This document shows positions 1-64,000 of a DNA stretch of 64,000 bases, piece after piece. How positions within the stretch are numbered: the stretch's first letter is position 1; each line of letters begins with the position of its first letter. Origin of the DNA: Eledone cirrhosa (taxonomy: Eukaryota). The stretch spans positions 62,001 through 126,000 of the forward strand of contig CAXHJY010000518.1 in the NCBI GenBank assembly GCA_964016885.1. Reading direction: 5' to 3'. The position numbers and the translations under genes are program-made. The notes beneath the pieces were generated by a model. The model saw only the letters and a program-made list of their open reading frames with translations. It did not search any database and was not told where the DNA came from.

Positions 1-896
1 GAGAGAAGGGGGGCCTGGCTGCATGATGTAGAGTGGGGTGGCTGACCGCGAACACTCGTGAAGTGGTGGAGGGTGAGAAGATATTAAGGAGCGAGAATTA
101 AGAGTTTGAATACGGTCCTCGAAATAATAACAAATATATTTAAAAAGAATATATAAGAGAAGAATAGGTTTAAGTAAGATCCTCGTATTTAACAAGCGAT
201 AACAAAAATACAAGATTTGTTTTGTAAAATACGACAAAAACTTCGTATTTAACAAGCAATAACAAAAAATACAAGATTTGTTTTGGAAAATACGAGAAAA
301 TACAGAATACAGGAGGATTTGTTTTGGAAATAGGATAGAATAGCGAGTAGTGAAGCAAGGATTGGAATCTAAGGATAGAAAATGCTATCGAATTGTCGGA
401 TTGGAAGGACTATGAAATTAAGCGGATTGTAGAAAGGCAAGAAAAATGTGTACATTACATTATACCGTGAAGGAAAAACAGCCACAAATTTGGTGAATGT
501 GATTACTTGTGGGGGTTATCTTATATAGATAGAGAGAGAGAAGGGGTTGGGGGTTGGCCGCATGATGTAGAGTGGGGTGGCTGACCGCGAACACTCATGA
601 AGTGGTGGAGGGGGAGAAGATATTAAGGAGCGGGAATTAAGAGTTTGAATACGGTCCTCGAAATAATAACAAATATATTTAAAAAGAATATATAAGAGAA
701 GAATAGGTTTAAGTAAGATCCTCGTATTTAACAAGCGATAACAAAAAATACAAGATTTGTTTTGGAAAATACGAGAAAATACAGAATACAGGAGGATTTG
801 TTTTGGAAATAGGATAGAATAGCGAGTAGTGAAGCAAGGATTGGAATCTGAGGATAGAAAATGCTATCGAATTGTCAGATTGGAAGGACTATGAAT
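1..896. repeat. Tandem repeat with a unit of about 535 bp (one full and one partial unit), ending in (TA)n
   Basis: The sequence at 1 (gagagaagggg...gcatgatgtagagtggggtggctgaccgcgaacactc) recurs at about 536. The first unit has an extra internal duplication of about 60 bp. Confidence 0.85.
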
Positions 897-905
897 GTGT
901 ATATA

Positions 906-939
<34 letters not shown>

Positions 940-987
940 CATATATATATATATTAATTCATATATATATATATATATATATATATA

Positions 988-3098
988 CTGTTACAAACAT
1001 ATGTGCAAAACACACCCCATTAAGAACTATAAACAAATCTAAGAGCAGAATCCCTAGAAATAGAAAAACGCTCATCAGGAAAATTAAGAGAACTAACAAA
1101 AAAATCAACAAGCTGAAATACTGTCAGCAGCAACACATCAACGTGACTGCCATTTCATCACTAGAGATTAAAAAACATAACCTCCAAAACAACATGATGT
1201 CTATCATCAACAATCAGAGAAGAGCTGAAGAGGCCTGGGCCATTGAGAAGATCAAACTCAATCCCAAAGTGTTCTTTTCATTTGCAAAAAAACACAAAAT
1301 CACTGGCTCTACTGTTGGCTCTCTAATTGATGAAAATGGCACTCTTCAAGACAATGCTAAAACCATGGGTGAGATACTGCAGAAACAATACTGCTCTGTT
1401 TTCAGCAATCCTGATATGGCCGATCTGGGCTGTATCGGCGATGTTACTCCCCATTACACCTTATCGGACATAACGTTTGGCGCCCCTGATGTCTTAGCGG
1501 CAATAAAGGAAATCAAGCATAATTCAGCAGTAGGTCCCGATAGGTTCCCTGCTTGTGTCTTGAAGGCGTGTCAACACCAACTTGCATCTCCTCTTGCCAA
1601 TCTGTGGCGGAACTCACTGGATGCTGGATATGTGCCAGAAAACTTTCTATCCCAGTCTGTTGTCCCAGTTTTCAAAAAAGGAAACAAATCCCTTGCCGTG
1701 AATTACCGTCCAATCTCACTCACCTCTCATATCATTAAGGTATTTGAGAGAGTGGTGAGATCGCAAATGACTCACTTCCGTAATGGAAGGGATTGCCTGA
1801 CGCAGCTACTGCATTACTTTGATGACATTTTGAGAGCCTTGGGAGAGGGTTCCAACACTGATGTTATCTACCTTGATTTCAGCAAGGCTTTTGACAGGGT
1901 TGATCACAACATTCTACTGAGAAAGCTGTCCAATATTGGTGTCACTGGAAAGCTGCTGCAGTGGATCAAGAGCTTCCTGTCAAACAGAACCCAACATGTT
2001 GTAGTCGAAGGAGTCAAATCCAGCCCAGCCAAAGTCAGTAGTGGGGTCCCACAAGGCACTGTGTTGGGCCCACTTCTCTTCATCATCTATATTAATGACA
2101 TCACTGACATCATCAAACACAGCAACATTAGAATTTTCGCTGATGATTCCAAGCTCCAAAAGGTCATCAATGGCGTGGATGACCGGATAAGCCTTCAGTC
2201 AGACCTACTGGCTGTTACCCAATGGGCGGAAAAGAACAACATGTTACTGAACGAAGAGAAATTCGAACTGATCCACTTTAGAAAAGAGGATGCTCTGAAA
2301 CTCCCGTACTCCCTTCCCTCCGGTGAAACTCTCGTGGCATCTAACAACATCAGAGACTTGGGAGTAACCGTGGACAGCAACATAAGCTGGGCCACGCATA
2401 TAAGCAGCAAAGTTGACATGGCCCGCAGAATGTGTTCCTGGATCCTCAGAACCTTCCAGTCGAGAGATTCCCACACCATTATCATTCTCTTCTCCACTTT
2501 TGTCCGACCACACCTTGAATACTGTTGTCCACTGTGGTCTCCCCACACGAAACAAAGTATCATGAAACTTGAAGCTCTCCAAAGGGAAATCATGAAAAAG
2601 ATAGATGGCATGTCAGACCTTGACTACTGAGGTCGACTAGAAAAGCTGAAACTTTACTCACTCCAACGTCTCCATGAGCGTTATATTATCTGCATGATGT
2701 GGAAAATGTTTCATCAGCACTGCCCAAATGATGTTGGCATCACCTTCAAAATACACCCAAGCCTTGGGCCCCGTGCTGTCCGTCCCAAACAAAAATCTAA
2801 ATCGCAACTCATAACAACAGTATGGCACAATTATTTCACCTTAATTGGCCCTGCTCTCTTCAACATCACACCAGGACACAACAAAACAGAAACTGACCAC
2901 ACAAAATTCAACAAGTCTTTGGACAAATTCCTCCAAGTAATCCCGGACAAACCACCCACACCCGGATATGTCTCCGCAAACAGTAATTCTCTTCTCGAAT
3001 GGGCCATGGTGCCCAAATCCTGAATTGAAAGACTTCGCCAGGTGGTGCTAATAAGTTAGACATTGCCTGGGCCAATACTGGCCAAATCATTTCAAAGT

Positions 3099-3100
<2 letters not shown>
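988..3100 (+). mobile_element. 5'-truncated CR1/L2-group LINE copy (family A) with a pseudogenised RT
   Basis: Near-identical to the 3' part of 25800-27960. RT motifs are [27 protein letters not shown] and FADD. It has an in-frame 42-nt deletion near 1776, a W-to-TGA stop at 2628-2630, and the tail TTCAAAGTTA running into (TA)n. The N-terminus of ORF 861 is microsatellite. Confidence 0.93.
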
Positions 3101-4993
<1,893 letters not shown>

Positions 4994-4994
4994 A

Positions 4995-5205
4995 CCAGCC
5001 AGACAGTCCACGCTGTAATGTGGCCGTGTAGGCAACACGGTAAAAACCTCCCAGCCCCACACTGTAAATGTGGTTGGTGTTAGGAAGGGCATCCAACTGT
5101 AGAAAACCCGCCAGACAGTCCTATGCAAGCAAGACAACCACTCTTGCCTCAAGTGGGAAAACCCCCGTCCAAACCCATGCAAGCGTGGAACACGGACGCT
5201 AAACC

Positions 5206-5247
<42 letters not shown>
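4995..5247 (+). mobile_element. 3' tip of RTE family B (or an RTE-tailed SINE) with a (GAT)n tail
   Basis: Matches 8180-8398 (ggttggtgttaggaagggcatcc...acggacg) and is followed by (GAT)n, then (TA)n. Confidence 0.85.
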
Positions 5248-5248
<1 letters not shown>

Positions 5249-5267
5249 ATATATATGTATATATATG

Positions 5268-5320
<53 letters not shown>

Positions 5321-5321
5321 G

Positions 5322-5353
<32 letters not shown>

Positions 5354-5371
5354 TATGTATATGTATATATG

Positions 5372-5423
<52 letters not shown>

Positions 5424-5447
5424 TATGTATATTTGTGTATATATATA

Positions 5448-5488
<41 letters not shown>

Positions 5489-5503
5489 TTGTGTATATAT
5501 ATA

Positions 5504-5544
<41 letters not shown>

Positions 5545-5729
5545 GTGTACATATATATATATATATATGTATATATATATGTATATATATATATGTATAT
5601 ATATATATGTGTACATATATATGTATATATATATATGTATATATATATATGTGTACATATATATGTATATATATATGTATATATATATGTATATATATAT
5701 ATGTGTATATATATATATGTATATATATA

Positions 5730-5772
<43 letters not shown>

Positions 5773-5859
5773 GTATATATATATGTATATATATGTATAT
5801 ATATGTATATATATGTATATATATGTGTACATATATATATATGTATATATATGTATATA

Positions 5860-5904
<45 letters not shown>

Positions 5905-5967
5905 GTATATATATATATGTATATATATATGTATATATATATGTATATATATATATGTATATATATA

Positions 5968-6012
<45 letters not shown>

Positions 6013-6032
6013 GTATATATATGTATATATAT
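5248..6032. repeat. Degenerate (TA)n array
   Basis: Read directly from the sequence. Confidence 0.95.
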
Positions 6033-6374
6033 GGAGGCACATGGCTTAGTAGTTAGAGCATTGGCCTTGCAATCGAAAGGTTGTGAGTTCAATTCTCAGA
6101 CCGGGTGATGTGTTGTTTCCTTGAGCAAGAGACTTTATTTCACATTGCTCCAGTTTACTCAGCTGTAGAAATGAGATGATAGGGACTGGGGTCCCTATCA
6201 TTCCACTGCAAAGTGGTCGTGGAGGTGCCACGGCAAAAAGCACCCAGCACTCACTGTAAATGAGGTTGGTGTTAGGAAGGGCATCCAGCTGTAGAAATCA
6301 TGCCAGAATCAGTTCCCGTCCCACCCTTGCAAGCAGGGAAAAGCGGACGTAAAATGAAATGATGATGATGATGA
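6033..6374 (+). mobile_element. tRNA-derived SINE with an RTE-derived 3' tail
   Basis: Pol III A-box TGGCTTAGTAG (about 6042) and B-box GAGTTCAATTC (about 6085). It has a central ccttgagcaagagactttatttcac domain. The 3' part gtggaggtgccacggcaaaaagcacccagcactcactgtaaatgaggttgg matches the RTE 3' UTR at 50115-50250. It ends in (GAT)n and is flanked by (TA)n. Confidence 0.88.
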
Positions 6375-6606
6375 TATATATGTATATATATATATGTATA
6401 TATATATGTGTATATATATATGTGTATATATATATGTGTATATATATATGTATATATATATATGTATATATATATATGTATATATATATATGTATATATA
6501 TATGTATATATATATATGTATATATATATATGTATATATATATATGTATATATATATGTATGTATGTATATATGTATGTATGTATGTATGTATATATATA
6601 TGTATG

Positions 6607-6643
<37 letters not shown>

Positions 6644-6702
6644 GTATGTATGTATATATATATGTATGTATATATATATGTATGTATATATATATATGAA
6701 TG

Positions 6703-6731
<29 letters not shown>

Positions 6732-6734
<3 letters not shown>

Positions 6735-7510
6735 ACTTTGAATAACTTTGAAATGTTTTGGCCAGTATTGGCCCAGGCCATGTCTAACTTAATAGCACCA
6801 CCTGGCGAAGTCTTTCAATTCAGGATTTGGGCACCATGGCCCATTCGAGAAGAGAATTACTGTTTGCGGAGACATATCCGGGTGTGGGTGGTTTGTCCGT
6901 GATTACTTGGAGTAATTTTTCCAAAGACTTCTTGAATTTTGTGTGGTCAGTTTATGTTTTGACGTGTCCTGGTGTGATGTTGAAGAGAGCAGGGCCGATT
7001 GAGGTGAAATAATTGTGCCGTATTGTTGTTATGAGTTGCGATTTAGATTTTTGAATGGGACGGATAGCACGGGGCCCAAGCCTTGGGTGTATCTTGAAGG
7101 CGATGCCAACATCATTTGGGCAGTGATGATGGAACATTTTCCACATCATGCAGATAATATAACGCTCACGGCGACGTTGGAGTGAGTAAAGTTTCAGGTT
7201 TTCCAATCGACCCCAGTAGTCAAGGTCTGACATGCCATCTATCTTTTTCGTGATTGCCCTTTGAGGAGCTTCAAGTTTCATGATACTTTGTTTCGTGTGG
7301 GGAGACCACAGTGGACAACAGTATTCAAGGTGTGGTCGGGCGAAAGTAGAGAAGAGAAGGATAATGGTGCGGGAATCTCTCGACTGGAAGGTTCTGAGGA
7401 TCCAGGAACACATTCTGCGGGCCATGTCAACTTTGCTGCTTATATGCGTGGTCCAGCTTATGTTGCTGTCCACGGTTACTCCCAAGTCTCTGATGTGTAG
7501 ATGTCTCTGA
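6732..7510 (-). mobile_element. Short 3' fragment of LINE family A
   Basis: Near-identical to 25800-26560, with the tail (TTCAAAGTTA)x2 running into (TA)n. Confidence 0.92.
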
Positions 7511-7562
7511 TATATATATATATATATATATCTGTATATATATATATATGTATATATATATG

Positions 7563-7651
<89 letters not shown>

Positions 7652-7682
7652 GTATATATGTATATATATATATGTATATATG

Positions 7683-7715
<33 letters not shown>

Positions 7716-7762
7716 ATATATGTATGTATGTATATATATGTATGTATGTATATATATATATG

Positions 7763-7812
<50 letters not shown>

Positions 7813-7834
7813 TGTATATGTATATATATGTATA

Positions 7835-8398
7835 TCGTGATGCGCATGAAAGTCGATAGCTGTATTACAAAGTGCAGGGCAATAAAGATAGACGGTAGCC
7901 ACGGAATAGGCAGACCTAGAAAAACATGGGATGAGCTGATAAACTCCGACCTCACACACTTACACCTCTCCAAGACAATGTCACTGGACCGTGACCTTTG
8001 GCGGTACTCAGTAACAGAGAAGACCCGCCTTGCCAGTAGGCATCTCTAACAAACTACACCCCGTCCCGCCACCACCCCCACCCCATCCACACCACCCCGT
8101 TCCATGTAAAGTTATGTTGGTGCCGCGCCATCCAGGCCGAAACAAACGAGATCGTGTAGGTGTCACGACAAAAAAACACACAGTCCACGCTGTAATGTGG
8201 CCGTGTAGGCAACACGGTAAAAACCTCCCAGACCCACACTGTAAATGTGGTTGGTGTTAGGAAGGGCATCCAACTGTAGAAAACCTGCCAGACAGTCCTA
8301 TGCGAGCAAGACAATCACTCTTGCCTCAAGTGGGACTACCCCCGTCCAAACCCATGCAAGCGTGGAACACGGACGTTAAACGTTGATGATGATGATGA
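7835..8398 (+). mobile_element. RTE family B 3' fragment
   Basis: Encodes the RTE C-terminus ([15 protein letters not shown]...GRPRKTW), then the 3' UTR and a (GAT)n tail. Confidence 0.88.
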
Positions 8399-8411
8399 TA
8401 TATATACATAT

Positions 8412-9215
8412 GTACGAACAGCAATGTTGCATGGCAGTGAGACCTGGGCATTGTGTGCAGAGGATATACGCAGACTAGAGAGGAACGAAGCTTGCATGCT
8501 CCGCTGGATGTGTAACAGTAATATACGTGAATGGCAAAGCATAAACGAACTAAGGAAAAAATTAGAGATAAGAGGGATCAGATGTTGTTTACTCGAGAGA
8601 AGGCTACGTTGGTATGGACACATGATGCGCATGAAAGTCGATAGCTGTATAACAAAGTGCAGGGCAATAAAGATAGACGGTAGCCACGGAATAGGCAGAC
8701 CTAGAAAAACCTGGGACGAGCTGATAAACTCCGACCTCACACACTTACACCTCTCCAAGACAATGTCACTGGACCGAGACCTTTGGCGGTACTCAGTAAC
8801 AGAGAAGACCCACCTTACCTAAATATATAGTAAAACCTACTCCAGCCAGTAGGCATCTCTAACAAAATAAACCCCGTCCCACCACCACCACCCCCACCCC
8901 ATCCACACCACCCCGTTCTATGTAAAGTTATGTTGGTGCCGCGCCATCCAGGCTGAAACAAATGAGATCGTGTAGGTGTCACGACAAAAAAACACACAGT
9001 CCACGCTGTAATGTGGCCGTATTGGCAACACGGTAAAAACCTCCCAGACCCACACTGTAAATGTGGTTGGTGTTAGGCAGGGCATCCAACTGTAGAAAAC
9101 CTGCCAGACAGTCCTATGCGAGCAAGACAATCTCTCTTGCCTCAAGTGGGACTACCCCCGTCCAAACCCATGCAAGCGTGGAACACGGACGTTAAACGTT
9201 GATGATGATGATGAT
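8412..9215 (+). mobile_element. RTE family B 3' fragment
   Basis: ORF 8424-8822 (MLHGSETW...RRLRWYGHMMRM...GRPRKTW), followed by the 3' UTR and a (GAT)n tail. Confidence 0.9.
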
Positions 9216-9240
9216 GTATATTTCTGTATGTATATATATG

Positions 9241-9301
<61 letters not shown>

Positions 9302-9326
9302 GTATATTTCTGTATGTATATATATG

Positions 9327-9471
<145 letters not shown>

Positions 9472-9632
9472 GTATATATATATATGTATATATATATATA
9501 TGTATATATATGTATGTATATGTATGTATGTATATCTATGTATATGTATGTATATATATGTATGTATATGTATGTATATATATGTATGTATATGTATGTA
9601 TATATATATGTATATATATATATATATATATA

Positions 9633-10095
9633 TTTATTAAAATAACAGATTAAAGTTTAAGCAAAGAATCGCTGCTTTCACCCTTAACGGGATCTTCTGA
9701 AACTAACAAACTCAATCTGTAAACGCAGAACTGGATATTTCAAAAAACGTTGCAACCGGAGGAAGACAGGAAGACGATGCTTTGGTTCGTGGAAACGTTC
9801 CCTGGCAAAGAATAGGAAAAAACAAATATAATACGTCATTAATAGGAGCGGTGAAAAACAATTACGCGCAAAGACAGAACCACGTTTATGGTATAAAAGA
9901 GGTCGTAGACTAATGTTCTCTTAGGTGGTGCATAGAGACGTTCTCTGGCAATGAACGAGAAAAACGAAGATAATACGTCATATATGGAGCGTGGAGAACA
10001 ATAGCACGCAAAGACAAAACCACGTAAATGGTATAGCAGAAATCGTAGACTAAAATTCTAACAAGGAGACCGAATGAATCTCCGCTACAGAGTTA
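9633..10095. mobile_element. Truncated copy of the PLE-associated segment at 38811-39265
   Basis: Near-identical to 38811-39265 and contains an internal duplication of about 118 bp. Confidence 0.75.
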
Positions 10096-10118
10096 GGAAC
10101 AAAGTAAATAAATACAAT

Positions 10119-10158
10119 ACAGAAGTAATAGAAATAAATTTATTTCTATTACTTCTGT
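10119..10158. repeat. Perfect 40-bp palindrome
   Basis: ACAGAAGTAATAGAAATAAA|TTTATTTCTATTACTTCTGT. Confidence 0.95.
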
Positions 10159-10219
10159 CCTTATATATTTGATATATATTTATCCTTATCGAGCCCTCTT
10201 TGGATTTTAGTCTTCAAAT

Positions 10220-10278
<59 letters not shown>

Positions 10279-10361
10279 CATACATATATATATATTCATA
10301 TATATATATGTGTGTATATATATATATACATATATATATTAATTCATATATATATATATAA

Positions 10362-10400
<39 letters not shown>

Positions 10401-10425
10401 GTATATATATATATGTATATATATA

Positions 10426-10458
<33 letters not shown>

Positions 10459-10546
10459 ATATATCTGTATATATCTATATATATATCTATATATATATAT
10501 ATATATATATCTGTATATATCTATCTATATATATATCTATATATAT

Positions 10547-10608
<62 letters not shown>

Positions 10609-10703
10609 ATATATGTATATATATATATATGTGTGTATATATGTATATATAGATATATATATGTATATATATATGTATATATATTTATGTATATATATAT
10701 GTA

Positions 10704-12604
10704 TTCTAAGGCGGGTAAAATTCCCGAGATCCATGGACGAGTTCTCTCCAGCGTTCTCTGTCCCTCATTATCGCTGCCATGTCCTGCGTCTCCAACAGAC
10801 CAGTGTCTGTCCTTAGGGCATCAACATACGTTAACCTTGGTCTTCCTCTTCTAGTGTGTCCATGTAGGGGCTCCCAAAGGAGCACTGAGTGCAATGTCAA
10901 CTCTGGATTTCGGTGAGCATGTCCAGCTAACCTCAGTCTCCTCTGTGTCACTTTTGAGCTGACTTTTGGGATGCTCCCATACAGCTCTGAGTTTTTCATC
11001 CTCAGTGTATACTGATTAATGTTCAGAGCGATCCTCAGCATTCTCGTGTAGCACCCATCCACCACATGAGTGAATTTCTTGCTGTGTCCAAGTCTCAGAC
11101 CCATACAGCAGCACAGACTCCACTACAGCAATGAAGAGGCGGATTTTCAGGTCTCTACGAAGGTTCGACTTCCACACCAATCTCAAGCTGTGGCACACCG
11201 CCCAGGCCTTGCTCTTCCTCTCAACCACATCATCTTCCGTATTCCCAATCTTTGCTCCCAAATACAGGAAGCCCTCAACCAATTCTAGCGGCTTCCCACC
11301 TACATTAGTGATCCCCTCTGGCTTCTCAACATTCTCTACCAGATATTTTGTTTTAGTCTCATTCATTCTCAGCCCCACACTCATCGACCCAGTCTCAACC
11401 TCCCGCATCAAATCCTCTGCCTCCTTCACTGTATTTGTCACCAAAACTATGTCGTCGGCAAATTCAGCATCTGATACCTTTTTCGCCCTAACTCTCCTGC
11501 TCTGAGCTGGTACTACAGTAAAGCCAGAGTCCTGGTGTTTCTCCAGTGCAAGGCGCATACAATAGTCCACTACAATGATAAAAAGGTAGGGAGCCAATGT
11601 ATCTCCCTGGAGCACTCCAGCCATATCTCAAAGAACTCTGTCATTCCATCAGGTGTAATGACTTGGGATTTGGTGTTGGTGTAGAGCAGTGATATCAGGT
11701 CCACTATCCTCTTGGGGATTCCATAAGCCTGTAAGATCTTCATCAGGCAGTAATGGTCCACAGAATCAAAGGCCTTCCTAAAGTCAATGAAAACCATGAC
11801 CGCAGGAAGGCACTTTGCTCTAGCTCCCTCTAATATCCTCCTCAGCATCAGGATGTGACTGGTGGTTGATCTACCCTCTCTCAAGCCGTTCTGGTTGTCC
11901 CTGAGCTTCTTCTCCATCTCAGGCTGGATCCTGTTGAGGGTCCTTGCCACAAGTGACGTCAGTGAGATCCCCCTGTAGTTGTTGGTGTTAGAGAGATCTC
12001 CCTTCTTTGGCACTGGGACGATGTTACTGATCCTCCACTGATTCGGGGCAACTCCTTTCTCCAGTGCCCTGTTACAGAACCCCAGGATGATATCATCAAA
12101 ATCACACCTCTTCATGACCTCTGATGCCACTCCATCTTCTCCACGAACCTTGCCCTCCTTGATCCTCTTCTTGGCTCTCTGAAGCTCCTCTCTGGTGAAG
12201 GGCTCTGTCTCAACATCCAGTTCCTCAAACAGCCGCCTGATCTCCCCAGCGCTCTGGGCTGTGGAAGGTGGCTCTCCTAGTAGGGTCCTAAAATGGTCTA
12301 GCCATTTCCTTTTTCTATCCTCGGGCCCCGTTCCCTGGATCTGACTCGAACACATTCTCTTCCTCCCTGTGATCTCGTTGATGATCATCCAGCTCTCCTT
12401 ACATCCAGATCTGTCAACCGCTCCCTCCACACTTCTGATCTTCTCTAACAGTGCCTCCTCTCTGACCTCAGTGTAAGCAGTACAGAGCTCCTCCCTCATC
12501 ACCTCCACAGTCTCCATCCTCTCCTCCGTAGGATCAGCATAGAATTGGTTCTTGGCAGCTTTCAGGTGTTCTCTGGCTGCACACACTTTTGGGTTTGCAG
12601 AGCT
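10704..12604 (-). mobile_element. 5'-truncated, frameshifted RTE/RTE-X-like LINE (a third LINE family)
   Basis: Split ORFs 11570-12600, 11016-11624 and 10706-11104 carry NYRGISLTS, FIDFRKAFDS, GVLQGDTLAPYLF, FADD, LLYGSETW and RRLRLAGH..GRP. Both ends lie in (TA)n. Confidence 0.9.
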
Positions 12605-12680
12605 GATATATATATGTATATATATATGTAAGTATGTATGTATACGTACATACATATATGTATACAGATGTACAGTAGCA

Positions 12681-12714
<34 letters not shown>

Positions 12715-12871
12715 CATACAGGTACACATACATATATGTACGTATCAGTTTAGCGGACGCTTATTATAACGCCCGCTTTGTTCGTTTGTAAACAAACTGA
12801 ACAGCCTGAATTTATGCCGTACGGTGTTAAGGCAACCACGTCACCTTTTTGTTCAACACTGACACAGGAAT

Positions 12872-12910
12872 GATGTACTAGTTTCAAGCTTGTTAGCTAT
12901 CATCAGCACC
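12872..12910 (-). ncRNA. Minimal type I hammerhead ribozyme
   Basis: Minus strand reads GGTG CTGATGA TAGCT-aaca-AGCTT GAAA CTAG TA CATC. Helix III is the palindrome ACTAGT and the cleavage triplet is GUA. Confidence 0.85.
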
Positions 12911-13144
12911 GTATACCCTTCTGCCAGATGGTTGAACGTTCGAAAGTATATACTTTCCTTATGAAAATTAACGGCTGAGCAGCCTAATTTGCATATCGAG
13001 TGAGTTCGGCCAGGCGTACCGAAAACAATAAGTTGTAATAAAATGAAAACGAAATTTCATTTCTCACTCTTAGTACGGCACTTACTTAAATGTAAGTATG
13101 TATGTATACGTACATACATATATGTATACAGACGTACAGTAGCA

Positions 13145-13180
<36 letters not shown>

Positions 13181-13333
13181 CAGGTACACAGACATATATG
13201 TACGTATCAGTTTAGCGGACGCTTATTATAACGCCCGCTTTGTTCGTTTGTAAACAAACTGAAAAGCCTTAATTTATGCCGTACGGTGTTAAGGCAACCA
13301 TGTCACCTTTTTGTTCAACACTGACACAGGAAC

Positions 13334-13371
13334 GATGTACTAGTTTCAAGCTTGTTAGCTATCATCAGCAC
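13334..13371 (-). ncRNA. Minimal type I hammerhead ribozyme (second copy)
   Basis: Same core as 12872-12910. Confidence 0.82.
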
Positions 13372-13679
13372 TGTATACCCTTCTGCCAGATGGTTGAATG
13401 TGTCAGTGTTGAACAAAAAGGTGACGTGGTTGCCTACCGATGCGCTGAATGAGTGTGACTTTTTAGTCCAGCCAGCGACTTGAAAACTCTCGTACAAACA
13501 CTACACTTGTGACAATTATTGACATATAGTGCTGGGTCCATGGTACCATGTGACGACAAATGCAGAGAGGTCTCCAGATATAAAGCAATGCCTGTGCCGT
13601 GAAGCTTTTATAGTGAGCAAAGGCACTGCACAAAGCCAGTCCCACTCTCTTAACCTAACCAAGATGATATTTACATCAT

Positions 13680-13717
<38 letters not shown>

Positions 13718-13719
13718 TG

Positions 13720-16700
13720 GGAGGAGGTTATAGTTCACTTGAAGCATTGTGTAATGAGGTATAAACGTTTGAATATGTATAATATAGCCAAAACAATGCA
13801 GGTATGGACATAGAAAAAAGAATGCAATTGCAAAAGATATTGTTGACAAATCGTCTTTTACCTTAGATTTATTTAAATGTCCTTAATTTTCGAGATAATA
13901 TCTCTTCTTCAGAGGGAAATAAAGGTCTCAAACCAGCCTTCTAAATATCTTGCCAAGCCATGCTGACAGGAAATAGTATAGAGTATCTGTTCTATCTCTA
14001 ATGTCAAAGAGTTACAATTAGATGGATAAAGAGTAGTCTCCCTTTAAAAGGGGTTTGTTTAGGGGTTTTTTTTTTTATATACATGCCTGTTTAAGTGTGT
14101 GGGAGAATGCATGAAGGTGTAAGTATGTGAGTGTGTGTGTGAGTGTGAGAAGATAAGTCTATTCATAAATGTGGGGGATAGGTGTTATCTGGTGTTAGAA
14201 CTGGTTTTGTGTGTGTATGTGTGAGAGAGAATAAGTGTAAGTGTGTGTGTGTGTGGGGTGTGTAAATATGGGGCTAGAAGCCCTATCAGGTTATAAATTG
14301 GGTGTTGAGTTCTAGTCTATTATTGATTGGTGGTTGTGTTTTATCTATAATTAGTGCTTCCTTAATTCTTAGATTGCTGAGGTTTCTTTCCTTAGTTTCT
14401 ATCCTAACTGTTATGGTTTTGTCGGTGTTTTTGCATTTAACTAGGTGTTTCTTAAATGAGGAAGCGTTAGTATTGAGGTGTTCTTTTATTCTTATGTGGA
14501 GTGGTCTGGTGGTGCTACCTACGTAGAAGTTGTTGCATTTGTCACACTCTAGTCTGTATACGACGTAAGCCTGGTGGCATAGGTCTGTGTCGTTGATGGG
14601 GCAGTTGGCTAGTCTGCAGCAGTTGTCATGTCTGGTGGTGTGTTTTTTGGTTAGCTGTCCGCGTAGAGAAGGACCTGAGTGGGCCAGTTGGATATCTAGT
14701 CCCTCTCGTCTGATGGCTCTGCGGATGTCTGTTGTTGTTTCTTCACTGAAGTGTGGGAGCTTCAGGAAGCAAGTGTTAGTGCCTCGGGTGTGGTGTCCTC
14801 TGTTCTTTCTGGCACGGTTTGTGGTGGATGTCGTGTATCCGTTCAGTTTGAGTACTTCCAGGAAATGTGTGGTGTGTGTGTCTCGGTCTCTAGCGTCGGT
14901 GCATTTGTTCCGGATACGTGCCAGTTCGTTCCTTATGTATCCGAACTTGGCACCGAGTGGGAGGGCCGATCTGAAATGTACGAACAGGTCGCTGCTGGCG
15001 GCTTTTTTATAGAAACAGGTGTGGATGTTGCCTTCCTCTGTTACCCTGAGTTGGAAGTATAGTAGGGATAGGGATCCGCGGTCATCGGGGTGTTCCATGC
15101 TGAACTTTATACTGGCGTCCATGCTGGAGAATGTTGTGTATATTTTATCTGCCTCCTCACGGGATGATGTAAGGATGAGTATGTCATCTACATATCGGGT
15201 GAAGAAGGCATGGGAATGGCAGGTGTTGAGGGCTCAGCATTCTAGCTGGTTCATGTAGGTGATGGCCAGCAGGCCCGATAGGCTGGATCCCATGGGTAAT
15301 CCTGTTGTCTGTCTGTATGTGTGGTGGTGGAAGGTGAAGTACGTGTTGTCTACTGTGAAGGACAAAAGCTAGTGTATGTCCGTCGGGTGGAGGCCGTAGC
15401 AGTGGATGTCCTCTGCGACCACGCAGTCCGTCAATAAATCGACAGCTGGATGAGCGGGCACTGTAGTATAGAGGGAGACAACGTTGAGGCTAAAAGCGTA
15501 TTTATTTAGTTTAAGTTGTTCTGGCTGGAGTTGGTGTAGTCTACGTATAAATTCGTCGGAGCTACTGACATGTCCGGGGAAGGTGGAGAGTAGAGGCTTG
15601 AGGACCTGGGAGAGAAGCCAGGAAATTTTGTATAGGGGTCCTTCTATGCTAGAGACGATGGGTCTTATTTGCGTCTAAGTACTATTCTTGTGGGTCTTGA
15701 TGAGGTGGTAGAAAGTGGGCAGTCTGCTATTTCTAGTGGTGTAGTTGAGCTTAATTTTATTTGGGAGTTGTCTTCTACAGATATCGAACCAAATGGAGTT
15801 GGTCTGTTTTTCGATCTGGGCTGCAGTCATGTCCGGGATCTCTGTGTATAATTCATTGTCGCTTAGGTGTTCAAAGGCTAGGTTATTGTATGTGGCTTGA
15901 GAGATGACGCAAAACTCTTTACCTTTGTCGGATAGTAAGTATATAAGTTCCCTATTCCGTAGGTTTTTCAGGGCGAGTTGTTGTGTCCTGGAGAGGTTTG
16001 GGTCTATCTTCTTCTGTTTCCGTAAAATGTTAAATACGGAATGTTTTAGTCTCGAGAGTTTTTCTTCAAGCTCGCGGTTGGCAGGCGGTGGACAGAGTGG
16101 CTGATCTAGTTGGTATATCGGGAATCTGGGTTTGATGGATTCCATGGTGTTGTTGTCGAGAGTCGATATCCATTTTAGTTGGTAGGCAGCCCGACAGAAA
16201 TTCGTTTCTATGTCGAGCCATAATTTGTCGTCCAGTCTCTGTTTCAATATGAACTTGGGACCCAGGCTGAGGAGGTCTAATTCCTCTCGGGAGAGGGATC
16301 CTGTCAAGTCTGTGACGATGTGTTTTGCGTCAGGTGTGTTGTTGGTCGGGGCGCCACTAGGTTCGGTGTTGGTACCGTCTTGTTCGCCTCTGTTGGTGTT
16401 TAGAGTTGGGATGTTGTTAAGACAGTTGGCCGTCCTGAGTTTGAGAAATGTTTGCGTTAGACGTATTTTCTCGTAGTCTCGACGATGGTGGTATGACCTG
16501 TCTATAGTGGCGGAGATGACTCTGGACAGAGGTTCTGGGGTATCAGCAAGTTGTGGTACAAGGCTGGAAATAGTCCATATGTGATGTTGTAGTGTGCGGT
16601 GTAGGTGTTGTATGAGTTTTCTTAGGCAGAATTTTTGTATGTAACTAAGTGATCGTTTGAGGCCTGGTGATTTGAAGCATGTTGGCAGGTGCAAATTTTT

Positions 16701-17016
16701 GATAGTTTTGGGGATGATGTTTTTATTCAGGCATCGTTTTAGGAAGTTTATTTGGCAGCCGGCTTTGGCACGCTTTTCAGATAGCTGGAAGAGTTTCTTT
16801 ACAGTTATGAACTGGGCCTGGCTCAGGCGTAAGGAAAGGAGGAGGTTATAGTTCACTTGAAGCATTGTGTAATGAGGTATAAACGTTTGAATATGTATAA
16901 TAAAGCCAAAACAATGCAGGTATGGACATAGAAAAAAGAATGCAATTGCAAAAGATATTGTCGACAAATCGTCTTTTACCTTAGATTTATTTAAATGTCC
17001 TTAATTTTCGAGATAA
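13720..17016 (-). mobile_element. Penelope/Poseidon-type PLE (RT plus GIY-YIG) with a partial tandem terminal repeat; ORF interrupted by stops
   Basis: The ORF pieces 15675-16967 and 14286-15122, and the frame between them, show LSLGPKF, PTFYHLIKTHK, IRPIVS, GLPMGS, RYVDD and VVYRLEC..CNNFYVGSTTRPLHIRIKEH. A 179-bp direct repeat lies at 13720-13898 and 16838-17016. Confidence 0.93.
13880..13917 (-). ncRNA. Minimal hammerhead-like motif in the PLE terminal repeat
   Basis: Minus strand reads TCCCT CTGAAGA a GAGAT-att-ATCTC GAAA ATT A AGGA. Helices I and III are very short. Confidence 0.6.
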
Positions 17017-19407
17017 CAGACGGCATAGCTCCAACACCTGCACCAACATCTATAGCACCTCTTTGTAGACGATATTGCGTGTCATCCCTTGAGGAGAGTA
17101 AGCAAAAAGTCCATTCCTGCTCCCTGCGCGGGAACAGGCAACATAAAGTTGGCCAAGGGAGAAGCATGGCTCCCCCAAATGGATGCCCGCCACCGACAAT
17201 GTTTGCCCTTGTGACTTGTTAATGGACATGGCAAAACATGGTCTCACCGGGAATTGGGATCGCCGGAAATCGAACGGGATATCTGACGCCGAGAGGAAAA
17301 GGTTCATCCTTGGAATGAAAACTTAAAATTTAATAACTCAACCGGATAATTAACGATATCGTCGGGGTCTGATTTGAAGATGTGCTCTTTACCGGGAATC
17401 TTCTCAATCAGCTGCTCGTTAATAAAATTAACCATGGTATTTTTCGGAGCAAGGATGGCTCTTTCGCTGAGCCAATCGAGGTTTTTAAAGTTAGATGAGA
17501 CATTAGGAAAAACTGTTTCCCAAGGGTCAGAAGGGCTGCTCACAATGTTGCACAGGGTGTCGATTGCTATGCCGCCCTTGTCATCCGCAGGGATCTTGCC
17601 CTCACCATGTGCTAAAATGTTCTGTGCTGCAGACATGTTGTCACCATGCAAATGAGCACGCATATTTGTGCTCAGGTACAAACTATTCACCTGGATCCAC
17701 AACATGGACGACTTAAGACAGGCACGCACTTTATCAGCTCTTGTCCATTTGGGGATGACAGGCAGCGTTTTCCGAAAATCCCCTGATAGCAGAAGGGTTA
17801 CGCCACCCATAGGAGCCGTAGAATCCCTAATGTCTTTCCGGGCCTTGTCCAATGCCTCAAGGGCACCCTTGTGTGCCATTGTGCACTCATCCCAAACAAT
17901 GAGGCAACATCTTTTGAGAACCAGAGCTTTGTGTGAACTCTTGCTGATATTGCATGTTGGTGTCTCAGTTTTTACTAAATCCAAAGGGAGTTTAAAGGTT
18001 GAATGTGCTCTCCTGCCTCCCGGCAGCAAAGTAGCAGCAATCCCGGATGATGCAACGGACAACGCAACCTTTTTCTCCTGACGAATCTTAGCGAGAATCA
18101 AATTTGTTACAAAAGTTTTTCCGGTACCCCCAGGAGCGTTTTTTATTGGGGGGATCAGGGTTGTTTTTTTTTTGACCTTGAGGTATAACCAGTCAGTAGT
18201 TCCTTCAAAGGCTCTGGCGGTTCCGTAAGAGGGGGCAAGGTGACCTTACCGTTTAAGCAGCACATTGCAGGTGGCTCCCCAGCCCACTTTGTAGCATTGC
18301 AGAATTTGCAATTGAAGCGCATCTCGCCTATATTTATGTCAGAGCGCATCGAGTAATTAACGTTTTGCTCATACTTGAAAGCCCGTAGGTGCCAGTAAGG
18401 GCTGTTGGAGCTCGTCACACCGCGTGCAGCTTCTCGCCGTCGACTGTTACGCTTGAACGTAGAACATTGGTCGTGTGGTTGGTGGTAAGGTCTGGCAGCA
18501 ATAGCAGAAGCAACATTTGCAATGCTAATGGACCGCCCGTCTGCATCTTCAGAAGCCATGGAAGTAGTCATAGCCGCAGCGTTCGTAGGAAGGCGAGCCG
18601 TCCGTTGTTTTAAACGTTCCAAAGACCTGGAAGCAGCATTAGTCGCATTGTTTCTAGCCAGGCGCTTCGACCTTTGTTCACGGCTCTCTGAATCCCTGGA
18701 AGAAGCCTGGTATGAAGCCATTTTGGCTAGGCGTGCGGTGCGCTGTTGGAAACTTTCAGCGGCTCGACATTCTGCTGAACGTAAGGCTGTCTGTGAAAGT
18801 CTTGAAGCATTTTCCTCAGAGGACTCATTTGCTATAGTAGCCTTTTGCGCCACTGCTGACGCGATATGTCAACTGAGGCGACTTCTCCTTTTAGGTGGCA
18901 TTTTATGTCCAAAAGAAAGGGTGAAAGTTACTTCTACAGAAAAATTGACTTTGAAAGTCTACTGTCTGTTTATGAATATTGTTATTGTTGTTGTGATACA
19001 AATTTTAGTAAGTAAATGGGTATCAAAAAATAAAGGGTGAAAGTTACTTCACCATAAAAATTGACTTTGAAAGTATAAGGCTGATAATTGAATGTAAAAA
19101 GCTTGTATGTATGTATGTATGTATGTATTAAAGGTTGAAAGTATAAGGCTGATAATTGAATGTAAAAAGATTGTATGTATGTATGTATGTATTAAAGGTT
19201 GAAAGTTACTTCAACATAAAAATTGACTTTGAAAGTATAAGGATGATAAGAAAGGCCCCCCCAAAAAATTTACAGGTATTTGTATGTATGTGTGTATGTT
19301 TATGTCGAAAAGAAAGGGTTAAAGTTACTTCTACAGAAAAATTTAGTTTGAAAGTGTAAGGCCGATGTGTGTGTAAATTAAGTGACAGGTATTTGTATGT
19401 ATGTGTG

Positions 19408-19439
<32 letters not shown>

Positions 19440-20248
19440 TGTATGTATGTATGTATGTATGTATGTATTAAAGGTTGAAGTTACATAAAAATTAACTTTG
19501 AAAGTATAAGGCTGATAATTGAATGTAAAAAGATTGATAAGAAAGGCCCCAAAAAATAACTTTACAGGTCTTTGTATGTATGTGTGTATTTTTATGTCGA
19601 AAATAAAGGGTTAAAGTTACTTATACAGAAAAATATAGTTTGAAAGTGTAAGGCCGATTGAAAAACTTATAGTTTAGTAAATGAAAGTCAGCTTCGAAAT
19701 GGAGTTTGAACACGCTAATACAAACACACACACATATATCCGTCTTTTAGTGTGTCTGTTTGTTTCTCTCTCCCTCTTTATCATTATATCCCTCTTTATC
19801 ATTATATGCTATTGTTATTTCTAAAACAAACTGTGTATGTGTTGATTGATTGAAATTCCCGCGTTCCTGTTTCTATGACGTCAATCGTAACCATACCAAC
19901 ATATATGTGTGTGTATGCACCGACATATATGTGTGTATATGTTTTTTTTCAATGTTTCTCTTTTTCACAAACACTTATAAGAGAAGGTAGCAATTTTAAG
20001 GGGAGGTGATGAAGGGAGTAGATATAGGAAATGTATATCATATGAGAGAGGAGAAATCATCGATTGTTGAAATAAATCGATTTTTCCGTAATTGTGGCAT
20101 TTTTTACCCAATAAGTTCGCCCATGACCCAAGTTAGAATATTTGTAAACATTCTGCTTAATTATTCATTCAATATTTTTGGAATTGTGTAAATGTATAAA
20201 ATTGAAACATACATACAGACACAAAAATCTGCCTTTTATAGATAATGA
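17017..20248 (-). mobile_element. Internally deleted Helitron (N-terminal region joined to a PIF1-like helicase; Rep domain missing)
   Basis: Helicase motifs are ASSGIAATLL, IVWDECTM, GDFR, ILAPKN, FAMSINKSQGQT and GQLYVACSR (17050-18101), with a frameshifted Walker A near 18115-18138. The N-terminal CxxC...CC..GKV.LPPL motif and R-rich repeats lie in 18155-18900. The putative 5' end TC...TATAAAAGG is at about 20248/20242, next to TA. Confidence 0.85.
17050..18140 (-). pseudogene. Helitron PIF1-like helicase remnant
   Basis: Superfamily-1 helicase motifs are spread across frameshifted ORFs 17304-18101 and 17050-17307. Confidence 0.88.
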
Positions 20249-20304
20249 TATATGTATATAGAAATTATAGAAATTACATGAATCAAAGTTCTGTTCAAAT
20301 CATT

Positions 20305-20358
20305 TATTCGCTTACAATTGTTTCTTCCAAACTGAGGTTTGGAGTCTTCGGAGCAATA
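20305..20358 (-). ncRNA. Hammerhead ribozyme (CCGAAGA core variant)
   Basis: Reverse complement of 21476-21529. Confidence 0.7.
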
Positions 20359-21475
20359 TTTCAATGATTATTTAGATACATGACCTTCTTTCCAACACAA
20401 GAGACATACAGAAACATATGTATATATTGATGAGAATTGATCTCTGGTCTACCCTAGTGATATTTAACTTTGCCATGCAATCAGACATGCACTGACCCAG
20501 AGCTTACCGGGAGTTATATATAGAAGTGATTATAATAAAACCCTGCCAGATTTTGCGGGTAGACTACACTTACAAAGATCATTGATTTGGGGATTTGACT
20601 CTTCATGTCGCATATTCAGTTGTGGCACTCTATGATAGAAGGTAATCATCCTAATATGAACACCTTTAGTACTTCTTAATAGACTAGACTGTAATTTAAA
20701 GATAGGATACTTATACTTAGAAACTGTTTATAACCTATATGATAGGAACTCATGTGTAACACCATTTAATGTACATTAGGATAATAAATTTTAGTCATAA
20801 AAATCAGCTAGTTACCTCCCCTCACGCATTAATTCCCCTTAATCACACACACACTTCCGGAAAATAATACGATGTTAAGCCTCACAACAAAAACAACCTG
20901 CTCTATAATATCGGATTAAAGAACAAGCTGTAATATTCCAACCTAATTCAGCAAGCGTCCAATATTGAAACATTGTAGATTATGTGAAGGACATATAATC
21001 TATATATTACGTTTCCTGGATTGTGAAAATGGTGGTGTATACGAAAAACCATAACACTGTTTTGCTTCTCATTTTTAAATATTTCTCTGCACACAAGCTT
21101 CTATATCTTACATATAAAATACTATACAACCCCCATAATACTCTTGATTGCCCGCTTAAAGTGCTTATATTCCATATAACACCTTACTGCACTATAATCT
21201 TATATAAATAGGACACACGTGCATGCCCTACGTGTAACTATTGCATACACTAACTACTTCTAACTACCCTCCTGCATCATCTTCATAAACTGCCATTATT
21301 GTATTATAACTTTAATTTTGTTGTAATTTTCTTTTAATATGTCTTTAATCTTTGAATGTAAACTGACATGCTTAAATATTATAAAGGATGTCAACCCACT
21401 GTGCATCAATATATACATGTTTCTATATGTCTCTTGTGTTGAAAAGGAGGTCAAGTATGTAAACAATCATTGAAA

Positions 21476-21529
21476 TATTGCTCCGAAGACTCCAAACCTC
21501 AGTTTGGAAGAAACAATTGTAAGCGAATA
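21476..21529 (+). ncRNA. Hammerhead ribozyme (CCGAAGA core variant)
   Basis: TATTGCT CCGAAGA c TCCAAAC-ctca-GTTTGGA a GAAA CAATTG TA AGCGAATA. Helix III is the palindrome ACAATTGT. Confidence 0.72.
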
Positions 21530-21761
21530 AATGATTTGAACAGAACTTTGATTCATGTAATTTCTATATAACTGCTCTGTAGAACAACTGATGCTATTAC
21601 ATTGAGCTATTTATCTTACTGGTAATAAGGTAGTAATAAATTACTGTCTTTCACTGTTTAGGGTTTAAAATATATATAGCAATAAAAGGTTTTAGTATAT
21701 ACAAAACCATAAATAGTACCCTTAATACTATATATGTATATATATATATATATGTATATAT

Positions 21762-22560
21762 ATATTTAGAAACACACAGATACATGCGGACACACACATA
21801 TATACATGAATGCATCCGCACCCAACTGCGAGTTAAGGGTGCCAACTTCACCGATGTTGCTCAATGAATGACTGGGACAGACCAATTCAGTTTGAACCAG
21901 ACTGAACCAGTATCAGAGTTAAAAATACATTATGAAGAGAGAAGAAACATTTAGATATAATTGGTAATAAAATGTATCATACCTAAACTGCTCCTAAATT
22001 CCTCGACTACGTAGTTTCGTGGCATAAACAAAAACAATATATCAAAGATATAGAGTCCTTGCGAGGTCTGCCAACTTATCAAGAGGATACCTCATTTTAC
22101 TAGTCCCAAGAACGCGTCTACACGACGTGAGAAAGAATCCCAAAAGGCGGAGGGGGAGATAGTCACGCGATATAACGGTCGAGAAACAGAGCTAAGCCTC
22201 TTATAACCACGAAGAAAATACCACGGAGGCGGAGGGGGTATTCATATCGAGGCCGTAGAAGAGGTAGTGAAGAAGGCGAGAAGTACGAGTAATGGAAGCT
22301 TTCCAGTTGTCCCCACACTTCAAAGATTGCTCGACCAGAGGGAGTTATTAATATATTTAGAAACACACAGATACATGCGGACACACACATATATACATGA
22401 ATGCATCCGCACCCAACTGCGAGTTAAGGGTGCCAACTTCACCGATGTTGCTCAATGAATGACTGGGACAGACCAATTCAGTTTGAACCAGACTGAACCA
22501 GTATCAGAGTTAAAAATACATTATGAAGAGAGAAGAAACATTTAGATATAATTAGTAATA
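21762..22560 (-). repeat. Element with direct repeats of about 200 bp (period about 590 bp) around a hammerhead
   Basis: 21762-21968 is repeated at 22352-22560. Confidence 0.85.
22000..22087 (-). ncRNA. Hammerhead ribozyme with a U3-A8 core (TTGATAA) and a branched helix II
   Basis: Minus strand reads TCCTC TTGATAA GtTGGC...GCCAC GAAA CTACGTAG TC GAGGA. Helix III is the palindrome ACTACGTAGT and the cleavage triplet is GUC. Confidence 0.75.
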
Positions 22561-22574
22561 ATATATGTATATAT

Positions 22575-22648
<74 letters not shown>

Positions 22649-22677
22649 ATATATATATATGTATTTATATATATATG

Positions 22678-22708
<31 letters not shown>

Positions 22709-23299
22709 GTATATATATATATATGTATATATATGTATATATGTGTGTGTATATATATATATGTATTTATATATATATGTATATATATATATATGTATAT
22801 ATATATATGTATATATATATGTATATGTATATATGTATATATATATATGTATATGTATATATATATATGTATATGTATATATATATATATGTATATATAT
22901 ATGAAAATATATATATGTATATATGTATATATATATGTATATATGTATATATATATGTATATATGTATATATATATATGTATATATATATATGTATACAT
23001 ATATATATGTATATATGTATATATATATATATGTATATATGTATATATATATATGTATATATGTATATATATATATATATATGTATGTATATATATGTAT
23101 ATATGTATATATATATATGTATATATGTATATATATATATGTATATATGTATATATATATATGTATATATATATATGTATATATATATATGTATATATAT
23201 ATATGTATATATATATATGTATATATATATATGTATATATATATATGTATATATATATATGTATATATATATATGTATACATATATATATGTATATATG

Positions 23300-23350
<51 letters not shown>

Positions 23351-23359
23351 GTATATATG

Positions 23360-23396
<37 letters not shown>

Positions 23397-23406
23397 GTAT
23401 ATATGT
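22561..23406. repeat. Degenerate (TA)n array
   Basis: Read directly from the sequence. Confidence 0.95.
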
Positions 23407-23596
23407 AGATAAATCTACCAAGAGTTTACGGTAGTGTCCAATCCGTATGAAGAACTCAATGTATTCCGGATATCATGGAAAGAAGAGATGTAATGAAAAT
23501 CCACTTTCGGTGAAAGATAAACGGTATACAGAGTCAAGATAAAATATTAAACAAATAATGAACAAACAATTTCTTATATTAAACAAAAAAAGTTCA

Positions 23597-23743
23597 CTAT
23601 TTAACGATCGTTTCTAGGGTATATATGTGTTATAATTGGTATGCATATTCAACAGATCTATGTACAAAATTATACAAAATTATACAAATTATCAAGATTA
23701 AATATACATACCTAACACATATATACGCCGTCTTCAGAAATAA
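23597..23743 (-). ncRNA. Hammerhead with a long helix II (about 115 nt)
   Basis: Reverse complement of 23755-23901. Confidence 0.7.
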
Positions 23744-23754
23744 TATAAGAAAGA

Positions 23755-23901
23755 TTATTTCTGAAGACGGCGTATATATGTGTTAGGTATGTATATTTAA
23801 TCTTGATAATTTGTATAATTTTGTATAATTTTGTACATAGATCTGTTGAATATGCATACCAATTATAACACATATATACCCTAGAAACGATCGTTAAATA
23901 G
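23755..23901 (+). ncRNA. Hammerhead with a long helix II (about 115 nt)
   Basis: TTATTT CTGAAGA [c gg cg tatatatgtgtta..gtatgtatattt ... gaatatgcatac..taacacatatata cc cta] GAAA CGATCG TT AAATAG. Confidence 0.72.
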
Positions 23902-23964
23902 TGAACTTTTTTTGTTTAATATAAGAAATTGTTTGTTCATTATTTGTTTAATATTTTATATATG

Positions 23965-24021
<57 letters not shown>

Positions 24022-24168
24022 GTATATATGTATATATATATATATGTATATATGTATATATATATATGTATATATATATATGTATATATATGTATATATA
24101 TATATGTACACTCCATATTCTTCTTATTTTTCGGCTTGTATTGGCTGATAGTGCTTCTTATAGCTTTA

Positions 24169-24213
24169 ATTGCCCTGATGAGTCCTTAATAGGACGAAAC
24201 ATTGTTGGCTAAT
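24169..24213 (+). ncRNA. Canonical minimal type I hammerhead ribozyme
   Basis: ATTGCC CTGATGA GTCCT-taat-AGGAC GAAA CATTG TT GGCtAAT. It lies in a unique insert of about 250 bp (24108-24358) between TA runs. Confidence 0.88.
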
Positions 24214-24370
24214 AAAGACTTTTGATGTATTGAAGGCTTCTTTGGTTTATTTTCATAATTCTTCGGCTCTGTTTAATTACATTGAGCTATACCTTTACTG
24301 TCATTTCTATAATACGAAGAGGGTGTTTAACTCCAACACACTCTATTATTTCAATTCTTATATATATATA

Positions 24371-24812
24371 TCATCATCATCATCAACGTTTAACGTCCGT
24401 GTTCCACGCTTGCATGGGTTTGGACGGGGGTATTCCCACTTGAGGCAAGAGTGATTGTCTTGCTCGCATAGGACTGTCTGGCAGGTTTTCTACAGTTGGA
24501 TGCCCTGCCTAACACCAACCACATTTACAGTGTGAGTCTGGGAGGTTTTTACCATGTTGCTTACACGGCCACATTACAGCGTGGACTGTGTGTTTTTTTG
24601 TCGTGACACCTACACGATCTCATTTGTTTCGGCCTGGATGGCGCGCCACCAACATAACTTTACATAGAACGGGGTGGTGTGGATGGGGTGGGGGTGGTGG
24701 GAGGGGTGTATTTTGTTAGAGATGCCGACTGGCTGTAGTAGGTTTTACTATGTATTTAGGTAAGGCGGGTCTTCTCTGTTACTGAGTACCGCCAAAGGTC
24801 TCAGTCCAGTGA
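24371..24812 (-). mobile_element. RTE family B 3' fragment
   Basis: Reverse complement of 8768-9215, with an (ATC)n tail. Confidence 0.88.
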
Positions 24813-25799
<987 letters not shown>

Positions 25800-25885
25800 A
25801 ACTTTGAATAACTTTGAAATGTTTTGGCCAGTATTGGCCCAGGCCATGTCTAACTTAATAGCACCACCTGGCGAAGTCTTTCAAT

Positions 25886-28800
25886 TCAGGATTTGGGCAC
25901 CATGGCCCATTCGAGAAGAGAATTACTGTTTGCGGAGACATATCCGGGTGTGGGTGGTTTGTCCGGGATTACTTGGAGGAATTTGTCCAAAGACTTCTTG
26001 AATTTTGTGTGGTCAGTTTCTGTTTTGACGTGTCCTGGTGTGATGTTGAAGAGAGCAGGGCCGATTGAGGTGAAATAATTGTGCCGTATTGTTGTTATGA
26101 GTTGCGATTTAGATTTTTGAATGGGACGGATAGCACGGGGCCCAAGCCTTGGGTGTATCTTGAAGGCGATGCCAACATCATTTGGGCAGTGATGATGGAA
26201 CATTTTCCACATCATGCAGATAATATAACGCTCACGGCGACGTTGGAGTGAGTAAAGTTTCAGGTTTTCCAATCGACCCCAGTAGTCAAGGTCTGACATG
26301 CCATCTATCTTTTTCGTGATTGCCCTTTGAGGAGCTTCAAGTTTCATGATACTTTGTTTCGTGTGGGGAGACCACAGTGGACAACAGTATTCAAGGTGTG
26401 GTCGGGCGAAAGTAGAGAAGAGAAGGATAATGGTGCGGGAATCTCTCGACTGGAAGGTTCTGAGGATCCAGGAACACATTCTGCGGGCCATGTCAACTTT
26501 GCTGCTTATATGCGTGGTCCAGCTTATGTTGCTGTCCACGGTTACTCCCAAGTCTCTGATGTTGTTAGATGCCACGAGAGTTTCCCCGGAGGGAAGGGAG
26601 TACGGGAGTTTCAGAGCATCCTCTTTTCCAAAGTGGATCAGTTCGAATTTGTCTTCGTTCAGTAACATGTTGTTCTTTTCTGCCCATTGGGTAACAGCCA
26701 GTAGGTCTGACTGAAGGCTTATCCGGTCATCCACGCCATTGATGACCTTTTGGAGCTTGGAATCATCAGCGAAAATTTTAATGTTGCTGTGTTTGATGAT
26801 GTCAGTGATGTCATTAATATAGATGATGAAGAGAAGTGGGCCCAACACAGTGCCTTGTGGGACTCCACTACTGACTTTGGCTGGGCTTGATTTGACTCCC
26901 TCAACTACAACATGTTGGGTTCTGTTTGACAGGAAGCTCTTGATCCACTGCAGCAGCTTTCCAGTGACACCAATATTGGACAGCTTTCTCAGTAGAATGT
27001 TATGATCAACCCTGTCAAAGGCCTTGCTGAAATCAAGGTAGATAACATCAGTGTTGGAACCCTCTCCCAAGGCTCTCAAAATGTCATCAAAGTGATGCAG
27101 TAGTTGCGTCAGGCAATCCCTTCCATTACGGAATCCATGCTGGTTGGAGTTCAGCATATTGTTACTCTCAAGGAAGTGGGTCATTCGCGATCTCACCACT
27201 CGCTCAAATACCTTAATGATATGAGAGGTGAGTGAGATTGGACGGTAATTCACGGCAAGGGATTTGTTTCCCTTTTTGAAAACTGGGACAACAGACTGGG
27301 ATAGAAGGTTTTCTGGCACATATCCAGCATCCAGTGAGTTCCGCCACAGATTGGCAAGAGGAGAAGCAAGTTGGTGTTGACACGCCTTCAAGACACAAGC
27401 AGGGAACCTATCGGGACCTACTGCTGAATTATGCTTGATTTCCTTTATTGCCGCCAAGACATCAGGGGCGCCAAACGTTATGTCCGATAAGGTGTAATGG
27501 GGAGTAACATCGCCGATACAGCCCAGATCGGCCATATCAGGATTGCTGAAAACAGAGCAGTATTGTTTCTGCAGTATCTCACCCATGGTTTTAGCATTGT
27601 CTTGAAGAGTGCCATTTTCATCAATTAGAGGGCCAACAGTAGAGCCAGTGATTTTGTGTTTTTTTGCAAATGAAAAGAACACTTTGGGATTGAGTTTGAT
27701 CTTCTCAATGGCCCAGGCCTCTTCAGCTCTTCTCTGATTGTTGATGAGGGACATTATGTTGTTTTGGAGGTTATGTTTTTTAATCTCTAGTGATGAAATG
27801 GCAGTCAAGTTGATGTGTTGCTGCTGACAGTATTTCAGATTGTTGATTTTTTTGTTCGTTCTCTTAATTTTTCTGATGAGCGTTTTTCTATTTCTAGGGA
27901 TTCTGCTCTTAGATTTGTTTATAGTTCTTAATGGGGTGTGTTTAGCACATATGTTTGTAACAGTGTCCACAAATGTCTGCCAGGACTTTTTGATGTTAGT
28001 GGGTGTATGAGTGTGCGTGAAGGACCAGTCGACATGTGCAAGATCATGACTGATCGCTTCCCAGTTTGCATTGTGGAAATCCATAGCGTCAAACGGATGG
28101 ACAGGAGAAATGACATTGGGTTTGTATATTGGACGGTGGAATCTCAGATCACAGAGAACCATGTCATGATCAGAGAGTAGAGTTTTCTCCACTGCAATAT
28201 TGTGGATATTGTCAGTGTGATTGCTGAAAATTAAGTCTAGGACGTTTTTGTGGCACCTCGTTGGTTCGAGCACTAGTTGGGATAGGAAGAAATCATCCAT
28301 GAAGTCAAGAAGCGATTCCACAGCTTCCCTGTCAGAGGTTGAGGCAGAAGAACCTGGTGGCAGGGTGTTTGTGGACCAGTCAACTCCGGGGAGGTTGAAG
28401 TCCCCCATCATTAAGATGTTGTCAGGGTGACACTCTTGGATGAAACACTTTATGCTGTTGAGGCATTCCTTGAAGCATGGTACAGGCGTTTGGGGTGGCC
28501 TATAGAGCCCAACTACTAATAGGTTGTTGGTTTGACTGAATACAGTGACTGCCTCACAGTATCCATTAGTGAATATGTTCATAGCCTCTGTTGAGAAAGA
28601 ATTATGGACATAAATGGCAGTTCCGCCCTTTCTTCTGCCAGCGCGATCAGCACGGATGGCTTTGAAATTTTTCACTTTCACCTCGGCTTCCAAGTGGAGG
28701 TTACTGAGATGGGTTTCAGTGAGGACGAAGAAAGGGATGTGGTTTGGATGGACATCAATCCAGTCCTCCAGGAATTTGATCTTCCATTTTTGAGTATTGG

Positions 28801-28906
28801 TGGAAGGGCTGATGCCTTGGGCGTTAAGCAAAAATGTAGAGGCGAGAGTGGATGGTTTTAATTGTTTTGGTGTGTTGTTAATTTGTTTGTTTGTTAATGG
28901 CAGCAA
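25886..28906 (-). CDS. LINE ORF2: APE endonuclease plus reverse transcriptase (no ATG before the endonuclease)
   Basis: APE motifs are LNAQG, LTETHL, GLYRPP, MGDFN, LDLIF and SDH. RT motifs are [20 protein letters not shown] and FADD. The frame is open for 1006 aa, its annotated start codon is TTG, and it stays open upstream to 29023. Confidence 0.93.
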
Positions 28907-30045
28907 TGGGAGTTTGTGCAGTGGGGTGATAGTGGAGGGTGGTGCTGGGTGATAGCTCGAATGTTTTTTTCCAGTTCTTTTGCCAGATTCATTATGGCTA
29001 AAAAAGAGGAAGAAGTTTCCTGTTTAGAAGACTGTTGGTGACTGTGGTAGTGGTTATTTTTATGTAGGTTATGGTTTTTGTTTTTGCTTTTATTTTTAAT
29101 TTTATTTTCATTTATCCGACGGGTCCCCGGGAGATGGGTAAAGGGACAATCCCGGTCTAAACACAATCTGTCTCGCAGGGAAAAACGGCAGATTTGTGGA
29201 TTCCTTGTTTGAGTTATTGGTGGTTGTGTTGGTGTTAAATTAGAGTATGTATTATGGTGGTGGCTGTTTGTGGGGATAGATCGTTTTGTCCTAGGTAAAT
29301 GGGTGAATTTGCAGCCACTATCCGTACATATTCTATAGCGTAGAGAGTAGCGGCAAATGATGGGGTTTCGAGTGGGTGGGTATATGGGTGTGGGTGTTGT
29401 GAGAGGTGTAGATGATGGTTTGGGTAGGATTTGACGACCTTTGTGGACTGTGGGAGGGAGAGTTCTTGTTCTGGTATTAGAAGGTAAATTCCTTGACATA
29501 GCAGTAGACAAAAATGTTGTAGTAGTAGTAGTAGTAGTAGGCAGAGATGTTGGCAGTGGTGATGATTGGACTGCTGGGCCAGAGAAAGGATGTGGCGTTT
29601 CATGCCGTGAGACAGAGGCTACTGGGGGGTCAATAGTTTCATTTAGTAGATCGGCCATTGTTGATGAATCAAGGAGTGGTTCACACTGTTGTTGTTGCTG
29701 TTGTTGATGTTGTTGTTGTAGCTGTTGTTGTTGTAGCTGTTGTTGTTGTTGCTGTTGTAGCTGCTGTTGTTGTTGTTGCTGCTGCTGGACAGCATTCGAA
29801 GAGAAAACACACCGTAGTTTATCCAAATGTTTATTGATTAATTTAAAAGCAATTTCGATTTGCTTTAATTTATTTTGAATCTGTTGTTCAGATCGAGTTT
29901 TCAAAAATTGAACTGTACGTTTAGCAATGTCGTTCAGAGATGAAGCATCTATATTTTCTGTTTGGGAAAGGCAATGCCATGTGTTTATTAGAATGTCGAT
30001 TTCATTATCAGACCAGTTCTGTTTGGATTTTTGCTGGTTAGCCAT
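28894..30045 (-). CDS. LINE ORF1: Myb/SANT-like N-terminus, polyQ, two CCCH zinc fingers
   Basis: ATG-initiated 383-aa ORF directly upstream of ORF2. Motifs are WSDNEIDILINTW...RSEQQIQNKLKQI, CRYSLRYRICTDSGCKFTH and CRFSLRDRLCLDRDCPFTH. Confidence 0.85.
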   Translation of the reverse strand: MANQQKSKQNWSDNEIDILINTWHCLSQTENIDASSLNDIAKRTVQFLKTRSEQQIQNKLKQIEIAFKLINKHLDKLRCVFSSNAVQQQQQQQQQLQQQQQQQLQQQQLQQQHQQQQQQQCEPLLDSSTMADLLNETIDPPVASVSRHETPHPFSGPAVQSSPLPTSLPTTTTTTTTFLSTAMSRNLPSNTRTRTLPPTVHKGRQILPKPSSTPLTTPTPIYPPTRNPIICRYSLRYRICTDSGCKFTHLPRTKRSIPTNSHHHNTYSNLTPTQPPITQTRNPQICRFSLRDRLCLDRDCPFTHLPGTRRINENKIKNKSKNKNHNLHKNNHYHSHQQSSKQETSSSFLAIMNLAKELEKNIRAITQHHPPLSPHCTNSHCCH

Positions 30046-30522
30046 TCTAGTTTTGAGTGTGTGTGTGTTTTAGTTAAGTATTTCAATATATATATATTTT
30101 TTTTTTAAATTTATTTTTGATTTATTTTTGTTTTTTGTTTTTCTTGTGTGTGAGTGAGAAGCGTATATATATAAATATGAGTATATATATATATATATAT
30201 GTATATTCTGGTTATTTGAAATTAATTAAGTTAATGAAAAGACGAAAGTATATAATAATAATTTGTAGTTAAAGGAAAATGTACTCACAAGTTCGTGTGT
30301 GTGTGTTTTAGTTAAGTATTTCAATATATATATATTTTTTTTAAATTTATTTTTGTTTTTTGTTTTTCTTGTGTGTGAGTGAGAAGCGTATATATATAAA
30401 TATGAGTATATATATATATATATATGTATATTCTGGTTATTTGAAATTAATGAAAAGACGAAAGTATATAATAATAATTTGTAGTTAAAGGAAAATGTAC
30501 TCACAAGTTCGAAAACACGTGG

Positions 30523-30675
30523 TTTCAAATATATAATAATATAGATGTATGAAAAATGTATTAACCGGTCAATTTTCAAATATATAATAATATAGATGTA
30601 TGAAAAATGTATTAACCGGTCAATTTTCAAATATATAATAATATAGATGTATGAAAATGTATTAACCGGTCAATT
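30523..30675. repeat. About 51 bp x3 tandem repeat in the LINE 5' UTR (plus a duplication of about 240 bp at 30055-30510)
   Basis: tttcaaatatataataatatagatgtatgaaaaatgtattaaccggtcaat is repeated. Confidence 0.85.
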
Positions 30676-30791
30676 TTTGTTTGTTTGGTTTTGTCTTGTG
30701 GTTTTGTTTTGTGGCTGTGTGACTTGCTGCTTACTCGGGGAGAGAAGTAAAAACACGTCCTTATACTTCAACTGCTCAACTGCTATATATC

Positions 30792-30824
<33 letters not shown>

Positions 30825-30825
30825 C

Positions 30826-30891
<66 letters not shown>

Positions 30892-30895
30892 TATG

Positions 30896-30933
<38 letters not shown>

Positions 30934-30961
30934 TATGTATATATATATATACATATATATG

Positions 30962-30999
<38 letters not shown>

Positions 31000-31043
31000 T
31001 ATGTATATATATATATACATATATATATGTATATATATATACA

Positions 31044-31983
31044 TAGAGAATAAATTCCAAACCTGGAAGCAGGGACTAGAGAGAAAGGGCCTCAAAGTCA
31101 ACATGACAAAGAATAAGGTCCTTATAAGTAGACGAGAAAACAGAACCCAGATCCCCTCAGGGAAATGGCCTTGCTCAGTATGTAGGAAAGGTGTAGGTAG
31201 GAACTCCATTCTCTGCCCCAAATGCAAACAATGGGTACACAAGAGATGTAGCGGGATCTCAGGAAGCTTAATTAAGAATGTAGGATTCACATGCAGCAGC
31301 TGTGCTGAAACAGCAAGCAAACAGCCACAGGAAACAAGTACCACCAATCTCTGGGAGGGCCCTGTAGAAACAGTAGACAGCTTCTGCTACCTAGGTGACC
31401 GAATTAGCAACGGAGGTGGGTGCTCAGAAAGTACAATAACTAGGGTAAGAACGGGATGGAAGAAGTTTAGGGAACTACTACCACTGCTAGCTGCAAAAGG
31501 CTTCTCCCTCAGAATGAAAGGCAGACTGTATGATGCGTGTATCCGAACAGCGATGTTGCATGGTAGTGAGACCTGGGCGCTGAAGGTGGAAGACTTACGT
31601 AGATTAGAGAGAAACGAAGCCTGCATGCTCCGATGGATGTGTAACAGTAATATACGTGAACGACAAAGCATAAAGGAATTGAGAGAGAGACTGAGCATAA
31701 GAGGAATCAAATGCTGCGTGGTCGTGGAGGTGCCACGGCAAAAAAGCACCCAGCCCACACTGTAAAGTGGACGTCTAGGCGCCACGAAAAAGCACCCAGC
31801 ACTCACTGTAAATGAGGTTGGTGTTAGGAAGGGCATCCAGCTGTAGAAATCAAGCCAGATCAGTTCCTGTATGAGCAAGGCATGGTCAGCCGACCAGACA
31901 CTGCCCACAACAGGACAACCCGTCTAACCCATGCTAGCGTGGAAGAACGGACGTAAAACGGTGATGATGATGATGATGATGAT
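31044..31983 (+). mobile_element. RTE family A 3' fragment with an internal deletion of about 285 bp
   Basis: Near-identical to 49158-49833 joined to about 50117-50378, with a (GAT)n tail. Confidence 0.92.
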
Positions 31984-32039
31984 ATATATATGTATATATA
32001 TATACATATATATATACACATATATATATACAGACATGT

Positions 32040-35000
32040 ATATTGATTCTACCCTATTGGACCTAAAAAAGTCTAAAAAAATCCATGTCCACTCGGACAA
32101 AACTGGAAACTTATATCACATGGATATTGAAAATTATAATGAGTTCATATATAAAGAACTCAGGAAAAATTATAGAAAAACTAATAATGCGTCACTCACC
32201 AACATCAACAACAAAACACACAGCATAGTGAATAGACTTAATATTGAAGATAGAACTGAACCTTTGGCATTGAAAAGACCACACTTCAACCTGAAAGATC
32301 ATAAATCAAACTTTAACTCAAATCCTTCTATAAGACTTATATGTCCCTCCAAATCTGATATTGGAATAATTAGCAAAAAAATTTTGGATAGAGTCATCCC
32401 ACAAATAAGAAAACATGTTAATTTACCACTCTGGGAAAACACTTCCCAGGTAATTAACTGGTTTAAAAATATTAGATGTAAATCTTCTGCTTCATTTCTA
32501 CAATTTGATATAGATAGTTACTATTCTTCTATATCACCTATACTCCTGAACAAAGCTTTGATATTTGCTAAAAATAGATCTAACTTAACTTTGGATTACA
32601 TTAATATTATTACACATGCTAGACTAACACTTATTGAATTTCAGAATGAATACTGGACCAGAAACACATATAGTAATCTATTTGATATTACTATGGGTTC
32701 AAGCGATTCTGCCCAAATTACTGATCTTGTGGGCCTCTTTCTTCTTTTTAACATAAATGCTTCCTTTCCCCACCTTAAAGGTGGTTTATATCGTGGTGAC
32801 TGTCTTCTTCTTTCCAACAACCTTAGTCTCTCAGAAATAGAAAAAAACTAAAAGCTTATTAGAACTTTCCTTAAAGACTATTATAGTCTTCATATTACTT
32901 TTGAAAACACAAGTAAAGTAGTTAATTTCCTAGATATAACTTGAGACTTAGCTACGGGTATCTACCAACCTTACCATAAACCCAACCAAAACTTACACTA
33001 CATACACTCACAATCTAATCACCCTAAATCTATCCTTAAAAACCTTGCATATAATATATCACTTAGAATTTCTAACCTTTCGTCTAACCAAGATGTATTT
33101 GATAAAAATGCGACCATCTATAACGAAGCTCTAGATAGAAGTGGCCACAAAAATAGATTGGAATATATACCTTCTACTAATAACACTATAAACATACAAC
33201 CTAACATTACCAACAAACACCAAATGAAAAGTACACACCTAAATGCCACTCACACTATACCCCAAAATACCAACATAAAACCAAATTTCTCTAATTCCTC
33301 TAATATAAAGTATAGTAACTCTCAAAAAACTACTCATCATACAACTCTAATAAATGTTAATAATAAAACTCCTAATAAACAAGCTAAAACACCTAAATCA
33401 ATAAATCTAACTAAAAATGTGCGTGGTGAGGTCATTAACATTAATCCTCCTAGTAAACATCACGATGCATCCTATAAAAACAATAAACAACATAGAAACC
33501 GTAATAGACGAGTTACTTGGTATAATGCTCCATTTAATTTACAAATTAAGGATAATATACCTAAAAAAATTTTTAATATCCTAGAGAAAAACTTCCCGCC
33601 AAACCACATATACCATCAAATCTTAAATAGATCAACAGTTAAATTCTCATACTCAACAACCAAAAACATAAAACAAAATATAAGTGCCTATAATGCATAT
33701 AAATGTAAAAAAACCATAAGTATACCACCAATACATCAAACTAACCATAATATCTCTTCAAATACAGAATTAACGAAAGGTTGTAACTGTAGAAACAAAG
33801 CAAACTGCCCATTAAAAGGAAATTGTCTTGTTAACAACATAGTTTATAAATGTAAAGTTAAAACTAAAGATTCTATTTGCTCATATATAGGAGCTACTTC
33901 TAACAATTTTAAGGTAAGGTTTAATACCCACAAACATAGTTTTTAAAATGCCGCACTGGCTAATACAACATCTCTAGCAGAAAAAATTAATAGTTATAGA
34001 AATAAGAATATAGAATATGATATGACCTGGAGTGTGCTCAAAAGAGCCACCCCTTATCAAAATAATAGAAATGAATGTAGATTGTGTTCCCAAGAACTAT
34101 TTGAAATAATGAAATCTAAGGATATCCTATTAAATAAGCGACAGGAATTAATTATATCGTGTAATCATAAACTGAGAAAAACATTTAAATATTATAAACC
34201 TAATTAATAATATAATATATAAATTAATTTAAATGTAGTTAACCTATAATTTTAATTTAATTAAAATTCTACTACAGATGAAATTAAAAAATATTGTGTA
34301 ATCATAAACTGTGAAAAACTTTTAAATATTATTAACATAATTAATATATACTTTGGAAATTAATATATAGATTAATTTTAGTTTATTTAACCTTTTATTA
34401 AAATTCCTTTACAGATGAAATATAACAAAATATCGTGTAATCAATAACAGAGAAATACTTTTTAATATTATAAACCTAATTAATATACAATTTAGAAATT
34501 AATTCATGAAATTAATTTTAATTTAGTTAACCTATAATTTTAATTTAGTTAGCTTAAAATTAAAATTCTAATACAGATGGATTGCAGAATATCATGTAAT
34601 CATAAACTGAGAAAAACTTTTAAATATATACCTAATTAATATATTCTTTACAAATAAATATATAGATTAATTTTAATTTAGTTAACCTATAATTATATTC
34701 TACTATAGATAAAATACAAAAATTTGCTTTAATTATTATAAACCTAATTAACATATACTATAGAAATTAATATATAATTTTTAATTTAGTTAACCTATAA
34801 TTAATATTCTACTACCGATGAAATACTTGATTTGGCTTTCCTTATTACAAAATTCATTTCCTAAAATTGATACCATCATGTTAATATTTTTAATTTAGTT
34901 ATGCTATAATTAATACTCTACTACTGTTTAACTTCAAAATTCCGCTTTAAATATTATAAACCTAAGTAGTATACACCTTAGAAATTAATATATTAACTAT

Positions 35001-35321
35001 TTTTACTTTATTTAACCTATAATTAATAGTCTACTTATATTAAAATGCATAATTTAGCCTTCTTTCTTACAAATACCATTTCCTAATACTGACACTACTA
35101 TGTAAACACATTATGATTTAAATGCAGATTAATATTCTATGTTCCTTGAAACCTATATTTACTATTTCCCACTAATAATTTTAATCCCCCCCCCCCCCAT
35201 AATTATTCGTATTTGTAAGCGTGGATGTATGTATGTGTATGTTAGTATGTATGTACGTTTGTGTGTTTATATGTGAGTATAAAAATACATATGTGCACAT
35301 GTAAATAAGTGTGTATGAGTG

Positions 35322-35354
<33 letters not shown>

Positions 35355-35478
35355 GTGTATGTATGTGTATGTATATGTATTTGTAGAGATGTGTGTATGT
35401 ATGTGTATATATGTGCATAATTGTTTGACTGTGTATTTATTTATTTTTTTTATATATATGTATATATATATATGTGTG

Positions 35479-35510
<32 letters not shown>

Positions 35511-35660
35511 TGTGTGTGTATGTATGACTCTATATTTACGTATGTCTGAGTGTGTGGTTGTGTGTATATATACATGGGTATGTGTGTGTATGTATATATA
35601 CGTATATGTATGTGTGTGTGTGTATATATATATATGTGTGTATATAGATGTGTGTATGTA

Positions 35661-35711
<51 letters not shown>

Positions 35712-35779
35712 ATGTATGTGTGTATGTGTGTGTACATATATGTATATATGTGTGTTGTGCGTATGTGTATATATGTATA

Positions 35780-35832
<53 letters not shown>

Positions 35833-36210
35833 CGGTGTGTATTTATATGTATGAGTATATGTTTAACTTGATTTTATGTATATGCATACAAACAGGTTAA
35901 TATGCGTGAGGTTAAGTATGTGTATGTGTGTGTGTGTGTACGTATGTATGTATCGAACGTATGGATGTGTAAATGTGCGTATGTATATAAGCATGTATAT
36001 TTTATGTCTCTCTTTTATGTTTTTTTATGTTTATTATATTTCTTTTTATTTCTAAATTTATAGATACATTTTTATAAATATGCTGAGTCTGACACCCTCC
36101 TTAATTACTTACTCCCTTACCTCCTTTTAATTCTGCATCTAGATGTGTGTGTGGCCGTGTTTATGTGTGCGCCTCAATATCCATATAGTTATAATAATAA
36201 TATATACGTA

Positions 36211-36241
<31 letters not shown>

Positions 36242-36801
36242 GTGTGTGTTCGTAGGTATGTGTGTGTTTATGTATATATGCGTGTGTGTGTATGAATGTA
36301 TGTATATGTTCGTATATATGTGTGTATATATATATGTATATGTATGTATATTTTGTCTGTGGATTATAAACATACAGAGACATTAGCCCTGAATTTTTAT
36401 ATTTGCATACACTTTTTCGACATGCGTATGCATGTGAACATACATTTTTATGCATATCTGTGAACGAAGTTACTTGCATATGTACACACACCTAACTGTA
36501 TTTTCTTGATGAATTTTTATGTATTTCATTGGTCTATTTAAAATATGTTCCCAAACAGACCTGTAATTTTGAATTGTTGTTATTATCAATAAATATACTT
36601 CATTATTTCTGAAGACAGCATATATATGTGATGGTATGTATATTCTCTTTGATAGTTTGTATAATTTTGTACATAGATCTTTTGAATATGCATGCCAATT
36701 CTAACACATATATGTCCTAGAAACGATCGTTAAATAATGAACTTTTTTTGTTTAATATAAGGAACTGTTTCATTGTTTTATTCATTATTTTTTTAATATT
36801 T

Positions 36802-36805
<4 letters not shown>
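32040..36805 (+). mobile_element. AT-rich Naiad-like PLE (RT plus GIY-YIG, disrupted) with a microsatellite-rich 3' region of about 2.6 kb ending in a hammerhead
   Basis: Motifs are LKDHKSNFNSNPSIRLICPSKSDIG, FLQFDI..YY, FDITMGS, LYRGD (YRDD in the 59 kb copy), CNCRNKANCPLKGNCL..IVYKC, YIG and CRLCSQE. Stops lie at 32849, 32942 and 33944. Confidence 0.88.
36601..36739 (+). ncRNA. Hammerhead with a long helix II at the PLE 3' terminus
   Basis: CATTATTT CTGAAGA [about 105-nt stem] GAAA CGATCG TT AAATAATG. Helix I is a perfect 8 bp. Confidence 0.78.
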
Positions 36806-36832
<27 letters not shown>

Positions 36833-36833
36833 G

Positions 36834-36916
<83 letters not shown>

Positions 36917-36929
36917 GTATATATATATG

Positions 36930-36962
<33 letters not shown>

Positions 36963-36992
36963 GTATATATATATGTATATATATATATATGG

Positions 36993-37403
36993 ATCATCAT
37001 CATCATCATCAACGTTTAACGTCCGTGTTCCACGCTTGCATGGGTTTGGACGGGGGTTTTCCCACTTGAGGCAAGAGTGGTTGTCTTGCTCGCATAGGAC
37101 TGTCTGGCAGGTTTTCTACAGTTGGATGCCCTTCCTAACACCAACCACATTTACAGTGTGGGTCTGGGAGGTTTTCACCGTGTTGCCTACATGGCCACAT
37201 TACAGCGTGGACTGTGTGTTTTTTTGTCGTGACACCTACACGATCTCATTTGTTTCGGCCTGGATGGTGTGGCACCAACATAACTTTACATAGAAGGGGG
37301 CGGTGTGGATGGGGTGGGGGTGGTGGGACGGGGGTGTATTTTGTTAGAGATGCCTACTGATCGTAGTAGGTTTTACTTTGTATTTAGGTAAGGCGGGTCT
37401 TCT
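36993..37403 (-). mobile_element. RTE family B 3' fragment
   Basis: Homologous to 24371-24780, with an (ATC)n tail. Confidence 0.88.
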
Positions 37404-37428
37404 CTATATGTATATATATATATGTATA

Positions 37429-37471
<43 letters not shown>

Positions 37472-37568
37472 TTATTAAAATAACAGATTTATTATTATTA
37501 TTATTATTATATTTATTATTATTATTACTATATATATGTATATATATACATGTATATATATATATGTA

Positions 37569-37612
<44 letters not shown>

Positions 37613-37920
37613 TATATATATATGTATATATATATGTATATGTATATGTATATATATATGTATATGTATATATATATGTATATGTATATATATATATGTA
37701 TATGTATATATATATGTATATATATATATGTATATATATGTATATATGTATATGTATATATATGTATATATGTATATGTATATATATATGTATATGTATA
37801 TGTATATATGTATGTATATGTATATATATATGTATATGTATATATATATGTATGTATATATATATGTATATGTATATATATATGTATATATATATATATA
37901 TGTATATGTATATATATATG

Positions 37921-37953
<33 letters not shown>

Positions 37954-37966
37954 GTATATATATATG

Positions 37967-37999
<33 letters not shown>

Positions 38000-38072
38000 G
38001 TATATATGTATATATATATATATGTATATATATGTATATATATGTATATATGTATATATATGTATATATATG

Positions 38073-38125
<53 letters not shown>

Positions 38126-38132
38126 CTATATG

Positions 38133-38187
<55 letters not shown>

Positions 38188-38744
38188 GTATATATATGTA
38201 TATATATGTATATATATGTATATATATGTATATATATGTATATATATGTATATATATGTATATATATGTATATATATGTATATATATATGTATATATATA
38301 TATATATATGTATATATATGTATATATATGTATATATATGTATATATATGTATATATATGTATATATATGTATATATATGTATATATATGTATATATATG
38401 TATATATATATATATGTATATATATGTATATATATATATATGTATATATATGTATATATATATATATATGTATGTATATGTATGTATATATATGTATATA
38501 TATGTATATATATGTATGTATATGTATGTATATATATGTATATATATGTATATATATGTATATATATATATGTATATATATATGTATATATATATGTATA
38601 TATATATATGTATATATATATATGTATATATATATATGTATATATATATGTATATATATATATGTATATATATATATGTATATATATATATGTATATATA
38701 TATATGTATATATATATATGTATATATATATATGTATATATATG

Positions 38745-38810
<66 letters not shown>
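37404..38810. repeat. Degenerate (TA)n array with a short (TTA)n run
   Basis: Read directly from the sequence. Confidence 0.93.
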
Positions 38811-38815
<5 letters not shown>

Positions 38816-39880
38816 TAAAATAACAGATTAAAGTTTAAGCAAAGAATCGCTGCTTTCACCCTTAACGGGATCTTCTGAAACTAACAAAGTCAATCTGTAA
38901 ACGCAGAACTGGATATTTCAAAAAACGTTGCAACCGGAGGAAGACAGGAAGACGATACTTTGGTTCGTGGTAACGTTCGCTGGCAAAGAACGGGAAAAAA
39001 CGAATAATACGTCATTAATAGGAGCGGTGAAAAACAATTACGCGCAAAGACAAAACCACGTTTATGGTATAAAAGAGGTCGTAGACTAATGTTCTCTTAG
39101 GTGGTGCATAGAGACGTTCTCTGGCAATGAACGAAAAAACGAAGATAATAAGTCATATGTGGAGCGTGGAGAACAATAACACGCAAAGACAAAACCACGT
39201 AAATGGTATAGCAGAAATCGTAGACTAAAATTCTAACTAGGAGACCAAATGAATCTCCGCTACAGGGTAAATGTAACACAAAATCTGTCGTTTATGAGGC
39301 TAAGATAACGCCAGTAATCAACAACCAGCCAGCCAGGAGTGAGCGATATGTCGGTATGACCCAGGACAGGTTTAAAACCAGATTTTACTCACATGTCGCT
39401 TCTTTTAAGCACTCCGATAAACGAACATCAACGGCCCTCGCAAGTAAGGTATGGGATCTCAAGGATAGTAACATCCCGTACTCTATTGATTGGTCTATAT
39501 TAGACCATTCGAGAGAGTACCAAAGGAGCACAAAGAATTGTTCTTTGTGTACCACAGAAAAGTATAGGATTTTGCTAAACTTGAGAGCCACTTCCGTTTG
39601 CCTTAACTCTAAGACTGAGATCTTCAGATCCTGTCCTCATCTGAAATCGCATCTGATCTGTAACTGGATTGACACTCCTATGATAAATCAACCGCCTTGA
39701 ACTCCTTTCCTGCTCTTTACTTCTGCTACGGTTTTTATTTTGCTGATTCTCCGTTCTGTACTCTTGTATATTTTTAAAAAAATGTTCTCCCTTACCTCCC
39801 CTTATATTTTACCTCCTCTTATGCCCCCCCCCCCCATATATTCTTTTTGTTTTGCACTACACATACCTATGTGTATGTAT
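38811..39880 (+). mobile_element. Second Naiad-like PLE fragment: GIY-YIG C-terminus plus 3' UTR
   Basis: About 39255-39700 encodes PLQGKCNTKSVVYEAKI...YVGMTQDRFKTRFYSH...STALASKVW...CSLCTTEK...LNSKTEIFRSCPH. Confidence 0.8.
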
Positions 39881-39883
39881 TCT

Positions 39884-39922
<39 letters not shown>

Positions 39923-39929
39923 ATATATG

Positions 39930-39978
<49 letters not shown>

Positions 39979-40079
39979 TCAGGTTATCAATAATGTAGTG
40001 ATAATATATCGTTACGTTAGAGATGAACAGCGTACGTGCAGGTTTGCTCAACGAGTATAAATTATATTCCGGAGAAATG

Positions 40080-40702
40080 TAGAAAGGATGAATATAAAAT
40101 GAAAGTGCTTTTGTTAAAAAAGGAATTTATTAGGTATTGACATATGTTTCTGTAACAGACCGAATACCTATGTATCGCTGCTTGCGTAATCATATAATGT
40201 TAGCAAGTATTCGATAGCAAATGTATAATCAGTTGTCACTTCTTCAGAGATTTTGGATAAACTGGATAAAATCAGAAAAATTGATTATGATTAATACTAC
40301 TGCACCAAATGACCAGCCCTGTCCACTGTCCAGTTGGTCAAGTAGAGATTAAAATCGGCACCCCCAAAATTCTTATTTAGATTTACTCATGGTATTCTCA
40401 TTAAAAACCCATTATATACTTGTTTAGCAGTAAATTATTTTACCATCTGTCATATTCTATCCCCTCTGTTCCTTCCTCTTTTACTAATATAAATACTTCA
40501 ATTTTTCTGATTTTATCCAGTTTATCCAAAATCTCTGAAGAAGTGACAACTGATTATACATTTGCTATCGAATACTTGCTAACATTATATGATTACGCAA
40601 GCAGCGATACATAGGTATTCGGTCTGTTACAGAAACATATGTCAATACCTAATAAATTCCTTTTTTAACAAAAGCACTTTCATTTTATATTCATCCTTTC
40701 TA
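40080..40702. repeat. Inverted repeat (arms of about 205 bp, spacer of about 213 bp) carrying hammerhead-like cores
   Basis: 40080-40284 is the reverse complement of 40498-40702. CTGAAGA...GAAACATATGTC lies at 40535-40643, but helix I is poor. Confidence 0.85.
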
Positions 40703-40797
40703 TATATATATATATGTATATATGTATGTATGTGTATGTGTATATATATGTATATTTGTGTGTGTATATGTATGTATATGTGGATAAACCAGGTTTT

Positions 40798-40857
40798 TTT
40801 CATTCTGAAGATTGAAGGAAACATTTTTTGCTTTTAAGAAACCACTGGTGAATGGAA
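40798..40857 (+). ncRNA. Degenerate hammerhead (GUG cleavage triplet)
   Basis: Homologue of 41995-42054: CTGAAGA...GAAACCACTGGTG AATGGAA. Confidence 0.6.
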
Positions 40858-41224
40858 TAATTGCCTTATGTTGCTTTATTACTTTACTACTATATATATA
40901 CGTTTATGTAAGGTTTATTTGTCTTATCTAAGACTGAGTTTTACACATACACACATGTATATGTGTGTGTGTATGTGTATGCATATGTGTATATGTACGT
41001 ATATGTGTATATATGTATATATATATGTATATATATATATGTATGTATATATGTGTGTGTATTTATATATATGTATGTATGTGTGTGTGTGTGTGTGTTT
41101 GTTTTTGGTTGTGCGTGTTTATGATATATACGTATTTGCATGTGTATAATTGTTTAGCTATGTATGTATATGTGTGTGTATGTATACGTATATGTGTGTG
41201 TGTGTGTGTGCGTTTATATTTTTG

Positions 41225-41255
<31 letters not shown>

Positions 41256-41705
41256 ATATAATTACATATACACGTGTGTGTGTATATATTGTATACGTGT
41301 GCGTGTTTGTGTATGTATGTGTATGTATGTGTTTATGTATTTGTATATGTATATTTATGTGTGAGAGTGTGTGTATGTGTTTACTATTTCGTACGTATGT
41401 ATACGTGCTTTTGTGTGTATTACTTACCACGCGTGTCTGTCCTGTTAGCTGCTTCATGTAACGGTGTCAAAAATTTTTTAATATATATATATATATATTT
41501 TTTTTTTCTTATATTTATTTGCGTGTGTGAATATGTAGAGGAGTGCATTCATGTATGTGTATGTATGTATGTTTTGTATGTTTGTGTGAATGTATGTATG
41601 TATATGTGTGTGTATATGGCTATGTTTGTGTATGTGTATGCTTGTACACACACATGTGCATGTGTATGTATGTGCATGTGTGTATATATATATATATATA
41701 TATGC

Positions 41706-41756
<51 letters not shown>

Positions 41757-41994
41757 AATGTATGTATGTGTATATGTGTATATATGTATATGTGTATGTA
41801 AGTGTACGTTTTATATAAATGTGTATATGTATATATATATGTATATATGTATGTGTGTGTAAGTATGCTTTTGTGTTTTTTTGTGTGTGTGTTTTCACGT
41901 GTAGTTTTATTTTATTTTTCCTTTCCAGCCTCACTTTCATATAGATTGCATTATTGTTTCTTAAAATCCAAATTCAATAAACAAACCAGGATTT

Positions 41995-42054
41995 TTTCAT
42001 TCTGAGGATTGAAAGCAAAACCTTTTGCTTTTAAGAAACCATTGGTAAATGGAA
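41995..42054 (+). ncRNA. Type I hammerhead ribozyme
   Basis: TTTCATT CTGAGGA TTGAAAGCAAAA-cc-TTTTGCTTTTAA GAAA CCATTGG TA AATGGAA. Confidence 0.85.
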
Positions 42055-42168
42055 TAATTGCCTTATGCTGTTTATTACATAATAATAATAATTAAGCTCT
42101 GTTGCCTACATAGAGCACTCTTTTTTCCTGGACTTTTCCGATGGAATTACTTCACATATATATATATT

Positions 42169-42199
<31 letters not shown>

Positions 42200-42203
42200 T
42201 GTA

Positions 42204-42234
<31 letters not shown>

Positions 42235-42452
42235 ATATATATGTATATATATATATATGTATATATATATATAGATGTATATATATATATATAGATGTAT
42301 GTAAATATCTTTAAGTCGTTTCGAAGCCTCAACAAGGCAAATGGGTAAATCTCCGGGTGGTGGAGAGAGAGATGTATATATATATGTATGTGTATGTATC
42401 TATATTTATGTATATATATATTTATATATATATATGTATATATATATATATT

Positions 42453-42483
<31 letters not shown>

Positions 42484-42557
42484 TTATATATATGTATATA
42501 TATATGTATATATATATGTATATATATATGTATATATATATATTTATATATATATAT

Positions 42558-42705
42558 GGAAGGGCATCCAACTGTAGAAAACCCGCCAGACAGTCCTATG
42601 CGAGCAAGACAACCACTCTTGCCTCAAGTGGGAAAACCCCCGTCCAAACCCATGCAAGCGTGGAACACGGACGCTAAACCTGATGATGATGATGATGATG
42701 ATGAT
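42558..42705 (+). mobile_element. RTE family B 3' tip with (GAT)n
   Basis: Matches 5083-5247. Confidence 0.85.
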
Positions 42706-42706
42706 G

Positions 42707-42743
<37 letters not shown>

Positions 42744-42744
42744 T

Positions 42745-42815
<71 letters not shown>

Positions 42816-42846
42816 GTATATATATATATATGTATATATATATATG

Positions 42847-42877
<31 letters not shown>

Positions 42878-42889
42878 GTATATGTATAT

Positions 42890-42950
<61 letters not shown>

Positions 42951-43092
42951 TTGTTATATTTGGGGAGGGTCATATTTGCGTAATATTGCCAGAATTAATA
43001 ACAGAACACACTCACTGTTTGGTTGGTTTTCGCTTCTCGCTGTCTTTTATATATATATATCTGCGATCTAACTTACTCAAAAAACCTCGCAA

Positions 43093-43095
<3 letters not shown>

Positions 43096-43164
<69 letters not shown>

Positions 43165-43171
43165 GTGTATA

Positions 43172-43217
<46 letters not shown>

Positions 43218-43249
43218 AATGTATATATATGTATATATATATGTGTATA

Positions 43250-43295
<46 letters not shown>

Positions 43296-43352
43296 AATGT
43301 ATATATATGTGTATATGTATATATATGTATATATATATATATAAATGTATAT

Positions 43353-43386
<34 letters not shown>

Positions 43387-43430
43387 ATGTATATGTATAT
43401 ATGTATATGTATATATATATATGTATATGT

Positions 43431-43476
<46 letters not shown>

Positions 43477-43750
43477 ATATATATATATGTATATGTATAT
43501 GTGTATGTATATATATATATATGTATATGTATATGTGTATATATATGTATATATATATATGTATATGTGTATATATATGTATATATATATATATATGTAT
43601 ATGTGTATCTATATATGTATATATATATATGTATATATATATATGTATATGTATATGTGTATATATATATGTATATATATATATGTGTATATATATATAT
43701 ATATATATGTATATGTATATATGTATATTTATATATATATGTATATGTAT

Positions 43751-43782
<32 letters not shown>

Positions 43783-43871
43783 CTGTATATGTGTATATAT
43801 ATATATATATGTGTATATGTATATATGTATATATGTATATATGTATATGTGTATATGTATATGTATATATG

Positions 43872-43904
<33 letters not shown>

Positions 43905-43905
43905 G

Positions 43906-43954
<49 letters not shown>

Positions 43955-44247
43955 GTATATGTATATATATATGTATATATATATATATATGTATATATGT
44001 ATATATATATGTATATATGTATATATGTATATATATACATATATATATATATATATGTATATGTATATATATATGTATATATGTATATATATATGTATAT
44101 ATATATATGTATATATATATGTATATGTATATATATATATGTATATGTATATGTATATATATATGTATATGTATATATATATATGTATATATATATGTAT
44201 ATATATATATATATGTATATGTATATATATATATGTATATATATATG

Positions 44248-44282
<35 letters not shown>

Positions 44283-44473
44283 GTATATATATATGTATAT
44301 ATATATGTATATATATATATGTATATATATATGTATATGTATATATATATATGTATATATATATGTATATATATATATGTATATATATATGTATATATAT
44401 ATATATGTATATATATATGTATATATATATATGTATATATATATGTATATATATATATATGTATATATATATG

Positions 44474-44504
<31 letters not shown>

Positions 44505-44517
44505 GTATATATATATG

Positions 44518-44548
<31 letters not shown>

Positions 44549-44609
44549 GTATATATATGTATATATGTATATATTTATATGTATATATATATGTGTATAT
44601 ATATATGTG

Positions 44610-44658
<49 letters not shown>

Positions 44659-44731
44659 GTATATATATATATGTATATATATATATATGTATATATGTAT
44701 ATATATATATATGTATGTATATATATATGTA
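43096..44731. repeat. Degenerate (TA)n array
   Basis: Read directly from the sequence. Confidence 0.96.
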
Positions 44732-44858
44732 TCATCATCATCATCATCATCATCAATTTCTGCCGGACCGGCAACCGCTCTTTCAAACCAGTTCCTGTAC
44801 ACAGCTAAGTATTCTATAAGTCTCTAGCTGTGTCATTCTCGATAAAAGCACTGGATAT

Positions 44859-44901
44859 GTAGTCCTGATGATTTCTAACTAGAATGAAACGCGTAGATTA
44901 C
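44859..44901 (+). ncRNA. Minimal type I hammerhead ribozyme
   Basis: GTAGTC CTGATGA tTTCT-aact-AGAAt GAAA CGCG TA GATTAC. Helix I is extended by ATTCTCGATAAAAGCA / TGCTTTTATCGAGAAT. Confidence 0.88.
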
Positions 44902-45168
44902 TTCCCTTGCTTTTATCGAGAATCTAATTGTAATACGTGACGTATTCTATTCTATAGCGATTAGGTCTTCAAAATGTTTATTATAAACATACAGAATATT
45001 TTCGAATATTCTATGTCTATATTCACATATATATCGCTATTTCAGAGCATTTATTCCAATTTCTAATTTCTGCCGGACCGGCAACCGCTCTTTCAAACCA
45101 GTTCCTGTACACAGCTAAGTATTCTATAAGTCTCTAGCTGTGTCATTCTCGATAAAAGCACTGGATAT

Positions 45169-45211
45169 GTAGTCCTGATGATTTCTAACTAGAATGAAAC
45201 GCGTAGATTAC
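45169..45211 (+). ncRNA. Minimal type I hammerhead ribozyme (second copy)
   Basis: Identical to 44859-44901. Confidence 0.88.
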
Positions 45212-45685
45212 TTCCCTTGCTTTTATCGAGAATCTAATTGTAATACGTGACGTATTCTATTCTATAGCGATTAGGTCTTCAAAATGTTTATTATAAACAT
45301 ACAGAATATTTTCGAATATTCTATGTCTATATTCACATATATATATATGTATATATATATGTGTGTATATATATATATATGTACATATATATATATATAT
45401 GTATATATATATATGTATGTATATATAATATATGTACATATATATATATATATGTATATATATATATGTATGTATATATATATATATGTACATATAATAT
45501 ATATATCTGTATGTATATGTATATATATGTATATATATATGTATATATATGTATATATATGTATATATATGTATATGTATATATATATATGTATATATAT
45601 GTATATATATGTATATATATATATATGTATATATATATGTATATATATGTATATATATGTATGTATATATATATGTATATATATA

Positions 45686-47225
45686 TCAATCTGAAAATAT
45701 TGAAGAGATAAGACACTTTCCCATTCTTCTCTGCTAAAATGTATCACTAGAGCTGATTCCAATTTTTCCCAGCCAGCCATCCATCTAATCTACGAAGGTA
45801 TTTTAGCCTACATATTGTCGTTAATATTATGATGTTCCCTGCTGTATTAGCGTTAAATTTTCCCTGCTGTATTAGCGATAAATTTTCGAGGGTTTCTCTT
45901 AGTAGCTTTTTTCATGACGTTATTATTGTTAATTTTACTGATGTAGTATTAACTTATTAACTTGGATATTTACCATGCGGTATTCTAATACTATTGTATC
46001 TCTCTCAGTTATTTACCATGCGACCCTCAGTTCCTACCCCCCCCCCCTCTCTATGCACTTCTTTAAGGCTTACTACCCTGTCTTTAACCTAATTCATTCA
46101 ATCTGAAAATATTGAGGAGATAAGACACTTTCCCATTCTTCTCTGCTAAAATGTATCACTAGAGCTGATTCCAATTTTCCCAGCCAGCCATCCATCTAAT
46201 CTACGAAGGTATTTTAGCCTACATATTGTCGTTAATATTATGATGTTCCCTGCTGTATTAGCGTTAAATTTTCCCTGCTGTATTAGCGATAAATTTTCGA
46301 GGGTTTCTCTTAGTAGCTTTTTTCATGACGTTATTATTGTTAATTTTACTGATGTAGTATTAACTTATTAACTTGGATATTTACCATGCGGTATTCTAAT
46401 CCTATTGTATCTCTCTCAGTTATTTACCATGCGACCCTCAGTGCCTACCCCCCCCCCCCTCTATGCACTTCTTTAAGGCTTACTACCCTGTCTTTAACCT
46501 AATTCATTCAATCTGAAAATATTGAAGAGATAAGACACTTTCCCATTCTTCTCTGCTAAAATGTATCACTAGAGCTGATTCCAATTTTCCCAGCCAGCCA
46601 TCCATCTAATCTACGAAGGTATTTTAGCCTACATATTGTCGTTAATATTATGATGTTCCCTGCTGTATTAGCGTTAAATTTTCCCTGCTGTATTAGCGAT
46701 AAATTTTCGAGGGTTTCTCTTAGTAGCTTTTTTCATGACGTTATTATTGTTAATTTTACTGATGTAGTATTAACTTATTAACTTGGATATTTACCATGCG
46801 GTATTCTAATCCTATTGTATCTCTCTCAGATATTTACCATGCGACCCTCAGTTCCTACCCCCCCCCCCCCCTCTCTATGCACTTCTTTAAGGCTTACTAC
46901 CCTGTCTTTAACCTAATTCATTCAATCTGAAAATATTGAAGAGATAAGACACTTTCCCATTCTTCTCTGCTAAAATGTATCACTAGAGCTGATTCCAATT
47001 TTCCCAGCCAGCCATCCATCTAATCTACGAAGGTATTTTAGCCTACATATTGTCGTTAATATTATGATGTTCCCTGCTGTATTAGCGTTAAATTTTCCCT
47101 GCTGTATTAGCGATAAATTTTCGAGGGTTTCTCTTAGTAGCTTTTTTCAGGACGTTATTATTGTTAATTTTACTGATGTAGTATTAACTTGGATATTTAC
47201 CATGCGACCCTCAGTTCCTACCTCA
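45686..47225. repeat. Tandem repeat with a unit of about 411 bp (about 3.7 units)
   Basis: tcaatctgaaaatattga recurs at 45686, 46098, 46508 and 46922. Units differ mainly in poly-C length. Confidence 0.93.
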
Positions 47226-47469
47226 CAATTTCCCTCCCCCCCACCCCCACACACCACCATAGTCTATTCGACCAATCAAACCTAGCATGCCATTTCCACT
47301 GCTGCTGCTGCTACTACCTGCCTAACTAACTCTCTCCTCCTCTGGCGCATCCCAACACACCCTGCCATTACCCCACCACCACTGTCCTTCTAGCCCTCAA
47401 TTTTCCCACCGTTATGGATGGATGAGCTGGGAATACACGAGCAACTCTGAATCAATAGATGAAATATGA

Positions 47470-50378
47470 ATCTGCGAGCTACCAAGCACCGACGGCTTCA
47501 ATAGAGTACATGGAGGCCATGGAGTTGGCACAAGGAATGAGGAAGGATTCAGACTTCTAGAATTCTGCGACGCCAATGACATGTCGATATGTAACACAAA
47601 CTTTAAAAAACCCGACAACCACCTGATCACCTATAGATCAGGGGAGCACTCTAGTCAGTTAGATTTTATCCTCATCAGAGGACGTGACAGATGGACGGTT
47701 GTAAACACAAAAGCCTTCCCTAGTGAGGAATGTACATCCCAACATAGCTTAGTTGTCAGCGACCTCACGGTCAGAACTAGACGAGCCCTGAAACAGAGGC
47801 CAACCTGGAGAAGAAAGATCTGGAAGCTGAAAGTCCCCTCAACCAGTAACAGATTTAAAGATATTTTACTCAACGCCTACGACAGTAAAGAAGAACAGAT
47901 AGAGACATTTAACGTAGAAGAGAACTGGGAGTTCCTAAAAAATAACTTACTAGAGGCGACGGATGAGGTTTGTGGCTGGAGTAAGACCTCAAGCAGGAGG
48001 AGAGTGACTTGGTGGTGGAACAATAAGGTAGATGAAGCAGTCAAGGCCAAGAGGCAGGCATGGAAAGAATGGAAGAACGGGGGGAGCAGGGTACATTACA
48101 TAGAGACCAAGAGGGAAGCTAGGCGACAAGTATACTTAGCTAGGAGGGAAGCAGAGGATAGAAAATTCAAGCATGTTTTACAACGTGAGGACCAGAAACA
48201 GGAGGTATTCAAGATTACGAGGCAGTGTGTCAGAGATAGTTGTGATGTCATTGGAGAGAAGTGTATCCGGAATGATAAAGGTGAGCTTGCCCTCACAAGT
48301 GCTGAGAAGAAAGATGCATGGAAGAGTCATTATGATAGATTACTAAATGAGGAGAATGCATGGGAAGAAGAGACCCTACCCCACGTAGACCCTATAGAGG
48401 GACCAGCAGTACAAGTCAGCGGCAGCGTAGTAAGTAAGGCAATCAGAGATATGAAGATAGGGAAGGCAACCGGTCCATCGGGTATAGCTGCCGAGATGCT
48501 GAAGGCATCTGGGTCTGTAGGTCACACTATAACCACACGTATCGTTAACCAGGTAATACTAGAGGGGGCCATACCAAAAGATTGGTGCAGTAGCATCATT
48601 GTCAACTGCTACAAAGGTAAAGGCGATGCACTAGATAGAGGAAACTATAGAGGTATAAAGTTGATGGACCAGGTCATGAAAGTAACAGAAAGAGTTATAG
48701 CACAGCTGATTAGGGACCGGGTGAATATAGACGAGATGCAATTTGGGTTTGTACCAGGGAAAGGCACCACTGATGCCCTCTTCCTTGTGAGGCAATTACA
48801 GGAAAAGTACCTAGCTAAAAGTAAGCCACTCTACTTGGCATTTGTCGACCTTGAGAAAGCCTTTGACAGAGTTCCACGTGCAGTAATCTGGTGGGCTCTT
48901 AGAAAACTAGGAGTAGATGAATGGCTTGTGAAAGCGGTACAAGCCATGTATAGGGGAGCAGTCAGCAAAGTTAGGATTGGCAATGAGTATAGCGAGGAAT
49001 TTAGCGTACAGGTTGGGGTCCACCAGGGCTCTGTTCTTAGCCCTCTCCTGTTCATCATAGTCCTGCAGGCAATAACGGAGGAGTTTAAGACCGGATGCCC
49101 ATGGGAACTCCTGTATGCTGATGACCTCGCACTCATAGCTGAATCTATGGTAGAACTAGAGAATAAATTCCAAACCTGGAAGCAGGGACTAGAGAGAAAG
49201 GGCCTCAAAGTCAACATGACAAAGACTAAGGTCCTTATAAGTAGACGAGAAAACAGAACCCAGATCCCCTCAGGGAAATGGCCTTGCTCAGTATGTAGGA
49301 AAGGTGTAGGTAGGAACTCCATTCTTTGCCCCAAATGCAAACAATGGGTACACAAGAGATGTAGCGGGATCTCAGGAAGCTTAATTAAGAATGTAGGATT
49401 CACATGCAGCAGCTGTGCTGAAACAGCAAGCAAACAGCCACAGGAAACAAGTACCACCAATCTCTGGGAGGGCCCTGTAGAAACAGTAGACAGCTTCTGC
49501 TACCTAGGTGACCGAATTAGCAACGGAGGTGGGTGCTCAGAAAGTACAATAACTAGGGTAAGAACGGGATGGAAGAAGTTTAGGGAACTACTACCACTGC
49601 TAGCTGCAAAAGGCTTCTCCCTCAGAATGAAAGGCAGACTGTATGATGCGTGTATCCGAACAGCGATGTTGCATGGTAGTGAGACCTGGGCGCTGAAGGT
49701 GGAAGACTTACGTAGATTAGAGAGAAACGAAGCCTGCATGCTCCGATGGATGTGTAACAGTAATATACGTGAACGACAAAGCATAAAGGAATTGAGAGAG
49801 AGACTGAGCATAAGAGGAATCAAATGCTGCGTGCAGGAGAGGCGGTTACGCTGGTATGGACATGTGATGCGTATGAAGGATGACAGCTGCATAAAAAGGT
49901 GCAGAGCACTAGAAGTTGATGGAAACCGCGGAGTGGGGAGACCCAAGATGACTTGGGATGAGGTGATAAAAGCCGACCTTACCCAACTACACCTCTCAAA
50001 GTCAATGACACACGACCGTGACTTCTGGCGTCACGCAGTAATACAGGGTACCCGACCTCCCATGGGTACATGCTGAAGCATATAAACAATATGCCCCCCC
50101 CCCCCACCGCAAGGTGGCCGTGGAGGTGCCACGGCAAAAAAGCACCCAGCCCACACTGTAAAGTGGACGTGTAGGCGCCACGAAAAAGCACCCAGCACTC
50201 ACTGTAAATGAGGTTGGTGTTAGGAAGGGCATCCAGCTGTAGAAATCAAGCCAGATCAGTTCCTGTATGAGCAAGGCATGGTCAGCCGACCAGACACTGC
50301 CCACAACAGGACAACCCGTCTAACCCATGCTAGCGTGGAAGAACGGACGTAAAACGGTGATGATGATGATGATGATGA
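47470..50378 (+). mobile_element. 5'-truncated RTE-clade LINE (family A)
   Basis: It has the APE C-terminus, RT, a 3' UTR with repeated gccacg..aaaagcacccagc..cactgtaaa modules, and a (GAT)n tail into (TA)n. Confidence 0.93.
47581..50076 (+). CDS. RTE ORF (end of APE, RT, PHD-like Cys cluster); N-terminus truncated
   Basis: Motifs are QLDFIL, NYRGIKL, FVDLEKAFD, GVHQGSVLSP, LYADD, CSVC...[12 protein letters not shown]...CSSC, GSETW and RLRWYGH. Confidence 0.9.
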   Translation: MSICNTNFKKPDNHLITYRSGEHSSQLDFILIRGRDRWTVVNTKAFPSEECTSQHSLVVSDLTVRTRRALKQRPTWRRKIWKLKVPSTSNRFKDILLNAYDSKEEQIETFNVEENWEFLKNNLLEATDEVCGWSKTSSRRRVTWWWNNKVDEAVKAKRQAWKEWKNGGSRVHYIETKREARRQVYLARREAEDRKFKHVLQREDQKQEVFKITRQCVRDSCDVIGEKCIRNDKGELALTSAEKKDAWKSHYDRLLNEENAWEEETLPHVDPIEGPAVQVSGSVVSKAIRDMKIGKATGPSGIAAEMLKASGSVGHTITTRIVNQVILEGAIPKDWCSSIIVNCYKGKGDALDRGNYRGIKLMDQVMKVTERVIAQLIRDRVNIDEMQFGFVPGKGTTDALFLVRQLQEKYLAKSKPLYLAFVDLEKAFDRVPRAVIWWALRKLGVDEWLVKAVQAMYRGAVSKVRIGNEYSEEFSVQVGVHQGSVLSPLLFIIVLQAITEEFKTGCPWELLYADDLALIAESMVELENKFQTWKQGLERKGLKVNMTKTKVLISRRENRTQIPSGKWPCSVCRKGVGRNSILCPKCKQWVHKRCSGISGSLIKNVGFTCSSCAETASKQPQETSTTNLWEGPVETVDSFCYLGDRISNGGGCSESTITRVRTGWKKFRELLPLLAAKGFSLRMKGRLYDACIRTAMLHGSETWALKVEDLRRLERNEACMLRWMCNSNIRERQSIKELRERLSIRGIKCCVQERRLRWYGHVMRMKDDSCIKRCRALEVDGNRGVGRPKMTWDEVIKADLTQLHLSKSMTHDRDFWRHAVIQGTRPPMGTC

Positions 50379-51544
<1,166 letters not shown>

Positions 51545-51545
<1 letters not shown>

Positions 51546-52890
51546 TGTTATACTTTGGGAGGGTCATGTTGCCAATAAGAAACACACGCACCAGTAGCTT
51601 TCACTTCAATTTATTATATATTTATAAATTTATAAATTTACAAATCTACAAACTTATAAATTTCTGGTTGGTTGGTTTGTTCCACAACCAGATAGTTGTT
51701 TATATATATAGTCATAGTCCTTTCGTCACACACTCTGTGACCTCTTCAGTGACTGGGGATTCCTTTCTTCGTTTCTGTGCCTTTTCTTTCTTCTATCCTA
51801 CGCCATTTTGTTTCTGTGTGTGTGTTGTGTGCTCAGTTTGCGCATGCGCCACATCCGGGTGTCTGTGTGTGTTTGTGTTCATTTTTCTATTTGTTTATTT
51901 ATTTATTTATTTATTGTTGGTTGGTTGTTTGTTCTATGTGTGTGTGTTTTCATTTTGTCCTGTGTGTGTTTTCAATTGTAAGTTGTTTGTTCTATGTGTG
52001 TGTGTGTTTTCATTTTGTCCTTAATTGTAAGTTGTGATGTTGCTGTTCCACTCATTTTTTTTTATTTCATTTTGGTTTTAATTCTTTTATGCTTACTGCC
52101 TCTGTAATTTGCCTAAACATTGCGTCTTTTCTGTGCGTGGATTCTATTTTTATTTTTATTTCTATGCTCTCTAATCTACCCCTGTGTTCTATCTTAGCAT
52201 GTTGGTAGAGCACAGATGATTCTTTATTATCTTGGAGGTCTCGCCAGTGTTCATTTATTCGTTCCCCTATACTACGAGCTGTCTCACCTATGTACACTAT
52301 ATTTTTGTTTCTACATTGTCCTTCAGTACATCTTATGCTATACACTACATTTCTAGTTTTACAGTTAATATGGGGGCTTATTTTACAGGTTATACATTTC
52401 TTATCTATACATGAGGGTCTTTGGAACGGGTATGTCTTGCTAATAAGTGTTTTTACGGAGGTACCAGGTCTTTCTACTATCTTAATATTGAGATTATGTT
52501 TGTTTAGGGCCCTTCTAAATTTGTAGGCTACTTCGCCTCTAGGGGTTGTATTGATGAACATTACACTCTGGTATTTATTGCTATCATACCATGAGTTTAT
52601 TCTATTGGCCTTGTTCCTAGTTCTTTCTATTCTATTCCAAAATTTGCTCCTATACAAGGGGCAGGTCCCATTTATGTCATTATTTACCATTTTTTCCCAT
52701 TTGGTTCTGGCTCCTTTATACACTCTGATTCTATCTCTCTGATTGTAGCCAGAGAACTGCATACGGTGGATGAAGTGTTGTATGTGTCTCTCTAGTTCTT
52801 CGGGGTTGCACATGCGGGACACATTTCTCATCACCCGTACCAAATCCGCAATCAGTACTGATTTGGTACGGGCCACTCTTCCATACGGAT
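51545..52890 (-). mobile_element. PLE 3' fragment (thumb, linker and GIY-YIG)
   Basis: ORF 52067-52897 carries RMQFSGY, CIDKKCITC and NCKTRNVVYSIRC...YIGETARSIGERINEH. Confidence 0.85.
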
Positions 52891-54755
52891 GGTTCATTAA
52901 CCGAAAACCCCCAAGAGATATATGAAATACTGAACGAACAGTAAAAAAGTTTGTTCACATGTCCACTGAGGCACATGCAAATAACGAAGCCAGAGGAGTT
53001 CTTTGATGCCACAACACTACATGAAGAAATGGCAACCATCAACCACATAGACATAACGGAGGAGGATGTGGTGTATACCATTGATGAAATTAGAACAGAC
53101 TCGGCTGCTGGACCTGATGGATTCCCAGCAGTTCTCTTAAAAATATGTAAGCTGGCCTTAGCAACTCCACTGAAGATGCTCTTCAGAAGCTCCTTGGCTA
53201 GCGGTGTACTACCCAGGGAGCTGAAAGAAGGCACAATATGCCCTATCCATAAAGGAGGTAGCAGAGCGGAGGCCAAAAACTATAGGCCAGTCTCCCTGAC
53301 GTCGCATATCAGTAAGGTCATGGAGCGAGTCGTCAGAAAGAAACTGATCACTTTCCTCAAGGAAAATGACCGCCTGACTAGCACGCAACATGGCTTCCGC
53401 CCAGGAAGAAGCTGCCTTACACAGCTGCTACATCACTACGACTGGGTACTGAGACAACTACTAGACAGCTCACATGAGGACGTGATATATCTTGACTTTG
53501 CAAAGGCCTTTGACAAGGTCGACCACGGAATGATATGTCACAAACTACACGGACTCAGCATAAATGAAAAAGTAGGTGAGTGGCTGCATGGCTTCCTAAG
53601 GGACAGAAGCCAGGCAGTCGCAGCAAATGGGGCCCTCTCAAAGGAAACACCAATGACAAGTGGGGTGCCTCAGGGGACAGTCCTGGGACCACTACTGTTT
53701 TTGGTGGCTCTCTCAGACATGCCCTCTGTAGTACATACAACAACATCCCTCACTAGCTATGCTGATGACACTAAGGTAGCACAGGCAATCAAAAACCCGG
53801 CTGACGCTGCCCTTTTACAGCAGGATCTGGATGCCATATACAAATGGGCGGAAGAAAACAACATGTAGTTTAATGCTGGCAAATTCCAAGCCCTACAATA
53901 CAAACCTCCAAACAAACCTGCAAACACAAATATAGTGGAACACAACTACACAGGACCAGGAGGGACCGATATCCCCGTGTCAAAATCAATACGAGACCTG
54001 GGCATAGACATGAGCGAGGATCCATCTTTTTCTTCACACATCATGAAAGTGGCGACAATGTGCACACAACTCGCTGGCTGGATCTTGAGGACTTTCCGGA
54101 CAAGAGATCGAGACACCATGTTGACACTATGGAGGACATTTGTCCTAAGCCGCCTGGACTAATGCTCCCAGTTGTGGTCACCCCATAGTGTCAAACTAAC
54201 CACGGAGCTTGATGCAATCCAGCGAAGCTACACCAAGAGGGTTGCCAAGATGAGGGAGACAAGCTACTGGAAGAGGCTGAAGGAACTGAACCTCTACTCC
54301 TTGGAGCGAAGACGGGAGAGATACGCAGTGATCTACATGTGGAAAATCCTGGAGGGACTAACACCAAACTTTGGCATTGGGAGCTGGACCAACCGTCGAA
54401 CAGGACGTCACTGTGTGGTGCCAAAGGTCCCGTCTTCCACATCTAGATGAATGAGCAGGTATTGCAATAGGCTGGGATTCAAGGGCCCTCAACTCTTCAA
54501 CAGGCTGCTGAGGGATCTGAGAGATCTGCATGACGTGGAGGTGGATGTCTTCAAGAAACATCTCAACACCTTGTTATCCAGGATCCCGGATGAGCCGAAA
54601 GCAAGACACGAGGGAAACCTAAGGGCAGCAGCGACAAACTCCCTCTTACACCAGTGGCCAACCTATACAGGCTGGAGATAAAATGTGTAGCAACAAGGGC
54701 GGTGCCCCAGCATGGCCTCAGCCGGATGGCTGAAACAGGTAAAAGAGTAAAAGAG
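52890..54755 (+). mobile_element. 5'-truncated CR1-group LINE (family B), pseudogenised
   Basis: Motifs are [32 protein letters not shown] and LYSLERRRERY. Several stops occur (53866, 54160, 54445). The tail is GTAAAAGA x2 into (TA)n. Confidence 0.9.
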
Positions 54756-54797
54756 TATGTATATATATGTATATATATATATATATGTATATATATG

Positions 54798-54828
<31 letters not shown>

Positions 54829-54881
54829 GTATATATGTATATATATATATGTATATATGTATATATATATATGTATATATG

Positions 54882-54912
<31 letters not shown>

Positions 54913-54947
54913 GTATATATGTATATGTATATATATATGTGTATATG

Positions 54948-55000
<53 letters not shown>

Positions 55001-55053
55001 GTATATGTATATATATATATATGTATATGTATATATATATATATGTGTATATG

Positions 55054-55108
<55 letters not shown>

Positions 55109-55157
55109 GTATATGTATGTTTATATATATATGTGTATATGTATATATGTGTATATG

Positions 55158-55208
<51 letters not shown>

Positions 55209-55315
55209 GTATATATGTATATTTATATGTATATATGTATATGTATATATATATATGTATATATGTATATGTATATATATATGTATATGTATATATATAT
55301 GTATATATGTATATG

Positions 55316-55400
<85 letters not shown>
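54756..55400. repeat. Degenerate (TA)n array
   Basis: Read directly from the sequence. Confidence 0.95.
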
Positions 55401-55403
<3 letters not shown>

Positions 55404-55599
55404 GATAAATCTACCAAGAGTTTACGGTAGTGTCCAATCCGTATGAAGAACTCAATGTAATCCGGATATCATGGAAAGAAGAGATGCAATGAAAAATCAC
55501 TTTCGGTGAAAAATAAACGGAATACAGAGTCAAGATAAAATATTAAAAAAATAATGAATAAAACAATGAAACAGTTCCTTATATTAAACAAAAAAAGTT

Positions 55600-55741
55600 C
55601 ATTATTTAACGATCGTTTCTAGGATATATATGTGTTAGAATTGGCATGCATATTCAACAGATCTATGTACAAAATTATACAAACTATCAAAATTAAATAT
55701 ACATACCAACATATATATATATGCCGTCTTCAGAAATAATG
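55600..55741 (-). ncRNA. Hammerhead with a long helix II
   Basis: Reverse-complement homologue of 36601-36739. Confidence 0.75.
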
Positions 55742-56631
55742 AAATATATTTATTGATAATAACAACAATTCAAAATTACAGGTCTGTTTGGGAACAGAGT
55801 TCAAATTGACCAATGAAAACACAAAAAGTTTATACAGTTAGGTGTGTGTATATATGTAAGTAACTTCGTTCACAGATATGCATAAAAATATATGTTCACA
55901 TGCATACGCATGCCGAAAAGATGTATGTAAATACAAAAATTCAGGGCTAATGTCTCTGTATGTTTATAATCTACAGATAAAATACGTATACGCATATAAA
56001 CACATAAATATAAAAATAAATATATACACATTCATATACTCACACATATACATACATTCACACACACACGCGCGTATACGCATAAACATACACACAACCA
56101 CGAACATACATACACACACACACCCCCACACACATATATGTGTATATACCATTATCATAAGCATATGGACATTAATGCGCGCACATAAACACTGCCACAC
56201 ATATTTAGATCCAGATACAGAAAGTAGGTGGGAGGGGGAGAAGAGGTCAGTATTCACTGGTGTCAGCAAAACTGCCTATTTATAAATGTATCTATAAATT
56301 TAGAAATAAAAAGAAAAAGAAAAAAGAAAAATATTAAGAAAATATATATATATAAAAACAAGTAAAATATAAAATATACATCGATATACATACATATCGA
56401 TATACATACATATACATATATATATATACATACATATACATACACATATACATAAACACATACATACACATACATATACATACACACACCATATAAATAC
56501 ACATATACATACACACACGCATACATATAGAGATACATACATATACTCATATAAATACATAGACATATACGTATATACACACATATATATATATATATAT
56601 ACACACATACATATATATATATACATTCACA

Positions 56632-56672
<41 letters not shown>

Positions 56673-56751
56673 TCTATACACATATATAAACACACTCATG
56701 TATATACACACATACACATACATACCCACACATATACATATATATATATAT

Positions 56752-56788
<37 letters not shown>

Positions 56789-56791
<3 letters not shown>

Positions 56792-56849
56792 TCATCATCA
56801 TCATCATCATTTTACGTCCGCTTTTCCCTGCTTGCAAGGGTGGGACGGG
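56789..56849 (-). mobile_element. RTE/SINE 3' tip of about 60 bp
   Basis: Reverse complement matches 6315-6374. It is absent from the right arm of the inverted repeat. Confidence 0.8.
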
Positions 56850-56940
56850 CAATATATATATATACACACATACATACACACGGGCAATATATATATATAC
56901 ACACATACATACACACACATACACATACACACATACAAAG

Positions 56941-56973
<33 letters not shown>

Positions 56974-56982
56974 TATAATATA

Positions 56983-57019
<37 letters not shown>

Positions 57020-57343
57020 CACATATATATACATACACATACATACACATACATACTTATACATAGACATACATATATACACACACACACATACACACAT
57101 ACATATACGCATATATACACATACATACACATCCATGTATGCGTATACACATACAGACACAACCACACGCTCACACAACTCAGACATACATAAATAAAGG
57201 GATATACATACACATATATACATATATAAATAGAGATACATATACACATATAAATATATACACACATACACACACACACACACATATACATACACATACA
57301 TACACACATACATATATATACACACACATATATATACACATAT

Positions 57344-57377
<34 letters not shown>

Positions 57378-57852
57378 ATAAAAATAAAGAAATAAAAGAA
57401 ATAAATAAATTAATTAATACACATAGTCAGACAAATATGCACACACATACATATACTCATATATATACATACATATATATATACATATATATATATATAT
57501 ACATACATATACATACATATATATATATACACACATACACACATCAACTACAAATATATATATATATATATATATGGAAAGTTATATTTAAATTGTTGGG
57601 TTACAACTAGTAAATATTTATAACTGATATAAAAGCACTCAACAAGTATTTGGAGTATATTTACGATACTAAATAAATGGAAACTACATCTACAAAACCA
57701 CATCTATCTCATCATACATACCTCAGGGACATCACACTAACAATATGTTATGCCCTCCTCAGACAAAATACTGCCAAATCAACTTTTCAAATACAAGTCG
57801 ATGTTGAACGGTATGTCAAATCTATTTATTTATAAAACTGTCTATATTGTAT

Positions 57853-57913
57853 TTTCTCTGAAGAAGGCACAACACATCGTCAATATGACATCCCTGAAAC
57901 ATATATAATGAAA
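57853..57913 (+). ncRNA. Degenerate hammerhead-like motif
   Basis: TTTCT CTGAAGA AGG...CCT GAAA CATATA TA ATGAAA. Helices I and III are imperfect. Confidence 0.5.
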
Positions 57914-58117
57914 CAAACACGGCCCTACAAATACAGCCTCCATTCATTCAATATCGTATATATATATACACACACTCACATATACATGCGCACATACGTA
58001 CATATATACACATACACACATATACACATAGATGTATATACGCGCATACATATACATACACATATATACCCACATAAAAACATAGATACATATATATATA
58101 TATATATATATACATAT

Positions 58118-58166
<49 letters not shown>

Positions 58167-59039
58167 ATCATACACCCTTATTTACATGCGCACATATGTA
58201 TTTTTATACTCACATACAAACACCCAAACATACATACCTACCTACATATACATACATACATCCACGCTTACAAATACAAATAATAATAGGGGGGGAAGGG
58301 GGGGGGGGGGATTATAGTAAATATAGGTTTCAAGAAACATAGAATATTAATCTGCATTTAGATCATAATATGTGTTTACATAGTAGTTTCAGTATTAGGA
58401 AATGTAAGAAAGAAGGCAAAATTATGCATTTTAATATAAGTAGACTATTAATTATAGGTTAACTAAATTAAAGATAGTTAATATATTGATTTCTAAGGTG
58501 TATACTACTTAGGTTTATAATATTTGAAGCGGAATATTGAAGTTAAATAGCAGTAGAGTATTAATTATAGTATAACTAAATTAAAATTATTAACGTTATG
58601 GTATCAATATTAGGAAATGAATTTAGTAATAGGGAAAAAAAACAAATAAAGTATTACATCGGTAGTAGAATATAAATTATAGGTTAACTAAATTAAAAAT
58701 TATATATTAATTTCTATAGTATATGTTAATTAGGTTTATAATAATTAAAACAGATATTGTATTTTATCTATAGTAGAATATAATTATAGGTAAACAGAAA
58801 TTAAAATTAATATATACACATATATATATACACACATATATATATATATATACACATATATATATATATATATATACATATACACATATATATACATATT
58901 TTTTTCAAAAATTGCAAAGAATATATTAACTAGGTATACATCCAAAACCTATCTCAGTCTATGATTACATGACACTCTGCAATCCATCTGTATTAGGATT
59001 TTAATTTTAAGCCAATTAAATTAAATTTTTGAAACCAAA

Positions 59040-60433
59040 TTATTTATCGTGATGACTGTCTTCTTCTTTCCAACAACCTTAGCCTTTCAGAAATAGAAAA
59101 AAACAAAAAGCATATTAGAACTTTCCTTAAAGACTATTATAGTCTTCATATTACTTTTGAAAAAACAAGTAAAGTAGTAAATTTCCTAGATATAACTTTA
59201 GACTTAGCTACGGGTATCTACCAACCTTACCATAAACCCAACCAAAACTTACACTACATACACTCACAATCTAATCACCCTAAATCTATCCTTAAAAACC
59301 TTGCATATAATATATCACTTAGAATTTCTAACCAAGATGTATTTGATAAAAATGCGACCTTCTATAACGAAGCTCTAGATAGAAGTGGCCACAAAAATAG
59401 ATTAGAATATATACCTTCTACTAAAAATACTATAAACATACAACCTAATATTACCAACAAACACCAAATGAAAAGTACACACCTAAATGCCACCCACACT
59501 ATACCCCAAAATACCAACAACTCTTCTAATATAAAGTATAGTAACTCTCAAAAAACTACTCATCATACAACTCTAATAAATGTTAATAATAAAACTCCTA
59601 ATAAACAAGATAAAACACCTAAATCTATAAATCTAACTAAAAATGTGCGTGGTGATATCATTAACATTAATCCTCCTAGTAAACATCACGATACAACCTA
59701 TAAAAATAATAAACAACATAGAAACCGTAATAGACGAGTTACTTGGTATAATGCTCCATTTAATTTACAAATTAAGGATAATATTGCTAAAAAAATTTTT
59801 TATATCCTAGAGAAAAACTTCCCGCCAAACCACAAATACCATCAAATCTTAAATAGGTCTACAGTTAAATTCTCATACTCAACAACCAATAACATAAAAC
59901 AAAATATAAGTGCCTATAATGCATATAAATGTAAGAATACCATAAGTATACCACCAATACATCAAACTAACCATAATATCTCCTCAAGTACAGAATTAAC
60001 GAAAGGTTGTAACTGTAGAAACAAAGCAAACTGCCCATTAAAAGGAAATTGTCTTGTTAACAACATAGTTTATAAATGTAATGTTAAAACTAAAGATTCT
60101 ATTTGCTCATATATAGGAGCTACTTCTAACAATTTTAAGGTAAGGTTTAATACCCACAAACATAGTTTTTAAAATGCCGCACTGGCTAATACAACATCTC
60201 TAGCAGAAAAAATCAATAGTTATAAAAATAAGAATATAGAATATGATATGACCTGGAATGTGCTCAAAAGAGCCACCCCTTATCAAAATAATAGAAATGA
60301 ATCTAGATTATGTTCCCAAGAACTATTTGAAATAATGAAATCTAAGGATATCCTATTAAATAAACGACAGGAATTAATTATATCGTGTAATCATAAACTA
60401 AGAAAAACATTTAAATATTATAAACCTAATTAA
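59040..60433 (+). pseudogene. PLE RT C-terminus plus GIY-YIG remnant
   Basis: It has YRDD, FLDITL, CNCR..CPL.G.CL and IVY..YIG, with a TAA at 60170-60172. Confidence 0.85.
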
Positions 60434-61659
60434 TAACATTATTTTAGAAATTAATATATAATTTAATTTAAATGTTAGTTAACCTATAAATTTAATTTAA
60501 TTAAAATTCTACTACAGATGAGATTATAAAATATTGTGTAATCATAAATTGTGAAAAACTTTTAAATATTACTAATATATACTTCGTAAATTAATTTATA
60601 GATTAATTTTAATTTATTTAACCTTTTATTAAAATTCCTTTACAGATAAAATATAACAAAATATCGTGTATTCAATGACAGAGAAATATTTTTTTAATAT
60701 TATAGACCTAATTATTGTACATTTTAGAAATATATTTATAATTTGGTTTTAATTTGGTTAACCTAAAAATTTAATTTAATTGGCTTAAAATTAAAATCCT
60801 AATACAGATGGATTGCAGAGTGTCATGTAATCATAGACTGAGATAGGTTTTGGATGTATACCTAGTTAATATATTCTTTGCAATTTTTGAAAAAATATGT
60901 ATATATATGTGTATATGTATATGTATATATAAATATATATATATATATATATGTGTATATATATATATGTGTGTATATATATATGTGTATATATTAATTT
61001 TAATTTCTGTTTACCTATAATTATATTCTACTATAGATAAAATACAATATCTGTTTTAATTATTATAAACCTAATTAACATATACTATAGAAATTAATAT
61101 ATAATTTTTAAGTTAGTTAACCTAAAATTTATATTCTACTACCGATGTAATACTTTATTTGGTTTTTTCCCTATTACTAAATTCATTTCCTAATATTGAT
61201 ACCATAACGTTAATAATTTTAATTTAGTTATACTATAATTAATACTCTACTACTATTTAACTTCAATATTCCGCTTCAAATATTATAAACCTAAGTAGTA
61301 TACACCTTAGAAATCAATATATTAACTATCTTTAATTTAGTTAACCTATAATTAATAGTCTACTTATATTAAAATGCATAATTTTGCCTTCTTTCTTACA
61401 TTTCCTAATACTGAAACTACTATGTAAACACATATTATGATCTAAATGCAGATTAATATTCTATGTTTCTTGAAACCTATATTTACTATAATCCCCCCCC
61501 CCTTCCCCCCCTATTATTATTTGTATTTGTAAGCGTGGATGTATGTATGTATATGTAGGTAGATATGTATGTTTGGGTGTTTGTATGTGAGTATAAAAAT
61601 ACATATGTGCGCATGTAAATAAGGGTGTATGATTGTGTGTGTATATATATATATGTGTG

Positions 61660-61696
<37 letters not shown>

Positions 61697-61894
61697 CTAT
61701 GTTTTTATGTGGGTATATGTGTGTATGTATATGTATGCGCGTATATACGTCTATGTGTATATGTGTGTATGTGTATATATGTACGTATGTGCGCATGTAT
61801 ATGTGAGTGTGTGTATATATATATGTATATATATATGTATATATATATATACGATATTGAATGAATGGAGGCTGTATTTGTAGGGCCGTGTTTG

Positions 61895-61955
61895 TTTCAT
61901 TATATATGTTTCAGGGATGTCATATTGACGATGTGTTGTCCCTTCTTCAGAGAAA
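61895..61955 (-). ncRNA. Degenerate hammerhead-like motif (inverted copy)
   Basis: Mirror of 57853-57913, with helix II AGGGA/TCCCT. Confidence 0.5.
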
Positions 61956-62230
61956 ATACAATATAGACAGTTTTATAAATAAATAGATTTGACATACCGT
62001 TCAACATCGACTTGTATTTGAAAAGTTGATTTGGCAGTATTTTGTCTGAGGAGGGCATAACATATTGTTAGTGTGATGTCCCTGAGGTATGTATGATGAG
62101 ATAGATGTGGTTTTGTAGATGTAGTTTCCATTTATTTAGTATCGTAAATATACTCCAAATACTTGTTGAGTGCTTTTATATCAGTTATAAATATTTACTA
62201 GCTGTAACCCAACAATTTAAATATAACTTT

Positions 62231-62294
<64 letters not shown>

Positions 62295-62470
62295 AGTTGA
62301 TGTGTGTATGTGTGTATATATATATATATGTATGTATATGTATGTATATATATATATATGTATATATATATGTATGTATATATATGAGTATATGTATGTG
62401 TGTGCATATTTGTCTGACTATGTGTATTAATTTATTTATTTATTTATTTCTTTTATTTCTTTATTTTTAT

Positions 62471-62504
<34 letters not shown>

Positions 62505-62860
62505 ATGTGTATATATATGTGTGTGTATATATATGTATGTGTGTATGTATGTGTATGTATATGTGTGTGTGTGTGTATGTGTGTATATATTTATATGTGT
62601 ATATGTATCTCTATTTATATATGTATATATGTGTATGTATATCCCTTTATTTATGTATGTCTGAGTTGTGTGAGCGTGTGGTTGTGTCTGTATGTGTATA
62701 CGCATACATGGATGTGTATGTATGTGTATATATGCGTATATGTATGTGTGTATGTGTGTGTGTGTATATATGTATGTCTATGTATAGGTATGTATGTGTA
62801 TGTATGTGTATGTATATATATGTGTATATATATGTATATATATGTGTATATATATATATA

Positions 62861-62923
<63 letters not shown>

Positions 62924-63000
62924 TATATTATGTGTGTGTGTATATATATATATATATATCTTTGTATGTGTGTATGTGTATGTCTGTGTATGTATGTGTG

Positions 63001-63047
<47 letters not shown>

Positions 63048-63440
63048 ATATATATATATATATGTATATGTGTGGGTATGTATGTGTATGTGTGTATATA
63101 CATGAGTGTGTTTATATATGTGTATAGATATATGTATATATATATATATATATATGTGTGTGTTGTGAATGTATATATATATATGTATGTGTGTGTATAT
63201 ATATATATATATATGTGTGTGTATATACGTATATGTCTATGTATTTATATGAGTATATGTATGTATCTCTATATGTATGCGTGTGTGTATGTATATGTGT
63301 ATTTATATGGTGTGTGTATGTGTATGTATGTGTTTATGTATATGTGTATGTATATGTATGTATATATATATATATGTGTATGTATATATATATATGTATA
63401 TGTATGTATGTATATCGATGTATATTTTATATTTTACTTG

Positions 63441-63496
<56 letters not shown>

Positions 63497-64000
63497 CTTA
63501 ATATTTTTCTTTTTTCTTTTTCTTTTTATTTCTAAATTTATAGATACATTTATAAATAGGCAGTTTTGCTGACACCAGTGAATACTGACCTCTTCCCCCC
63601 CTCCCACCTACTTTCTGTATCTGGATCTAAATATGTGTGGCAGTGTTTATGTGCGCGCATTAATGTCCATATGCTTATGATAATGGTATATACACATATA
63701 TGTGTGTGGGGGTGTGTGTGTGTATGTATGTTCGTGGTTGTGTGTATGTTTATGCGTATACGCGCGTGTGTGTGTGAATGTATGTATATGTGTGAGTATA
63801 TGAATGTGTATATATTTATTTTTATATTTATGTGTTTATATGCGTATACGTATTTTATCTGTAGATTATAAACATACAGAGACATTAGCCCTGAATTTTT
63901 GTATTTACATACATCTTTTCGGCATGCGTATGCATGTGAACATATATTTTTATGCATATCTGTGAACGAAGTTACTTACATATATACACACACCTAACTG

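Follow-up and report, generated by a model that had tools for sequence, protein, structure and literature searches.

The tandem hammerhead repeat at 44755-45344 of the window, the 64,000-nt stretch of an Eledone cirrhosa contig analysed here, belongs to a young family whose insertions carry a Penelope-like footprint. Our main reading, to which we give a probability of about 0.7, is that this non-coding repeat is inserted by a Penelope-like reverse transcriptase-endonuclease and that both DNA ends are primed on one RNA at two sites. Fixed ends, a one-sided tail and inverted arrays together point to Penelope-type machinery, and the probable source of the footprint is a Penelope-type enzyme that copied one RNA. 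Penelope mobilisation and a circular template have been proposed for retrozymes (PMC7229834; bioRxiv 10.64898/2026.07.22.740005; these and the other PMC and bioRxiv sources are cited from extracts), and in the extracts examined both the enzyme that moves animal retrozymes and the circle as its template have the standing of proposals. A literature search, whose scope stopped short of subscription journals and of the supplements of the Li preprint, found no description of two-armed retrozyme insertions, and the insertion anatomy is new relative to the literature searched.

The repeat copy and its family

The repeat consists of 280+30+280 nt with an exact period of 310 (Table 1). Its units start at 44755 and 45065 and are 100% identical over their first 280 nt, and the stretch 45035-45064 is present once, which makes 1.9 copies. 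The exact 310-bp dimer of the sequence-only reading is thus retained for its period and its identity and given up as two complete units. Beyond about 45335, the end of the second unit passes through AT microhomology into the target, and the same tail-less end occurs about 1,280 times in the genome. With a GC content of 0.34 and a longest ATG frame of 30 codons, the unit is non-coding, as had been claimed; this frame was considered as a gene and rejected, as it is not kept by eye in the sister families described below. The window copy is a one-armed, 5′-truncated member of the family, and an ordinary short one.

Table 1. Coordinates of the repeat copy, its predicted RNA features and its flanks in the window
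Feature	Position	Strand	Remark
(AT)n-rich microsatellite, left flank	42707..44730	.	
(ATC)8 tract, 5′ junction	44731..44755	-	resembles the (GAT)n tail of the window's RTE-type elements, body absent
Complete 310-nt unit	44755..45064	+	start is the 5′-truncation point of the window insertion
16-bp perfect helix enclosing hammerhead 1	44835-44850 with 44908-44923	+	repeated at 45145-45233
Type I hammerhead 1	44859..44901	+	predicted cut after 44895
Predicted cut-to-cut 310-nt monomer (inferred RNA)	44896..45205	+	circular fold z = -4.5
Predicted module: closing helix and two hairpins	44954..45040	+	immediately before both fixed ends
35-nt tail between the two fixed ends	45026..45060	+	
Second unit	45065..45344	+	runs to the fixed end that lacks a tail; about 45335 is its last templated base
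Type I hammerhead 2	45169..45211	+	predicted cut after 45205
(AT)n-rich microsatellite, target at 3′ end	45337..45686	.	

Each hammerhead has the conserved core (44865-44871/44886-44889 and 45175-45181/45196-45199) and three helices: helix I of 6 bp, helix II of 4 bp with a U.U at its base and helix III of 2 bp, closed by a 2-nt loop inside the palindrome ACGCGT (44889-44894 and 45199-45204). The same U.U is found in other families here, with a different helix II. The palindrome, the full complementarity of the 16-bp distal helix and the spacing of the predicted cut sites by exactly 310 nt, the proposed size of the monomer, all agree with what had been read from the sequence. Two internal loops separate the 16-bp helix from helix I, and the unit folds with z = -5.3, none of 100 shuffles being equally stable. 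The earlier description of the hammerhead as minimal does not hold. Minimal hammerheads of Penelope-like elements have no helix III, a helix II of 7-8 bp and a helix I of 4-5 bp (PMC4209133), whereas helices of 6, 4 and 2 bp with a palindromic loop are the usual, 'canonical' build of metazoan type I motifs, and hammerheads with these helix sizes are thought to act as dimers (PMC4209133). The Rfam hammerhead models gave no match at the gathering threshold and none at E≤10.

Further hammerheads lie elsewhere in the window. A small element with a long hairpin at 12700-13440 on the minus strand (cores at 13368 and 12906), also copied in L135 and L147, combines a palindromic helix III with the basal U.U pair in helix II, and a core at 24175 on the plus strand has a canonical-looking helix II.

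At least 236 matches to the unit, many of them 100% identical, are dispersed in the 3.0-Gb genome. Exact patterns counted 1,281 tail-less ends followed by AT (a few being internal variants), 793 tailed ends on the forward strand (the reverse-strand count is inflated by a variable gap) and 8,984 ribozyme cores, the last with one pattern for one allele class; reversed-pattern controls gave 0 for all three. The genome probably holds 1,300-1,600 insertions or more. The sequence-only reading had suggested a copy search for permuted ends: the copies are indeed dispersed, but their 3′ ends are fixed at two sites 35 nt apart. That the repeat itself is an assembly duplication has practically no weight. 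It could be entertained because the window lies on a 165-kb unplaced contig, yet a check of public contigs, which covered the joint from position 310 to position 1, found this joint in 4/4 runs, and it recurs in hundreds of arrays on chromosome-scale contigs.

Metazoan non-LTR retrozymes are tandem non-coding units of 150-450 nt with less than 50% GC and one type I hammerhead each (PMC7229834), and the window family shares the tandem units within this size range, the GC content, the non-coding sequence, the hammerhead in each unit and the dispersion. Judged by its sequence, the family qualifies as a metazoan non-LTR retrozyme in all features that could be tested here, the Rfam match excepted. 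This identity, proposed from the window, gains from the dispersed near-identical arrays and from the single haplotype found in each insertion (see below), which also fit the proposed recent insertion from a circular or multimeric template. Cleavage and circles have been demonstrated experimentally for published retrozymes (Cervera and de la Pena 2020; Li, Clavereau and Pollet), whereas both are predictions from the sequence of the window family; its unit gave no homology to a pLTR among the 122 Penelope loci surveyed.

The surroundings of the copy contain other mobile sequences. The (ATC)8 stretch that the copy abuts at its 5′ end can be read as a tail, without a body, of the kind carried by neighbouring RTE-type elements. 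In another locus (L289:2053), a tailed end of the sister family C abuts an (ATC)n tract directly, so that such tails can also serve as targets. At 45686-47190, 3.7 copies of a 410-bp unit, 98% alike, lie directly upstream of an 868-codon RTE-type frame (47470-50076); they look like the monomer-repeat 5′ region of a LINE, and a scan found no hammerhead core in them. Frames at 17304-18868 on the minus strand resemble what we take to be a Helitron helicase.

Two arms and two fixed ends

The anatomy of the insertions was established on 80 of them on one contig (C1), chosen from lists of tail-less and tailed ends in (AT)n, and on a separate set of 20 best-hit loci chosen by identity only. Before counting, we dropped the second cluster of L069 (identical with L070), the first cluster of L083 (a repeat across a gap), matches below 92% identity or shorter than 30 nt, short-end positions 266-281 and four junction calls in L213, and for part of the counts the 15 nt flanking each junction were left out. 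In 68 of the 80 insertions, two arrays stand head to head with their 3′ ends outward, and in all 68 one end lies at about unit position 271-280 and the other at 306-310. The tailed ends fall at position 306 (47), 310 (10) or 308 (9), and also at 309 and 307. Among the loci chosen by identity, 17 of 20 are two-armed and nearly all are flanked by AT. The 5′ ends are scattered over the unit across insertions and the inner junctions are likewise scattered, 32 of 68 overlapping by 1-8 nt. Insertions have a median of 8 units, and arrays reach 46 pieces on one arm. The 5′ junctions avoid the predicted cut site, 1 of 121 lying within 10 nt of it where 8.25 were expected (Poisson p = 0.002, post hoc). 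The remaining 12 of the 80 look one-armed, like the window copy, one of them being cut by a gap and one having a tiny partner end; the ratio of short to tailed ends among one-armed copies is biased by the sampling. A clean one-armed insertion lies within the 3′ (AT)n tract of another element (L257).

Penelope elements are marked by (TA)n targets, by inverted 5′ copies and by a one-sided tail of 30-40 bp (PMC8557442), and a purified Penelope protein nicks and extends both strands, the tail being delimited by the two internal RNA sites at which it starts (PMC11167929). Here, a 35-nt tail is found on one end in 68/68 two-armed insertions and an inverted 5′-truncated copy in 68/80, and the target is (TA)n. 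In these respects the family resembles the endonuclease-bearing Penelope elements (PMC8557442; PMC11167929), with which it also shares an internal start downstream of the hammerhead (Craig et al. 2021; Frangieh et al. 2024, PMC11167929). It resembles too the non-autonomous Chlamys elements such as MRC1, which are non-coding Penelope dependants with multicopy head-to-tail insertions (PMC8557442), and of which one pair is active (PMC9977147). However, these share 3′ sequence with autonomous families, a sharing that did not turn up for the window family among 122 Penelope loci, and the Naiad/Chlamys group has no canonical hammerheads (PMC8557442). The extracts of the retrozyme texts (PMC7229834 and the Li preprint) mention neither inverted arrays in pairs nor a fixed pair of 3′ ends nor a single haplotype within each insertion, and the word 'inverted' has 0 occurrences in that of PMC7229834. 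Unlike Penelope elements, the window family has no ORF, and both of its arms are multi-unit arrays. A further comparison is LINE-1 twin priming, in which two primers are used, the 5′ part is inverted and the joint shows microhomology; all three features recur here, but the starts of both primers are adjacent and at fixed sites, and the same sequence is copied many times.

Might the short end be explained more simply? Plain annealing of the primer to an internal AT run could be an alternative. In family C, 15 of 42 matches have the short end at the homologous base though no internal AT run is present there (the others comprise 5 tailed, 10 internal and 12 other ends), which argues that the short end is set by position and not just by annealing.

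The tail, the inversion and the hammerhead are all features of the pseudo-LTRs of Penelope elements, and the units might therefore be truncated ends of a coding element in place of an independent non-autonomous family. We consider this very improbable, since all 80 insertions consist of head-to-tail units with arms ending inside a unit and 0/80 run on into element-specific non-repeat sequence (reading frames lying outside this check). The sole copy beside a Penelope ORF, in L257, was also considered as a Penelope-retrozyme chimera and rejected: it sits in the 3′ (AT)n tract of that element.

One haplotype, and probably one RNA, per insertion

If a single RNA is copied into both arms, the arms should carry the same variants. 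The 80 insertions contain 34 haplotypes, 24 of which were seen once. Both arms share the majority haplotype in 58 of 63 informative loci, where 5,000 permutations of the arms gave a mean concordance of 8.4 and a maximum of 17, and in the loci whose haplotype had no second occurrence agreement was 18 of 18. Among the five discordant loci, L221 and L086 are true mosaics and the other three come from one-unit arms or a junction piece. Unequal crossover has been suggested to enlarge retrozyme arrays (Li et al., bioRxiv 10.64898/2026.07.22.740005), and a Penelope terminal repeat inserted once per locus might have grown locally in this way as a satellite. Arms of up to 46 pieces would suit such growth, and so would the period of 27 units in L089/L090, which resembles a later duplication. 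It accounts neither for the same private haplotype on two opposite arms nor for fixed outer ends combined with variable, often overlapping inner junctions, and we regard it as most improbable.

What form did the RNA have? The predicted cut site is crossed by 129 of the 136 arms, by 112 of them at least twice, and the 747 crossings carry only 2 stray changes at unit positions 138-145. Such seamless crossing argues against a template of cut linear monomers copied to their end. For a new variant to occupy an entire array, a bottleneck of one unit is required, and rolling round a ligated monomer would supply both this bottleneck and the growth of the array. On the other hand, 3 of 35 testable two-armed loci have deviant units that recur in register on both arms when counted inward from the outer ends. 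The deviation is confined to the outermost unit in L199 and L208, and L221 has two units of one haplotype followed by another on both arms. A single monomer circle is insufficient for these loci, where the template was longer than one unit, and they point to an uncut multimer serving as template at least sometimes. The switch of haplotype in L086 affects one arm only, so template switching also occurs. Variants also recur at intervals within single arms, every 7 units in L070 and 27 in L089/L090, and in L065 and L071 as well; re-annealing on a multimer, later duplication or assembly error could each produce this. From these patterns, most insertions probably copied a circular RNA and some an uncut multimer.

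An explanation that dispenses with the circle would have Penelope twin priming always act on an uncut linear read-through transcript of the array, with re-annealing of the cDNA lengthening and homogenising the product. It would account directly for the in-register variants at 3/35 loci and for the periodic variants within arms, and it agrees with the insertion by the Penelope protein PAc in vitro, for which cleavage is unnecessary (PMC11167929). However, the 24 haplotypes seen once are nevertheless in the majority across their own insertion, which calls for the one-unit bottleneck, and 32 of the 35 testable loci share no in-register deviation. The sparing of the catalytic core by founder variants would also go unexplained if cleavage were irrelevant, and we hold an exclusively linear template to be unlikely.

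This sparing was seen when ribozyme variants were classified by hand as disruptive or not. Founder variants disrupt the core or the helices in 0 of 12 cases and sporadic variants in 10 of 14 (p = 0.0002, or 0.008 if two bulges count as disruptive). The 12 founder variants fall at a free core position, in loop II or at wobble-compatible sites, or add a bulge, and in the 16-bp helix all three founder changes are A>G, with G.U pairs as the outcome. Among substitutions, A>G accounts for 8 of 27 in founder variants and 7 of 107 in sporadic ones (p = 0.0025). The excess fits A-to-I editing of the RNA intermediate, and selection for wobble pairs would look similar.

A model of insertion by way of a Penelope-like enzyme can thus be outlined. 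The hammerheads, probably paired as dimers by way of their palindromic helix III, would cut array transcripts into monomers of 310 nt, and ligation would turn these into circles. The reverse transcriptase-endonuclease would nick (AT)n DNA and both DNA ends would be primed on one RNA molecule, whose two fixed internal priming sites are spaced by 35 nt; two enzymes would then run round the circle many times, and the two cDNAs would be joined through microhomology. In a minority of events, an uncut multimer would be the template. At the window locus, only the tail-less primer would have left a lasting arm, of 1.9 units, and its 5′ end would have been joined to the (ATC)n tract.

Sister families, a putative start module and candidate Penelope partners

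Two older relatives of roughly 315-330 nt, families B and C, were traced from loose ends in public contigs. The sequence common to the families spans unit position 200 onwards, the tail and the first 70 bases; the hammerheads differ. The two hairpins upstream of the fixed ends keep their pairing through compensatory changes in the three families, which represent three lineages only, and the predicted module that contains them is likely to be a signal for the reverse transcriptase.

The core of the family B ribozyme (L091-L110) has U at position 3 and A at position 8 in place of C and G, a core pair described in PMC11167929, and its helix III is a 12-nt palindrome. Assessed by eye, the double change at the 3-8 pair suggests that this ribozyme was kept functional. 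An unrelated element (L176:1183-1208) has a hammerhead core identical at 26/28 positions, hinting at an exchange of ribozymes between families.

The genome contains at least nine Penelope families with GIY-YIG-type frames, several of them young and with long open frames; the clade names that we assign to them by motif are tentative. A partial survey for an autonomous partner used a GIY-YIG family and three window proteins as queries and covered 20 longer loci. In blastn comparisons of the unit or of the putative start module with 122 Penelope loci of about nine families, a set without Naiads and several long 3′ ends, no homology was found beyond inserted retrozyme copies. The other matches were a 28-nt ribozyme core in L176 and 16 nt in the 3′ region of one Penelope element, the latter treated as chance.

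A fuller version of the model is that a Penelope dimer primes the break ends on an edited, hammerhead-processed circle through a portable three-helix module on which ribozymes may be swapped, multimers being a minor route. We regard the chances for and against it as evenly balanced. Counted against the main reading, with its circle and Penelope-like enzyme, are the 3/35 in-register loci, the variants recurring within arms, the 5/63 discordant loci, the lack of a homologous partner in the 122 loci and of an Rfam match, the PAc insertion without cleavage and the cleavage of only 1 of 9 retrozyme dimers reported by Li et al. (bioRxiv 10.64898/2026.07.22.740005). If the reading by circle and module is true, the genome records the priming step in over a thousand insertions. 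As a young family, these retrozymes offer defined start sites, a candidate module for recognition that persists when ribozymes are exchanged, and a tally of circle against multimer usage; all three bear on the way in which Penelope elements produce tandem and inverted copies of themselves.

The window also holds the end of a very young Penelope family (51550-52954, minus strand, and L182-L184), with 97-99% protein identity and open frames of up to 1,280 codons; a hammerhead lies at 51749 in this end, whose tail measures about 59 nt.
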